Below, piece after piece: positions 1 through 64,000 of a DNA stretch of 64,000 bases (the stretch's first letter is position 1; the number at the start of each line of letters is the position of its first letter). The translations under genes were made by a program, and so were the position numbers. Below the pieces are notes generated by a model. It made no database searches. It saw nothing but the letters and a program-made list of their open reading frames with translations, and was not told where the DNA came from. Source of the stretch: an uncultured Acidobacteriota bacterium. Lineage in GTDB: Bacteria > Acidobacteriota > JAQAZP01. The stretch spans positions 1,184,001-1,248,000 of the forward strand of contig CAWIIB010000001.1 of NCBI GenBank assembly GCA_963836075.1. The letters run 5' to 3'.

Positions 1-2225
1 ATGGCATCGATGATGCCCAACGGGGATGGGTGCTCGTAGACGATTCCATTGGTCACCGTGACCGGCCGCAGCATCTCGTCGATGAACAGTTCGTAGTGGT
101 AGCCAACCTCCGCTCCGACGTCCTGCCGGCCGATCCGCACCATCAGGGCCTGTATCAGGGCGATGTCCTTCCAGGAGTCGAAGCTCCTGGTCAGGGACCT
201 CAGGCTGTTGCCTCCCAGGGCCAGGGCCTGCAGATATTTGAACCTCTTCACCTCGCGGCGGGCCAGCCGGTATCGCTCCCCGGGGGAGAGGGGCTTTCCC
301 TTCAACGTAAGGTCCACAAACACCGGTTGCTCGTCCGCTGAGCGACGGTTTTTCCTGACCTGCCGCTTCCATGCTTTGCGTTTCGCCTCGCTGCTCCAGG
401 CGTCACGATGCTCGGCACCCAGCAGGATGTGGGCCAGTTCGGTCCATACGTCATCCTCGGTGGCGGCGGCCATTCGTTCGATGTGTTCGCCGTCGAAGGA
501 GAGACGAAGGTTGAGGACGAAACGGGTGCTCAGATCCTCGTCCACCCGGGCCAGTTCATCGAGCACCGGGTGGGGTTCCCAGTCAATCACACGGGACAGG
601 AGCCCGGATGTCCGCCGGACCTGCCTGCCGCCGGCGAAGTCGTCCCGTACACTGGTCAGCAGTGTCACAGCGGTGATCCCCTCCTTGCCCCCGATTTCAA
701 GGGGATCTCCTTCCATGGCAATCAGAGTCTTTCCTTCCTGATCGAATGTATTGGACTGGGAACGAGCGAGAAATTGCAGGTGGCTTTTCTTCCTCTTCCC
801 GAAATTCTTTCGATAGTATCGGTTGCGGCTGCGGACGACTTCCAGTCTCGCCTCGCCCCCGGTGTTGACGACGTCAGTGGAGGCGGTTCGCAGATCGATT
901 TTCTTAAACCATTGAAAAAAGCGCGTGCGGTTGTAGCTGGTGCGATCTTTCCCCCGTCGTGCCTCGGTGCGCAGGACCTCCGCGCCCTCCCGCTGCACCG
1001 CCGCTTCGGCCAGCGGCCGCATTTTCACTCGAGTGCCCTCGCCCAGCAGCGCCTTGAAACAGGCCATGCCCCGTTCATCGTTGAGGTCGATACGGTAGGC
1101 GATATCGTAGGTGGGCCCCCGGGCATTGCCGTAAATCTGTTCGAAAAAGGTGTAGCCGAGCTTCAGGATGCCGAGGATGCGGACCTCCGGCCGGATCTTC
1201 AACGGGGTGAACTCGTTACCCCTGGACAGGGCGGTGCGCACCTGCACCGTCACGTGGCCATTGGCCTCCTTGACGATGGTGGTTTCGCGAAACAACCGGT
1301 AGTAGAAACTGTAGGTGGACTTTATACCGTATTTTTCCACGCCGATGGCGAGCGGTGTCAAACCGAGGAAGGTGACCTGGCGCACCAGGTCGCCGGGCCC
1401 CATCCGCGTGTCACCGGCGATGAACAGTGCCGAATCCACCGGGATTTCCAGGTCGATGAACAGGGTCATGGGGTCGGCGTAGTGCTCGAAAAAGATGGCC
1501 GACTGCTCGGTGTCCACCACCTTCCGGCCAACGCTGTCCGAGATCCAGCGGATCAACCCGGCCAGTCCCTCCACGCTGAGCCGCACCAGGCTGCGGTCAC
1601 TATCCTCCGGCCTGGCCCGTCTGATGGACTCCAGATCGCACTTCGGGTCGTCCAGGACTTCCGCCAGAGGCCTGTCACCGATCTGCAGCGGATGGTGGAT
1701 GCGGCCCAGGGTGAGGCTGGTGCCGCCTTCCACGCGCACACCGATGCCGCCCAGATCTTCGAAAAAACCGGGCACATAGTTGTAACTCATGCGGCCGCGG
1801 GAGATCAGCGTCTGCAGATCGAGGTAGCGGGACAGGTCATCGCCGGTGACCGTGCCGCCACGCGGGACTTCACGGTGCAGCGGCAGTACGCGGCGGTAGA
1901 AACTGTTGTCCCAGTCCAGTTCGACGTTGTCGGTGCTGTAGCCCAGCCCCAGGGTGATATCGCCCAGGTCGCGGTAGAGGGCGCCGCCGGCCTCCTGCTC
2001 GAAGAGTGCATCGTTGACCCGCTGCCAGAGACGCGAACTGGTGGACCCCTTGAAGCTGCCGATCCGCTCCCAGCCCTCTTCAAAAACCGTATCGCGATCG
2101 AGCTCGTCGTACACACCTTGTGCGGCGGCCGGGGACAGAACGAAGAGGAGGGTGAACAGAGTCAGAACAAGGACAGCCAGAAAGACCCTGATCCCCAATT
2201 CCAACTCATTTTTAAATTGCATCAT
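1..2225 (-). CDS. Large secreted hypothetical protein (>740 aa; 3' end lies outside the window)
   Basis: Hand translation of the minus strand from ATG at 2225 gives MMQFKNELELGIRVFLAVLVLTLFTLLFVLSPAAAQGVYDELDRD... and stays open to the window edge (...HPSPLGIIDA). Sec-type signal peptide ending AAA|Q. Missing from the ORF track because there is no stop; the + ORFs 163..741 and 408..2333 are its antisense shadows. Confidence 0.85.
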   Translation of the reverse strand, partial: MMQFKNELELGIRVFLAVLVLTLFTLLFVLSPAAAQGVYDELDRDTVFEEGWERIGSFKGSTSSRLWQRVNDALFEQEAGGALYRDLGDITLGLGYSTDNVELDWDNSFYRRVLPLHREVPRGGTVTGDDLSRYLDLQTLISRGRMSYNYVPGFFEDLGGIGVRVEGGTSLTLGRIHHPLQIGDRPLAEVLDDPKCDLESIRRARPEDSDRSLVRLSVEGLAGLIRWISDSVGRKVVDTEQSAIFFEHYADPMTLFIDLEIPVDSALFIAGDTRMGPGDLVRQVTFLGLTPLAIGVEKYGIKSTYSFYYRLFRETTIVKEANGHVTVQVRTALSRGNEFTPLKIRPEVRILGILKLGYTFFEQIYGNARGPTYDIAYRIDLNDERGMACFKALLGEGTRVKMRPLAEAAVQREGAEVLRTEARRGKDRTSYNRTRFFQWFKKIDLRTASTDVVNTGGEARLEVVRSRNRYYRKNFGKRKKSHLQFLARSQSNTFDQEGKTLIAMEGDPLEIGGKEGITAVTLLTSVRDDFAGGRQVRRTSGLLSRVIDWEPHPVLDELARVDEDLSTRFVLNLRLSFDGEHIERMAAATEDDVWTELAHILLGAEHRDAWSSEAKRKAWKRQVRKNRRSADEQPVFVDLTLKGKPLSPGERYRLARREVKRFKYLQALALGGNSLRSLTRSFDSWKDIALIQALMVRIGRQDVGAEVGYHYELFIDEMLRPVTVTNGIVYEHPSPLGIIDA

Positions 2226-2361
2226 GTGAATGTATTTCAGTCCACCGAGGCCCTGATCCCGGGTTCTTCATACTCCAGCGGGAGTGCGGTCTGGTCTAGG
2301 GAAAATGCCATTTTTCAGGATCGGTGTATCTGAAGAAGTATATGGATTGCCTGCTGTATCG

Positions 2362-3477
2362 TCAATCTTGCGCAGATGCCGAGACAGCCGCCATCGGGGT
2401 CTGGTACCCTTGTTCTTCGCCGCTGGAGGCACAGAGATGGTCCAAACGGTTTTCCGGGGCCAGACGCAGGCCGATGGCCGCGTACCGTTCACCCAGTTCC
2501 TCATCCTCCGGCGAGACCCAGAGGTTGGGGTCCAGGAGGTAGACGCTGCAATACTCCTCGAGCTTGGCGTGCATAACGCGCTCCAGGGTGGGGTTCCAGT
2601 AGGACGGATTGAGCGCCTCGTCCCAGTAGTCGTTGACATGATCGGCCCAGGTAAAGGGGCGGACGACCTCGGCACGCCCGTCCCTGAACCGGACGATTCG
2701 TGATTTTCCGGGGATGATGCCGTCCTCGAACAGGCTGCGGTAGAAGAGATACCCCTCCCAGTTGGCCACCAGGTCGGCATTGGAGTAGACCGAAGTGGTC
2801 AACCGGCCAAAAATCCAGCGCTCGTTGAACCGGCCCCGGTTGGCGATCCGCTCCTCGCTCCAGCCCTTCAGATGACTGCGAAAGTATTTGAACCCCTGGG
2901 AAAAAAAATGACCGAGCTTGTCGGTGCCGGTGAGGCTGCCGGCGAGTTTTATCGTCCGGGCGACGCCAAAGAGGAAGATGACCGGTGATGCCCTGAAGGG
3001 CGCATCGGAGTAAATGTTTTCCCGCTTCGTCTGGGGCAGTCTTTCGATGTCGGGAGACTCCATGGCCAGCCGTTCGATACGGTCGACCCAGTGAGCGCCG
3101 CCCAGCGTGCGCCACACTTCAGTGGCAAACCGCCGCCGGTCCTCGGGCCCGTCCCATTCGGAGGCGATGCGAAGGATCGCCTCGTTCACCGCATTGTCGA
3201 GAACAACGATGGAATCCGAGATGGGTACCAGCCGGTTGGAATACTGGTCACTCTCAAAGGCCCGGGACAGCGATACCGGCCAGAGCAACGCCGGGAGGAG
3301 TGCAAAAATCAGCAGCCGTGCGCACCGCCGGAACAGCGGACCCGGGCATCGGATCCGCGGCAAAGCCTCGCTGACCACCATCGACTTTCGCTGCCCCTGC
3401 ACGGACATCGATGCCACCCCATTATGTTCGGTCCCATAACGCAGCTCTCCGAAAGTCTGCCCATAAACTGATACCAT
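2362..3477 (-). CDS. Secreted hypothetical protein with a GTDKLGHFF motif (true start probably downstream of 3477)
   Basis: 371-aa ORF. Hydrophobic LLIFALLPALLWPVSLSRA|FESDQY resembles a signal peptide. DKLGHFFSQG and SNADLVAN look like conserved motifs. Same strand as the gene at 1..2225. Confidence 0.75.
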   Translation of the reverse strand: MVSVYGQTFGELRYGTEHNGVASMSVQGQRKSMVVSEALPRIRCPGPLFRRCARLLIFALLPALLWPVSLSRAFESDQYSNRLVPISDSIVVLDNAVNEAILRIASEWDGPEDRRRFATEVWRTLGGAHWVDRIERLAMESPDIERLPQTKRENIYSDAPFRASPVIFLFGVARTIKLAGSLTGTDKLGHFFSQGFKYFRSHLKGWSEERIANRGRFNERWIFGRLTTSVYSNADLVANWEGYLFYRSLFEDGIIPGKSRIVRFRDGRAEVVRPFTWADHVNDYWDEALNPSYWNPTLERVMHAKLEEYCSVYLLDPNLWVSPEDEELGERYAAIGLRLAPENRLDHLCASSGEEQGYQTPMAAVSASAQD

Positions 3478-3708
3478 AGCATATCAGTGTTCCAAGACAT
3501 TCTGTTCTCTGAAATCAATGCGGCAGAAAGCCTCACGGCGGCGCACCGGCACGTGTCACGACCTCAGTGAACGAGGACCGGACACGGAGAACTATTTACA
3601 GTGAGTTCCAGTTATTATGAAATACGCATAAAGAATGATATAAGCGACCCATCACGATTGCCGGCACGGGTGCGCCGGCCCGTCGGACCTTCTCGAGAGA
3701 GCTTGACC

Positions 3709-4668
3709 ATGCGCAGCACAACACTGGCCGTGACCGGGGCAGGGGGTTTCATCGGTACCTCGCTGGTCCGCGTGCTGGCTGGACACGGCCGGTCCGTTCG
3801 GGCCCTGCTGGGGCCTCCGGGCTCCGGCAGTGAGCCCGCACTCCAGGGGGTGGAAACATGCCGCGCCGAGATCGATGATCCCCGGGCGATGGGCAAGCTG
3901 GTGGACGGTGCCGGTGTGGTGGTTCACCTGGCTGGACTTCCCTCGGTGGCCGATTCGTTCCGGCGCCCGGCCGAACACGCGAGGGTTCATGTGGTGGGCA
4001 CGGCGACACTCCTCGAGGCGTGCCGCAATGCCGGGGTGCAGCGGTTCATCTACATCTCATCGGCGGAGGTCTACGGCCAACCGGAAGCCGATCAGGTTTC
4101 CGAATCACATCGCCTGCAGGCCCGGTCGCCATATGCCGCGGCGAAGATCTGCGCGGAGCAGTTCATCCGGGCCCATGTGAGGAGCGGTGCGGGGGAGGCC
4201 GTGGTGCTGCGACCTTTTTCGGTCTACGGTCCGGGGCAGGCGGCGGGGAGTCTTCTGGACACCATCATTTACCAGGCCGGGAGCGCAGACCGCGTGTGCC
4301 TCTTCGATCTGGGGCCCGTGCGCGACTATTGCCATGTGGGTGACGTGTGCGACGCCATTCATCGCGCCGTCTCGGCACCGATTCCGAATCCATTCAGGGT
4401 ATACAACATCGGTTCCGGCCGCGGCGTTTCGGTCAGGGAACTGGCTGAACTGACCCTGGAAGCCCTTGGCCTGACCCGCGAGATCGTCGATCAGGGTAAG
4501 CACGACCGGCCGGCCGGAGCAGATATCCGGCGGCTCGTCGCCGATCCCGGGCGGGCGGCCCGCGAACTGAACTGGCGCAGCGGCACCAGTCTCCGCCAGG
4601 GGCTTCAAGCGACCATAGGACAACTGAACCCGGCAAATCAGGACAGCGGTTCCGGAGGCACCCTATGA
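3709..4668 (+). CDS. NAD-dependent epimerase/dehydratase (extended SDR)
   Basis: TGAGGFIG Rossmann motif, HLA, SSAEVYG, YAAAK catalytic motif, RDY. Start moved to ATG 3709, just before the Rossmann strand. Confidence 0.92.
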   Translation: MRSTTLAVTGAGGFIGTSLVRVLAGHGRSVRALLGPPGSGSEPALQGVETCRAEIDDPRAMGKLVDGAGVVVHLAGLPSVADSFRRPAEHARVHVVGTATLLEACRNAGVQRFIYISSAEVYGQPEADQVSESHRLQARSPYAAAKICAEQFIRAHVRSGAGEAVVLRPFSVYGPGQAAGSLLDTIIYQAGSADRVCLFDLGPVRDYCHVGDVCDAIHRAVSAPIPNPFRVYNIGSGRGVSVRELAELTLEALGLTREIVDQGKHDRPAGADIRRLVADPGRAARELNWRSGTSLRQGLQATIGQLNPANQDSGSGGTL

Positions 4669-6839
4669 ACACTCGCATTCTGATCACCGGCGGTCAGGGT
4701 TTTATCGGCAGATACCTTGCGGCACACTGGCTCGAAGAGGATCAGCAGGCGCTGGTGATGTGCCTCGGCCGTTCAGGGCGAATGGACGACCGCTTCACCC
4801 ACCGGGTAAACCGGGGGGACATCTCCGTGCCCGCCCCGCTGCCCGCCGATTTATGCGCGGCCTTGAGCACCAACCGCTACCGCTACACCGCCCTGGACCT
4901 GCTGGACTCGCCGGCACTGAAACAGCTGAACAAGGAGTTCCGGCCCACGGTGGTCATCCATCTGGCCGGTGCCCTTCGCGATGACCCGCCGGACAGGCTC
5001 TTCCGCACCAACGTGGAAGCCACTGTTTCGCTGATCGAGTCCGTGGTGGGCTCCGGCATTTCACAACCGCTGATGATCTTCGGCTCCTCGGGCGGCGTAT
5101 ACGGAACTCCGGCGGAAGACGATCTGCCCCTCGTGGAGACGGGAACCGGCCAGCCGGTGGACCTCTATTCGGCCAGCAAGCTCGCCGCGGAACATGTTTC
5201 CCGCATTCTGTGCCAACGCTACCGGCTTCCCGCCATCTGGGCCCGGATATTCAACGTTGTGGGTCCCGGTCAGGAGGAGCGACACTTTTGCGGGCGGGTG
5301 GCGGCCCAGGCGGCGGCCATCGCCGCCGGGGTGATGAACAGCGTTCTGGAGGTTGGCACCCTGGATACAACCCGTGACTTCATCGACGTTCGGGATGTGG
5401 CCCGGGCCCTGACCTGTCTGGCGGAAAAAGGGACACCGGGCGACGTGTACAACCTCGCCAGCGGTGAGGAGACACCAATCGAGCGGGTGCTGAGGGATAC
5501 CCTGCGGCTGGCCGGTCTGGAGGGACGCGTGGACATCCGGACCCTGCCCGGCCGGCCGGCTGACATTCCCAGACATTTTGGATCGATCCAGCGGATTCGG
5601 GCCCTGGGGTATTCGCCCCGGCACCCCCTTGCAGGCAGCCTGCAGGATGTCCTCGATTACTACCGCCACGATGTCCGGTCAGCAGCCCGCCGGTCCAGTG
5701 AAGCCGGCCCCGAGGACCGCCGGTCGCTGGAGGTGTGCGTCTCAGCGAAACACACCTGTCCGGTGGCCATCGAGCCGGGGCTGATGGCTGAGCTGCCCCG
5801 GCGCCTGATCAATCGTTTTCCCTGCGCCCGTATGGTGGTGCTCACCGACACCCGGGTTGGTGGTCTCTATGCTGAGGACCTGGCGCAGCGGATGGAGTCC
5901 GCGGGGATTAACACCGGCCTGGTGATTCTGCCCGAGGGGGAGGCCTCAAAAACCTTTGAGCAGTTTCATCGCCTTATCGCCGAACTCCACGACCTCGATT
6001 TCGACCGCCGTGCCGTGCTGGTCAACGTGGGCGGCGGGGTGGTCACCGATACCGGCGGTTTCGTTGCCGCAACCTATATGCGCGGTGTGGCCTACGTCAA
6101 TGTGCCCACCACCCTGCTGGCCCAGCACGATGCGGCCGTGGGGGGCAAGGTGGCGGTGAACACGGACTGGGCCAAGAACTTTTGCGGCGCGTTCCATCAA
6201 CCGTGCGCCGTGTTCGCCGACCCGTGCGTCCTGAGCTCCCTCGAGGACCGCGAGATCTCAGCCGGTGTGGCCGAAGCGATCAAGGTCGCCATCACCGGTG
6301 AACCGGCGCTGTTCGAACTGCTGGAGCGCTCGTCCCGGAGCATCCGGGCCGAGCGTGACCCGGAGGTGCTGGCCCGAATGCTCCGGCTTGCCGTGTCCCG
6401 CAAGATCGCATTGCTCCAGCCGGATCCATACGAAGTCGATCTTCGGCGCGTGCTGAACCTCGGACACACCTTCGGGCACCCGCTGGAAACCGAACTGACC
6501 TATTGCGGGATCCGGCACGGCGAGGCCGTCGGTTTCGGCATCGCCGTGGCCACCGAGGTGGCCACGGCCCGGGGGGTGTGCGAAGGGATGGCCGCCCGCC
6601 GGATTCTCCAACTCCTGAAAACGTATGATCTCCCGCCACACGTGCCCCGTTCCCGGTTGATGGCGGCATGCCGCCGTCTGAGGGAGATCCGGCTGGTCCG
6701 CGGCGGCAAGCTGCTTTTCGTCCTTCCCACCGGGATATCCTCGGTGCAGATCGTGGATGAGGTGGGTGATGATGAAATTCTGGCGGCCATCGAACGACTG
6801 GCCGTCGATCCGCTGCTCGCCTGCTGCGTCGAGGGCTGA
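4665..6839 (+). CDS. Fusion: extended SDR (GDP-sugar reductase/epimerase-like) + sugar-phosphate cyclase (3-dehydroquinate synthase superfamily)
   Basis: N-terminal half has TGGQGFIG, YSASK, RIFNVVGPGQ, RDFIDVRDV. C-terminal half has GEASKT, GGGVVTDTGGF, RGVAYVNVPTTLLAQHDAAVGGK, AEAIK, LNLGHTFGH, RHGEAV. ATGA overlap with the upstream SDR. Confidence 0.92.
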   Translation: MNTRILITGGQGFIGRYLAAHWLEEDQQALVMCLGRSGRMDDRFTHRVNRGDISVPAPLPADLCAALSTNRYRYTALDLLDSPALKQLNKEFRPTVVIHLAGALRDDPPDRLFRTNVEATVSLIESVVGSGISQPLMIFGSSGGVYGTPAEDDLPLVETGTGQPVDLYSASKLAAEHVSRILCQRYRLPAIWARIFNVVGPGQEERHFCGRVAAQAAAIAAGVMNSVLEVGTLDTTRDFIDVRDVARALTCLAEKGTPGDVYNLASGEETPIERVLRDTLRLAGLEGRVDIRTLPGRPADIPRHFGSIQRIRALGYSPRHPLAGSLQDVLDYYRHDVRSAARRSSEAGPEDRRSLEVCVSAKHTCPVAIEPGLMAELPRRLINRFPCARMVVLTDTRVGGLYAEDLAQRMESAGINTGLVILPEGEASKTFEQFHRLIAELHDLDFDRRAVLVNVGGGVVTDTGGFVAATYMRGVAYVNVPTTLLAQHDAAVGGKVAVNTDWAKNFCGAFHQPCAVFADPCVLSSLEDREISAGVAEAIKVAITGEPALFELLERSSRSIRAERDPEVLARMLRLAVSRKIALLQPDPYEVDLRRVLNLGHTFGHPLETELTYCGIRHGEAVGFGIAVATEVATARGVCEGMAARRILQLLKTYDLPPHVPRSRLMAACRRLREIRLVRGGKLLFVLPTGISSVQIVDEVGDDEILAAIERLAVDPLLACCVEG

Positions 6840-6899
6840 CCGCTGTCCGGTTCCACCGGGCCGAACGATTTCCGAACCACTGATAACGAGGACCCCATT

Positions 6900-7463
6900 A
6901 TGGTAAAACCACCCTTCGGCACAGCAGAAGAGAAAAAATGGCAGGTCATGGATCAGAAGGCGGTCACCCGAAACCCGTGGTACAGAGTGCTGGAGAGCCG
7001 GGTGCAGATGCCCGATGGCCGCACAACCACCTACCACATCCTCGACTTTCTCAAGTCAGCGGTGGGTGTGGTGGCCCGCCGCGACAACGAGATTCTGCTC
7101 ATCCGCCAATACCGCTTCATCATCGACCAGTTCGTCTGGGCCATCCCCTCCGGCGGCAGTGAGGGGAATGAGGACCCCCGGGTGGCCGCCGAACGGGAAC
7201 TGGAGGAGGAAACCGGATACCGGGCAGAGCAATTGACGAGGATCCACAGCTACTTCCCCTCGTATGGCTGCGGGAACCAGGTGTTTCACCTGTTCCTGGC
7301 CGAGGGGATACACTCCTCGCCGCAACGGTTCGACCGCAACGAGGTGCTGGAGGTGCGCTGGTTCCCGATCCGGGAAATCAAAGAGATGATCCTCGCCGGA
7401 CATATGGTGGACGGGCTTTCCCTCACTCCGCTGCTCTTCCTCTTCGCCCGTGAGGGTTGGTAG
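6900..7463 (+). CDS. NUDIX hydrolase (ADP-sugar pyrophosphatase-like)
   Basis: LLIRQYRF...PSGGSEGNEDPRVAAERELEEETGY Nudix box; GAGG upstream of the ATG. Confidence 0.9.
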   Translation: MVKPPFGTAEEKKWQVMDQKAVTRNPWYRVLESRVQMPDGRTTTYHILDFLKSAVGVVARRDNEILLIRQYRFIIDQFVWAIPSGGSEGNEDPRVAAERELEEETGYRAEQLTRIHSYFPSYGCGNQVFHLFLAEGIHSSPQRFDRNEVLEVRWFPIREIKEMILAGHMVDGLSLTPLLFLFAREGW

Positions 7464-7481
7464 CCGGGCTGAGGGTCCTGC

Positions 7482-7955
7482 TCAGCCCGGCAGCCAGCCC
7501 TTGTCCAGAACATCCCGCAGCGCACTGCCGGTCAGGGGGTTGAGCCGCTCGAGCCGCAGGGCCTCTTCGTAGCGCACCCAACGGTTGACCCTTCCTTCAC
7601 GCTGGACCATCTCCCCATCCCACGACTCGACGATGTAAACGAAGTGGCGGTAAAAGATTCCGCTCACCGGTTCCAGGTCATCCTGGACGGCAGCGAGGAA
7701 GAACCTCCGGGGGATGATGGACAGCTCTTCCTCCATTTCCCGCAGCAGGGCGAGCTCCGGCGTCTCCCCATGCTCCACGTGGCCCCCGGGAAAATCCCAG
7801 ACGCCGGCATAGACCCTGGCGTCGTCGGGCCGCCGCTCCAGCAGCAGTTTCCCCTGCCGGGTCAGCAGCGCCCCGGCCGTGCAGCGCTGCGGCACGTGCC
7901 CGTCAACCGGTCGGATTTCAGCAGGACGATAGGTGCGGGGGCCATGATCGTTCAT
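7482..7955 (-). CDS. NUDIX hydrolase (MutT-like)
   Basis: WDFPGGHVEHGETPELALLREMEEEL Nudix box. Start moved to ATG 7955 to avoid overlap with the upstream gene. Confidence 0.88.
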   Translation of the reverse strand: MNDHGPRTYRPAEIRPVDGHVPQRCTAGALLTRQGKLLLERRPDDARVYAGVWDFPGGHVEHGETPELALLREMEEELSIIPRRFFLAAVQDDLEPVSGIFYRHFVYIVESWDGEMVQREGRVNRWVRYEEALRLERLNPLTGSALRDVLDKGWLPG

Positions 7956-7959
7956 CGGG

Positions 7960-8478
7960 TCAACCTGTCTCCTCGATATGTATCCACCTGTTTCTCCGCG
8001 CGGCGGCGTCCATGGCATCGAGATAGGCCCGGGGTTCAAAACCCACGCCGCCGAGCACTCTCCGGGCCTCGTTCACCAGGACGATCTCCGGCCGGCGGGC
8101 ATAGAACGTCCTTTCGGCGGGGGGAAAGAGTGCCATGATCTCCCGGGCGCCGTGGACCGCCAGGCCCGACGCCGCAAAAAGAGACGCCGGCCAGAAGGGC
8201 AGGACGATGACCTTCACCATCCCCGCCCCGTGACAGTGGGCCTGTTCACGCATCCGCTCCAGCAGCTCGTAGGTGTAGAGATGAAGAAAGACCTCGTCAG
8301 GTACGCGGCAACCCGCCGGACCGCCGGGCCCCGACTCCGCCAGGCGGCGGAGAGCCACGCAATACTCGCCGGTATCCGGCATCAGTGGCGCTCGCCGGTC
8401 ATCAACGCCGGGAAGCTCCGCCACCAGGCCGCCGCCGAAACCGGCATCGATCAACCGGATAAACCCGTTTGCGTTCAT
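7960..8478 (-). CDS. Hypothetical protein (172 aa) within the cluster
   Basis: ATG 8478 (MNANGFIRLID...) lies 13 nt after the upstream stop and fills the operon gap exactly. No family recognised. Confidence 0.65.
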   Translation of the reverse strand: MNANGFIRLIDAGFGGGLVAELPGVDDRRAPLMPDTGEYCVALRRLAESGPGGPAGCRVPDEVFLHLYTYELLERMREQAHCHGAGMVKVIVLPFWPASLFAASGLAVHGAREIMALFPPAERTFYARRPEIVLVNEARRVLGGVGFEPRAYLDAMDAAARRNRWIHIEETG

Positions 8479-8491
8479 TCGACCTGGTCTT

Positions 8492-9805
8492 TCATGGTGT
8501 CCCGCTCCGCAAATCCACCAGCCGGGCCGCATCCTCGATGATAATCCGCGAATTCTCCTCGAAGCTCTTCCGGCCATCCAGGACGAGGAAACCGTTCCGT
8601 CGGGCCAGGTCGAGAAAGGCGTGCCGGTATCGAGACAGCATATACGGGTTCTCGTCCACCGTTTTTTGATCCCGGGTCCCGATCCGGCGCAGAGCCTCCC
8701 CGGCCGGCAGATCCAGCAGGTAGATCCGGTGGGCTGGAGGAAACACCGCCAGCAGCTCCCTGGTGAAGGGATCGTGGTGGTAACGGCCCATACCGGCGGC
8801 ATGGTGGGTGAAGACATACCTGTCGAAAATCACCGCATCACAGGCGCCCAGCTGCTCCTCCACCGTGGAGTAATAGTATTTGACCGAATCGAAAGCCTTG
8901 GCCAAGCGCTGTATTCGCCATAGATGCAGGTTGCGTCCGCCGGCGCACTGCCGCGTCAGTTCGGTCACGGTGTCGTGGAACAGACCGTGACGGTAGATCT
9001 TCTGTACCGAGGTGCGGAACCCCCGCCCGGTGAGATATGTTTCCAGGGCTGCCACGTGGCTCGACTTCCCCGAACCGTCGATGCCGCACACGCCGATGAT
9101 CAGCGGCGTGTGCTCCGCACTGCGGCGGCCCGGCACCTCCGGTGTTCCGGGTTCAGCGGTTGGCGCTTGCACCTCGAAGCGGTCCATCAGGCATTCCTCG
9201 TGCAGATCGATGCCGGCCAGCGCATAGTTTTCCAGGGCCATGAAGAGAGGCATCCGGTCGGGATAGAGCAGCCCGACCAGTTGCCGGTACAGCTCCCGCA
9301 GCGTCGGGGGATACGAATCGCCGGGAAGTATGCCCCACCATGAGGGGAGAAGACGTGTCTCCACGGGGCCCGGCAGAGCCTGCGGATCAGCATCCTCCAC
9401 ACGCTCTGCGGACCCGGCCGGCGGCGCCGTCACGAAATAGGGGATGATGCCGCAGAGGCGGAACAGCATGTTGGGCCCCGAGAGCGCTTGCAGCGCCATG
9501 TTCAGCCGCTGTTCCAGCCCGCGACCCGGATGGAGCGGCAGCAGCGGCTGGGCAGCGGGGTCCTGGGCGCGGTCCAGCAGCCGGGAAGGGGCTTCCGGAC
9601 TGCTGAGGCTGTGGCTTTCGAACTGCCAGGCGCCGGAGGAGTCTTGCGTGACCAGCACTACCTCCCCCGACCCGGCCCGGCCGGCGGCCTCGGTGAGCAG
9701 GGATTCCAGCGGCCGAGACGAAAACCGGGCCAGTTCTGGAAACAGCCAGGCCAGTGGCCCCGGAGACGCTGTGCTGAATGTGGCGCTACCTGTTTGTTGT
9801 GTCAT
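8492..9805 (-). CDS. Unknown ~230-aa N-terminal domain fused to a thymidylate-kinase-like P-loop kinase
   Basis: IIGVCGIDGSGKSS Walker A, IFDRY motif and LDGRKS at the end, as in dTMP kinases. ATGA overlap with the upstream gene. Confidence 0.8.
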   Translation of the reverse strand: MTQQTGSATFSTASPGPLAWLFPELARFSSRPLESLLTEAAGRAGSGEVVLVTQDSSGAWQFESHSLSSPEAPSRLLDRAQDPAAQPLLPLHPGRGLEQRLNMALQALSGPNMLFRLCGIIPYFVTAPPAGSAERVEDADPQALPGPVETRLLPSWWGILPGDSYPPTLRELYRQLVGLLYPDRMPLFMALENYALAGIDLHEECLMDRFEVQAPTAEPGTPEVPGRRSAEHTPLIIGVCGIDGSGKSSHVAALETYLTGRGFRTSVQKIYRHGLFHDTVTELTRQCAGGRNLHLWRIQRLAKAFDSVKYYYSTVEEQLGACDAVIFDRYVFTHHAAGMGRYHHDPFTRELLAVFPPAHRIYLLDLPAGEALRRIGTRDQKTVDENPYMLSRYRHAFLDLARRNGFLVLDGRKSFEENSRIIIEDAARLVDLRSGTP

Positions 9806-10809
9806 GGGACGATGTTTTCGATCAGTTGGGCGTTGCGGTCAGCAAGGCTGTTGCCGGCATACATTTCTTCCAACGGGTCGGTACCGATTTCATACAGTCC
9901 GATCACCGTGTGCAGCAGGCTTAGCCACCGGGGCAGGCAACCGCGAACCAGTTCGAGCAGCGCCTCCCTCAGGGGCGGGTGGTGGATGCCGTAGCGGGCC
10001 GCCCAGGCCGGCCCGTGCGGTCCAGTCTCCAACAGGGGGCCTGGGTCCGCGCAGACCAGGCGGCACCGGTGGGGACCGGCCCGCTCGATGAAAGCCATGG
10101 AACAGCGCAGCCAGTCCTTGTGGAGGCTCTCCACTCCCTGTTCACCGGCGGGCAGAGTGAGACCGTAGATCACCGTCCCGTCATCGCCGGCCAGACCGTC
10201 CGTCTCCGGCTCGGAATCCGCAGCCCCGGGCTGGAACACCTCGATACGCCCGACCCAGGGGGGAACCGACCCGGCGCGCCCCCGGGACCGGCGCCGAAAA
10301 CCGCGACCCACTGCTTCAAAGGTCACGCCCAGGTCCGGTGGCCGCTCCCCGGCGTCAGCGATCAGCAGCACCGGAAAGGGGTGTTGAACTGCCGGGTCCG
10401 GCCCCGGAAGGAGTTCTGCGGGCCGCGGCAGTTTCTCCACGGCCCGCCGCAATTGAGGGATGATGTCCGATCCATCCGCGCTGGAGAGAAGCGGGGCCGG
10501 GCAGTTGATGCCGGACCGGACCAGGGCGCAGCGGAGGATGTCCGCCCCGGTGCGGTCGTGATCTCCTCCGACCACCAGGGCCCGGGCAACACCTTCGCCG
10601 GCCAGCAGTGATGCGCTCTGCCCTGCCGTAGACCCCGAAGATCCGAGGTCCAGCTGAACCGGATACCCCCGGCGGCGCCACCGGGCCACGGCCGACGCCA
10701 GGCGGGACGCCAGGCGGGCCCGCCCCAGGTCGGGGAGGAACAGGCCGCCCAGATAGTCGAACTCGGGAGGCATGATCACCCGCAGTCTGCTGTCGCCCAG
10801 TTCGGCCAT
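9802..10809 (-). CDS. Hypothetical protein (335 aa) within the cluster
   Basis: Tightly packed (4-nt gap upstream, ATGA overlap downstream). No family recognised. Confidence 0.7.
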   Translation of the reverse strand: MAELGDSRLRVIMPPEFDYLGGLFLPDLGRARLASRLASAVARWRRRGYPVQLDLGSSGSTAGQSASLLAGEGVARALVVGGDHDRTGADILRCALVRSGINCPAPLLSSADGSDIIPQLRRAVEKLPRPAELLPGPDPAVQHPFPVLLIADAGERPPDLGVTFEAVGRGFRRRSRGRAGSVPPWVGRIEVFQPGAADSEPETDGLAGDDGTVIYGLTLPAGEQGVESLHKDWLRCSMAFIERAGPHRCRLVCADPGPLLETGPHGPAWAARYGIHHPPLREALLELVRGCLPRWLSLLHTVIGLYEIGTDPLEEMYAGNSLADRNAQLIENIVP

Positions 10810-10813
10810 GAGA

Positions 10814-11773
10814 TCACCACCACCGGGATTCCCGCCCGCCCTCCGGCAACAGCGGCCTGAGTTCGGACACCGCTTTCTTCAGCCCGTCCCGGGGACCGAA
10901 GACCGGGTCCTCGTTCTCCACCGCCAGGTAGCCGCCATACCCGCTGAGTTGGAGTTCACTGATCAGCCGCTTCCAGGGCACGTCCCCCCATCCCGGGATC
11001 CGGAACCGGAATCCGCGATCCGGGCGATCCCAGGCACCGCGGGCCAGCAGGCCCGAGCGAGCGGCGTTGTGGGGCACAACCTCACCGTCCTTGGCGTGGA
11101 CATGGAAGATTCGCCCTTCCAGTTCCCGGACAAAGAGCACCGGGTCCACTCCGGCCAGCAGCAGGTTGGCCGGGTCCAGATTGAAGCCCCACCGCTGGTG
11201 GCCGCCCAGAATGCTCACACTTTCCAGCGCGGTTTCGGTGTTGTAGACCATCTGTTTCGGATGGGGCTCCTGGGCAAAGCGCACACCCAGCGAATCGAAC
11301 TGCTCCAGCAGGCGGCCCACCCGCTCCTGGAAGACGGGAATCATTTTCTCCCACCCCTGCGGGTCGGGCCAGGGGTAGAACCGCGAGTAGTCCTCGCAAC
11401 CCAGGAAACCCACCACCAGCCCCACGTCGAGGTCCGCGGCCAGACGGGCCGTCTGGAGCAGCCGAGCCGCGGCATGGGCGATTTTTTCGGCGGGCGACCC
11501 GGGGTGGACGGCATCGGTATCCCGGTGGTGGGGCCCCAGCAGGAGCTGCCCCTCCTGGTGGTTGGAAATGGCCGAGATCTCCAGCCCGAAACCGGCAATG
11601 CGTTTCTTCAGTCCTGCAGCGCCGCCGGAGAGCAACGGTTCCAGATCGACCCATGGGCTGCGGCCGTCCACCGGCAGTTCAAGAGCGCTCACCCCCAGGT
11701 CGGCCATGAAACGGAGCCCCTCATCCAGGGTCATGGAATAGAGGGGTTGCGGGCACATGGACAGTTTCATCAC
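10814..11773 (-). CDS. Sugar phosphate isomerase/epimerase, xylose-isomerase-like TIM barrel (IolH/IolE-like)
   Basis: Metal-ligand pattern EPHP...NLDPAN...HVHAKD...RFRIPGWGDVPW...AVENED. Confidence 0.88.
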   Translation of the reverse strand: MMKLSMCPQPLYSMTLDEGLRFMADLGVSALELPVDGRSPWVDLEPLLSGGAAGLKKRIAGFGLEISAISNHQEGQLLLGPHHRDTDAVHPGSPAEKIAHAAARLLQTARLAADLDVGLVVGFLGCEDYSRFYPWPDPQGWEKMIPVFQERVGRLLEQFDSLGVRFAQEPHPKQMVYNTETALESVSILGGHQRWGFNLDPANLLLAGVDPVLFVRELEGRIFHVHAKDGEVVPHNAARSGLLARGAWDRPDRGFRFRIPGWGDVPWKRLISELQLSGYGGYLAVENEDPVFGPRDGLKKAVSELRPLLPEGGRESRWW

Positions 11774-12792
11774 TTCACACCTCCCACCACTCCCGGCGTT
11801 GCACCGGGCGCTCGGATGAGGGACGGATAATCACACGCCGCGCAGGGGAATTCCCGAGGATGTTCGTCCTTCAGCAGGGCGCGCCGGATCTCCATCATAC
11901 GCGGACCGGTCCACAGATCCTCCAGGCTCGAACGGTTTACGTTCCCGATCACGGTGCTGCGCATCCAGTCGCAATTGCAGAGCACCATGTCACCGTTGTA
12001 CAGCACGTAAGCTTTGACGAACGGCCGCTGGCACACCCGGCGCGGCCCGGCCGCTTCCCCGGCAGTTGTCCAGCGGCTGGTCCTGATCAGTCCCGCACGG
12101 TTGGTCACCGGTTTCAGGAACACGTCAAATCCTGTCTCCTCACGGAAGCGATCACTGGCCTCCCGCACCCCGGGCAGGTCCAGACTGACCACCCTGATGC
12201 GCATCGTTCCCAGGTGCCCACAGCGAACCAGCCGTCCCACCCGGCGAAGATTTTCCATCACCCGGTGAAAGTCGACGCCCTGCATGACCCGGTCATGCTG
12301 CCGCCGGTCGAACCCGTTGATCGACACGTTGACCTCGTCCAGCCCGGCCTCGGCAAGCCCGCGGGCCCGCCGCTCCGACAGCAGAAGGCCGTTGGTGTAC
12401 AGCAGGGCCGCGGTGTCCGGGTCCCGGCCCTTGAGCTGGGCGGTGAAACGCTCGATCCGCCGGTCCAGCAACGGCTCGTTCATCAGGAAGAGACTGGTCC
12501 GTTCCACGCCCCGGCCCGCCATCTGGTCAACAATGGTGTCGAAAGTGTGGTCGGACATCTCACCCTGGGGCAACTGCCGGCGAACCGCGGGGTAGGGGCA
12601 GGTCAGACATTGGCCATTGCACCGGCTGGTGGTCTGGATCTGGATCTTGACGAAAAAGGGCAGAGCGTGCGCTTCGATATTGTCCACGGTCACGGCACCG
12701 CGACGGAGCTTGCAGACAAGTCCCCGCTCGCGTTGCCCTTCGGTGATCCTGTCAAAAACGGTGCTCATTTCAGTGTCCGCATCCACCATCAA
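11770..12792 (-). CDS. Radical SAM protein with SPASM/twitch domain
   Basis: CNGQCLTC (CxxxCxxC), NEPLLD, TNG; C-terminal CQRPF...GDMVLCNCDW...IGN...CAAC. Confidence 0.92.
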   Translation of the reverse strand: MMVDADTEMSTVFDRITEGQRERGLVCKLRRGAVTVDNIEAHALPFFVKIQIQTTSRCNGQCLTCPYPAVRRQLPQGEMSDHTFDTIVDQMAGRGVERTSLFLMNEPLLDRRIERFTAQLKGRDPDTAALLYTNGLLLSERRARGLAEAGLDEVNVSINGFDRRQHDRVMQGVDFHRVMENLRRVGRLVRCGHLGTMRIRVVSLDLPGVREASDRFREETGFDVFLKPVTNRAGLIRTSRWTTAGEAAGPRRVCQRPFVKAYVLYNGDMVLCNCDWMRSTVIGNVNRSSLEDLWTGPRMMEIRRALLKDEHPREFPCAACDYPSLIRAPGATPGVVGGVK

Positions 12793-14054
12793 TCGGCCAC
12801 CTGCCGCAGGACCAGCGGCGTCATGGCCCGTGCGTTCTGTTCATCGATGCCCAGCGGGTGCGCGCGCAGTGCGGCGGTGATACTGACCGGGTGCCGATCC
12901 AGTGCCGCCTGCAGCGCAGCCGCCTCGTAGCGGGCCAGCTTTCCGAGCATCTGCAAAAAGGGATCGAGCCTTCCCCCGGACACGGGTTGCGGTCCGGTGA
13001 ATGGTATCATGCGCCCACCGGCCGGGCCGAGGATGGAGCGCTTTTCCACGATGGCCCCGGGGGGAAGACCCGGGATGTCCGACCCGTTGGCCTCGGAGAG
13101 GTAGAGGCACCGCTCCCCTCCCCCCAGCAGGGCGGAAATGGCTGGGACCAGAGCCAGTTCGAACCACCGCAGGTCACGCTGGTCCATGAAACCGGGCAGG
13201 CCGGGCTCTCCCGACCTGCCGTACCATTCGAAAAGCCTGGCGGAGAGTTCGCTCAGCGTCTCCCCCCGGCTCTGGCTTTTCCTGGCCAGCATCTGCGCCT
13301 CACGGGCCGTGTGGTAATAGAGGCGCATGTAAGGCAGCGGCAGGGCGTGGACCCGCTTCATCACCTGCGGGTCCACCCGAAAGAAGTCGTCCCCCGTACA
13401 GGATGTGATCCGGTCAAAGAGTTCGGGCAACAGGTCGCGACCCTGCCCGACCAGGCGCACGAACCACCCCTGGTGATTCAGGCCCAGATAGTCCGCGTCC
13501 AGCTGGTCCGTCCGCAATCCGATCAACCGGGCGGCCCTGTGCAATACGCAGCCCGGGAGCTCGCAGATTCCGAAAGACCGCAGTTCCGGCACGCGTTTCA
13601 GGGCGGCCAGCAGAATTCCCACGGGATTGGTCATGTTGATGAACCAGGCCCCGGGAGCTACCCGAGCCGCCTGTCTCGCCGCCTCCAGCACCACCGGTAC
13701 ACCGCGCACCGCCGAAGCCAGCCCGCCGGGGCCGATGGTTTCATCCCCCGGCAGACCGTAAGCAAGGGGAAACCGTTCGTCGTGGCTGCGGCCTGGCCAA
13801 CCGCCGATGCGCATCTGGTTGATGATGATCGCGGCACCCTCGGCCGCGGCACTGATGGAGGTGACGGCCGAGTAGTGCTGCGGCTGGTGGCGTCCAGCGG
13901 CCTGGCGGTTACAGACCCGGGTCACGGCAGCCAGCCGCTCCGCGTTCCGGCCGTGAAGCCGCACCTCCAGCGGGGGCAGTCTGTCCGCGGCGTCGGCCAG
14001 CGCTCTGGCCAGGGCGGGCGTGAAGGCGCTGGATCCGCCAAGCACAGCCACCAC
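12789..14054 (-). CDS. Family 4 glycoside hydrolase-like protein (NAD+-dependent, 6-phospho-beta-glucosidase-like)
   Basis: AVLGGSSAFT, QMRIGG, DERFPL.YG..GDETIGPGG, INMTNP, GICE, GLNH. Start placed at GTG 14054 (uncertain). Confidence 0.88.
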   Translation of the reverse strand: MVAVLGGSSAFTPALARALADAADRLPPLEVRLHGRNAERLAAVTRVCNRQAAGRHQPQHYSAVTSISAAAEGAAIIINQMRIGGWPGRSHDERFPLAYGLPGDETIGPGGLASAVRGVPVVLEAARQAARVAPGAWFINMTNPVGILLAALKRVPELRSFGICELPGCVLHRAARLIGLRTDQLDADYLGLNHQGWFVRLVGQGRDLLPELFDRITSCTGDDFFRVDPQVMKRVHALPLPYMRLYYHTAREAQMLARKSQSRGETLSELSARLFEWYGRSGEPGLPGFMDQRDLRWFELALVPAISALLGGGERCLYLSEANGSDIPGLPPGAIVEKRSILGPAGGRMIPFTGPQPVSGGRLDPFLQMLGKLARYEAAALQAALDRHPVSITAALRAHPLGIDEQNARAMTPLVLRQVAD

Positions 14055-14073
14055 GGCCCCGCCCGGCGTTGTC

Positions 14074-15198
14074 TCACTCCCCGAAAAAAAGTCTGACCTG
14101 CTCGCAGACATACTCCACCTGGGTGTTGGTGATCTCCGGCGCAACGGGAAGCGACAGGACCGTGCGGCAGCACTCCTCGGTGATCGGGAAGTCGCCCTCC
14201 CGGTATCCAAGGTCCAGATCCAGTTGCTGCAGATGAGGCGGAATGGGGTAGTGCAGTCCGGCGTTGATTCCCGCGGATTTGAGGTGACTGCGCAGTTCAT
14301 CGCGCCGGGCCGAGCGGACGACGTAGAGGTGATAGACATGACTGAGATCACCCGGGTCGTGGGGCAACCGGAGGTCGCCCACTCCCGCCAGCAGTTCCCG
14401 GTACAGAGCGGCGATCTCCCGCCGGCGGCGGTTCCACCCGTCCAGGCGTCTCAGCTTGTGCCGCAGGATCACCGCCTGGATCGTGTCCAGCTTGGTGTTG
14501 GGCGCCGCGCAGCCGACATCGTACTTGGTTGTCTTGCCCAGATTACGCATCACCCGGAGCATCTCCGCCAATCGGGTGTCCGAGGTGGTAATCATCCCCC
14601 CGTCGCCAAAGGCGCCAAGGTTTTTGCTGGGGTGGAAACTGAAGCACCCCATGGCACCGTATGCGCCCACCGCGCGGCCATCCCCGCCGACGGCCCCGTG
14701 GGCCTGGGCCGCATCTTCAACCACCGCCACCTGCCGGCCCTGACAGAGGGCACAGATATCCTCCAGGGGAGCCACCGCGCCATAGAGGTGAACCGGTATC
14801 ACCGCGGCCGTCCTGCGGGTCAGGCCCTGCTCCAGACCCCGGGCCGTGATATTCATCGTCTCAGGATCAGGCTCCACCAGAACCGGCCTGGCTCCAGCCA
14901 TGATGATGGCACTCACCGTGGCGATGAAGGTGTTGGCCGCGGTGACCACCTCGTCCCCGGGCCCGATCCCCAGGGCCCGCAAGGCGAGGAGCAACGCGTC
15001 GGTCCCCGAATTGAGGCCGACGGCCTGGCTGGTGCCGGCCAGCGCGGCGAACTCCTGTTCAAAGGTTTCCACCGGTTTCCCGAGAACGGGATTCTCCTCC
15101 AGTAGAGCCCGCCGGAGCGCGGGGAGGAGCTCCGGGAGCAGTTCGCGGTACTGCAGGGCATAATCCTTGGAGGGGACCTTGTATTTTTTGCCGTCCAT
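14074..15198 (-). CDS. DegT/DnrJ/EryC1/StrS family PLP-dependent sugar aminotransferase
   Basis: NSGTDAL, PVHLYG, VEDAAQAHGA, FSFHPSKNLGAFGDGG (PLP lysine), HVYHLY. Confidence 0.95.
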   Translation of the reverse strand: MDGKKYKVPSKDYALQYRELLPELLPALRRALLEENPVLGKPVETFEQEFAALAGTSQAVGLNSGTDALLLALRALGIGPGDEVVTAANTFIATVSAIIMAGARPVLVEPDPETMNITARGLEQGLTRRTAAVIPVHLYGAVAPLEDICALCQGRQVAVVEDAAQAHGAVGGDGRAVGAYGAMGCFSFHPSKNLGAFGDGGMITTSDTRLAEMLRVMRNLGKTTKYDVGCAAPNTKLDTIQAVILRHKLRRLDGWNRRRREIAALYRELLAGVGDLRLPHDPGDLSHVYHLYVVRSARRDELRSHLKSAGINAGLHYPIPPHLQQLDLDLGYREGDFPITEECCRTVLSLPVAPEITNTQVEYVCEQVRLFFGE

Positions 15199-15204
15199 CA
15201 GCGT

Positions 15205-16125
15205 TCACCCGTTGCGCACGTGATCCCTGATCAGGCCCGCTGCTCCGAACGCACCAACCTGCGGGCCGAGGGCCGACGTCTCGATGAGAGCATGACCCGC
15301 CGATTCGTTGAAGGCGCGGCGCCGGACTTCGTCGCGCACCGTCTGCAGATAGTTGTGACCGATCAGGGGTACACCACCGGTCAGCACCACCAGGTCAGGA
15401 TTGAAGATGTTGATGATGTTGGCCACCCCGGCCCCCAGGGCCCGGGCGCCCTCCTCGACGGCCTGGGCGGCGGCCTTGTCGCCGCTCCGCGCTGCCGCGG
15501 CAACGCTCTCCACGGTGACCGGCGCGGGAAGATCCTTGACTCCCAGTTCCAGGGCCCGTCGGGAGATGGCGCTTCCCGAAGCCAGGGTGTTCAGGCACCC
15601 CCGATTGCCGCACCAGCAGCTCCGGCCCTGCCACTGGATGGTGGTGTTGCCGAACTCGGCGGACGTTCCGGTGGACCCGCGGTAGAGCCGACCGTCGATG
15701 ATGATCGCCCCGCCGATGCCCGTGCCCACGGTGAGCAGGATCATGTTCAATCCCGGCGGGGAGCCGCGGGCCAGCCACTCGCCGTAACCGGCGGCGGTGG
15801 CGTCGTTGTCCACCAGGCAGGGCAGGCCGTCCAGCCCCCGGGAGAGCATGGCGGCCAGGTGGACCTGGTCCCATCCGGGAAGGATCACCGAACTGAGAAC
15901 CAGTCCCTGCCGCATGTCCACCAGACCGGCGAACCCGACACCCACACCGCGCGGGGTCCCGTGCCGGCCCGCAAGATCGCGGCCCACACCGATGGCACGT
16001 TCGATGACCCGCTGCGGTCCGTCCTCGCGCCCCGTGGCAATCTTCAGCGTGTCCAGGACACGGAGGTCCTCCGATACGGCGGCGCCCAGGATCTTTGTCC
16101 CCCCGATGTCGAGGCCCAGATACAT
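15205..16125 (-). CDS. ROK family sugar/cyclitol kinase
   Basis: LDIGGTK ATP motif, DNDA, GTGIGG, EFGN, CWCGNRGC. No HTH domain. Start ATG 16125 with GGAGG upstream. Confidence 0.92.
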   Translation of the reverse strand: MYLGLDIGGTKILGAAVSEDLRVLDTLKIATGREDGPQRVIERAIGVGRDLAGRHGTPRGVGVGFAGLVDMRQGLVLSSVILPGWDQVHLAAMLSRGLDGLPCLVDNDATAAGYGEWLARGSPPGLNMILLTVGTGIGGAIIIDGRLYRGSTGTSAEFGNTTIQWQGRSCWCGNRGCLNTLASGSAISRRALELGVKDLPAPVTVESVAAAARSGDKAAAQAVEEGARALGAGVANIINIFNPDLVVLTGGVPLIGHNYLQTVRDEVRRRAFNESAGHALIETSALGPQVGAFGAAGLIRDHVRNG

Positions 16126-16159
16126 CGTCTTGCCTCCACCCGCACGACCGGTCCGAGAA

Positions 16160-16918
16160 TCAGCCGGGGGGATCCTCAAACCCGCCAAGCTCGTCGGGAT
16201 CCAGCCCGAAAGCGGCCGGATCCCTGGCCACCATGGCATAACCGGTGTTCAGGTCATCCTCGTCGTTGATATCGATCCATGGTTCCTGGTGATGATGCTC
16301 CATGACGACCATCCCGGCAGCCAGGGCCCGCTGTACCAGATCAGGAAAGGGGAGTACTTCGCCACGCTTCAGAAGGGCGATGAGCCGCGGTTCGATACAG
16401 TAGATTCCGGAAGATATCCGGTATTCCTTCACTGGCTTTTCCACGTAACCGGTCACCCGGTTTCCCGTGTCACTGAAGACCTCTCCCAGCTTCAGACGGA
16501 CCCGCTCCGTGTGGGTGGGGATGGTCATGTCGGCCCCGGCCCCGCGGTGGAAAGCCAGCAGAGCCCTGAGGTCGATTCCCGAAAGCAGATCACCGTTGGC
16601 CGTCAACACGGTGCGGCCCAGATTCCTCAGTTCCACCAGGGCGCCGATGGTGCCCTGGGGACGGGGTTCAACAATGAAGTGCAGGGCCGAACGGCGGAAG
16701 AGGCAACTCCGTTTCAGGTGGTCCATGATCTCGTCGGCCCGATGATGGAGGGCGACGTGAATGTCCTGGACGCCCGCGGCGATGAGCTGCCGGACGGTGA
16801 TCTCGATGAGCGGGATACCGCCCAGTTTGACCAGCGGCTTGGGCACGGTGGGCCTGGTCCGGGCCATGCGCCGCCCTTCGCCGCCGGCCATGATCACTGC
16901 CGATACGTTCTGGGGCAT
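16160..16918 (-). CDS. Sugar-1-phosphate nucleotidyltransferase (NTP_transferase family)
   Basis: MAGGEGRRM...PKPL, GT.GAL, NGDL, EKP, WIDI. Confidence 0.92.
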   Translation of the reverse strand: MPQNVSAVIMAGGEGRRMARTRPTVPKPLVKLGGIPLIEITVRQLIAAGVQDIHVALHHRADEIMDHLKRSCLFRRSALHFIVEPRPQGTIGALVELRNLGRTVLTANGDLLSGIDLRALLAFHRGAGADMTIPTHTERVRLKLGEVFSDTGNRVTGYVEKPVKEYRISSGIYCIEPRLIALLKRGEVLPFPDLVQRALAAGMVVMEHHHQEPWIDINDEDDLNTGYAMVARDPAAFGLDPDELGGFEDPPG

Positions 16919-16930
16919 CTGTCCCGTCCT

Positions 16931-17302
16931 TCAGACCCTGACCTCGATCACGAACAGTTTCAGCGGGTCTTTGCCGTCATTGCACAGCCCATGGGTACCG
17001 CCGGGCCGATTGAGAACCACGCTCCCCGGCCTGACGCGGAATTCCCGTCCATCGAGGTGCATCAGCCCCTCACCCTCCAATACGAGATACAACTCCTCGC
17101 TCGCGCCGTGGGTGTGCCTGCCGATGGAACTTCCCGGCGGCAGGACGGCATAGTCGATAAAATTCCACGGCCCGCTGAAGTCTCCCGCCTCCCGGGCCCT
17201 GTTGAAGAGAATCTTCCCCGCACCGCCATGGGCCTGCACCTCATCCAGGGGCAACTGGTCCAGATTGAACACCTGCCGGTAGTGGCTTTCCGGACTGTTC
17301 AT
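16931..17302 (-). CDS. Cupin domain protein
   Basis: IGRHTH...EELYLVLEGEG...GGTHGL cupin metal motifs. Confidence 0.88.
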   Translation of the reverse strand: MNSPESHYRQVFNLDQLPLDEVQAHGGAGKILFNRAREAGDFSGPWNFIDYAVLPPGSSIGRHTHGASEELYLVLEGEGLMHLDGREFRVRPGSVVLNRPGGTHGLCNDGKDPLKLFVIEVRV

Positions 17303-17312
17303 TATCGCACCA

Positions 17313-18353
17313 TCAATCCCGCTGCCGCAGCACGTGCCTCCGCAGCAGCCAGTAACACGGCGTGAGCTGGAACCTCAACTGGTCGGTGTCGAGGTGCTGG
17401 CCCACGCCGATCCGGCGCAGTTCGAGGGCCGGGGCCCGCCCGATGACATTGGCGCCCCACACGGTGGTGAACGCGGCCAGGAATCCGTTTTCCTCCAGCA
17501 CCCGGCGGGTGGTGGCGTTGAACGTACCGCGCCGGCCGTTGGGATAGCAGAAGACGGGATGGTCCTGTCCCACCTGCTCCCGGATCAGCCGGCGACTGGT
17601 CCGCACCTCGGTGACCATCTCCGGCTCCGGGAGCCGGGCCATTATCGGGTGGGTGTGGGTGTGGGGAGCGATGTCCAGGCCCTCACCGGCCAGCCGGCGC
17701 AGATCGTCCCAGTTGAGCAGGCTGTCCTCACGCCGCGGAGTGACATCCAACTGCTGCTGCAACCGGTCGAGACGGTCCAGGCGCTGCTGGTTGGGGAGTT
17801 CGATGAGCACGTCGATGATCCTTACAGTGGCTTCCCGTCGCGCCCGGTGCCCGTCCAACCCCACCGGCTCCATATTGTCCAGACTGACCTCCCCCGCTCT
17901 GGTCCGGCTGATCATCTGGTGCACCGCATCCCACCAGAAAACACGCGTTTCATCTCCGGGGTAGGCCGTGGGGACAAACAGCAGGGCCGGAAGGCCCATC
18001 TCCCTGAGCAGGGGCCAGGCGTGCTCGGCAAAGTCGCCGTAGCCATCGTCGAAGGTCAACAGCACAGCGCGCGGAGGAAGCGGCCGGCCTTCCCGGACGG
18101 CTTCGACTAACTGCCGCACCGGGATGATGCTGTATCGTCGCTGAAGGAAGCGGACCTGCTCGGCGAAATCCTCGGGCGAAGCACAGCAGAGATCGGGATC
18201 GAGGGAATCACCCTCCCGCTCCGGCCGGCCGATACGGTGAAAGGTGATCACCCGGAGCGTGTTCCGCGGCTGGCGGTCCAGGCGCTCCAGCGCGCCCAGC
18301 ACACCGGAGAACCGGAACGACTTCCCGATGGCTGATTTCAGACTGTGGGGCAT
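17313..18353 (-). CDS. Polysaccharide deacetylase (CE4/NodB)
   Basis: FHRI, LTFDDGY, HTHTHP, FCYPNG motifs. Start moved to ATG 18353. Confidence 0.9.
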   Translation of the reverse strand: MPHSLKSAIGKSFRFSGVLGALERLDRQPRNTLRVITFHRIGRPEREGDSLDPDLCCASPEDFAEQVRFLQRRYSIIPVRQLVEAVREGRPLPPRAVLLTFDDGYGDFAEHAWPLLREMGLPALLFVPTAYPGDETRVFWWDAVHQMISRTRAGEVSLDNMEPVGLDGHRARREATVRIIDVLIELPNQQRLDRLDRLQQQLDVTPRREDSLLNWDDLRRLAGEGLDIAPHTHTHPIMARLPEPEMVTEVRTSRRLIREQVGQDHPVFCYPNGRRGTFNATTRRVLEENGFLAAFTTVWGANVIGRAPALELRRIGVGQHLDTDQLRFQLTPCYWLLRRHVLRQRD

Positions 18354-18751
18354 GGACCGCTCATCCTTGTTTGGGTGTCGCAACTCCTATCGGCGCAAAT
18401 TGTACAACACCGTGAGGGGATTTGCCCATTGATGACATGCGGGACACCACTACTCTTCCGCCGAGGGTGATACCAGCATCGGACCGGGCAGGGGCCCACC
18501 CGGCCCCCGATCCCCTCGGTGAGCGTCCCCCGGGCAGATGCGCCTGATCAGTCAAAACCGTTGCCGCCTGAACGGGGAGTGTTGCCTCAACTGGAGAAAA
18601 GGGCAGGGTACAATCAGGAACGCCGGAGCTTCGACCCCAGACCATCCGATGTGGCTCTTTGAGTTCCTGGGGCCTGGTCCAGGCAGTTGCTATCGACCAT
18701 TGTGGGGCAGACGCAGTTACTCCGCTACAAATGAGCTTGCCAGCCGGTTCA

Positions 18752-21700
18752 TCATGGAGCGCCGAGGAGGATGAAGGCCGCCCAGTAGTGGGGATCCGAG
18801 TATGGATGGGATGGGGGAGCCGCAGCCTGTGCGGCTCCTTCTTGCGGGGAGCGAACGATCTCATCGTCATCTCCTGATTCAGGCTGATGGAGCTGATGCA
18901 GTTTTTGAAAAGTCAATTCCCGTAACCATTTCTTTGCCTCATGAAGCGCCTCGGCCCTGGGCATCGGCAACCCAGGGTCGTAAGTATGAACTCCCACGTG
19001 CCGTATATCGCTAAAAGCCCCAAGGCAGTTCTCATAGAAGCGGGACATCAGCAGCCGGGTGGCCCGGTCGTCCACCGGCCAGAGGCTGAGCAGCAGGCTG
19101 CGAGCCCCGGCGACGAACAGTGCCTGGGAGAACCCCAGATACCCCTCCCCTCCCGATTCCACACCGAGGGCCGTATCACAGCCGCTGAACACCACCAGGT
19201 CTGCGTTGAGCCTCCAGGTCCGTACGATCTGCTCACCGGTCAATCGCCCATCGTATACTTCCTTTTGCTGAAGCACCCGCTCGGTGGAATCGGGCAGCTG
19301 ATCCCGGGACAGGATCAGTGCCGACCGCATGGCCATGCGGTCGTCCATCACAGCGTGGGTGGCGAAGTGGAGGTAATTGAATTTTCGAAGTTCTCCCGAG
19401 GACGCCAGCCGCTCCAACCGTTGTTCACTTGCCTCGGATCCGAGCAGGATCAGCTGAGAATTGTCATTATCAGTGGTCTTGAATAGGCGACCGATGGCCT
19501 GCACTTCGTGACGGCTCTGGGGCAGCGGGCAATAGGACGGCCCCCTGATCCGACCGGCGATCTCTTCAAGTGCCGATTCACCTCCTGCCAACGGGGAAGA
19601 ATCTCTTGTTCCGCCCCCCTTCCTGAACACCGGATCCCCCAGCGCGAGCAGCGATGTGGCCCGTTTTCGCTCCGACGGATCACCCGGGTGTCCACCCCGC
19701 GTGCCAAGCCAGGCAAACATGGTCCCTGAGGGTGCGTAGCTCACCGTATAACCAGCAGCGAGGGTTTCCACCGGGACCCCGGCCATCTGGCCGGCCGGCA
19801 GTACGACAAGTTGCCGAACATCGCGCAGCAATTTCTCGACGGGCTGAAAACGCTGGAGATAGAGACGCTGGCAGAGTGCCGCACGCCCCCGGTCCGATCC
19901 GCCGAGAGCCCGGGTTCGCAGAGTTTCCCTGACACGGCCGGCCAGATCACGATCCGCCGCTGTCCAGGCGCCCCCCTCTCCGGTGCCGGGCAGTTCAATC
20001 CAAACGGGTTCTCCCCCGCTTCTGACAACACAGGCCCAGTGGGATTCCAGCGGCTGTCCCAGAGGCTCTGTTTCCACATCCAGCCATCCCACGATGGCGG
20101 CATCGGGCTCCAGGTGCGACTGGATCCGCGGCAGGCTGAGCACGTCGCCGGCGGCCACACCGTATTTCCTGGAGATTTCAACTTCGAACGAGGCCAGATC
20201 CACTTGCAGGGCAACCCGTTCCCTTGACAATCGTGACAATTCGGTGGAGTCTCCCTCCGCGCCGTCCAGTGCACGGCGCAGTGCGCTCATCTGCTCGTCA
20301 ATTCCGATGAGCCGGGAGTTGAGTTCGGTCTCCTGCTGACGTTCACCGGACGTCAACGGCCGGACGTGCCGGGCGGACAGCGTGTCGAGAAGCCCGCGCG
20401 CCAGATTTGTTTCCATCTGCTGCCAGGCCTCGCACGGCCGCCCGGCCCCGGCCAGACAGGCGGCCAGTGCCGGGAGCGGGGACCGCCGGGCCGTGAAGTG
20501 GACCCGGTCCAGCCCGCCGAGGCCGGCTCGCAGACGTGCGGAATCAAAACCCGCCGCAGCGTCACGCCAGAACGTCTCGGCTTCGGTCTTTTGTCCCAGG
20601 AGCGTTTTGATCAGGGCCAGCGCGCTGAGGCTGTCCACAACATCCGGATGCTGGGGCCCGAGAATCCGTCGCTGTCCCTCCAGCGCCCGACGGTACATGG
20701 TCTCCGCCTCGGCCAGCCGGCCCTGCCCCAGACGCAGTCGGCCCAGCCGGGCCACCGTCTGCAAGGCTTCGCGGTTACCTTTCAACGGCGACGCATCATA
20801 GTGGTCTCGTGTTTCGAGCAGCAGCGTTTCAGCCTCGGCATATCTTGCCTGCTTCATCAGCAGCTCAGCCAGGCCGCTGGCAACCCTCAGCGTCTTCTGG
20901 CTGTCCGCGCCCATCAGGGGTTCGATCCCGGCCAGAGCTTCGCGAAAAAGCGTTTCCGACTGGTCGAACCGGCCCAGTTCCAACATCAATCTGGCCAGGT
21001 AGAAGCTGTAATAGTGGGCGTATACGTCGTCCGGACCGATGGTTTGGATGAATTCCTGGCGACCCTCCCTCAGGAGTTCCTCGGCTTCGATTAGCCGTCC
21101 TTGACGATAAAGCATGTCGCACACGTCGAATAGGGCGAAATGCATGAAGTAATTCATCGTGGATTTACCACTGGTGGCGCTGCCACCGGCCGCCTGTACC
21201 CGGCGGAAGCACTCGAATTCATCCAGCAGGAGGACCTCGGCCTCGGCCAGCCGGCCCTGGTCCAGGAGCACCATTCCCAGCCAGGCCATGATGTAATGTG
21301 TCTCCCAGTGGTCGGCGCCGAGGAGCTGACGAGTCGCTTCGAGACAGGTGCGGCCGATACGCTCCGCCTCATCGAGCCGGCCCATGTCCCTGAGCAGCGC
21401 GATCAGACGGGTTACGTTCCACTGTGTGTCTGAGTGGTCGTCACCAAGGACGCGACGCAGCCCGTCCTGCGCCTGCCGCAGGCACTGTTCGGCTTCCTCC
21501 ATGTAGCCGTAGTACCATAACGTGTTCCCCAGGTCGCTCCGGGCAAGCAGAGTCAGGAAGTGGTCGTCGCCGAGGATCCGCCGGTATATCTCGCATACCA
21601 TTCGTTCCCGGTCCAGTCGTGTGCTGTCCCTCCAGATGTGTTTCACACCCCGTTCCGATGCTATGGCATATGCCTCGGCCAATTCGTCCTGCTGATGCTG

Positions 21701-22063
21701 CGGCAAAGCGGCAGCGAAACGGAAATAGGCGAGACGTTTCTCGGCGTAGCGGGTTTTCCAATGAGCAGAACCCTGAACACGCTGACGGATGGCGAGGATC
21801 TCTTCGGCCGGCCGGATGGCGTCCCCGTGCACTCCCTCGAGACGCGCTGACCGGATCAATTTGGACAACTCATCGATTCGCGCCAGATCTTCTTCAGACA
21901 AGGTGGGTTCCACCCGGGAAGTGTCTTCCTCGTTGTGCGTGTCTTCTATGGCTGCCGGCACCTGTGCCGATACTTTCTCGACAGGAGCAGGAGAGACGGA
22001 CAACAACAGAGCCGAGAGGATTACCGGCGTCAAGCGAAACAATGATCGTATGATGGTGCTCAT
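18752..22063 (-). CDS. TPR-CHAT (caspase-like, clan CD) protease with N-terminal signal peptide
   Basis: MSTIIRSLFRLTPVILSALLLSVSP signal-like N-terminus. About 8 kinesin-light-chain-type TPRs (RRILGDDH..TL). CHAT dyad in LHFATHA and VFSGCDT. C-terminal PHYWAAFILLG. Confidence 0.92.
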   Translation of the reverse strand: MSTIIRSLFRLTPVILSALLLSVSPAPVEKVSAQVPAAIEDTHNEEDTSRVEPTLSEEDLARIDELSKLIRSARLEGVHGDAIRPAEEILAIRQRVQGSAHWKTRYAEKRLAYFRFAAALPQHQQDELAEAYAIASERGVKHIWRDSTRLDRERMVCEIYRRILGDDHFLTLLARSDLGNTLWYYGYMEEAEQCLRQAQDGLRRVLGDDHSDTQWNVTRLIALLRDMGRLDEAERIGRTCLEATRQLLGADHWETHYIMAWLGMVLLDQGRLAEAEVLLLDEFECFRRVQAAGGSATSGKSTMNYFMHFALFDVCDMLYRQGRLIEAEELLREGRQEFIQTIGPDDVYAHYYSFYLARLMLELGRFDQSETLFREALAGIEPLMGADSQKTLRVASGLAELLMKQARYAEAETLLLETRDHYDASPLKGNREALQTVARLGRLRLGQGRLAEAETMYRRALEGQRRILGPQHPDVVDSLSALALIKTLLGQKTEAETFWRDAAAGFDSARLRAGLGGLDRVHFTARRSPLPALAACLAGAGRPCEAWQQMETNLARGLLDTLSARHVRPLTSGERQQETELNSRLIGIDEQMSALRRALDGAEGDSTELSRLSRERVALQVDLASFEVEISRKYGVAAGDVLSLPRIQSHLEPDAAIVGWLDVETEPLGQPLESHWACVVRSGGEPVWIELPGTGEGGAWTAADRDLAGRVRETLRTRALGGSDRGRAALCQRLYLQRFQPVEKLLRDVRQLVVLPAGQMAGVPVETLAAGYTVSYAPSGTMFAWLGTRGGHPGDPSERKRATSLLALGDPVFRKGGGTRDSSPLAGGESALEEIAGRIRGPSYCPLPQSRHEVQAIGRLFKTTDNDNSQLILLGSEASEQRLERLASSGELRKFNYLHFATHAVMDDRMAMRSALILSRDQLPDSTERVLQQKEVYDGRLTGEQIVRTWRLNADLVVFSGCDTALGVESGGEGYLGFSQALFVAGARSLLLSLWPVDDRATRLLMSRFYENCLGAFSDIRHVGVHTYDPGLPMPRAEALHEAKKWLRELTFQKLHQLHQPESGDDDEIVRSPQEGAAQAAAPPSHPYSDPHYWAAFILLGAP

Positions 22064-22830
22064 GGGTTTTGAGGAACATTCCTGACGTCAAGCTTACACG
22101 TGCCGAAAGGTGGATCGCCTCTCTTCCGGTGGAGCTGCAGGAAATACATGCCGGGCTCCGAAAATCTGAGCGGCAACAGCAGGCTCAGGTCAGGTCCGAT
22201 GACCGCATCGAGCACTTCTGGCTGCCCCTGCCCGTCTGTCACAACACAATGAACATTGTCGCCGGGAAGGAACTCGGGATCGTCCAGGCGGTAGTCGATG
22301 ATGACCACCTCGCCAACCTGCAATCGTTCGACCGCCCCATCTTCCCCGGCGGAACGGCTCACCGACTGCTCAAACCCGATGAACCGCGCCGTTCCCAGCA
22401 GCTCGATCGGCGGTTCCGTCGTCACCCGGCCGGCATAGACCACCAGCATCAGCAGTGCGATTCCGGCGGCCAACGGCACATAGAGGGGAACATTCACCTG
22501 CCAGAGCCAGTCGAGCATCTTGATGGGACCCGCGCGCCCGGCACTTCTCTCAAATCCCAGCCGCCGGGCCACATCATCGACCTCCTTCACCTGCCGGCGG
22601 CGGTAGGCAACACTTAAACCACTCACCTCCTCTGATTCCGCCAGCCGTTCCAGAACCATGGCGCAGCTCGGGCAGTTGTGCAGGTGCAGTTCGAGAAGCC
22701 GCGAATCCTCCCCGCTCAGCTCACCGTCCAGGTGACCCGCCAGTTCCTCCGGGGAAGGACAGTCCCGTCGTGCACTGCGGATTCGCCGAATCTCCTCGTC
22801 GATCTCGTGGTGACTGTTGTTCATGCTCAC
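22060..22830 (-). CDS. Zinc-binding (zf-HC2/ZAS) membrane anti-sigma factor
   Basis: CPSPEEL...DGEL...HLHNCPSC (HxxxCxxC), one TM helix (VPLAAGIALLMLVVYA), beta-rich extracytoplasmic tail. 4-nt overlaps with both neighbours. Confidence 0.88.
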   Translation of the reverse strand: MSMNNSHHEIDEEIRRIRSARRDCPSPEELAGHLDGELSGEDSRLLELHLHNCPSCAMVLERLAESEEVSGLSVAYRRRQVKEVDDVARRLGFERSAGRAGPIKMLDWLWQVNVPLYVPLAAGIALLMLVVYAGRVTTEPPIELLGTARFIGFEQSVSRSAGEDGAVERLQVGEVVIIDYRLDDPEFLPGDNVHCVVTDGQGQPEVLDAVIGPDLSLLLPLRFSEPGMYFLQLHRKRGDPPFGTCKLDVRNVPQNP

Positions 22831-23381
22831 CCTTTTTTTCGCGAGAAATATGCCTTTACTTCACTTCTGCTGAGCCCCTGGCTCCCCGTCAGGATTTCAG
22901 TCAATATCTTGCGGGACTTGTTCAGACAGTAACGAACCGTACTGATCTTCAGCGCGAACAGCTCGGCAATTTCCTCGTCTTTTTTGCCCTCGAAGTAGGC
23001 CAACTCGAAGATCCCCCGGTCAGGATCAGGCAGCGGCAGCTTCCGATCCATCGACCGTTTGCGGACCAGGTCATCCTCCTGGTGGGCCGCCGTGGACACT
23101 TCCTGCTTCTCCAGTGCCGACGGATTGGCGTACTTCCACTTCACATCCCGCTGGATGTAATCGATCAGCAGATTTCGGAACGCCCGGTACAGATATTTTT
23201 CGGCCTCCTCACGACTGCCCAGTTGTCGGTCCTTTTCCAGCAACCGGGTGAACAACTCCTGGAGCAGGTCGGGGACCTTGTTCCGGTCGAACAGCGCTCC
23301 GCTGGCCCTCCGGTGGAGGGTGGATGCATGCTCGTGGTAGAGCCACTCCACGGTCTTCTTCCAGTTCATATAACCGGCCAT
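22827..23381 (-). CDS. ECF (sigma-70 family) RNA polymerase sigma factor
   Basis: Region 2 DLLQELF...YLYRAFRNLLIDYIQR; region 4 IFELAYFEGKKDEEIAELFALKISTVRYCL. Start is ATG 23381 or 23369. Confidence 0.9.
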   Translation of the reverse strand: MAGYMNWKKTVEWLYHEHASTLHRRASGALFDRNKVPDLLQELFTRLLEKDRQLGSREEAEKYLYRAFRNLLIDYIQRDVKWKYANPSALEKQEVSTAAHQEDDLVRKRSMDRKLPLPDPDRGIFELAYFEGKKDEEIAELFALKISTVRYCLNKSRKILTEILTGSQGLSRSEVKAYFSRKKG

Positions 23382-23561
23382 CGGCAAAAAATGTGAAATA
23401 TGTGGTTGCTGGGGGATTCCACCACCCACTCTAGCAAAATTTCTTCCAATTTTCACAATTTTTCATTCTTCACGGTTATACCCCACGGCGGGGGAAGTGC
23501 TGCAGCCTCCCCTTACGGCTTTTTTCCCTCAATCTCTTTTGACTCTAAGGAGGAAGCTGAC

Positions 23562-25292
23562 ATGAAATCTCAAATGTTTATTTTTGTGATTGCCCTCTGC
23601 CTAGCTGTCACCACAGCCACCGCCACCGAGGTGGGTCCCGGTCCGGTCTCCGGTGAGTGGGACGCTTTGGGAAACCCTTACAACATAAACGGGCAAATCA
23701 CCGTGCCTGCAGGCGAATGCCTGACCATCGACGAGGGTGTTGAGGTTATTTTCCAGGGACACCACAAGCTGATCGTCTATGGCTGCATGGAGGCGGTGGG
23801 AACGGAAGCCTCGCCCATTCTGTTCACTGCAGCGAACACCCTTGATGGCTGGCACGGCATCCGGTTCATCGACGCTTCGGACAACAGCCATCTGGCACAC
23901 TGCATCATCGAGTACGGCCGTGGCCTGGGGATAGATATCAATGATCCCGACGGCTGGGGCGGCGGCCTCCTTTGCGATAACACCAGCCCGGTGATCAAAC
24001 ACTGCACGTTCAGAGATAATTCCACCAACTGGATCGGTGGCGGGATCATGTGTCATGCCTCGAGCTCTCCGACAATCGAGCATTGCCACATCAGCGGAAA
24101 TTTCGCCGGCAACTGGGGCGGGGGTGTGGCCGGTCTTGCCGCGGGTCATCTGATCGTCCGCAACTGTACAATATCTGGAAATACCGCGGGGGAAGATGGC
24201 GGGGGGATCGCCGGTGAACAAATTACCCTGACTATCACGGACAACGACATCTCAGGCAATAAGGCCCTGAACAACAATGGCGGGGGGATCTGCTCCTACG
24301 GCGGCTGCACGGGCTCGATCAAGGACAATGTCATTTTGGGGAATCATGCTGAGGTGGGTGGTGGTGGGATGATAATCTGGTACTGGAGTTCATTCGACCT
24401 GACGAACAATCTCGTTTACAAGAACACTGCCGGCGGTTACGGCGCTGGGATCTGTTGTTTCGATCATGCCTCCGCGACCATCACCAACTCAACCGTTTGC
24501 GGAAACATATCCAACGATCTGGGTGGCGGGCTCTCCTGCGAAACCAATTCGTCCATGACTGTCGTTAACTCAATCCTGTGGAACAATACGGCAGACACGT
24601 CATCCGACGAGATTCTGGTCGGCTACACGGTGAATCCATCCACGGTCACCATCAGCTACTCTGACGTGAGGGGGGGGCAGACCCATGTGGATGTCTGGCC
24701 CGGGAGCACACTCAATTGGGGCAGTGGCATGATCGATGAGGACCCTCTTTTCTTTGATCCGAACGTTGGAGATTATCACCTCTGCCAGGATCCCTGCCAG
24801 CCGGGAGTAGTCAACCCGTGTGTGGACGCAGGCGATCCGGTGAGTTCGATCATCGATTGGACAACGCGCACCGACTGTCATGCCGATGAGGCTGATGTTG
24901 ACATGGGGTATCACTATCCATTCCCGGAAACCGTCATCGCGGACCTGAACTGCGTCCCGGATGCGGGCGTTTTGCCCTTCACCTCAATGTTCAGCGTAGT
25001 GCTGGGCAATTCCCTGGCGCACCACCGGACAGTGGCTGGTCGAATAGACGTGAGTCTTGCCGGCGGGGCAAACTTTGCCAACTGGCGCGCGGGCTTCTCG
25101 AACCTCGGGCCCGGCGAGACGTTCACCACATCCTGGCAGCAGGTGCTTCCTGCGCTGGATCGCCTGGTGGGATTGAACCTCTTCGAACTTCATGCCGAGG
25201 ACGTTACACCGCCACCGTACAACCAGCCGCCCTACCTGCCCTCGGGAGCAACAGTCACCGCAGCCTGCTCGGTAACGGGTCTGGCACCATAA
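23562..25292 (+). CDS. Secreted right-handed parallel beta-helix protein ending in the shared ~120-aa C-terminal domain
   Basis: AAGGAGG RBS before ATG 23562; signal peptide ...AVTTATA|T; repeated GGG(I/V)...ISGN.A beta-helix rungs; DPLF...DYHL...PCVDAG...DMG segment. Confidence 0.9.
   Translation: MKSQMFIFVIALCLAVTTATATEVGPGPVSGEWDALGNPYNINGQITVPAGECLTIDEGVEVIFQGHHKLIVYGCMEAVGTEASPILFTAANTLDGWHGIRFIDASDNSHLAHCIIEYGRGLGIDINDPDGWGGGLLCDNTSPVIKHCTFRDNSTNWIGGGIMCHASSSPTIEHCHISGNFAGNWGGGVAGLAAGHLIVRNCTISGNTAGEDGGGIAGEQITLTITDNDISGNKALNNNGGGICSYGGCTGSIKDNVILGNHAEVGGGGMIIWYWSSFDLTNNLVYKNTAGGYGAGICCFDHASATITNSTVCGNISNDLGGGLSCETNSSMTVVNSILWNNTADTSSDEILVGYTVNPSTVTISYSDVRGGQTHVDVWPGSTLNWGSGMIDEDPLFFDPNVGDYHLCQDPCQPGVVNPCVDAGDPVSSIIDWTTRTDCHADEADVDMGYHYPFPETVIADLNCVPDAGVLPFTSMFSVVLGNSLAHHRTVAGRIDVSLAGGANFANWRAGFSNLGPGETFTTSWQQVLPALDRLVGLNLFELHAEDVTPPPYNQPPYLPSGATVTAACSVTGLAP
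24930..25292 (+). other. Shared C-terminal domain, copy A (TVIADLNC...NWRAG...DVTPPPYNQPPY...GLAP*)
   Basis: Gapless manual alignment to the S8 protease C-terminus gives 59/120 identical residues. Confidence 0.9.
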
Positions 25293-25309
25293 ATCAAATC
25301 TGACATATC

Positions 25310-25341
25310 TGGGTGAGCGGCCGTTTGGAGTCGCTCACCCA
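25310..25341 (+). terminator. Stem-loop after the beta-helix gene
   Basis: TGGGTGAGCG...CGCTCACCCA inverted repeat 17 nt after the stop; no clear U-tract. Confidence 0.5.
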
Positions 25342-25485
25342 CGCCTTCCACCTAAATTTCTGCACTCATCCCGGTGCTGACAATCGGTGGTGAACCCCAA
25401 TCCTGACTTCATGGTATACATCCAGTGGCAGGCCCAGCGGAGCTATTTCTTCGGAGTGAAGATCAAGTTCTGACCTGAGTGGGGC

Positions 25486-26100
25486 TCACACCCGCATGGC
25501 AATGGTCAGCCCGTCCAGTTCCGGTGAGTGGAGCGGGAGCCGTGCCAGGAGATGCACGGCCCGCCAGGCGTCCGATGCCTCAACCGCATCGATGAAGGTC
25601 TCGGCGCCGGCAAAGCCCGTGTTGTCGGCCACCAGCAGGCCGCCGGGGGCCAGCAGGCGCTCGCAATGGGGAAGGGCCCGCACGTAGTCCTCCTTCTCGA
25701 TGTCGAGGAAGACCATGCGGCAGTGTTTGTCCAGCCCGGCGAGGATCTCGAAGGCGTCGCCGGTCAGCACCTCGGCATGGTTCGCCGCCCCGGAGCGCCG
25801 CAGCGTCTCCCGGGCCCGCTCGGCCAGGGCCGGGTCAAACTCCAGGGTCAGCAACCGGCCGCCGGTTTCGGCACAGGCCCGGGCGAGATAGACAGCCGAG
25901 TATCCGGTGGCCGTGCCCAGTTCCACCACCAGTCCGGGGCCGGCCAGCCGGGCCAGGATGCCCAGCAACTCGCCCACCACCGGACCGACAATGGGCACAT
26001 TGTCCCGCTCGGCCTCGGCTTCCAGCTCGAGCAGCAGATCGTCCCGCGGCGGCAGCAGCCGTCGGAAGTGCTCTTCCAGGTTGGGAATCATGTTTGACAT
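25486..26100 (-). CDS. O-methyltransferase (family 3, COMT/CCoAOMT-like)
   Basis: PIVGPVVG.LL, VELGTATGYS, FLDIEKEDY, ADN. Confidence 0.9.
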   Translation of the reverse strand: MSNMIPNLEEHFRRLLPPRDDLLLELEAEAERDNVPIVGPVVGELLGILARLAGPGLVVELGTATGYSAVYLARACAETGGRLLTLEFDPALAERARETLRRSGAANHAEVLTGDAFEILAGLDKHCRMVFLDIEKEDYVRALPHCERLLAPGGLLVADNTGFAGAETFIDAVEASDAWRAVHLLARLPLHSPELDGLTIAMRV

Positions 26101-26121
26101 CTATTGAGCACAACATCCGTT

Positions 26122-26154
26122 CAACGGCCCGGGCATCTGCCCGGGCCGTTGTTT
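26122..26154. terminator. Perfect inverted repeat between the S8 protease and the methyltransferase
   Basis: CAACGGCCCGGGCA-TC-TGCCCGGGCCGTTG, followed by TTT on the + strand; lies just downstream of the S8 stop on the - strand. Confidence 0.6.
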
Positions 26155-26169
26155 ATCGCCGGTGAACCC

Positions 26170-26532
26170 TTATGGCGTCAGACCCACAACCGTGAAGCTG
26201 TCGCTGTCGCTATCGCCCGAGGGGGCGTACGGCGGCTGGTTGAACGGCGCCGGGGTCACGTCCTGGCCGATAAGGGTGAAGACGTTGGAACCCACCAGCG
26301 TGCCCAGGCCGGGCAGACTCTGATTCCAGACCTTGGTAAACACCTCTGCGGGGCTGAGGTTGGTCCAACCGGCCCGCCAGTTGCCGTACGGCGTGCCGTT
26401 GGCGATCACCACGTCGATCCGGGCGGCGGCCCGGCGGTTCTCGCTGGTCAGGTTAATCAACTGTGTCGTGAACTGGGTGACGAACGGGAGTGTGCCGGTG
26501 TCGGGCGCAGCGTTGATGGCCACCTGCACCGT
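26170..26532 (-). other. Shared C-terminal domain, copy B (TVQVAIN...NWRAG...DVTPAPFNQPPY...GLTP*)
   Basis: Same length (120 aa) as copy A, with 59 identities. Confidence 0.9.
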
Positions 26533-29268
26533 GTCCGGGGACGCTGCAGTGAGCCCGAAGAAGTCGACGTAGGCCTGCATCAGCTCCAGCTTCGTGCTGG
26601 GCGACACGCCGTCGTTGAGACCTCCAAACTCGTAGGAGGCGCCGATGGCACGCCAGGTGCCGGCATCGTGGGCAATACCGCAGCCATACGCATCACTGGG
26701 ATTGATGAAGATCTCGAAAGCCGGGCTGGTGGCGCCAATCTGGTCGATCCAGGAGTTCTCACCACTGTAGGTAAAGCTCATCCCGTCGGTGAAGGATCCG
26801 GCCACACCGGTGGCGGTGGAGAGGTCGGCGCCGCCGTCCCCCTCGTCGATGAAGTTGAAGTAGCTGCGCAGGGTTGCCGGATTGCTGTCGAAGCACCAGA
26901 CATCGCCGCCCTCGAGGTAGAGGTTGCCGCCGTTGTCGAGGTACTCCACCAGGGCGGCCTCTTCGGCGCTGCCCGAAGAGAAGGTGTAGTTGTTGGAGTA
27001 GATGCCCACCAGGACAAAGATGGCGTCATAGTCGGTGAGCGGGTTGGGGTAGGCAAAGAGGTCGGATGTGGTGATCGAGCTCCAGCCGAGGGCGGTCAGG
27101 GCACCCTGCATCGCCGCGCCGCTGATCGGCGTCGGATCGGGCTCCCAGATCAGGATCTTGTACCAGTCGGGCAGGGTCACGTTGCGGGTGGTGATCCCGC
27201 CCCCGGTCACCGGGACGCCCAGCTCGGTGGCCGAGGCGTACCCCGACAGGGAGTAGCGCAGGTCATAGCTCGATCCGCCGGGCAGGTCGACGGTGTAGAA
27301 ACCGGAACCGCTGGTGAGCACCGGGGATATCGGCGTATCCAGCACCTCCACCTGCACCCCGGCCAGCGGGCTGCCGCCCGAATCGGTCACCGTGCCCTGG
27401 ATCGTGCCGTACACTGACGGCGCCAGAACCAGGTTCCGGGTGGTGATCGTGTCGGTGATGATGGCGACGTTGTTCACGGTGTCGGACACGTAGCCGAAAG
27501 CCGAGGCGGTGACGTCGTAGAGGTCCTCCACGAGATTCATCGTGTACTGGCCGGTGCCCGGATCCGAGGTTACCGTGGAGGTGGACCCCGTCCCCTGGCG
27601 CACGGCCTGGACCACGGCTTCCACCGCTGCACCGCTTCCCTGCTCGGTCACGGTCCCTTCCAGGGTGCCCAGGTCGGCGATGAATTCCAGGGCCAGGTGA
27701 GTGTCGATGCGGCCCCAGCCGGTCTCATTGTCGAAACCGGGAGCAGCCAGGTCGGTGGCTGTGGACTCCAGAACCAGCTGCACCTGTGCGGGGGTGAGCG
27801 ACGAGTCCACGGAGAGCATCAGCGCGGCCACGCCGGCCACGTGAGGACAGGCGCTGGAAGTGCCGTTGAACGTCTCGGTATACCCCCCGCCCATGGAGGT
27901 GGTGTGGATCAGCACGCCCGGGGCGCAGATGTCGAGGGTGGGGCCGTAGCTCGAACCCCAGCTCTCACCGTCACAGCTGGAACTGCTCTTCCGCTCGTCG
28001 CAGGGGCTCACCGCGCCCACGCAGATGCAGAAGGGGCTGTCCGCCGGGACCTCCACCGGTTGTACGTTCTCGTTTCCGGCGGCGAAGCAGACCACACAGC
28101 CGGCGTTGTGGGCGTTCTCGATGGCGTCATACACCGCGGTGTAGGTTCCCGACGACATGCGCCAGCTGTTGGAGAGGGCCAACCCGTCGAAATCGCCAGC
28201 CCGGCTCGCCGCGTAATTGAGCGCATCGGCGCGGTTCTGGTTCATACCGGAAGTGAGGTCGACCCGCAGGGGCATGATGCGGCAGCTGGAAGCGATGCCG
28301 GCCACACCGATCCCGTTGTTGCTCACCCCGGCGGCGATACCGGCACAGGAGGTGCCGTGCCCCGATTCGTCCTCGGGGACATCGTCCCCGGGATCGGCGA
28401 AGTCCCAGTCTTCCGTGCCCCGGGGCAGGATGTTGGCCGCCAGGTCGGGGTGGTCGAGGTCCACGCCGGTGTCGATGATGGCCACCACCACGTTGGGGTT
28501 GCCGGTGGTGATGTCCCAGGCGGCCTCGGCATTGATGTCGTGATCGCTGTACGGCGTGCAGCCGGAACAGGAGGTGACCTGGCCCGTGTTGTTCAGGTTC
28601 TGCTGGTTGGGGTAGTCGGGGTCGTTGGGCACGGCGAGCATGTCATCATAGCCCACGCTGCTGAACTCGGCGAAACGGACCTCTTTCATCCGGTTGAAAG
28701 CACGGATGGCCTGGAAGAGGGTCAGCTCCTCGGGGACGGTGATCGTGTAGTAGCCCGGTGTCCAGTGGTCCTGGACCACGCGGCTGCCCAGGGAGGAGAT
28801 GAGGTCACGGCAACGACCATCGTCCAATCCCGCGGCAAAACGGACGGTCAGTTCGTGACCCACCACATATTTGCGAAAGCCATCTTGATCCACCAGCACC
28901 GGGAAGGCGCTGACCACCTCGCTGCGCGCCGCAGCCTGCCGGGCCAGCTGAAGCTGATCCACCTGGCCCGGAATCCGGTAATGGGCGTGATGGTAGTATT
29001 GCTGCCGCGGGTGGAGGATGGACAGCCCGAGGGCAGTTTCCGCCGCAGTAACGGTATCCGGTGTGGCGGCCTCCTCGTAGCGGATCATGATCTCATCATC
29101 CAGGAGGCGAAACGTCAACTGGCGCTGAAAGTACTTGTCGAAGTAGTAGGCGTCCTCGAGCAGGGCTTCCCGCTGCAGCAGCTGCGCCGCCAGGGCGTTC
29201 TGGCCCATCGGGAGTCCGATGGCCAGCAGGGTCAGCACGATTGCTGCCTTGATTCCAATGGCTCTCAT
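26170..29268 (-). CDS. Secreted S8 (subtilisin-like) serine protease: prodomain, S8, two carboxypeptidase-regulatory-like domains, an alpha/beta domain and the shared C-terminal domain
   Basis: Signal peptide ...QNALA; catalytic triad IIDTGVD / GHGTSCAG / FNGTSSACP; GTLEGTVT and GTIQGTVTD repeats. Confidence 0.95.
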   Translation of the reverse strand: MRAIGIKAAIVLTLLAIGLPMGQNALAAQLLQREALLEDAYYFDKYFQRQLTFRLLDDEIMIRYEEAATPDTVTAAETALGLSILHPRQQYYHHAHYRIPGQVDQLQLARQAAARSEVVSAFPVLVDQDGFRKYVVGHELTVRFAAGLDDGRCRDLISSLGSRVVQDHWTPGYYTITVPEELTLFQAIRAFNRMKEVRFAEFSSVGYDDMLAVPNDPDYPNQQNLNNTGQVTSCSGCTPYSDHDINAEAAWDITTGNPNVVVAIIDTGVDLDHPDLAANILPRGTEDWDFADPGDDVPEDESGHGTSCAGIAAGVSNNGIGVAGIASSCRIMPLRVDLTSGMNQNRADALNYAASRAGDFDGLALSNSWRMSSGTYTAVYDAIENAHNAGCVVCFAAGNENVQPVEVPADSPFCICVGAVSPCDERKSSSSCDGESWGSSYGPTLDICAPGVLIHTTSMGGGYTETFNGTSSACPHVAGVAALMLSVDSSLTPAQVQLVLESTATDLAAPGFDNETGWGRIDTHLALEFIADLGTLEGTVTEQGSGAAVEAVVQAVRQGTGSTSTVTSDPGTGQYTMNLVEDLYDVTASAFGYVSDTVNNVAIITDTITTRNLVLAPSVYGTIQGTVTDSGGSPLAGVQVEVLDTPISPVLTSGSGFYTVDLPGGSSYDLRYSLSGYASATELGVPVTGGGITTRNVTLPDWYKILIWEPDPTPISGAAMQGALTALGWSSITTSDLFAYPNPLTDYDAIFVLVGIYSNNYTFSSGSAEEAALVEYLDNGGNLYLEGGDVWCFDSNPATLRSYFNFIDEGDGGADLSTATGVAGSFTDGMSFTYSGENSWIDQIGATSPAFEIFINPSDAYGCGIAHDAGTWRAIGASYEFGGLNDGVSPSTKLELMQAYVDFFGLTAASPDTVQVAINAAPDTGTLPFVTQFTTQLINLTSENRRAAARIDVVIANGTPYGNWRAGWTNLSPAEVFTKVWNQSLPGLGTLVGSNVFTLIGQDVTPAPFNQPPYAPSGDSDSDSFTVVGLTP

Positions 29269-29311
29269 TGTATTCCCTTTCAGTTGTGGAGGTCGGGTTG
29301 GCGAGAATCCG

Positions 29312-29353
29312 GTCTGTTGACAACAGACTAGTGGAAAAACGGGTAAGGATCAA
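29312..29353 (-). promoter_or_regulatory. Sigma70-like promoter of the S8 protease overlapped by a palindromic operator-like site
   Basis: Minus strand TTGATC-N17-TAGTCT (29353-29325); perfect inverted repeat GTCTGTTG-A-CAACAGAC at 29312-29328. Confidence 0.6.
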
Positions 29354-29374
29354 CTCGTTCAGGCCGGCTGGTCG

Positions 29375-32300
29375 CTACCCGTCCCAGCCGTCGGGATCGG
29401 CCACCGGGACCGGGACTGCTTTATTCCCCCGGACCATGCGGCGGAAGAGCGCGGCCACCACGGCGGAGCGCAGGTCGTCGAGCAGGGTGTAGACCACCGG
29501 CACCACCAGCAGGGTGAAGAGGGTGGACGAGATCAGCCCGCCGATGAGGGTCAGACCGAAGCTGGTGTAGCTGAGGCCGATGGAGGAGGTGCCGCTCATG
29601 GTCACCGGGATCAGGCCGCAGATGGTGGTCAGGGTGGTCATCATGATCGGGCGAAAACGCCGCTCGGTGGCCATCAGCAGCGCCTCGCGCCGTTCCAGGC
29701 CCTGCTTGCGCAGCCGGTTGACGTAGTCGATGAGCACGATGCCGTTGTTCACCACCACCCCCACCAGCAGCACGCAACCCACCACGCCGAGGAAATCGAT
29801 GTCGAAGCCGGTGGCGTAGTGGATCCAGCTCACCCCGATGGGGGCGAGAATGATGCTGAAAATGATCGAGAGCGGCAGCATGAAACTCTCGAAGAGGAAG
29901 CCCATCAGCAGGTAGATGAAGATCACCGAGAGCATCAGGGCGAAATAGAGGGATTGCAGGTCCTCGTCCACCTCCTCGCCCCGCTGTTCGCCGAACCGCA
30001 CGCCCTCGGGCAGGTCGATGGTCGACTGCAGTGCAAGGAGTCTTTTCCGGGTCTCCTCCTCCTCGCCCTCTTCCAGCTCGAGGGTCAGGTAGCGGGTGGT
30101 CCGTTTGTCCCGGCGCACGATCCGCTCAGCCGAGGCCAGCTCTTTTACATCGGTCACCGATGAGATGGGGACGAAACCGCCGCTGGCCGTGGGGATGTAA
30201 AACCCCATGAGCTTGTCGAGGGTCTCCCGGTCCTCCTCCTTGTAGCGCACCCGTACCGGGATCTCCTTGCCCTCCCGGTGGTAGTAAGGCAGCTGTTGGC
30301 CGCGGAGGGAATAACCGACCACCCCGGCCACCACCTGGGGATTGATCCCCTGCTGCTGGGCGCGCCCGCGGTCCACCACCAGCCCCAGTTCGTTGGGCGC
30401 CGGGTCACCGCTGGATTTCAGGCCCAGCACCCCGGGCACCGCGATGAACCGGGGTTCGATCTCCCTGGCCACCCGGTCCAGCACCCGGAAGTCCTCGCCG
30501 AACAACTCAACCACGAAAACCTGCTGTCCCTCTTCCTCCTCCGACTCGCTCTCCTGCCCGGTGTAGTATTCGGCGCCCGGCTTTTTTGGTAACAGTTTCA
30601 TCAATCGCTCGGTCACTTCGCGGGGTGAAATGTCGTTGGTCCGCGGCCGCTTGAACCAGCCCTCCAGCTCGCCGTAGGTGGCGGTGTGGAAGTGGAACTG
30701 CCCGTCCAGGTCCAGTTCCTCCATGTGCTCTTCGACCACCTGCTCCAGGGTGCGGAAATAGACTTCCGTCTCCTCCAGCGTGGTGCCCCGCGGCATTTCG
30801 ATGTCGATCTCGAACCCTGACCGTTCCTCCTCCTGCACCTCGACGAATTTGACGTTCTTGAAAGCGAAGGCCCCGGTCACCGCATAGAGCAGCACCAGCA
30901 GGAGCACCAGGTCGAGACGGCGATTGAGAAAGACGCCCAGCAGGCCGGTGTAGCCGCGGTTCATCGGCAGCATCGTGACGTTGTAGATCCGCTCCACGAA
31001 CCCGGTGAACCGTTCGTAGGCCCCGCGCAGCCGGGTTGTTTGCTTCACCCCGTTGGCCAGGGTGAGGTAGACGCAGAGGGGGACGAAAACACCGGCCACC
31101 ACCAGCGAGGCCAGCAGGGCCATGGAGATGGGCAGGGACAGGCGAAGCAGGAAGAACTGCCCCTGCCCTTCCACCAGCGACACCGGGAGAAAGACGACGA
31201 TGGTGGTCAGGGTGGCCATCAGGATGGCCAGGGCGATCTCCCCCACGCCCTTGATCGCCGCATCGCGCCGGGGCATCCCCTCCTTGTGCAGCCGGTGGAC
31301 GTTCTCCGCAACCACCACCGAGTTGTCCACCAGCAGGCCCACCGAGATCATCAGCCCCAGCAGGGAGAGGATGTTCAGCGACTCGTTGGCGAAATACATC
31401 ACGGTGAGCGAGATCAGCAGGCTGAGCGGAATGGAGAGGGTGATAATCAGGGTCAGCCGCAGCCGGCGCAGGAAGAAGAAGAGCACCACGATGGCGAACA
31501 GGGCGCCGATGCGGCCGCTGTCCAGCAGGGTCTTCAGCGACTCCTCGATCACCTGCCCCTGGTCGAAGAGCGGGAAGATGCCGATGTCCTGCAGCCGGGG
31601 TTCCCCCTCCAGCCGCTCCAGTTCGGCCCGCATGGCCCGGGCCACCTCGAGGGTGTTGGCCTGCCCCTCCTTGAGCACGATCAGCGCCACCGCCGGCTGG
31701 GAGTTGGCCCGCACCCGGTAGGTCTGCTCCGGTTCCTTCCAGCTCACCTCGGCCACGTCCTGCAGCCGGATCGAGGGAGCCACCAGTCGCTGGCGCAGCG
31801 CTTCCAGGTCTTTGTAGCGGGCCACCGAGCGCAGCAGCAGCTTCTTGCCGCCGAAACGCACGTCACCGGAGGCGAGGGTGAAGTTGTCGTCGGCCAGCTC
31901 GCCGGCCAGCTGGTAGATGTTCAGCCCGCTGGCCTCGGTGCGCTCGCGGTCCAGCTCGATGAAGATCTCCTTCTCCATCAGGCCCTGGACTTCCACCGTG
32001 GCCACCCCGTCGATCCGCTGCAGCGGCATGATAATCTGGTTCTGGATCAGGTTGTAAGGGTCGATCAGGCCGGGGTCCACGGTGAGCCCCAGCACCATCA
32101 CCGGGATGCTGGCCTCGTCCTCCTTGCGGATGGTGATGCGGTCGGCGTCCTCGGGCATCCGCACCCGGGCGCGTTCGATGCGGTCGCGCAGTTCGCGGTA
32201 GGCCACGTCCATGTCGGTGCCGCTTTTGAACTGCAGCGAGATGAAAGCGATGCCGGTGCGGGCGTAGGACCTGATGCCGTCGATGCCGGCAACGGTGCTC

Positions 32301-32540
32301 ACCTCTTCCTCCAGGGGGAGGATGATCTTTTCCAGCATCTCCTGGGGCGGTGCGTCCCGCCAGGGCACGCGGATGCCGAGGAAGGGATTGTTGAACCCGG
32401 AGGGGATCAGCTCGAGGGGGATGCCGATGGTGGCCACCACGCCCACCACCAGGGCGCTGGCCAACATGACCAGTACCGGCAATCCGGCGGTTCAGTGAGA
32501 ACCGTGGCAAGGCCTCCTCGAGCTTGCGCCTGTCCTTCAC
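29375..32540 (-). CDS. RND (AcrB/MdtB/C-like) efflux permease with an apparent +1 frameshift near 32477
   Basis: GLLVDNSVVVAEN, GVVVNNGIVLID, RFRPIMMT motifs. The N-terminal MKDRRKLEEALPRFSLNRRI (GTG 32540, GAGGGGAGG RBS) is in a different frame from VLVMLASALVVG. Confidence 0.9.
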
Positions 32541-32565
32541 CGGTCAAACCTCCCCTCACCCTCAA

Positions 32566-35500
32566 CTATACCAGTTCGGCCGGCGTGGCCGGCTCGCGGC
32601 TGCCGAAAATCAGGTCCCGGCCCCGCTCGATCACGGCATAGACGCTGGGAATCACCAGCAGGGTCAACAGTGTGGATACGGTCAGTCCGCTGATCACCGA
32701 GATGGCCATCGGCGTGCGAATCTCCGCGCCGTCGCCCAGCCCGAGGGCCATGGGCAGCAGGCCCAGGGCGGTGGTGGCGGTGGTCATCAGGATCGGCCGC
32801 AGCCGCACCGTGCCGGCGGTGACGATGGCCTCGTTGCGCTCCATGCCCCGCCGCCGCAGGGTGTTGATGTAGTCGATAAAGACAATGGCGTTGTTCACCA
32901 CGATACCGGCGAGCATGATCATCCCCAGGAAGACCACCACCGAGAGGCTGATCCCGAAGAGCTTCAGGGCCAGCATGGTACCGAGGAAGGCCAGCGGGAT
33001 GGTGAGCATGATCACCAGCGGCTGCATCAGCGACTCGAACTGGGCGGCCATGATCACGTAGACCAGGAAGATGGAGAGGCTGAGGGCCAGGATCAGGCTG
33101 CCCCGGCTCCGCTCCCACTCCAGGTTCTGGCCGGTGATGTAGAAGGTCATGTCCGACGGCCAGTCCAGGGCCCGGAGCTCATCCTCGATGCGGTTCACCG
33201 CGACGCCCAGGGAACCCTGACCGAGGTTCGCGGTGACCAGCGCCACCCGCCGGCCGTCCACCCGGCGCACCTCGCTGGGCCCTTCGGCCAGGTCGATGGC
33301 GGCCACGGCGGAGAGCGGGATCGGGTGCTCGCCGCCGGGGTTGACCACGAAGTCGCGAATATCCTCCACCCGGCTGCGGTCCGCCTCCTCGAAGCGGACG
33401 ATCAGCGGGATCCGCCGGTCGCCGAGGTTGAAGCGGGTCGCCTCGTAGCCCTTCACCGCGTTGCGCACCTGGTCGGCCACCCGGGCGATGTTGAGACCGA
33501 AGCGCGACAGCTGGTCCCGGTTGTACTCGATCTGCACTTCCGGCGCCCCGCTGCGCTGGGTGGTCTCCACGTCGGTCAGTTCGGACAGGCCGGCCATGGT
33601 GTCCCGGACTTTCTCCGCCATCCGCCGCAGCCGGGGCAGGTCCTCCCCGTGGATCTCCACCTCGATGGGCGTGCGGAAGCTGAAGAGCACCGGCCGCGTC
33701 ACCCGCGACTCGAGGTCGGGGATTTTCTCCAGCTGGCGCCTGACCCGGTCAGCCACCCGCTGTTCCACCCGAGGGTCGGAGGTATCGAGGATCACCTTCA
33801 GTTTGGCGGTGTGCTCGCCCTCGTCGGAACGCTGGCTGGTGGCCGGATCGAAACCGAAGGTCAGCAGCAGCGAGTCGATATGCTCACGCTCGGCCAGCAC
33901 GGCCTGCTCCACCGGTGAAAGCAGCGCCACCGTCTCTTCCAGGGGCGTGCCCACCGGCAGGGCAGCCTCGATGGTGAACTCGCCCTGGTGCACCTCGGGC
34001 AGCAGCTCGCTGTCCAGACTGAGGGCCAGCCAGCCGGTGACCACTATGCTGAGGATGGTGACCAGCACCATGCTCAGCGGGTGATCCACGGCCCAGCGTA
34101 CGGTGGGGGGGTAAAACCGGTTGAGCAGGGCCAGCAGCCAGTTCATCATCTTGAGCGGCAGGACGGTGATCAACCAGAAGACGTAGATGATGGCCTTGCC
34201 GAGAAAGACCTGCCAGATCCAGGACAGTCCCATCAGAATGGCGTAGAGCAGCTTGCCCACGGCTTCCAGGGCGGTTCCCACCACCAGCCGCGGTAGCCAG
34301 TAAAGCAGGTAGATCCAGCGCCGGATGCGGTTGCCCCGGCCGAAGTCGCCGCGGAAAACATGCCAGCTGGCTGTGGGCCAGAAGGAGGGTTTCCGCTCGG
34401 CCAGGGAACTGACCGCGATGCCGCGGCGGCTGGCCAGCATGGGAATGAAGAAGATGGCCACCAGCAGGGAGACCAGCAGCGAAATCACCACCGCCAGCCC
34501 CAGGTTGCCGAAAGCCTGGCCGGCCACGCCGACCACGAAGACCATGGGGAAGAACACGGCGATGGAGGTCAGGGTGGAGGCCACCACCGCCATCCGCACC
34601 TCGGCCGCACCGCGGCTGGCCGCCTGCTCCAGGTCGTCCCCCTCCTCGCGGCAGCGGTAGATCGACTCCAGCACCACGATGGAGGAGTCGACCAGCATAC
34701 CGATGCCCATGGCCAGGCCACCGAGACTCATGATGTTCAGGCTCACCCCGAGGATGTTCATCGGGGCAAAGGTGTCCAGCAGACTGATCGGGATGCTCAC
34801 CGCGATGATCAGGGTGGGCACGAATTTGCGCAGGAAGAGGAAGAGCACAAGCACGGCCAGCAGGCCGCCGATGATCGCCGTGTTGAGCACCTCGTTGACG
34901 CTGCTCTCGATGAACACCGAGCGGTCGGCCACCAGTTTGAGTTTCACGCCCTCGTCGCGGTACAGTTCGGCGGCCAGCTCGCTCTCCCGCTGCCCACCAG
35001 GGCGACGGCCCCGTCCCTCAGGCTCATCCCCTTCCGGTTTCTCCTCCGCGGCTTCGATCTCGGCCGCCAGCAGTTCGTCGATGTCCCCCACCCGCGTCTT
35101 GATGCTCTTGGCCAGGGAGACCATGTTGGCGTCGGCCTCCTTGAAGACCTCGATCTGGACGCTCTCGCTGCCGTCGGTGCGGGTGGTGATCTGGCGTTCC
35201 CGGTGACCCCAGCGAACCTGGCCCAGGTCGCGAATCCGGATCTGGCGGCCCTCCCTGATCACGACCACCGTGTCCTCGATCTGCTGCAGGTTCTGGTATT
35301 CGTTGATCGTCCGCACCATGTACTCGGTGCTGCCCTCCTTGAGCGTCCCGCCGGCCACGTTGATGTTCTCCTGGGCCAGCCGGTCAATCACCTGCTGGGC
35401 CGAGATTCTGGCCCGGCGCAGCTGCTCCTCGTCCAGCAGCACGTGGATCTCTTCCTCCAGCCCGCCGCGGATCCGCACAGCGGCCACACCCTTTACCGGC

Positions 35501-36015
35501 TCCAGTGCGCGCTTGACCTGCAGCTCGGCAATGCGGCGCAGCCGCCGCAGGCCCTCCTCGCCCTCGAACTGTTCGCCCTCGCCGGAGAGGCTCAGTTCGA
35601 GCACCGGGTCGAGGGAGGGGTCGAAACGGAGGATCAGCGGCCGCTCCGCCTCGTCAGGGAGAAAGACCAGGTCGAGTTTTTCCAGGGTGTCCTGCACCGC
35701 GTCGGACATCTCGGTGTCCCAGGAGAACTCCAGCACCACGTCGCTGACATCGGCCCGACTGACACTCCAGATGCGTCGCAGCCCGCCGATCACGCCCAGG
35801 GCTTCCTCCACCGGGCGGGTGATGTCGTTCTCCACTTCTTCGGGAGCTGCGCCGGGGTACTCGGTGCGCACGGTGAGGGTGGGATAGCTCAGCTCCGGCA
35901 TCAGGGTCACCGGGAGCCGGCCGTATGAGAAATAGCCGAAGACCACCGCGGCAAGGAAGACCATCAGGATGGCCACCGGCCGGCGGGTGACGAAGCTGTG
36001 GCTCTCGCTGCTCAC
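32566..36015 (-). CDS. RND (AcrB/MdtB/C-like) efflux permease
   Basis: RRPVAILM, YPGAAPEEVE, GMLVDSSIVVLE, GIVVNNAIV, RLRPILMT. Confidence 0.95.
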   Translation of the reverse strand: MSSESHSFVTRRPVAILMVFLAAVVFGYFSYGRLPVTLMPELSYPTLTVRTEYPGAAPEEVENDITRPVEEALGVIGGLRRIWSVSRADVSDVVLEFSWDTEMSDAVQDTLEKLDLVFLPDEAERPLILRFDPSLDPVLELSLSGEGEQFEGEEGLRRLRRIAELQVKRALEPVKGVAAVRIRGGLEEEIHVLLDEEQLRRARISAQQVIDRLAQENINVAGGTLKEGSTEYMVRTINEYQNLQQIEDTVVVIREGRQIRIRDLGQVRWGHRERQITTRTDGSESVQIEVFKEADANMVSLAKSIKTRVGDIDELLAAEIEAAEEKPEGDEPEGRGRRPGGQRESELAAELYRDEGVKLKLVADRSVFIESSVNEVLNTAIIGGLLAVLVLFLFLRKFVPTLIIAVSIPISLLDTFAPMNILGVSLNIMSLGGLAMGIGMLVDSSIVVLESIYRCREEGDDLEQAASRGAAEVRMAVVASTLTSIAVFFPMVFVVGVAGQAFGNLGLAVVISLLVSLLVAIFFIPMLASRRGIAVSSLAERKPSFWPTASWHVFRGDFGRGNRIRRWIYLLYWLPRLVVGTALEAVGKLLYAILMGLSWIWQVFLGKAIIYVFWLITVLPLKMMNWLLALLNRFYPPTVRWAVDHPLSMVLVTILSIVVTGWLALSLDSELLPEVHQGEFTIEAALPVGTPLEETVALLSPVEQAVLAEREHIDSLLLTFGFDPATSQRSDEGEHTAKLKVILDTSDPRVEQRVADRVRRQLEKIPDLESRVTRPVLFSFRTPIEVEIHGEDLPRLRRMAEKVRDTMAGLSELTDVETTQRSGAPEVQIEYNRDQLSRFGLNIARVADQVRNAVKGYEATRFNLGDRRIPLIVRFEEADRSRVEDIRDFVVNPGGEHPIPLSAVAAIDLAEGPSEVRRVDGRRVALVTANLGQGSLGVAVNRIEDELRALDWPSDMTFYITGQNLEWERSRGSLILALSLSIFLVYVIMAAQFESLMQPLVIMLTIPLAFLGTMLALKLFGISLSVVVFLGMIMLAGIVVNNAIVFIDYINTLRRRGMERNEAIVTAGTVRLRPILMTTATTALGLLPMALGLGDGAEIRTPMAISVISGLTVSTLLTLLVIPSVYAVIERGRDLIFGSREPATPAELV

Positions 36016-37262
36016 TGGCCGGCCACCTCCGCGTCCTCCGACGCTTCCGCGTCGTCCGGCACGTCGGTCTGTTCCTCCTCGGCAGTTTCGGTCACCACGC
36101 TGTCATCGTCCGGCGGACTGTTATCCGCATCCGCGACGGTTTCCTCGTCCTCTGGATCCGGATCCCCGGGCAGCCTGACCAGGGCCCCGTCCTTGAGGCC
36201 CGACTGTCCGGCGGTGACGATCAGGTCGCCGTCCTCGAAACCCTCCAGCGGCTCGACGAACATGGCGTCCTCCAGTTGCGGCACCAGGCGCACCCGCTCC
36301 ACGTCGCGCTCGCCGGCCAGGCGGAAGACGAAGATCTGGTCGTTCTCGTAGACCAGCGCCCGCTTGGGCACCAGCAGGGCATCGTCCTTTGTGGAGGCCA
36401 CCAGCTCCACCTCGACATACATTCCGGGCCGCAAGCCTTCCTGGCGGGGGATGGCCACGGTGACCTTCACCGTGCCGGTACCCGGGTCCACCGATGGGGC
36501 AATACGGTCGACACTGCCGCTGAACATCCGATCACCCATGGCATCGGCGCGAATCCGGGCGGTCTGACCCTTGTGCAGCCGGGAGAGCTCTTTTTCGGGA
36601 ACAAAGATCCGGGCCACGATGGAATCGAAGTCCACGATCTGGAACAGAGGCTGGTTGACGGTGACGTAGTCGCCGAGATTGACCATCCGTGAGACCACCA
36701 CCCCGGAGATCGGCGCCTTTACCGAGGTGTAGGCCAATTCGCGCTCGGCGTCATCGCGGGCCAGCAGCAGCTGCTCCACTTCATAGCTGGCCTCGTTGTA
36801 GACCTGCTCGCTGATCAGTTCCTGCTGGAAGAGCTTTTCCTGCCGGGCCAGTTCCCGCTGGGCCTGGGCCAGCTGGCCGTTGACCTTGGCCAGGGCGGTA
36901 TGCTGCATGTCGTCCTGCAGTTTGACCATCAACTGGCCGGCGCGAACCGCATGCCCCTCTTCGACTTTCAGCTGCTCTACAATCCGCGGGGCCTGGGCAA
37001 AGACCTGGACGTCCCTCTCGGCCTCGAGGTTGGAGGCGAAGCGCAGCACGGCTTCGATGTGGCCCCGCTCAATGGCTGCCACCTCAACCGGCACGGCCTC
37101 CCGTTCATTATTTTTCGATTCATCGGCGGCCTCTTCCCCGTTTTCCTTGCCGCCCTCCGGACCGCCCACGCTGATCTCACAGCCGGTGAGCGCCAGCGTG
37201 GCACCGAGAAGCAGTGCCGGCACACCCCACCCGAACACCCGTTTCAACTTTGTTATAATCAT
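36012..37262 (-). CDS. RND membrane fusion protein (periplasmic adaptor), probable lipoprotein
   Basis: Lipobox LALTGC; VEEG..V.AGQ lipoyl halves; KAPISGVV; acidic tail. Start ATG 37262 with GAGGGGG RBS. Confidence 0.9.
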   Translation of the reverse strand: MIITKLKRVFGWGVPALLLGATLALTGCEISVGGPEGGKENGEEAADESKNNEREAVPVEVAAIERGHIEAVLRFASNLEAERDVQVFAQAPRIVEQLKVEEGHAVRAGQLMVKLQDDMQHTALAKVNGQLAQAQRELARQEKLFQQELISEQVYNEASYEVEQLLLARDDAERELAYTSVKAPISGVVVSRMVNLGDYVTVNQPLFQIVDFDSIVARIFVPEKELSRLHKGQTARIRADAMGDRMFSGSVDRIAPSVDPGTGTVKVTVAIPRQEGLRPGMYVEVELVASTKDDALLVPKRALVYENDQIFVFRLAGERDVERVRLVPQLEDAMFVEPLEGFEDGDLIVTAGQSGLKDGALVRLPGDPDPEDEETVADADNSPPDDDSVVTETAEEEQTDVPDDAEASEDAEVAGQ

Positions 37263-37514
37263 GGCCCCCTCGTGGAATCCTATCCCTATGATGCCATTCG
37301 ACCCGCTACAGATGGCTCTGGTGTTTATAACGTCTGAAACCATGGAAACTTAACTGCCGGGGCGATTTGTGCGCCCGATCAAGCACTCCCCGAAACTCCT
37401 GTAACCATACGTTGGGGCATGAGAAATAGTTCTGGAGAGCGGGAGCAGGGGATGCAGCCGTCCGGACGCGCTGCGCATGGCGGGATGGAACCGTTGAATT
37501 CGGGCGTAATCGAG

Positions 37515-37547
37515 GGGCGGGAGAGACGCCCTGCGCCCCTCCCGCCC
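37515..37547 (-). terminator. GC-rich stem-loop after the beta-propeller gene
   Basis: GGGCGGGAG...CTCCCGCCC about 15 nt past the stop at 37563. Confidence 0.4.
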
Positions 37548-37562
37548 GGTTGGGAAACGTGA

Positions 37563-38627
37563 TCAGTCGACGTAGGCCAGGCCGAAGGGGTTCAACCCCA
37601 CGGTCACTTCGCCGAGATAAACGGGCACCGGGTCGCCGCTGCTGGTGCGATACACGGTGACCTTGTCGCTCTCGCCACCGGAGTGGGTCACGAAGAGCTT
37701 CCGCCCGTTGGGGGTGAGCGCGATGTTGTGAGGCACGCCATACGGTGTATCCACAGGGTCACCGACGGCCATGTTGGTGCGGGTGTCGATGGTCCACAAC
37801 GCGTCCACTCCGCCGCCGGGCAGGTTGGTGGCGTAGAAGAAGCGTCCGCTGCGCGCCATCCCGGCACCGTGGGCGCCGGGGACGGTGAGTTCCATTACCG
37901 GTTCCATGGTGAACCGGTTGAGGATGTGCACCATGCCGCTGCCCTGGGCCGGGACGTAGAGGTAGGGGTTGCGGGGGGTGAGCGACAGGTGCGGGTCGTC
38001 ACCGACGGCCGCCCGGGCCAGTTCCTCGTAGGTGCGGGCGTCGAACTGCACCACGTAGTCCATGTCACCGTCCACGCCGATCACCGAAACGAAGGCATAA
38101 AATCCCCGGGGGGCAACCACCACGTCGTGGGGCTTGCCGCCCATGGCGACCAGGTCCGCCGGGGTGGGCACCACGGCCACGGTTTCCAGGGTCCGCATGT
38201 TGACCACCGCGGTGGTGTTGTCCACGTCGCAGTTGACCCACAGTTTGCCGGTGTGGTTGCTGCCCCACATGTGGAAAACACCCTCGCCCACACTGGCCGT
38301 GCCCACCACGTCGAAAGTCCGCGAATCGAAGGCCACCACGCGGTCGTTGGCCCGATCACCGACGAACACCCGCCGAAGGTTCGGTGCGGCAAAGACATAC
38401 ATCGGTTCCGGCGGGTTGTCGCCTGCCGGGAGATCGTAGGTGCCGAGGAGCTGGTCGGTCCTCGTGGAAATGACGGAAATGGTGCCGGACGCACGGTCAG
38501 CGATCACAATTTTGCCTGCGCCGTGGTGCGGACCGGATGCCTGCAGCGGAGCCGACAGGCCCAAAACGGCGACCAGCGCGGCCACCAGAATACAACTGAA
38601 CCAGAAACCCTGTGTCTTCGTTCTCAT
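37563..38627 (-). CDS. Secreted YVTN/YncE-like beta-propeller, His-rich
   Basis: Signal peptide ...SAPLQA; about 7 blades with the pattern VG..PH.(V/I)..TP.GR..(F/Y)V. Confidence 0.85.
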   Translation of the reverse strand: MRTKTQGFWFSCILVAALVAVLGLSAPLQASGPHHGAGKIVIADRASGTISVISTRTDQLLGTYDLPAGDNPPEPMYVFAAPNLRRVFVGDRANDRVVAFDSRTFDVVGTASVGEGVFHMWGSNHTGKLWVNCDVDNTTAVVNMRTLETVAVVPTPADLVAMGGKPHDVVVAPRGFYAFVSVIGVDGDMDYVVQFDARTYEELARAAVGDDPHLSLTPRNPYLYVPAQGSGMVHILNRFTMEPVMELTVPGAHGAGMARSGRFFYATNLPGGGVDALWTIDTRTNMAVGDPVDTPYGVPHNIALTPNGRKLFVTHSGGESDKVTVYRTSSGDPVPVYLGEVTVGLNPFGLAYVD

Positions 38628-39054
38628 GTACTACCTTTCTTTTGCTGACGGGCGACGGCCCGGGGGGCGGTTTTCCGCCGGTGCCCCTGCCGGCGCCCTG
38701 ATGGTCGAGAGAGAAACCGTTTCCCGGTTACCCGGGAGGGACCCGTAAACGGTCTGGAATCTGCCGCCTGCCGACGGTCCGACGGCGGCCTGTGCAATGT
38801 GAAAAGGGCGGATACTGCGAACTGCCCACCCTGAAACATAGTACGGTCCGGAATCGGAAAGTGTGACAAGAAATATTTTGAGAGTGTCTGACCACCATCT
38901 GAAATTGATCGGCACTCCCGGCCGTGGTAACCTTTCGTCTCGGTTTCATATCTTGATTTTCGAAGATCAAACTCAATCCCGGACCGCACCAATCCGGAAC
39001 GGACCGGTGGATTCATCATCGCCCCTCCGGGGCAGAGTCAGGAGACGCAAGATC

Positions 39055-42000
39055 ATGAACAGACGGGAAACTACCATATCCCGGTCGCTGGCCATTTTCG
39101 CCGCGGCCCTGGTCCTCACCCTTGCCGGTTTCGGGAGCAGTACCGGCTGCCGGAGACGACTCCGCCAAGCGTCCGCTGATGCGCTATCCCGACATCCACG
39201 GGGACACGGTGGTCTTCGTCTACGGCAACGACATCTGGAAGGCGCCGGCAACTGGCGGAACCGCGGTGCGACTGACGGTTCATGACGGGGATGAAAGCTT
39301 TCCCCGCTTCTCGCCCGACGGCTCGCTGATCGCCTTTACCGGCGAGTACGACGGTGGTGCCGACGTCTACGTGATGGACACCGACGGCGGCGAGATCACC
39401 CGGGTCACCTGGGAGCCCGGCTATGACCAGGTGGTGGGCTGGCACCCGGTGAAGAACAAGATCATCTTTACCTCCTCGCGGAACACCAACAGCCGGGTGG
39501 GCCGGCTCTATCTCATCTCGCCCGACGGCACCGGCCTCGAGGAACTGATCATGCACTGGGCCGTGGCCGGCAGTTTCTCCCCCGACGGCAAGCAGATCGC
39601 CTTCAACAAGGTCTCCCGCGAGGACCGCACCTGGAAACGCTACCAGGGCGGCCTGGCCCAGGAGGTGTATCTCTACGATTTCGCCACCGACGAGGAGCGG
39701 AACCTGACCAACTTCGAGGGCACCGACCGCACACCGATGTGGATCGGCGACACGGTCTATTTCACCTCCGACCGGGACGGTGTGCTCAACGTCTACTCCG
39801 CTGACCCGGCAACCGGAACCATCGAACAGGTCACCCGGCACACCGAATACGACGCGCGTCGCCCGAGCATGGGCGGCACGAGAATCGTCTACGAACTGGG
39901 CGGCTCCCTCTGGCTGCTGGATACGACCAGTGGCGAGACGGCACAGATCCCGGTGGAGATCCGCGCCGATGCGCCGGAGATCCGGCCGGCATTGGTCGAT
40001 GTTGCAGACCAGGTCCGCGGCATCGACATCTCACCCTCGGGCAAGCGTGCCCTGGTCACCGCCCGGGGCGAGGTCTTTTCCGTGCCCCAAAAAAACGGAC
40101 CCACCCGCAACTTGAGCAGCGACTGCGGCGCCCGGGAGAAGGACGCCGCCTGGAGCCCGGACGGCGCGAAAGTCGCCTGGATCTCCGACAGGAGCGGCGA
40201 GTACGAGATCTGGATGGCCGAAGCCGATGGCAGCGGCGAACCGGTAAAGCTGACCAGCCACGAGGACGGCTACCGCCACACGCTCCGCTGGAGCCCGGAC
40301 AGCAGCAAGATCGCCTTTGCCGACCAGACCCTGCGCTGCTTCTACCTCGACGTCGACTCGAAGATGATCACCGAGATCGACAAGGCCGACTTCGAGGACG
40401 TGGACGTCTCGATCGACCTCAAGCCGATCCACGACTTTTCCTGGAGCCCGGACAGCCGCTTCGTCGCCTACTCCAAGATGGACGAAACTCTGGTACAGAA
40501 GGTCTACATCCACGAACTGGCGTCGGGGATCAACCGCTGCGTGAGCAGCGGCCTGTTCAACGATTTCGGCCCGGTATTCTCCCGTGACGGGCAGCATCTC
40601 TTCTTCGTCTCCAACCGCCGGTTCAACCCCACCTTCTGCGACTTCGAGTGGGAGATGGTCTACAAAAAGGTGGCCGGGATCTACTGCCTGACCCTGCAGG
40701 TCGACGGCGACCCGCTGCTGCCGCCGCAGAGTGACGAGGAGCCTGCCGGCGAGGAGGAAAGCGATACCAGCGGGGACGAGGAGGGTGACGACGCCGACGT
40801 GGTCATCGACTTCGACGGCCTGGCCGAGCGTATCGAAGCCCTGCCCCTGCCCCGGGGTAACTACCGCAACCTGGCCTCCGGCGACGGTACGCTCTATTAT
40901 CTCGACGCCGATGAGGGCGACTTCAACCGCTTCGAGTTCCGCAACGTGCGATCCCGCGACCTCCACGCCTTCTCCTTCGAGGACCGCGAAGCGGAGACCG
41001 TGATCGAGGGCATCAGCGCCTACCGTCTCTCGGCGAACGGCAAGAGCATCGTCTACCGCAAGCGCCCGGGTGTGGGCATCATCTCCGCCTCCGACCGGAA
41101 ATCGAAAGGCGGCAGCCTCGATCTCTCCGGCCTCAAAATTAAAATCGACCCGGCTGCCGAGTGGGCCCAGATCTTCAACGAGGCCTGGCGGCTGGAGCGG
41201 GACTTCTACTACGACCCCAACACCCAGGGGATCGACTGGCCGGCAATGCGCGAAAAATACGGGCGGCTGCTGCCCTTCGCCTCCTGCCGGCAGGATCTGA
41301 CTTACATCATCGGGGAGATGATCGGCGAACTGAACACCTCCCACACCTACGTCTACTCCGGTGACAGCCGGCGTCAGGCCGAGCGGGTGAACATCGGCAT
41401 GCTGGGCGTGGACTGGGAAGTGGACGATGCAGCCAGCCGCTACCGTTTCGGCCGGATATTGGATGTGGCCGACTGGACCCTGGACGTGATTCCGCCGCTG
41501 GCCGGCCCGGGCAAGGACGTGGCCGCCGGCGACTACCTGCTGGCGGTGAACGGCACCGAGGTCACCGCCGACCGCAACGTCTACAGCTACTTCGAGGGCC
41601 TGGCCGGCCAGCAGGTGACCCTGCTGGTCAACGGTTCACCATCGGTGGACGGGGCGCGGGAACTGGTGGTGGAACCGCTGCGTTCCGAGCGGACCCTGCG
41701 TTACCGCGCCTGGGTCGAGGACAACCGGAAGAAGGTGGAGGAGGCCTCCGGCGGCAAACTGGGCTACATGCACCTGCCCGACACCTTCACCTCATCCACC
41801 CGGGAGTTCCCCAAGTATTTTTACGGCCAGACGAGAAAGCAGGGCCTGGTGATCGACGGGCGGTTCAACGCCGGCGGCCTGGACCCCGATATCTTTCTCC
41901 AGCGCTTGAACAAAAAGACCCTGGCCTACTGGACCCGAAGGTATTCCCACGACCAGAGCACTCCGTCGGTGGTCACCCGGGCCCACCTGGCCCTGCTGAC

Positions 42001-42355
42001 CAACCGGCGGGCCGGTTCGGGAGGCGACATGCTGCCGATGGAGTTCCAGATGCACAAGATGGGGCCGGTGATCGGCACCCGCACCTGGGGCGGCCTGGTG
42101 GGGGTCTCGATGTTCATCGGACTGATCGATGGTGGAGCAATCACCGCCCCCGACTACCGGATCTATGACCCCAGCGGCAAGTGGATCGTGGAGGGCGAAG
42201 GAGTGACCCCCGACATCGAGGTGGAGCTGAACTCGGCCGAGATGGCCCGCGGCGAGGACGCCCAGCTGAACACCGCCATCGACTACCTGATGAAAAAGAT
42301 CGAGGAGGAGCCGCGGCCCTGGCCCCAGCACGAACCGTTCCCCACGGACAAGTAG
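39055..42355 (+). CDS. Tricorn-like S41 protease (beta-propellers, PDZ, S41) with an apparent +1 frameshift after the signal peptide (~39122)
   Basis: RYPDIHGD, FSPDG repeats, ELNTSHTY, GYMHLPD, DGRFNAGG, AGSGGD, IGTRTWGGLVG. Signal peptide MNRRETTISRSLAIFAAALVLTL (ATG 39055, AGGAG RBS) is out of frame with the body. Confidence 0.92.
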
Positions 42356-42375
42356 GAATCAGGAACAAATGAAAC

Positions 42376-42414
42376 AAAACGGGGACTGGCAACCGAGCTG
42401 CCGGTCCCCTTTTT
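42376..42414. terminator. Bidirectional intrinsic terminator between tricorn and pilT
   Basis: AAAAC-GGGGACTGGCA...TGCCGGTCCCC-TTTTT between convergent genes. Confidence 0.8.
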
Positions 42415-42423
42415 CATGCTCGC

Positions 42424-43494
42424 TTACGACAGCATGGAGTTGCTGCACTGGTCGGCGAAGCTCGACTTGTCGATGGCCTTGAAGTAGGCCGCCTCGGGGG
42501 TGATCCGTCCCTGGTTCACCATCTCCTGCAGCGCCTGGTCCATGGTCTGCATGCCCTCGGTGGCCCCGGTCTGGATGATCGAGGTGATCTGGGAGAGCTT
42601 GTTCTCCCGGATCAGGTTGCCCACACCGGACTTGCTGAGCAGGATCTCCACCGCGGCGCAGCGGCCCTTGCCGTCGGCGGTCTTGAGCAGCTGCTGGGCC
42701 AGCACCGCTTTCAGCGAATCGCTGAGCATGTTGCGGACCTGGCCCTGCTGGCTGGCGGAAAAGGCGCTGATGATCCGGTCGATGGTCTTGACCGCCGAGT
42801 TGGTGTGCAAGGTGCCGAACACCAGAATCCCCAGCTCGGCACAGGTCAGGGCCAGGGAAATGGTCTCCAGGTCGCGCATCTCCCCCACCAGGATGATGTC
42901 CGGGTCCTCCCGTGAAGCCACGCGCAGCGCCTCGGCGAAGCTGCGGGCATGGGTCCCGATTTCCCGCTGGGTCATCAGGGACTGCTTGTTGGGATGGACA
43001 AATTCCACCGGGTCCTCGATGGTGATGATGTGCTTCTCCTGGGTGCGATTGATCTGGTCCACGATCGCCGCCAACGTGGTGGACTTTCCCGACCCGGTGG
43101 GCCCGGTGACCAGGATCAGCCCTTTGCGGACCTCGAGGATCCGCTGCACGCCAATGGGCATCCCCAGATCTTCGAGGCTCTTGATCCTGGTGGGGATCTC
43201 CCGGAACACGGCCGACAGGCCCCGCTGCTGGTAAAAGAAATTGCAGCGGAACCGGGCCAGCCCCGGCACCTCATAGGCCATGTCCAGCTCCAGTGTGTCC
43301 TTCAGCTTCTTCTGCTGTGCGGGGTTGAGGATCTCCAGAAACAGCTGTTCGTTGGAGGCGTGGGTCCGCGCCTCGTGGCCGGTGGGCACCAGGTCACCAT
43401 GCAGCCGCAGCAACGGCGGCATGGCCGGTACCACGTGAAGGTCCGAAGCTCCGGCCTTGACCATCTCCTGGAACAGTGTGTCGATCTGCGGCAT
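42424..43494 (-). CDS. pilT: Type IV pilus retraction ATPase, PilT family
   Basis: ASDLH, GPTGSGKST, TIEDPVE, REDPDIILVGEMRD, NLIRE, GMQTMDQ. Confidence 0.92.
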   Translation of the reverse strand: MPQIDTLFQEMVKAGASDLHVVPAMPPLLRLHGDLVPTGHEARTHASNEQLFLEILNPAQQKKLKDTLELDMAYEVPGLARFRCNFFYQQRGLSAVFREIPTRIKSLEDLGMPIGVQRILEVRKGLILVTGPTGSGKSTTLAAIVDQINRTQEKHIITIEDPVEFVHPNKQSLMTQREIGTHARSFAEALRVASREDPDIILVGEMRDLETISLALTCAELGILVFGTLHTNSAVKTIDRIISAFSASQQGQVRNMLSDSLKAVLAQQLLKTADGKGRCAAVEILLSKSGVGNLIRENKLSQITSIIQTGATEGMQTMDQALQEMVNQGRITPEAAYFKAIDKSSFADQCSNSMLS

Positions 43495-43502
43495 GGCGAT
43501 TC

Positions 43503-44564
43503 CTACCCCCGATTCACCGGAGTTTTCACAGCCTTGTTGGTGGTGGAATACATCGCCGCCGCCTCGGCAGTGATCACTCCGGCTTTCAGCAGGTCCAGGA
43601 TCGAATCGTCCAGCACATGCATCCCCACCCCGCGGCCGGTCTGCATGATGTTCCCCAGCTGGTAGGTTTTGCCGGTGCGGATCAGATTGGTCATCGGTAC
43701 CGTACCGATCATGATCTCGGTGGCCAGCGCCCGGCCCGTTCCATCGGCCCGGGGAATCAGCTGCTGGGTGATCACCGCCCGCAGGCTTTCGGCGAGCATG
43801 GTGCGGATCTGGTTCTGCTCCTCCGCGGGGAAGGAGTCGATCAACCGGTCCACGGTCTTGGGCCCTGAGGAGGTGGAAAGGGTGCCCAGCACCAGGTGCC
43901 CGGTCTCGCTGGCTTCGATGGCCAGCCGGATGGCTTCCAGGTCACGAAGCTCCCCCACCATGATCACGTCGGGGTCCTCGCGCAATGCCGCACGGAGCGC
44001 ATTTTCAAAGGATTGAGTATTGCGGCCCAGTTCCCGCTGATTGACGATCCCCTTCTTGATCGGGTGGACGAACTCGATGGGGTCCTCCACGGTGAGGACA
44101 TGTACTGCCCGGTTGCTGTTGATCAGGTCGATCATCGCCGCCAGGGTGGTGGATTTCCCCTGGCCGGTGGCGCCGGTGACCATGATCAGTCCCTGGTGGA
44201 AATCACAGAACTGGGGCACAACCTCCGGGAGCCCCAGCTTTTCCAGGCTGGGAATCTGGAGCGGAATGATCCGGAAAGTGGCATCATAGCCATGGCGCTG
44301 CAGTACCACGCTGCAGCGGAACCGCGCCACGTCAGGTATCTGGTAGCTGAAATCGAGTTGGAGGTGCTTGCCCAGTTGAGTCCGCTGATAGGGGCTGAGC
44401 AGTTCGAGCACCAGGGCCTGAACCGCCTCGGCGGTGAGCGGCTGTGACTTCATTTTCTGCAACCGGCCAAAACGCCGGAAGATAAACGGGCTGCCCGTGG
44501 GGACATGAAGGTCTGACGCACCAGCCTTTACCGCCATCTGCAATACGCTGTCCAATCGGGCCAT
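43503..44564 (-). CDS. pilT: Type IV pilus retraction ATPase, PilT family (second paralogue)
   Basis: ASDLH, GATGQGKST, TVEDPIE, ALREDPDVIMVGELRD, ETGHLV, NLIR. Confidence 0.92.
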   Translation of the reverse strand: MARLDSVLQMAVKAGASDLHVPTGSPFIFRRFGRLQKMKSQPLTAEAVQALVLELLSPYQRTQLGKHLQLDFSYQIPDVARFRCSVVLQRHGYDATFRIIPLQIPSLEKLGLPEVVPQFCDFHQGLIMVTGATGQGKSTTLAAMIDLINSNRAVHVLTVEDPIEFVHPIKKGIVNQRELGRNTQSFENALRAALREDPDVIMVGELRDLEAIRLAIEASETGHLVLGTLSTSSGPKTVDRLIDSFPAEEQNQIRTMLAESLRAVITQQLIPRADGTGRALATEIMIGTVPMTNLIRTGKTYQLGNIMQTGRGVGMHVLDDSILDLLKAGVITAEAAAMYSTTNKAVKTPVNRG

Positions 44565-44770
44565 TTCGAGCTACACCTTTCGATGGGATGGAAATTCCCT
44601 ACCTACTCCTATCGAGAAACCATCCCTCCGGCTTGAGCGCCGGGGGTAAATAACCGCCGCCAGGCAATTGACAGCCGTCCACAAGCGGTCGACAATATCG
44701 GGAGGCGAAAGGGCCGCATCACCGCGGCCGGACCTGCAACGATTTGCAGAAGGGACGCCGAATCAACCTG

Positions 44771-47700
44771 ATGCAACAGACAGCCCATACAGGACCTGGC
44801 CCCGGCACCGGTTTCCGGCCATTGTCCGTTCTGATCGTTTTCCTCGCCTGGACGGTCCTTTTCCCGGCATGGCCGGCCCGGGCCCAGTCCTACCTGGTGC
44901 ACCAGTACGGCGTGGACACCGGCCTGCCTCACCCCACTGTCTACGGCATGACCCAGCACCGGGACGGCCGGATCTGGTTCGCCACACAAAACGGCATCGC
45001 CGCATTCGACGGGCTGGAATGGACGTCTTACATCAGCCCCAACGACCTCCCCGCCGACACGTACCGCCACATCTGCACCGACAATCGCCACCGGATCTGG
45101 GCCGCGGCTCCCATGACAAAAAGAATGCTCTCGGTATTCGATGGCCGGGCCTGGACCGCGCGGGAAGGGCCCGAGGAACTGGTCCACGACAGGTCGGTCG
45201 AGCTCACCGGGCTGGCCGTGCTGGCAAGCAACACCGGGGAAACCGTTCTCCTGGGCACGCTGGCCCACGGTCTCTGGCTGCTCAAAGACGAATCCTGGCA
45301 TCGAATCGTCTCCAGGGACGGCCTGATCGATCAGCAGATCCACTCGGTCATGGTTGGCCGGGACAGGTTTTACGTGGCTTCCGGCCGGGGTCTGGCCACG
45401 GTGAGCGCAACCGGTGAGATCAATACGGCCCTCACCGCCGCCCTGCCCCCGGAGTGCGCGACCATCCGGGCCATCCAGGTGGTCTGCCCGCCCGAAGATT
45501 CCGCCACCGGCACCCCCTCACCTGAACTCTGGGTCCTCACCGACGGGTGGATCGGCTCCATCCGGGAGAGCATGCTGCAGGTGGCCCACCGCCATGTCCT
45601 CCGCGCCTATCAGAGCGAGCACATCCAGCCGACGCTGCAGAAGGGCCCTGGACAGGCCATTTTTTACGCCACCCGTTATGACCTGTTCTATCTCGATCTG
45701 GAATCCTCCCGGGTGGAGCGGTTGGGGCGGTCCAGCGGACTGAATAACGAGGGGGCCACCGACCTCCTGCTGGACCGGGAAGGCAATATATGGATATCCG
45801 GCAGCCGCGGCGTGAGCAAGATCGCCTCCATGCGGTTCGGCACCCTGAGGTCGGTGCACGGACTTCTGGAAGACGAGGTAACCGCGGTCTGCGAACCCCG
45901 GGCCGGCACCCTGGTCTTTGGCCACAACAACGGGATCACCATCAGCGACAACGGCCTCCTGACAACAAAGGCCATCCCGGACCGCCAGCGCAACCGGTCG
46001 GTACCGCCGCGTATTCTCGATATGTATCGCGACGACGACGGCACGGTCTGGCTGGCCGGCAGCGGCGCAGGCCTGGGCCATTTGCAGGCCTCGGGAAGCT
46101 GGCGGTGGCAGGACCTCCCCGCCGGGGTCAACTCGGTCCTGCGCGATGGCGCGGGACAGCTGCTGGCCGGCACCAACAGCGGGGTGTTTGTCCTGGACGG
46201 TGATCGCTTTGTCCACACCGACTTCGTGGATCCCCACTGCAGGGTGCGGCGCCTGTTCAGCGGGAATGACGGCAGCACGTATATTGCGACCATGGCCAAC
46301 GGCCTTTTTTGCCGGCGTGCTGGCCGGACTGATCACATCCCCGGCCCGGATAAAACCGCGGTCCTGAACGTCTACAGCATCCTCGAAGACCGTGAGGGCC
46401 GCTTCTGGGTCGGAACCAGAGCCGGCCTCTACATCAAAGAGAACGGCCGCCTGGTCCGCCCGGCCAATACCCGACTGGTCTTCCCCCGCGCTGTTTTTTT
46501 CATCGTCCAGGATGAGACCGGCCTGCACTGGTTCGGCACGGACGACGGCCTCTTTTGCTGGGACGGAGAAGCTCTGCGGCACTACACCATGCGTGATGGG
46601 CTGGCCGGAAGAGAGACCAACCGGGCCGCGGCCCTGGTGGATCACTCGGGCCGGCTGTGGGTCGGCACCGACTCCGGAGTCTCCGTCTACCGCAAGGCTT
46701 TTACACGTGAACACGTGCCGCCGCTGGTCCAGCTGGATCACCTGCTGTCCGGGGATGACCGGTACGCCCTGGGGGAACCCCTTTCCCTGGACCACCAAAG
46801 CAACACTCTCGAGTTCCACTACCGGGCGGTCTCCTTTCTCGATGAACGGGGCATCCTCTACTCCTACCGGCTGGAAGGGTTCGAACAGCAGTGGCGAGAT
46901 CCCGTACCGGCCGGGCACCGTTCGGTCCGCTACACCAACCTGCCGCCGGGCCGCTACCGGTTTCTGCTCCGCGCGGCCAACGCCGAAGGTATCTGGTCCT
47001 CGCCGGTGGTATCCAACTGGATTGTGATCAACAAGCCGTTCTGGAATCGCTGGTGGTTCTATCTCTGCTGCGTCCTCCTGCTGGGCCTGCTCGTCTACCT
47101 GGCCAACGCGACCCTGCTCCAGTATCGCTACACCGCAAAACTGGAGAGCGAGGTGAACGCCCGGACAGTCAAACTGGCCGAATCGGAAAATCGCTACCGT
47201 CTGCTCTTCGACAACGCGGCGGTGGCCAAGCTGCTGATCCACCCGGAAGGGACACGGATCCTGGAGGCCAACGACTCGGCCTGCCGCCTCACCGGGGTGC
47301 CGCGGCGGGAGCTGGTGGGCGCCGCTGCCGGGGAGACCGGCGCGGAGTGGCTGCAGGAACTGGGCCGCCGGATCGTAGCCGTCCCGCACAATGGAGACCT
47401 GGAGTTTACCGGGTTCCAGCAACCGGGGGGGGAAAATCAGCGCGAAGTGGAGGTACACGCCTCTTTCCTGACCATCGACGGTGAACCTCGGGTATTGGCC
47501 ATGGCCCAGGACATCACCGAGAAGCGGCGTCTGGAGAGCGAGCGGCTGCGAGCCAGCAAGCTCGAGTCGCTGGGCCTGCTGGCCGGCGGCATCGCCCATG
47601 ACTTCAACAACTACCTCACCGGGATCCTGGGAAACATCTCCCTGGCCCGCCGGCTCTCCTCCAGGGGCGATGATGTCACCGACCTGCTGGAAGAGGCCGA

Positions 47701-48685
47701 AGAGTCGGTGCCCCGCGCCAGACACCTCACCAGCCTGCTGTTGACCTTTGCCAAGGGAGGCACGCCGGTGAGGAGGCCGCTGGACCTGGCCCGCGTGGCG
47801 CAGTCGGCAGCGTCATTTTCAGTCACCGGTTCGGGCATCACCTGTGTCTGCGACATCGAAGAAACGCTCTGGCCGGTGGAGGCTGACGAGGGTCAGATGG
47901 GCCAGGTGGTGAGCAACCTGGTGATCAACGCTGTCCAGGCCTCGAACAGCCGGGGCAAGATCACTCTCAGTGTGTCGAACTGCGAGCCGGATGAGGACAA
48001 CCGCCGCGTCCCTCCGGAAGGCCCCTCCGTCAAGCTGACCGTTCAGGACGAGGGTGCGGGAATCGATCCCCGCATCATGGACCAGATCTTCGACCCCTAT
48101 TTCAGCACCCGGGATTCGGGGAGCGGCCTCGGCCTGGCCACCGTCTACTCCATCGTCACCAGGCACCAGGGAACCGTGAAGATCGAATCCGTACCCGGAG
48201 CAGGGACCACGGCCATGGTTCTGATACCGGCCAGCCCCGGCGCGGTCATCGAGGAGGATGTGGAAGAAGAGGAGATGACCACACTGGAACCGATCGGAAA
48301 GGGGCGGGTTCTGGTGATGGACGACGAGCAGTCCCTGCGCCGCTACTACCACCGGGTGCTCACCTTCCTCGGCTACCAGCCAGAAACGGTCCCCGATGGC
48401 GAATCGGCCATCAACCTCTACCTCGAGGCCGCCGAATCGGGACGGCCCTTCGAACTGGTGATACTCGACCTCACCGTTCCCGGCGGCATGGGCGGCGAAG
48501 AGACGTTCCGAATTCTGCGGCAGGAGGACCCGGACGTGAGAGCCATCGTCTCCAGCGGGTACTCCAACGACCCGGTGGTGGCCAACCACCGGGAGGCCGG
48601 ATTTGTCGACCTGCTGAGAAAACCGCTCTCCACCAGCGACCTGGCCCGGGTCATGAGAAGAGTGCAGGAGCAGCAGGACTCCTGA
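44771..48685 (+). CDS. Hybrid sensor histidine kinase (periplasmic beta-propeller + Y_Y_Y, TM, PAS, HisKA, HATPase, receiver)
   Basis: DGRIWFAT..G repeats, YTNLPPGRYRF, GGIAHDFNN H-box, NLVINA, DEGAGI, GSGLGL, VMDDE...LDL...KP. Confidence 0.93.
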   Translation: MQQTAHTGPGPGTGFRPLSVLIVFLAWTVLFPAWPARAQSYLVHQYGVDTGLPHPTVYGMTQHRDGRIWFATQNGIAAFDGLEWTSYISPNDLPADTYRHICTDNRHRIWAAAPMTKRMLSVFDGRAWTAREGPEELVHDRSVELTGLAVLASNTGETVLLGTLAHGLWLLKDESWHRIVSRDGLIDQQIHSVMVGRDRFYVASGRGLATVSATGEINTALTAALPPECATIRAIQVVCPPEDSATGTPSPELWVLTDGWIGSIRESMLQVAHRHVLRAYQSEHIQPTLQKGPGQAIFYATRYDLFYLDLESSRVERLGRSSGLNNEGATDLLLDREGNIWISGSRGVSKIASMRFGTLRSVHGLLEDEVTAVCEPRAGTLVFGHNNGITISDNGLLTTKAIPDRQRNRSVPPRILDMYRDDDGTVWLAGSGAGLGHLQASGSWRWQDLPAGVNSVLRDGAGQLLAGTNSGVFVLDGDRFVHTDFVDPHCRVRRLFSGNDGSTYIATMANGLFCRRAGRTDHIPGPDKTAVLNVYSILEDREGRFWVGTRAGLYIKENGRLVRPANTRLVFPRAVFFIVQDETGLHWFGTDDGLFCWDGEALRHYTMRDGLAGRETNRAAALVDHSGRLWVGTDSGVSVYRKAFTREHVPPLVQLDHLLSGDDRYALGEPLSLDHQSNTLEFHYRAVSFLDERGILYSYRLEGFEQQWRDPVPAGHRSVRYTNLPPGRYRFLLRAANAEGIWSSPVVSNWIVINKPFWNRWWFYLCCVLLLGLLVYLANATLLQYRYTAKLESEVNARTVKLAESENRYRLLFDNAAVAKLLIHPEGTRILEANDSACRLTGVPRRELVGAAAGETGAEWLQELGRRIVAVPHNGDLEFTGFQQPGGENQREVEVHASFLTIDGEPRVLAMAQDITEKRRLESERLRASKLESLGLLAGGIAHDFNNYLTGILGNISLARRLSSRGDDVTDLLEEAEESVPRARHLTSLLLTFAKGGTPVRRPLDLARVAQSAASFSVTGSGITCVCDIEETLWPVEADEGQMGQVVSNLVINAVQASNSRGKITLSVSNCEPDEDNRRVPPEGPSVKLTVQDEGAGIDPRIMDQIFDPYFSTRDSGSGLGLATVYSIVTRHQGTVKIESVPGAGTTAMVLIPASPGAVIEEDVEEEEMTTLEPIGKGRVLVMDDEQSLRRYYHRVLTFLGYQPETVPDGESAINLYLEAAESGRPFELVILDLTVPGGMGGEETFRILRQEDPDVRAIVSSGYSNDPVVANHREAGFVDLLRKPLSTSDLARVMRRVQEQQDS

Positions 48686-48858
48686 TCACCGGCCCTCGCC
48701 ACACCCTTTTCAGCGGATGATTTCCACGGTGGGATTCGGGTGCGCTCCGTGGTATGATCGCGCCGTTTTCGCTCGGCGGCGGTGGTTTCCGCCGCCGGAA
48801 CGGATGACGATCGGGCGGGAGCCGGGTGGCGGTTCTCCCCCGGCGGAGGAAACGTGTG

Positions 48859-50301
48859 ATGTCCAGGTCGATTGTATTGAACCGGAACGTGATCGAGATG
48901 GAATACGCCGTTCGGGGACCGATCCCCCAGCGGGCTGCCGTACTTCGCCAGCAGGGGATGAAGACCATCCCCTGCAACATCGGCAACCCCCAGGCGCTGG
49001 GGCAGAAACCGATCTCCTTTTACCGCCAGGTGCTCAGCCTGGCCGAGATGCCCTCCCGGATTGGCCGCGAACGCGCGCTGAACGCCTTGCGCCGCCGCGA
49101 CAGCCGGTCGTTCCCTGGCCTGGACGAAGGGGACTTCTGCTCGGACTACGTGCTCGACTTCACCGACCGGATGCTGGGCCTGCTGGAGACCGGCACCGGG
49201 GCCTACACCGACAGCAAGGGTCCGGCCTTTATCCGCCGCGCGGTGGCGGACTTCATCGACCGCCGTGACGGGGTGACCCCGGCGAGCGGTATCCCGGCCG
49301 ACCCGGAGGCGATCTTTCTCACCGACGGGGCCAGCGAAGGGGCGAAAAATGTCATCGAGGCGCTGATCACCAAAGAGAACGACGGGATCATGATCCCCAT
49401 CCCGCAGTATCCACTCTACTCGGCCACCATCACCCGCTGCGGCGGCGCCCAGGTCAACTATTACCCCGACGAAGAGAACGGCTGGGTCCTCAACCGCGCC
49501 ATCCTCGACGAGGGCCTGGCTGATGCCCGCCGCCGGGGCGTCAATCTCAAGGCCATCGTGGTGATCAACCCGGGTAACCCCACCGGCGCCATTCTCGACG
49601 AGGAGAGCGTGCGGGTGGTGATCAGCTTCGCCCTGGAGAACGGGCTGGCCATCATCGCCGACGAGGTCTACCAGGAGAACCTCTACGGCGGGGAGTTCTT
49701 CTCCTTGGCCCGGATACTGGGCCAGGAAAAGGAGGTCACGCTGTTCAGCCTGCACAGCGCCTCCAAGGGCTTCTACGGCGAGTGCGGCCACCGCGGCGGC
49801 TACCTGGAAGTGCGCAACCCGCCGGCGGTTGAAGGCAGCGAGATCCCCTTCCTCGACGTGATGTTCAAACAGGCCTCGGTGAATCTCTGCTCCAACACGG
49901 TGGGCCAGATTCTGATCTACCTCATGGCCAGTTCGCCGGAACCGGGCAGCGACCTCTACCACCAGTTCACCACCGAACGCCAGGGAGTGCTGGACGACCT
50001 CTACGGCAAGGCCACCATGATCAGGGAGGCCTTCACGTCGATGGAGGGGATGGAGTGCTTCGGACGCACCGGAGCGATGTATCTCTTCCCCCGGCTGGGG
50101 CGGCTGCCCGCCGGCACCGGCGACTTCGACTACTGCATGAACCTCCTGGAAACCACCGGCCTCTGCACGGTCAACGGGTCGGGTTTCGGACAGCAGGAGA
50201 ACACCCATCACCTGCGGATCGCCTTCCTGCCTCCACGAGAGATGCTGGAGGAGATCCTGCCCCGCTGGATCGAGTTTCACAACGACTATGTCACGGGCTG
50301 A
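48859..50301 (+). CDS. Alanine aminotransferase-like PLP enzyme (class I/II), eukaryote-type motif set
   Basis: EYAVRGPI, CNIGNP, GAYTDSKG, PIPQYPLYSAT, INPGNPTG, ADEVYQEN, HSASKGFYGECGHRGGY, GSGFGQ. GGAGGA RBS. Confidence 0.88.
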   Translation: MSRSIVLNRNVIEMEYAVRGPIPQRAAVLRQQGMKTIPCNIGNPQALGQKPISFYRQVLSLAEMPSRIGRERALNALRRRDSRSFPGLDEGDFCSDYVLDFTDRMLGLLETGTGAYTDSKGPAFIRRAVADFIDRRDGVTPASGIPADPEAIFLTDGASEGAKNVIEALITKENDGIMIPIPQYPLYSATITRCGGAQVNYYPDEENGWVLNRAILDEGLADARRRGVNLKAIVVINPGNPTGAILDEESVRVVISFALENGLAIIADEVYQENLYGGEFFSLARILGQEKEVTLFSLHSASKGFYGECGHRGGYLEVRNPPAVEGSEIPFLDVMFKQASVNLCSNTVGQILIYLMASSPEPGSDLYHQFTTERQGVLDDLYGKATMIREAFTSMEGMECFGRTGAMYLFPRLGRLPAGTGDFDYCMNLLETTGLCTVNGSGFGQQENTHHLRIAFLPPREMLEEILPRWIEFHNDYVTG

Positions 50302-50439
50302 GTCGCGCCCGGTTCAAAAAAGAGTATCTCCACTTCTGAAGTATCGTGGCCGCCCGGCCTGGCGGGGCATCAGCCCCTGCCCGGCCGCCGGCCGTGGAGC
50401 CCCCCGGTGGACAATGGCGGCGGGGCGGGGAGCAGTGCC

Positions 50440-51300
50440 ATGCGCCGTCTGAAGATCACAAACCTGGCCGCCATCCTCATCGGATCGGCGATCATGGGCT
50501 TCGGCATCAACTATTTCAACATTGCCAACAACCTGGCCGAGGGGGGTGTCACCGGCATCGCCATCCTGCTCAAACTGAGCTTCGACCTCGACCCCGGGCT
50601 GACCTCGCTGCTGATCAATATCCCCCTGCTGCTGCTGGGCTGGAAGGTGCTGGGCCGCATCACCCTGGTCTACACGGTATTCGGCACACTCTGCGTCTCA
50701 TTCTTCCTCTGGCTCTTCGGCCGCTACCGGCTGCCCCTGGACGACATCCTCCTGGCCTCGCTCTTTGCCGGGGCCTTTGTCGGCATCGGGCTGGGGATCA
50801 TCTTCCGCTTCGGCGGCACCACCGGCGGCGTGGACATCATCGCCCGCATCTGCCACAAGTATTTCGGCTGGCGGATCGGCCGCACGATCCTGGTGGCCGA
50901 TATGCTGGTCATCGCCGTCTCACTGATCCACCTCACCGTGCAGCAGGCGATGTACACCGTGGTGGCCGTCTTTGTGGGGGCACGGGTGATCGACGTGGTG
51001 CAGGATGCCGCCTATTCGGCACGGGCGGTGTTCATCATCTCCGACCAGGAGCCGGAGATCGCCAAACGGATCATGGCCCACATGAACCGCGGGGTGACCG
51101 TACTCAAAGGCACCGGCGGCTACACCGACCGGGACAAGGCGGTGATCTACACCGTGGTCAGCCGTTACGAGATCGTCAAGCTGAAGAACCTGATCCAGCG
51201 CATCGATCCAGCGGCCTTCATCTCCATCCAGCAGGCCAACGAGGTGATGGGCGAAGGCTTCACCCTCGACACCAACAAACAGCCGCTCTTCGAAGAATGA
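50440..51300 (+). CDS. YitT family membrane protein
   Basis: LAEGGVTGIA, NIPLL, GGTTGGVDI, RGVT...GGYT, IDPAAFI. Confidence 0.9.
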   Translation: MRRLKITNLAAILIGSAIMGFGINYFNIANNLAEGGVTGIAILLKLSFDLDPGLTSLLINIPLLLLGWKVLGRITLVYTVFGTLCVSFFLWLFGRYRLPLDDILLASLFAGAFVGIGLGIIFRFGGTTGGVDIIARICHKYFGWRIGRTILVADMLVIAVSLIHLTVQQAMYTVVAVFVGARVIDVVQDAAYSARAVFIISDQEPEIAKRIMAHMNRGVTVLKGTGGYTDRDKAVIYTVVSRYEIVKLKNLIQRIDPAAFISIQQANEVMGEGFTLDTNKQPLFEE

Positions 51301-51487
51301 CGCCGGACTCCTTTTCGCTAAAGGTCGCAATTTCCCTCAGGGGGCAATTCCCGATTGAAAGTCGTTCCCGGGAATGGTAGTGTACTTGCGCCTTGTTGCA
51401 GGCGAGGAGCACTACCACAGGCCCGCCACCCGGCACAGCTGAATGAACTGCAACGAGACCCGGATCAGATCACCTGGAGGTTCTCCC

Positions 51488-53671
51488 GTGAGTGTCCCCA
51501 AGCGGATTGTCCTTACCACCGGCTGTATTCTGTTCAGCCTGATGCTGGCCGCCACCGGGACATCCTTTGCCCAGCGGGCCGAACCGATCATCATCGACCA
51601 TAGCTGTACCGTCCTCGAGGATATTCCAGAGGAATGGGTTATCGAGGCCAAAGACCAGCTGCGAATTTGCTACGGTCACACTTCACACGGAAGCCAGCCC
51701 ATTTCCGGAATGCAAGTACTGATGGACGATCCCGGTTACCAGGGCCTCTACGATTTCAACTATGACGGAGCCGTGGAACCAGGAGTGCTCTCCCTCCAAG
51801 ACACCGTACCCGAAGGTGACCTGGGAAATCCGGATTACACCACCTGGGCCGCGCGTACGCGCAGCCACCTCGACGGTCCGGGAAGCGACCGCAACGTGGT
51901 GATCTGGTCCTGGTGCGGCCAGGTCGACACCACGTCCGAGAACATCGATATCTACCTCGGTCTGATGAATCAACTGGAGGCAGATTATCCTGATGTTTCC
52001 TTCGTCTACATGACCGGCCATCTCAACGGCACCGGCGAAACGGGCAATGTCAACCTGCGGAATAACCAGATCCGGGCCTTCTGCATCGCCAACAACAAAA
52101 CTCTCTACGATTTCGCCGATATCGAGAGCTACGACCCGGATGGTAACTATTTCCTCGACCAGGGCGCTGATGATGAATGCAACTACGACGGCGGCAACTG
52201 GGCCGATGAATGGTGCGACTCACATCCCGGCAGTCCGCTCTGTATTGATTGTACCTGTGCCCACTCCCGGCCGCTGAACTGCAATCTCAAGGCCCGGGCC
52301 TTCTGGCGGCTCCTGGCAGAGATCGCCGGCATGGGGACAAAGCCGGACGAATACAGCATCGCCTTCTCCCCGTCCAGCCTCGTCTTCACCGCGCTGGAGG
52401 GCGGATCGCCTCCGGCGGCGCAAACCCTGGAGATCTGGCGCGAAGGGGACGGCACGCTGGACTGGACCGCCGCTGAGAGCACCGGCTGGCTCTCCCTGTC
52501 ACCCGCTTCGGGCAGTTCCACCGGTGAACATGATCCGGTGACTGTGGCAGTGGACGCCGCCGGCCTGCAGACCGGCACCTTCAATGCCACCATCACCATC
52601 TCCGATCCCGGTGCGCTGAACTCACCGCAAACCGTGCCGGTGAGCCTCACGGTCACCAGCGCCCAGACCTTCATCACGGCAGGCCCGGGCCCGGACTACG
52701 GCAACTCGCCGGAGGTGCGCGTCTTCCCACCGGAACAGGACAGCGGGCCGATCTATACCTTTGCCGCATACGGATCCCCGCACTACGGGGTGAACGTCAG
52801 CTGCGGCCGGGTGGCCGGCGGCAGCGGCGACGTGATCCTCACCGGCGCCGGACCGGGGGACATCTATGGACCCCACGTGCGGGGCTTCAGTGCGGACGGT
52901 ACACCGGTGGGCGGGCTGAGCTTCCTGGCCTATGGCACCAACAAGTTCGGGGTCAACGTGGCGGCCGGCGACCTGGACGCTGACGGCTATGACGAGATCA
53001 TCACCGGCGCAGGACCGGGCGCCGTCTTCGGCCCCCATGTCCGGGCCTTCGATTTCGACGGCGCACCGCCGGTGAGCCCGGTGGCCGGAGTGAGCTACTT
53101 CGCCTACGGCACACTGAAATACGGGGTCAATATCGCCGCCGGCGACCTGGACGGCGACGGTTATGACGAGATCGTCACCGGCGCTGGGCCGGGTGCCGTC
53201 TTTGGCCCCCACGTCCGGGGCTGGAACGTGGACGGCGGGGCGGCGACACCCATCCCCGGGGTCAGCTGGTTTGCCTACGGCACCTTGAAATACGGGGTCC
53301 ATGTGGCAGCCGGCGACCTGGACGGCGACGGACTGGCCGAGATCGTCACCGCCCCGGGCCCCTCTTCCCTCTTCGGCGCCCATGTGCGCGGCTGGAACGT
53401 GGACGGCACGGTGAGCCCCATGCCCGGCTTCAGCTTCTTCGCCTGGCCGGCAAGCCAGTCCACTTATGGCGCCCGGATCTTTGCCGGCGCCGACCTCAAC
53501 GATGACGGACGGGACGACCTGGTGGCGGGTGCCGGTCCGGACCCGGCGGCCGGAACACCGGTGCAGGTCTACCGCTACCTCGGCGGCACGGCCGAGCTCT
53601 GGTTCTCCCTGGAGGCCTTCCCCGCCGGCACCACCAGCGGCACCAGCGTTGCCGGAGGCGATCTGGGCTAG
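51488..53671 (+). CDS. Secreted protein: SGNH-like alpha/beta domain + BACON-like Ig domain + FG-GAP-like repeat block
   Basis: GTG 51488 with GGAGG RBS; signal peptide ...TSFA|Q; YGHTSHGSQ/WSWCG/DFADIES; WLSLSPASG; GDLDGDGYDEIVTG repeats. Confidence 0.8.
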   Translation: MSVPKRIVLTTGCILFSLMLAATGTSFAQRAEPIIIDHSCTVLEDIPEEWVIEAKDQLRICYGHTSHGSQPISGMQVLMDDPGYQGLYDFNYDGAVEPGVLSLQDTVPEGDLGNPDYTTWAARTRSHLDGPGSDRNVVIWSWCGQVDTTSENIDIYLGLMNQLEADYPDVSFVYMTGHLNGTGETGNVNLRNNQIRAFCIANNKTLYDFADIESYDPDGNYFLDQGADDECNYDGGNWADEWCDSHPGSPLCIDCTCAHSRPLNCNLKARAFWRLLAEIAGMGTKPDEYSIAFSPSSLVFTALEGGSPPAAQTLEIWREGDGTLDWTAAESTGWLSLSPASGSSTGEHDPVTVAVDAAGLQTGTFNATITISDPGALNSPQTVPVSLTVTSAQTFITAGPGPDYGNSPEVRVFPPEQDSGPIYTFAAYGSPHYGVNVSCGRVAGGSGDVILTGAGPGDIYGPHVRGFSADGTPVGGLSFLAYGTNKFGVNVAAGDLDADGYDEIITGAGPGAVFGPHVRAFDFDGAPPVSPVAGVSYFAYGTLKYGVNIAAGDLDGDGYDEIVTGAGPGAVFGPHVRGWNVDGGAATPIPGVSWFAYGTLKYGVHVAAGDLDGDGLAEIVTAPGPSSLFGAHVRGWNVDGTVSPMPGFSFFAWPASQSTYGARIFAGADLNDDGRDDLVAGAGPDPAAGTPVQVYRYLGGTAELWFSLEAFPAGTTSGTSVAGGDLG
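52931..53400 (+). repeat. Three tandem 57-58-aa FG-GAP/VCBS-like intragenic repeats
   Basis: YGT.K(Y/F)GV.(V/I)AAGDLD.DG..EI.T.(A/P)GP...FG.HVR units starting at 52931, 53105 and 53276. Confidence 0.85.
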
Positions 53672-55167
53672 CCTGGCCCAACCAATTCCTCGAACAACAC
53701 CGCTATTTCTTCGGCGATCAACCTGTGCCCTTCCCGGGTCGGGTGGCAGTGGTCCAGGAAGAGGGATTCCCTTCCCTCCCTGTTGAACGCTGAAACCGCA
53801 TCCACCAGGGGAACACCATATTTCAACGAGAGTTCCTTCAGCTTTTCCCTGTATGCACTCTTGATCCGCAAAGACAGGTAGTCAAGATCCTTTGCCCTTT
53901 CCAGTTCGGCCTCAGCTTCGCAGAGTTTCCCTTTACTTTTCAGCGCGATACCCAGGTTGTAGTGGAAGACGGGGTATGAAGGGTTCTCGGTGAGGGCCTT
54001 CCGGAAATAGACCTCGGCTGCCGTGTGGTTGCCCTCCTTCAAGTAAAGAACCCCCAGATTGTTGAGGAATGTGGAGTTGTGCGGTTCGGTGAGCAGACGT
54101 TCCTCGTAAAAAGTCCTGTTCGCACCGGGATCACCCTGATCCTCGTAGGCTGATCGGAAGACGGAGATGGAGTAACGGGTGATCTGGTCATGGTCCCTGG
54201 CAAACTGCTCCCAGTCCAGGGCATAGGCGATCTTTCGTTGCAGGAGTTTCTGGGTCCGGTCTGCCATCACCAGTTCACCCTGCAGGTTCCTGATGTCGGA
54301 GAAGAGCTTGAACTGCAAACCGGCAGGCCATTCCAGGGGAACCGGGACGTTCACCATGGCCATATCGATACTGTTCTCTCTGGCGAAAGCGATCATTTTC
54401 TCAAGGTTCAGGTAGTAGTCTTCAGGCAATACCCTGATCACCACCTCCCTGTCCTCCGTACGCTCGCTCCCCAGCCGGTTCTTGATCAGCAGGATGATTT
54501 TTTCCATGAACCTGTAGGTGGCGAGGTTGTGCAGAGCGTCGAGGAAGCTCACGAACCGAGCGTTCCGGTGAACGAGCTCCTTGTCGGAAATATAGCCGCT
54601 CATCGAGGCATCGTTATTGCCGAAATAGGTCAGGATCAGGTCGGGTGAGTATTTCAATCCATAATTTTGAAGATAAAGCAGGCCCTGCAGGGAGGTGTAG
54701 CCGGAAACCGCCGCATTGACCAGTTCGAACTTTTTCCCGGGGTATCGCCGATCCAGGATTTCCACCAGCTGTTCCCCGAAAGCATGCTCTCTCTGTTTCA
54801 AGCCCAGGCCCACGGGAGTGGAATCCCCCAGCAACAGAATTCTGTAAGTGTCCCGGGGTTTGGGGATGGCAATGTCAGGGCCCAGCAGACCATCGTGATT
54901 GGTCCGCAGGAGGGGTTGGCGAACATCAGGTTTGAACTTCCACAGCAGCAGAGGGTCGCTCTGGTGCACTCCCCGGAAACGGGAGAAGAGCTCGTGCTGC
55001 CAGAGCTTGTTTCCGTGGATCAGCTTCTCCTGTCCAGTTCTGGAGGAAATGGCGTGAAAACCCAGCTCCAGGATCCTCAAAGCCCCCTCCAGGAACAGGA
55101 TGGGAGAAACGATGAGGATCACTTTGATCAGAATATGTTTGATCTTGAGACTGGATATCAGTGACAT
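53668..55167 (-). CDS. Membrane-anchored SGNH/GDSL hydrolase with inserted TPRs
   Basis: LLGDS, NAAVSGYTS, FGNND, DHCHP; TPR-like NNLGVLY...YNLGIAL. Its TAG overlaps the convergent gene's TAG (CTAG, 53668-53671). Confidence 0.88.
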   Translation of the reverse strand: MSLISSLKIKHILIKVILIVSPILFLEGALRILELGFHAISSRTGQEKLIHGNKLWQHELFSRFRGVHQSDPLLLWKFKPDVRQPLLRTNHDGLLGPDIAIPKPRDTYRILLLGDSTPVGLGLKQREHAFGEQLVEILDRRYPGKKFELVNAAVSGYTSLQGLLYLQNYGLKYSPDLILTYFGNNDASMSGYISDKELVHRNARFVSFLDALHNLATYRFMEKIILLIKNRLGSERTEDREVVIRVLPEDYYLNLEKMIAFARENSIDMAMVNVPVPLEWPAGLQFKLFSDIRNLQGELVMADRTQKLLQRKIAYALDWEQFARDHDQITRYSISVFRSAYEDQGDPGANRTFYEERLLTEPHNSTFLNNLGVLYLKEGNHTAAEVYFRKALTENPSYPVFHYNLGIALKSKGKLCEAEAELERAKDLDYLSLRIKSAYREKLKELSLKYGVPLVDAVSAFNREGRESLFLDHCHPTREGHRLIAEEIAVLFEELVGPG

Positions 55168-55270
55168 TTCAGATACTCGGCATCAGCTGAATTCGATTAT
55201 TGGAATCCAACTGTAGCGGATTCAGCCCAGGCCCATCAAGAGCCCACCCGGAATCACACAAGCGGAAATC

Positions 55271-55315
55271 TTATCGATAATATTTATAGATTGTTATTGC
55301 CGCAGGTGATATAAT
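55271..55315 (+). promoter_or_regulatory. Extended -10 promoter with an upstream palindrome, serving the stand-alone domain gene
   Basis: TGaTATAAT at 55307-55315; perfect palindrome TTATCGATAA at 55271-55280 in an AT-rich divergent spacer. Confidence 0.6.
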
Positions 55316-55394
55316 ATCGACAGATTTAGTAGACGATTCAGCAGAGTGCCCCCGGTCAAACATCGACGGAGACAACTCCTGGAAGGAGAATCAA

Positions 55395-55847
55395 ATGTCA
55401 ACCCATCTGACGAAAATCCTCGTTGTCCTGGCAATGACCATGCTCTTCGCCCCCGCGGCCCAGTCCGAAGTTCTCGGAGTTACACCCACTCTCGATCTGG
55501 AACTGACCTGCTCACCGGAGAAATTCACCCTCCCCGGCGACCTCCTGTTCAGTATCGAAGCCGTCAATATGACCGACCACCCGCGCATCTACTGGGGCCG
55601 CATAAACGTCGCCCTGGGCCAGGGACAAGTGATCCGGAACTGGCGGTTGGAGTTCGATCAGACTGTTGGAGGGCGCCAGACCTACAACAAACAGTTCAAG
55701 ATCAGGATTCCCGCCCTCCCCGGGTTTGCCGGAAACTATCGCTTCAAGTGCACCGCCATTGACATCACCCCGCCCGCGATGATCAATGGAATTCCCGCCG
55801 GCTACCGTGCCCGGAGCGAATGCATCGTGGGGATGATTCTCCCGTAG
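55395..55847 (+). CDS. Small secreted protein made only of a signal peptide and a divergent copy (C) of the shared C-terminal domain
   Basis: AAGGAG RBS; signal ...APAAQS|E; TLDLELTCSP...LP...N...R...GRINV.L..G....NWR...IPAL...G...F...DITPP...PAG...C.V...P*. Confidence 0.85.
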   Translation: MSTHLTKILVVLAMTMLFAPAAQSEVLGVTPTLDLELTCSPEKFTLPGDLLFSIEAVNMTDHPRIYWGRINVALGQGQVIRNWRLEFDQTVGGRQTYNKQFKIRIPALPGFAGNYRFKCTAIDITPPAMINGIPAGYRARSECIVGMILP

Positions 55848-55897
55848 GACCGCGCCAGGAGGTATCAGGGAGGGACGTACGGAGCATGGTCGGGGTA

Positions 55898-57757
<1,860 letters not shown>

Positions 57758-57960
57758 CTGGCCCACCTCGAATAAGCTGCCGTGTTCCCCTGCCGGGATT
57801 CGTGCAAACGACAGGAGCCGGGAAAAAGGGGGATCCCCCCCCGGCGGTCGCGGTCATCGTATCAACGGTGCGCGCGTAGTGTGACAAATCAGGGGGTGGC
57901 GATTCAAGGAGGGAAAGGTAAATCGGCAATAAGGCTGTCCAGTGTCACCGGGTTCGACGG

Positions 57961-57989
57961 TTGAAGCGTGACTAACGCCCTCATATACT
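57961..57989 (+). promoter_or_regulatory. Sigma70 promoter of the 58040-60004 operon
   Basis: TTGAAG-N17-TATACT. Confidence 0.75.
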
Positions 57990-58039
57990 GTCTGTACTTG
58001 TAGAAAGCGTTTGATAACCGGAGCCTGGAGGAGGACATC

Positions 58040-58252
58040 ATGGAAATCGATCTGGTCAGCTTCTTCTTCGGCGTGGTGCTGACCCTGGCCCTGATCCTGG
58101 TGGCCGAGCGGGTCTACGGCCGGTTCTTCGGCAACAAGGAACTGCGCACGTTGCGGCGCGAAGTCAAACGTCTGCAGGGGATTTTGCGTAAGAAGAATGA
58201 ACTGATCAAGAAATCACTGAAAGATATCGAGACTCGGGAGGCCCGTCAATGA
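58040..58252 (+). CDS. Small membrane protein (1 TM + coiled coil)
   Basis: GGAGGAGG RBS; hydrophobic N-terminus; ATGA overlap with the next gene. Confidence 0.8.
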   Translation: MEIDLVSFFFGVVLTLALILVAERVYGRFFGNKELRTLRREVKRLQGILRKKNELIKKSLKDIETREARQ

Positions 58253-58560
58253 ACGAACATATCGATCGCCTGAAGAAATCGGTTACCCACGGGGCCATCG
58301 GTGGGCTGGCCGGGTTTATCGCTGAACGGGGCCTGGAATCGGCCACCGGAATGGACTTCATCAACGGCGTCTTCGAGGTTGCCGGCGCCACCCTGGGGGT
58401 GGTCAACGCCAACCGCGACCTGATCAAGCTGGCCTACGACAGCGCGGTCCAGCTCACCGGCAAGGAACCGAAGGATCTGACCAACGACGAGTGGGAAGAG
58501 GTCCGCCGGAAATATCCCAAGGCCGTGGAATACCTGGAGCGGGCGCTGGCCCTGCAATAA
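58249..58560 (+). CDS. Hypothetical protein with a glycine-zipper-like segment
   Basis: GAIGGLAGFIAERG; translationally coupled; GC3-rich codons. Confidence 0.78.
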   Translation: MNEHIDRLKKSVTHGAIGGLAGFIAERGLESATGMDFINGVFEVAGATLGVVNANRDLIKLAYDSAVQLTGKEPKDLTNDEWEEVRRKYPKAVEYLERALALQ

Positions 58561-58574
58561 GCGGTGAAACCTTC

Positions 58575-59249
58575 ATGCCCGTTCCCGGATTGACTACGCT
58601 GGCCCTCACCGCCACCCGTCTGGCCTATCACCTGGCCGAGAAGAAACGGTGGCTGCCGGGCGGGGCCTACCACCGTCTGTCGGTGGACCGTCTCAAGGCC
58701 GGGGACCTGGACGAGGCCGAACGGCTCAATCGCCTGGCCCTGCAGCGCAAACCGAAACACCACCGGGCCCTGGTGGTCCGCGACCTGATCGCCATGCGCC
58801 GGGACGCCACCACCGCCGAAATCCAGAAGAGGCTCGACGATGAACAGCTGCGGATCGACGCGCTGCAGGCGGAACGCCAGACCTGCCGCTGGACGCTGGC
58901 CCGGGGCGAACGGCGGCGGCGGCACAAGCGGCTTGCCGGCTGGTTGCTGATCCCCCTGGCCGTCGCGGGCGCCCTGGTGGCCGGTACCGTGCTGGCCGGC
59001 GAGCAGTTCCCCCTCTGGGGCCGGATCGTTGCCGGGGCGGTGGGCGCCGCCCTGGTCTTCGTCCTGGTGCTGCCACGGTTCATCGGCGGAAGAGTTGATG
59101 ACCTGGTGCGGGAGGAGGAATGCCGGGCCGCTCTGGTGACCCTCTCCCGAGAGATCGAGGCCCGCAGTCGGCGAACCGCCGAACTGCAGCGGCAGCTGAA
59201 GGAAATCGCAGGGCCGCCGGACTGGCGAACCGAGGGAGCGGGACCATGA
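58575..59249 (+). CDS. Hypothetical membrane protein (TPR-like helix pair, coiled coils, 2 TM)
   Basis: AGDLDEAERL...AL; two hydrophobic helices; ATGA overlap with the ABC ATPase. Confidence 0.72.
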   Translation: MPVPGLTTLALTATRLAYHLAEKKRWLPGGAYHRLSVDRLKAGDLDEAERLNRLALQRKPKHHRALVVRDLIAMRRDATTAEIQKRLDDEQLRIDALQAERQTCRWTLARGERRRRHKRLAGWLLIPLAVAGALVAGTVLAGEQFPLWGRIVAGAVGAALVFVLVLPRFIGGRVDDLVREEECRAALVTLSREIEARSRRTAELQRQLKEIAGPPDWRTEGAGP

Positions 59250-60004
59250 ACCCCCTGATCGGCCTCTACGAGCTCAACAAGTGGTACGGACCCCTGAAGG
59301 CCCTCGACCGGTTGACCATTGAGGTGCACGGCGGCGAGATCTACGGCCTGTTGGGGCCCAACGGCGCCGGCAAGACCACGGCCCTCTCCTGCCTGGCCGG
59401 TCTGTCCCGTGCGGACAGCGGCCGGGTGATGGTGGCCGGGGAGGACGTCCGTTCCCGGCAGCGCCAGGCGGCGGCCCGGCTGGCCCTGATCCCCGACCGC
59501 CCGCACCTCCCCGACCGGCTGACCGTCATCGAGGTGGGTGAATACAGCCTGGGGCTGCGCGGGGCCGGCACCCGGGAGGCGCGCCGGCGGTTCACCCCCT
59601 GGCTGGAGCGCTTCGGCCTGGCGGACAAGGTTGACAGCCTGGTCTCCGAGTTGTCCCACGGCATGCGGCAAAAGGTGGTCTTCTCCACCGCACTGGCCGC
59701 CGACACCGACGTGCTGGTGGTGGACGAGCCGATGGTGGGGCTGGACGTGCCGGCCCAGCGTCTGGTGCTGGACATCCTGCGCGAAAAAGCTGATGCCCAC
59801 AGCGCCGTGCTGGTGACCACCCACACCCTGGCGGTGGCCCAGAAGCTCTGCACCCGGGTGGGCATCCTCGACCATGGGCGGCTGCTGGAGGAGGGGGCGC
59901 CGGAGGTGCTTTCCGCTACCCGGGGCCGGCCCGACCTGGAGGAGGTGTTCCTCGACCTGCTCCGTGAAAGCCAGCCTGCGGCGCAGCCCTCCGAGGCGGG
60001 TTGA
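59246..60004 (+). CDS. ABC transporter ATP-binding protein (ABC-2/CcmA-like)
   Basis: GPNGAGKTT, LSHGMRQK, VVDEP..GLD, TTH. Confidence 0.93.
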   Translation: MNPLIGLYELNKWYGPLKALDRLTIEVHGGEIYGLLGPNGAGKTTALSCLAGLSRADSGRVMVAGEDVRSRQRQAAARLALIPDRPHLPDRLTVIEVGEYSLGLRGAGTREARRRFTPWLERFGLADKVDSLVSELSHGMRQKVVFSTALAADTDVLVVDEPMVGLDVPAQRLVLDILREKADAHSAVLVTTHTLAVAQKLCTRVGILDHGRLLEEGAPEVLSATRGRPDLEEVFLDLLRESQPAAQPSEAG

Positions 60005-60029
60005 ACGGCGGCAGGCCCTTTCCTATACT
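60001..60029 (+). promoter_or_regulatory. Sigma70 promoter of gdh
   Basis: TTGAAC-N17-TATACT. Confidence 0.75.
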
Positions 60030-60137
60030 GTTCCCCCGGAGCGGGACACGGATAGCCGGCCCAAACCGGTGCAGCAACATTGATTCGACATCTTCATCCA
60101 TCGCAACGTACAGGGAGTGACAAAGGAGCCCCGGAAA

Positions 60138-61424
60138 ATGGCCGACAAATCGTTCAACGCCTTTGAAATGGCACAGACCCAGTTTGACCGGGTGGCTGAC
60201 CTGCTCGATCTCGACCCCTCCTCCAGGGAGCTGCTGCGCCAGCCCCTGCGGGAGTATCACTTCAGCATTCCGGTGCGGATGGATGACGGCGCGGTCAAGG
60301 TCTTCCGCGGGTTCCGGGTCCAGCACAACGATGCCCGGGGACCCTGCAAGGGCGGTATCCGCTTCCACCCCCAGGAAACGGTGGACACGGTGCGCGCCCT
60401 ATCGATGTGGATGACCTGGAAGTGCGCGGTGGTGGACATCCCCCTGGGCGGCGGCAAGGGCGGCGTGATCTGCGACCCGCACAACCTGAGCCAGCGGGAA
60501 CAGGAGCTGATCTGCCGCGGCTGGGTGCGCCAGCTGGCAAAGAACGTGGGGCCGGTCTCCGATGTTCCGGCACCGGACGTGATGACCAGCGGCCAGCACA
60601 TGCTCTGGATGCTCGACGAGTTCGAGACGATCCACGGCGGGAAGTACCCCGGGTTCATCACCGGCAAACCGGTGGGCATGGGCGGATCACTGGGCCGCAC
60701 CGAGGCCACCGGCTACGGGGTGATCTACACCGTTCGCGAAGCGCTGCATCAACTGGGCATCGCCCCGGAGAGCACCACGGCCAGTGTCCAGGGTTTCGGC
60801 AACGTGGCCCAGTTCGCCATCGACCTCTACAGCCAGATGGGCGGCAAGGTGGTCTGCGTTTCCTGCTGGGACCAGGGTGACCAGACCTCCTATTCCTTCC
60901 GCAAGACGGACGGCATCCAGCTGGAGGTCCTCAAGGGAATCACCGACCGCTTCGGCGGTATCGACAAGGACAAGGCCCGGGAGCTGGGCTACGAAGTGCT
61001 GCCCGGCGACGCCTGGCTGGAGCAGGAGGTGGACCTCCTCATCCCGGCGGCGCTGGAGAACCAGATCACTGGCGACAATGCGGACAAGCTCAGCAAACAG
61101 GTCAAGGTCATCGCCGAAGGGGCCAACGGTCCCACCACCCCGGAGGCCGACCGGCTGATCGAGGAGCGGGGCATCTTCCTCATCCCCGACTTCCTGGCCA
61201 ACGCCGGCGGGGTCACCTGCAGCTACTTCGAGCAGGTGCAGTGCAACATGAACTACTACTGGGAGAGGGACGAGGTCCTGGAGAAACTGGATCTGCAGAT
61301 GACCGCGGCCTTCAGGGCGGTGAGCGAGCTGGCGGCAAAGCGCAAGCTCTACACCCGCGACTCGGCCTATGTCATTTCCATCGGCCGGGTGGCCCAGGCC
61401 TGCCGCAACCGCGGCTGGGTCTGA
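60138..61424 (+). CDS. gdhA: Glutamate dehydrogenase (Glu/Leu/Phe/Val dehydrogenase family)
   Basis: RVQHN.ARGP.KGGIRFHP, MTWK, GGGKGG, PAPD, QGFGNV, EGANGP, NAGGV. AAGGAG RBS. Confidence 0.95.
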   Translation: MADKSFNAFEMAQTQFDRVADLLDLDPSSRELLRQPLREYHFSIPVRMDDGAVKVFRGFRVQHNDARGPCKGGIRFHPQETVDTVRALSMWMTWKCAVVDIPLGGGKGGVICDPHNLSQREQELICRGWVRQLAKNVGPVSDVPAPDVMTSGQHMLWMLDEFETIHGGKYPGFITGKPVGMGGSLGRTEATGYGVIYTVREALHQLGIAPESTTASVQGFGNVAQFAIDLYSQMGGKVVCVSCWDQGDQTSYSFRKTDGIQLEVLKGITDRFGGIDKDKARELGYEVLPGDAWLEQEVDLLIPAALENQITGDNADKLSKQVKVIAEGANGPTTPEADRLIEERGIFLIPDFLANAGGVTCSYFEQVQCNMNYYWERDEVLEKLDLQMTAAFRAVSELAAKRKLYTRDSAYVISIGRVAQACRNRGWV

Positions 61425-61452
61425 TCCCGAAAGCCCGCCGGGGAGGGACGAC

Positions 61453-64000
61453 GTGAACAAGCAGTTGAACTGCCTCCACCGCCTCGAGGAGATCCTCGCC
61501 GACACCGACGCCCCGCTGGCCGATGTCTGCGGCCGGCTGCTGCAGGTACTGCCCGACGGCTGGCACCGCCCCGAGGATTGCGGGGTGTGCCTCATCGTGG
61601 AGGGCGAGCGGTTCGAAAGCCCCGACTTCGACACGGCCGGGTGGTCGAAGACCGAGGACATCCTCGCCGAGGGAAAGGTCTGCGGCACCATCACCGTCTC
61701 CTACGGCGACCAGCCGCCCGAAAGCGGCGCCGGGCCGTTCACCCCCGAGGAATCCCGCCTGCTGCGCACCGTGTCCATGCGGCTGGGCCGCTACCTGACC
61801 CACAAGCGGACCCGCGGGATCAGGCACGAGCTGGAGCAGGCCAGCAAGGGGCTGATCGACCGCACCACGGGCCAGTGGCGGGCGGTACTGGAGATGAGCC
61901 GCCAGACCAACCGGCGCTTCTACCTCGGCCTGGCGCGCAAGATGCTCAACCATCTCAGTTGGAGCGGCGTGCCCGAGGCCGAGCAGTTGCTGCAGAAGCT
62001 CGGCATCTGCTCCCACGATTCCGAGGCCGAGGAGCTGCTCAAAGACTGGAACGTGCCCGGCGAGCTGAAGCGCCAGGCCGAGCTTTCCGAGGACCTCAGC
62101 GAGGTGGCCTTTGCCATTGCCGCCGCCCACCTCGACGACAAGGAGATCCTGGCCCTGATCAAACGCTGGATCCAGGAGGGCCAGCTGAACTTCCTGGCCC
62201 GGGTGGTCAACCGCCACCTCTCCATGGCCGAGGTGGCCGACGCGCTGCAGCGCTACGAGTTCCTCTCCCCGGACGAGAGCGCCATCGAGCCGGCGAACAA
62301 GCGGGGCATCACCGTGGCCCTGATCCGTCGCTTCCTCGGCGACCAGTTGGAATACATCAACGTGGCCCAGCGTTACTTCGAGCCGCGTGATTTCTACCAG
62401 TTGCTGAAACGGATCATCTTCTCCGCCGAAAGCCACGGCAAGTTGGGCGGCAAGGGCGCCGGCCTGCACCTGGCGGCACAGATCCTGCGCCGCGAGGCCA
62501 AGCAGAACGAGTTGCTGGCCAACGTCCGCCTGCCCAAGACGTGGCACATCACCTCCGACGTGGTGCTCAACTTCATGCACCACAACGGTTTCGAAGAGGT
62601 GCTGGAGCAAAAGTACAAGGACACCAAGCAGATCCGCCTGGAATACCCCCACATCGTCCAGGACTTCAAGAGTGGGTTCTTCCCCCAGGAAATCGTGGCC
62701 GGCCTGGCCGCGGCACTGGACGATCTCGGTGACCAGCCGATCATCGTCCGCAGCTCCAGCCTGCTGGAAGACCGGCTGGGCTCGGCCTTCTCCGGCAAGT
62801 ACAAAAGCCTCTTCCTGGCCAACCAGGGCAGCAAGGGGATGCGGCTGGAGGCGCTGATGGCTGCTGTGGCCGAGGTATTTGCCTCCACTTTCAGCCCCGA
62901 CCCCATCGAGTATCGCGTGGAGCGGGGGCTGATCGACTACGGCGAGGAGATGGGGGTACTGATCCAGGAGGTGGTGGGCACCCGGGTGGGCCACTACTTC
63001 CTGCCCTCCTACGCCGGGGTGGCTTTCAGCAACAACGAATTCCGCTGGTCGCCGCGCATCCGCCGCGAGGACGGCCTGCTGCGGCTGGTGCCCGGCATGG
63101 GCACCCGGGCAGTTGACCGGCTGGGCGACGACTACCCGGTGCTGGTGGCCCCGGGGCAGCCGGGTCTGCGGGCCAACGTCAGCATCGACGAGGTGCTGCG
63201 CTACTCGCCGCGCAAGATCGACCTCATCGACCTGAAGACCAACCAGTTCGTCACCATCGAGCTTGCCTCGTTCATCCGTGAGCACGGACACGACCTGCCC
63301 GGGCTGAACCGGATGATCTCCATCTATCGCGATGGCCACCTTGAGAAGCCGTTCGGTATGGAGGACCTCACCGAATGCGATTCGGTGGTCACCTTCGAGG
63401 GGCTGACCGGAATTACACCGTTCGTCAAGCGGATGAAGGCGATTCTCGACACGCTGCAGAAAGCGCTGGGCACCCCGGTGGACATCGAGTTCGCCTCGGA
63501 CGGCGAGGACTTCTACCTGTTGCAGTGCCGGCCCCAGAGCTACGCCAAAGAGTGCCGGCCGGCTCCGATACCGCGAAAAATCAGCCCCGAGCGGGTCCTG
63601 TTCACCGCCCACCGCCACGTCTCCAACGGCGCCGTCCCCGGCATAACCCACGTGGTGTACGTCGACCCGCGCAGCTACGCCGAGTTGGAGAGCCAGGAGG
63701 AACTGCTGGCCGTGGGCCGGGCGGTGAGCCGGCTGAACCAGGCTTTGCCCCGGCGGCACTTCATTCTCATCGGCCCCGGCCGCTGGGGCAGCCGCGGCGA
63801 CATCAAGCTGGGGGTCAACGTCACCTACTCCGATATCAACAACACCGCGGCCCTGATCGAAGTGGCCTTCAAGAAGGGAAACTACGTCCCCGACCTCTCC
63901 TTCGGCACCCACTTCTTCCAGGACCTGGTGGAGGCCAACATCCACTACCTGCCGCTCTACCCTGACGACGACGAGGCCCGCTTCAACGAGGAGTTTTTCA
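61453..64000 (+). CDS. PEP/pyruvate-binding (PPDK_N, ATP-grasp) domain protein with a GAF-like N-terminus; 3' end outside the window
   Basis: GTG 61453 after GGGAGG; hand translation MNKQLNCLHRLEEIL...GKLGGKGAGL...IVRSSSLLED...FSGKYKS...QEVVG...DIEFA...LLQCRP...GPGRWGS...SFGTHFFQDLVE. Absent from the ORF track (no stop). Confidence 0.9.
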   Translation, partial: MNKQLNCLHRLEEILADTDAPLADVCGRLLQVLPDGWHRPEDCGVCLIVEGERFESPDFDTAGWSKTEDILAEGKVCGTITVSYGDQPPESGAGPFTPEESRLLRTVSMRLGRYLTHKRTRGIRHELEQASKGLIDRTTGQWRAVLEMSRQTNRRFYLGLARKMLNHLSWSGVPEAEQLLQKLGICSHDSEAEELLKDWNVPGELKRQAELSEDLSEVAFAIAAAHLDDKEILALIKRWIQEGQLNFLARVVNRHLSMAEVADALQRYEFLSPDESAIEPANKRGITVALIRRFLGDQLEYINVAQRYFEPRDFYQLLKRIIFSAESHGKLGGKGAGLHLAAQILRREAKQNELLANVRLPKTWHITSDVVLNFMHHNGFEEVLEQKYKDTKQIRLEYPHIVQDFKSGFFPQEIVAGLAAALDDLGDQPIIVRSSSLLEDRLGSAFSGKYKSLFLANQGSKGMRLEALMAAVAEVFASTFSPDPIEYRVERGLIDYGEEMGVLIQEVVGTRVGHYFLPSYAGVAFSNNEFRWSPRIRREDGLLRLVPGMGTRAVDRLGDDYPVLVAPGQPGLRANVSIDEVLRYSPRKIDLIDLKTNQFVTIELASFIREHGHDLPGLNRMISIYRDGHLEKPFGMEDLTECDSVVTFEGLTGITPFVKRMKAILDTLQKALGTPVDIEFASDGEDFYLLQCRPQSYAKECRPAPIPRKISPERVLFTAHRHVSNGAVPGITHVVYVDPRSYAELESQEELLAVGRAVSRLNQALPRRHFILIGPGRWGSRGDIKLGVNVTYSDINNTAALIEVAFKKGNYVPDLSFGTHFFQDLVEANIHYLPLYPDDDEARFNEEFF

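Follow-up and report, generated by a model that had tools for sequence, protein, structure and literature searches.

A C-terminal domain common to many unrelated exported proteins of one Acidobacteriota lineage: a candidate sorting or anchoring tag

The common tail of two unrelated exported proteins

In the window, the 64,000-nucleotide stretch of Acidobacteriota DNA analyzed here, two exported proteins of unrelated type end in the same 120-residue domain, which raises the question of what such a common tail does for its carriers. The first protein (cargo 1) is a 576-aa right-handed β-helix protein (23562..25292, plus strand, stop codon included), which was recognized from its open reading frame (ORF) and from Pfam matches to Beta_helix and NosD. 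Its gene start was placed at the methionine ahead of the N-terminal hydrophobic leader MKSQMFIFVIALCLAVTTATA. The second protein (cargo 2), likewise recognized from its ORF and from Pfam, is a 1032-aa protease of the subtilisin type (S8; 26170..29268, minus strand, stop codon included), which includes Peptidase_S8, a fervidolysin-like prodomain, and CarboxypepD_reg domains and also begins with an N-terminal hydrophobic leader (MRAIGIKAAIVLTLLAIGLPMGQNALAA). An earlier note on this DNA had claimed that both proteins have Sec leaders and that they share no second domain, and both statements hold: a leader was found on each, and outside the tail the two proteins (Beta_helix/NosD versus Peptidase_S8 and CarboxypepD_reg) have no Pfam domain in common.

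The last 120 residues of the β-helix protein (copy A; 24930..25289, plus strand) were delimited by alignment and, when compared with the genome-wide profile, score 165 bits. Copy B, which comprises the last 120 residues of the protease (26173..26532, minus strand), was delimited by a three-way alignment, a 30-copy alignment, and the genome-wide profile. Copies A and B align without a gap over 120 residues and are identical at 59 of them (49%), exactly the count that the earlier note had given. The coordinates that it had assigned to the copies agree with ours, the sole difference being that it counted the stop codons in. A third, divergent copy (copy C; 55488..55844, plus strand; located by alignment, 93 bits against the genome-wide profile) stands alone at 55.4 kb, as the note had stated, in a 150-aa ORF (55395..55847, plus strand, stop codon included) that consists of a signal peptide and the domain only and matches no Pfam or NCBIfam family. 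Copy C is 32% identical to copy A, and the gaps in the three-way alignment of A, B, and C are limited to one of a single residue and one of two residues. A profile built from the three copies retrieved more copies from the same genome with E-values of 1e-33 to 1e-61, which is far beyond chance.

Copy number, position, and cargo across the genome

The 6.2-Mb genome holds 226 profile matches in 225 stop-to-stop frames, so that the domain is not a matter of a few copies. The matches end on the final residue of the frame in 198 cases; 190 are full-length copies whose end is at most 10 residues from that of the frame, and internal positions are rare, with 2 full internal or tandem copies in the genome. 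Most of the long carriers are predicted to be exported, in line with the earlier note. A home-made heuristic applied to the first 80 codons found a Sec-like leader in 127 of the 153 carriers of at least 400 aa, compared with 942 of 3546 tail-less frames of at least 400 aa, spurious frames being included in this control set. This enrichment is strong, and a lipobox-like motif was seen in only 3 of the 127 leader-bearing carriers. Proteins that consist of a leader and the domain only also exist, the copy C protein being among the candidates.

The cargo ahead of the domain is diverse. Single-linkage BLAST clustering of 171 cargo parts yielded 46 groups, and the cargo includes C25 peptidases (many of them gingipain-like), S8 proteases, β-helix proteins, CotH, arylsulfotransferase, esterase, FG-GAP, propeller, and kinase-like proteins, and repeat proteins. 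Many of the carriers are hydrolases, and 12 of the 33 cargo parts that were scanned belong to no Pfam family at all. The similarity between carriers sets in abruptly at T-[VIL], with no linker ahead of the domain. For 94 of the 150 evaluable copies, the nearest copy by similarity sits on cargo of another group, and neighbouring genes whose cargo is unrelated have tails with identities of 99%, 93%, and 86%.

Near-identical tails on adjacent genes point to local homogenization at the DNA level, and this would suit a tail that has no addressing role, that is to say, a stabilizing or protease-resistant cap or a spacer that duplication and gene conversion carried from one paralogue to another. The many secreted peptidases of this genome, carboxypeptidases among them, are consistent with such a cap, since a terminal proline could offer protection. 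By contrast, a cap or spacer would have no need for the 16-residue surface loop (described below), which is invariant and whose conservation exceeds that of the strands, would not occur in proteins made of a leader and the domain only, and would not persist on at least 46 unrelated cargo groups in three species. We consider this explanation improbable.

Fold, conservation, and known domain families

Searches with 30 isolated copies gave no match in Pfam or NCBIfam even at E-values up to 10; in particular, the CARDB profile (PF07705) matched 0 of the 30 copies at this limit. The PDB sequences gave no match either, the only rows being AfaD at chance level (E 0.6–0.7). The domain is uncatalogued in every family library searched, and the portions of the literature available to us on C-terminal sorting, on type IX secretion in Acidobacteriota, and on lineage-specific sorting signals contain no description of it. 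The earlier note had matched the tail by eye to none of the known terminal sorting or attachment domains, and no confident match to a described domain was found here; the likeness to CARDB is at the level of fold and features only.

The tail is predicted to fold on its own into an eight-stranded Ig/CARDB-like β-sandwich (pLDDT 95.1; model computed from an alignment with copy A as the first row). The top fold match of the model was to the fibronectin type III (FnIII) domains of RbmA (PDB 4BE5/4KKP; Z 11.6, rmsd 2.3 over 106 residues; TM 0.73). The CARDB structure (PDB 3IDU; Z 10.1, rmsd 2.4 over 99 residues) followed, level in score with many other Ig-like domains; the best matches also included accessory Ig-like domains from glycosidases. 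RbmA and CARDB, the best fold matches, are only 10–14% identical to the tail in sequence, and domains of these two kinds are not known to be confined to the C-terminus. The language-model neighbours of the tail are CARDB-like, with an Atlas feature score of 0.90.

Conservation within the domain is highest in a surface loop and at the final proline. The loop (residues 92–107; consensus DVTPAPYNQPP[YF]xPxGD), which is unstructured in the model, has a mean entropy of 0.78 bits across 183 copies, compared with 1.99 bits in the strands, and the final residue is proline in 163 of the 190 copies. W, Y, N, Q, and P abound among the conserved residues as a whole. The motifs that the earlier note had picked out (PD.G.LPF, RIDV, NWRAG, DVTP.P(Y/F)NQPPY.PSG, and the terminal P) recur in both the 30-copy and the 183-copy alignments, and its remark that the domain has neither a transmembrane (TM) helix nor a basic tail was borne out, the domain ending in a β-strand and ..AP. 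The note had also claimed that two cysteines are present together or absent together. This is correct as a statistical tendency but not as an absolute rule: among the 183 copies, which are paralogues and hence not independent, 126 have both Cys8 and Cys113, 26 have neither, and 31 have only one of them.

The fold matches suggest a reading in which the tail serves to bind a substrate or matrix, as a carbohydrate-binding module or RbmA does, tethers released enzymes to detritus, extracellular polysaccharide, or minerals, and involves no cellular machine. RbmA is a Vibrio biofilm scaffold, and CARDB and the glycosidase accessory domains point the same way, as do the CARDB-like language-model neighbours, the nature of the conserved residues, and the many hydrolases among the carriers; a generic Ig-like fold would suit binding equally well. 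The habitat fits too. The sequencing runs that contain at least one-fifth of the sampled words of the window are labelled as freshwater sediment, soil, salt marsh, and marine sediment metagenomes, and no RNA run is listed among them. However, a binding module is usually found on a single class of enzyme, at varying positions and in tandem, whereas the 190 full copies described here are single and terminal on proteases, esterases, kinase-like proteins, and repeat proteins alike. The conserved final proline also argues against a binding module, and homologous cargo elsewhere has sorting or docking tags, not binding modules, at this position (described below). We regard this reading as possible, although on the unlikely side. 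Even if it were correct, the tail would still represent a domain family that is new, has sharp boundaries, and offers a ligand to test.

Lineage range, proposed role, and candidate partners

All 3 genomes of one class-level lineage of uncultured sediment bacteria contain the domain, which marks about 200 proteins per genome; 0 of the 298 genomes sampled elsewhere in the phylum have it. A scan of genome contigs revealed it in only two other species genomes. Among 1,835,955,588 protein representatives, 499 match the domain; of the 150 matches listed, 142 end within 7 residues of the protein end, 5 look tandem, and 3 have a single internal copy. In other phyla, the place of the tail is taken by other tags. 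Nine of the 10 S8 homologues that were checked there end in Por_Secre_tail, FlgD_ig, or Dockerin_1. Among the 120 β-helix homologues listed, 26 have PF18962 and 8 have PF13860, and the tag lies at the extreme C-terminus in all 8 β-helix homologues that were checked.

Comparison between the tail and these and other terminal signals revealed that (i) the type-A C-terminal domain (CTD) of type IX secretion systems (T9SS; PF18962, TIGR04183) is an Ig-like sandwich, as is predicted of the tail, and like the tail it is strictly C-terminal on many unrelated Sec cargos (C25, S8, and β-helix) and has the same position on homologous cargo, but its Pfam model has 75 positions, in contrast to the 120 residues, eight strands, and long conserved loop of the tail, there is no sequence or profile similarity, and T9SS core genes were not found here; (ii) in FCB-group candidate phyla, homologous S8 and β-helix cargo ends in the Ig-like FlgD_ig domains (PF13860), but neither the proteins nor the isolated tails match the PF13860 model, and a profile of 8 FlgD_ig tails gave three weak matches in the genome, none of them a carrier of the tail; (iii) type I dockerin, with its cohesin partner (PF00404/PF00963), is a terminal docking tag common to many enzymes, homologous S8 proteases included, but dockerin is a calcium-binding helical repeat fold, whereas the tail is predicted to be all-β and does not match PF00404; and (iv) PEP-CTERM and LPXTG signals consist of a short motif, a C-terminal TM helix, and a basic tail, an arrangement that the tail does not have; there is no hydrophobic helix of the sortase or exosortase type, and no NCBIfam sorting-signal model matches.

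The closest of these likenesses could mean that the tail is a very divergent T9SS CTD; a type IX system that has diverged to the same degree, and that the family models fail to detect, would then serve it. Several observations would be in keeping with this: Sec cargo, many gingipain-like C25 peptidases among it, that ends in an Ig-like sandwich; T9SS tags on homologous cargo; the presence of a PorU-like peptidase; and one BNR-propeller protein in this genome that carries a T9SS/FlgD_ig-like tail. Profile–profile comparison (hhalign) of the 183 copies with 29 T9SS type-A tails, on the other hand, gave a probability of 2.5%, neither whole proteins nor isolated tails matched PF18962 or TIGR04183, and no T9SS tail appeared in the top 50 rows of either fold search (Foldseek and VIA-align), although a similarity in fold may lie below those rows. 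The genome-wide search for PF18962 gave 0 matches in all three genomes of the class; the phylum has almost none of this family, which the same search did detect in 4 of 301 genomes, showing that the search itself works. The core components SprA, PorV, GldL, and GldM had no match in the genome, the negatives for SprA, GldL, and GldM being weaker because the control genome gave a positive for PorV only. Finally, the distribution of the PorU-like gene does not follow that of the domain. We judge a divergent T9SS CTD to be very improbable.

The reading that we favor, and consider somewhat probable, is that the tail is a lineage-specific C-terminal sorting or anchoring tag on Sec-exported proteins that is read by a common partner. 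Sec would carry the protein over the inner membrane by an ordinary type-I leader, and cargo and tail would then fold. The partner would bind the tail through the invariant surface loop and the free C-terminus (..AP), and it would either pass the protein across the outer membrane or hold it on the cell surface or matrix. The tag would thus do the job of the T9SS type-A, FlgD_ig, or dockerin tails on homologous cargo of other phyla while being unrelated to them in sequence. T9SS, PEP-CTERM with its exosortase, and the cellulosomes were all first recognized through shared C-terminal domains. If the tail is a sorting signal, its partner, possibly with a new route of outer-membrane export or attachment, awaits discovery in these genomes, and the domain would offer a one-step readout of the exported proteome in a protein-degrading sediment lineage.

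More tentatively, the tail may be the export signal of an undescribed pathway in a diderm without T9SS, by which proteins in their folded state would pass the outer membrane or become attached to it; we put this narrower version among the less likely ones. It would call for a new translocon or for a type II/MSH-like secretin system with the unusual ability to recognize a C-terminal domain that has already folded. In that case about 200 proteins of one class-level lineage, very roughly 4% of some 5000 estimated genes, would take a route through an undescribed system.

The earlier note had taken the domain for a lineage-specific secretion or display signal with a machine encoded elsewhere. The lineage specificity and the position, which is that of the tags on homologous cargo, agree with this, but no machine was found, and two candidates fail on co-distribution. 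Clustering of the neighbourhoods of the tail genes in three genomes (frames of at least 120 aa at 76 loci of two sister genomes, together with frames within 4 kb of the tail genes here) revealed no recurrent non-cargo gene and returned only antisense artefacts, FG-GAP proteins, kinase/TPR/CHAT proteins, and transporters.

The first of the two candidates, the PorU-like C25 peptidase (P0360), has a leader but no tail and scores 201.9 bits against a cut-off of 420 bits. It was rejected as a sortase specific to the tag because 113 of 301 phylum genomes hold homologues and the tail-bearing genome G007 yielded no orthologue. The second, a secretin encoded in a type II/MSH-like operon, has a C-terminal cohesin domain, one of the cohesin domains of the genome. 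It is not specific as a docking site: relatives of its tail occur in 143 of 301 genomes of the phylum, the cohesin-secretin being widespread in genomes that do not have the domain, and the class has dockerins of its own (8–13 separate matches in each genome). The 301-genome tallies for the PorU-like peptidase, the secretin, and PF18962 include the unpublished genome G151. Tail-less frames of at least 1300 aa, as judged from a list of them, contain no obvious SprA-like barrel besides two giant Omp85 proteins, which are TamB-POTRA-Omp85 fusions.

Tail-bearing proteins in the window and the genome

Three proteins of the window end in a common 120-residue C-terminal domain (the tail): a beta-helix protein of 576 aa (23562–25292, + strand), an S8 protease of 1032 aa (26170–29268, − strand), and a 150-aa protein (55395–55847, + strand) whose ORF consists of a leader and the tail only. 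The earlier note, made from the sequence alone, had described the common ending of the first two proteins, and its observation is correct as written: their last 120 residues align without gaps at 59/120 identity (49%), they have no Pfam domain in common outside the tail, and each has a hydrophobic leader at its N-terminus. The third copy that it had noticed was confirmed in the 150-aa protein, which likewise starts with a hydrophobic leader and whose tail is 32% identical to that of the beta-helix protein. Divergent from the beta-helix gene lies a cluster encoding a CHAT-TPR protein, a zf-HC2 anti-sigma factor, and an ECF-type sigma factor (18755–23456, − strand); a zf-HC2 protein is likewise found beside a type II/MSH-like operon of the same genome. 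An exported FG-GAP/BACON protein (51443–53671, + strand) belongs to a repeat family common to many tail-bearing proteins (carriers), yet has no tail.

The genome that holds the window (G000; 6.23 Mb in 10 contigs, 64% G+C, estimated 94.7% complete with 4.6% contamination) was searched with a profile of the three window copies, which gave 150 scored matches from 267 first-look candidates. A second-round profile of 183 copies, run against six-frame stop-to-stop frames of at least 60 aa at E ≤1e-3, gave 226 domain matches in 225 frames. The terminal position proposed earlier held genome-wide: 198 of the 226 matches finish exactly at the last residue of the frame, and full-length copies that stop no more than 10 residues short of the frame end number 190. 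The remaining matches are mostly partial; a full internal copy occurs in two frames, one of which has a second, terminal copy as well. Among the 190 carriers, 37 are shorter than 400 aa (for example, G000:C9:226821-227393). A leader was found in only 6 of these short carriers, and in 18 of them a same-strand frame of at least 150 aa ends no more than 150 nt upstream, which suggests frameshifts (sequence error) or real pseudogenes.

Predicted fold and conservation of the tail

AlphaFold2 modeled the tail from a 30-copy alignment with a pLDDT of 95.1 and a pTM of 0.84, as eight strands and an unstructured stretch (residues 92–107). Fold searches with this model yielded Ig/FnIII-like sandwiches: (i) RbmA (Foldseek TM 0.73; VIA-align Z 11.6, rmsd 2.3 over 106 residues); (ii) the AlkC Ig-like domain (Z 11.2); (iii) transglutaminase beta-barrel domains (Z 10.4–10.9); (iv) the CARDB structure 3IDU (Z 10.1); and complement MG domains, which were also among the fold matches listed. 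These matches have 7%–18% sequence identity with no clear gap to the rows below, and, for the predicted model, they show a common fold only and are silent on function. A protein-language-model atlas gave a weak pointer to CARDB-like clusters (score 0.90, with recognition below the tool's mark). We regard it as unlikely that the tail is a substrate or matrix binding module.

The earlier note saw by eye no match of the tail to known sorting or attachment domains (T9SS CTD, PEP-CTERM, SLH, dockerin). Neither whole proteins nor isolated tails had a match in Pfam or NCBIfam. With Pfam at E up to 10, 30 isolated copies returned only three chance-level rows, and a PDB sequence search with the tail returned chance-level rows only. 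At the level of sequence, the domain is new to the family libraries searched and to the PDB; no description of it surfaced in the result listings and abstract openings of a full-text literature search.

The loop DVTPAPYNQPP[YF]xPxGD (residues 92–107) is the most conserved element of the 183 aligned copies, above the strands, with a mean column entropy of 0.78 bits compared with 1.99 for the strands and 1.47 for all non-strand positions. Pro closes 163 of 190 copies, and 111 finish in AP. At the other end, the similarity sets in sharply at a T (86%) with V, I, or L as the next residue; small residues precede this boundary, and there is no low-complexity linker. The invariance of the exposed loop and the free end argues for a tag; that the tail is a cap or spacer at the end of its cargo (the remainder of the carrier) is improbable. 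The earlier note had the two cysteines of the tail present or absent together in the three window copies. Cys8 on the first strand and Cys113 on the last strand are indeed both present in 126 and both missing in 26 of the 183 copies, and this pairing is broken in the other 31, which have a single Cys. A putative Cys8–Cys113 disulfide is thus plausible in most copies and not universal.

Exported cargo and exchange of tags

The proposal that carriers are exported was supported by a simple leader test, which asks for an uncharged hydrophobic stretch of 12 residues that follows K or R and lies in the first 80 codons. Of the carriers of at least 400 aa, 127/153 pass, compared with 942/3546 tag-less frames of at least 400 aa, a control set that takes in spurious frames and membrane proteins. 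A lipobox-like motif occurs in only 3 of the 127 leader-bearing carriers; the leaders are thus mainly type-I signal peptides. The 171 cargo parts of at least 150 aa fall into 46 single-linkage BLAST groups (59, 40, 8, 8, 5, and 3 members; the rest are eight pairs and 32 singletons). A Pfam scan of 33 G000 carriers revealed C25 peptidases with propeptide, S8 peptidases, beta-helix/NosD/PMP-repeat proteins, CotH with lamin-tail domains, arylsulfotransferases, and PETase/chlorophyllase-like esterases, together with FG-GAP, SBBP, BNR, LamG, BACON, and InhA-like MAM modules; 12 of the 33 had no Pfam family whatever, and none had one in its last 120 residues. Related metagenomic carriers have precomputed Pfam accessions that we take to be M28, M14, C1, FGE-sulfatase, and PQQ-propeller cargo.

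The closest tail sits on cargo of a different BLAST group in 94 of 150 evaluable copies and on the same group in 56 (33 of the 183 copies were left out). At three sites (G000:C1:1630946-1636998, C1:1572331-1579541, and C9:2248043-2251301), pairs of neighbouring genes whose cargo is unrelated have tails that are 99%, 93%, and 86% identical, which points to gene conversion on a local scale or to very recent copying that was confined to the tail. The tail therefore moves or is homogenised on its own, not together with its cargo.

Homologues were also searched with the cargo part alone. Among the matches listed for the S8 cargo outside the lineage, some have PF18962, PF13860, or PF00404; of 10 scanned, 9 have Por_Secre_tail, FlgD_ig, or Dockerin_1 within the last 4 to ~70 residues (for example, 901–975 of 979 and 751–806 of 807), and one has no recognised tail. 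For the beta-helix cargo, the 120 homologues among the matches listed include 26 with PF18962 and 8 with PF13860, 4 of which have both, and the tag was at the extreme C-terminus in 8/8 scanned. The T9SS, FlgD_ig, and dockerin tags of other phyla thus occupy the same position on homologous cargo as the G000 tail. This shared position would fit a divergent T9SS tail, a reading that we consider highly improbable: when the 183-copy alignment was compared with 29 T9SS type-A tails, profile against profile, hhalign returned a probability of 2.5%. Searches for the SprA, PorV, GldL, GldM, and Por_Secre_tail families found no match in G000, with the positive control genome ringing for the PorV search only, and a Por_Secre_tail search of the whole class (three genomes) found none. 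In the phylum sample, PF18962 matched in 4/301 genomes (a tally that takes in the unpublished genome G151), so this search works and the phylum is essentially without T9SS tags. Our own T9SS-tail profile, which recovers 40 of 476 fetched proteins, matched one G000 frame (G000:C9:3010893-3013568, + strand), which by eye encodes a putative BNR/sortilin-like propeller. The match covers residues 803–868 of 892 at E 4e-9, and no other frame of the genome matches a tail profile of the T9SS type-A/FlgD_ig kind.

Taken together, we somewhat favour the tail as a putative lineage-specific address or anchor tag, because (i) it is strictly terminal, in single copy, and on proteins with Sec leaders; (ii) its cargo is broad and it is independently mobile; (iii) its loop and free end are invariant; (iv) proteins of leader plus tail only occur; and (v) it replaces known tags on homologous cargo. 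The candidate tag may act in outer-membrane crossing or in later retention, and its partner may be a protein or a surface polymer; the data fit either in both cases.

Distribution and partner candidates

Among 301 genomes of the phylum, with 14 candidates scored per genome, the domain occurred only in G000 and two others of the same genus, with 297, 157, and 185 first-look candidates and all 14 matched in each. Since a search at class level took in these three genomes and no others, the lineage is a class represented by three species. A pattern scan across 185,579 species, with one genome for each, found just two further assemblies, in which 131 stretches were confirmed. Of 1,835,955,588 protein representatives, 499 match the profile at E ≤1e-3, 459 at 1e-10, and 347 at 1e-30, and the family is therefore sharply bounded. 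In the best 150 of the 499, 142 matches stop no more than 7 residues short of the C-terminus of the protein, three proteins have a single internal copy, and five have two stretches with 121–124 residues left after the best one, a spacing that suggests tandem copies. The analysis contributes a count of about 200 for the whole genome and shows that the domain is restricted to one class; to these it adds the pattern of conservation, the evidence for modularity, tested tag replacement, and the rejection of two partner candidates.

Neighbourhood clustering around tag genes in the three genomes revealed no recurrent non-cargo gene. The first partner candidate was a PorU-like C25 peptidase of G000 (914 aa, with a leader and no tail; cluster G000:C1:1026745-1032535, locus L109:10746-16535), which of all G000 proteins best matches the PorU sortase model (201.9 bits, with the cut-off at 420 bits). 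It neighbours an archaeal-type signal peptidase I, a HprK-related-kinase-A-like P-loop protein, and a PqqD/radical-SAM/SPASM enzyme. A full-length orthologue (65% identity) exists in G026, one of the two other tag-bearing genomes; none was found in the other, G007, where the best matches are tail-bearing C25 cargo. Because its homologues, often within very long frames, occur in 113/301 phylum genomes (G151 included) and G007 gave no orthologue, it was rejected as a specific partner.

Several Omp85-family proteins and two secretins are encoded by the organism, a diderm; one secretin lies in a PilMNOPQ cluster and the other in the type II/MSH-like operon (ATPase, platform protein, PilM/N-like proteins, and pseudopilins). 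The latter (834 aa; G000:C1:2169995-2172496, L122:8995-11496, − strand) has a C-terminal Cohesin domain at 33.5 bits, above the cut-off. This cohesin-bearing secretin, the second partner candidate, was rejected as the partner of the tag, since relatives of its cohesin tail occur in 143/301 phylum genomes (again with G151), mostly in secretin-sized frames, and the class has its own dockerins (8–13 matches per genome, with a few more cohesin matches). Thus, a small cohesin–dockerin set exists beside the tag and does not explain it.

Two proteins of ~2180 aa (G000:C9:2267534-2274076 and G000:C9:1011957-1018484, both + strand; loci L119 and L120) combine an AsmA/TamB-type region, POTRA repeats, and a C-terminal Omp85 barrel in one frame and look like TamB–TamA fusions; both finish in an aromatic residue typical of outer-membrane barrels.
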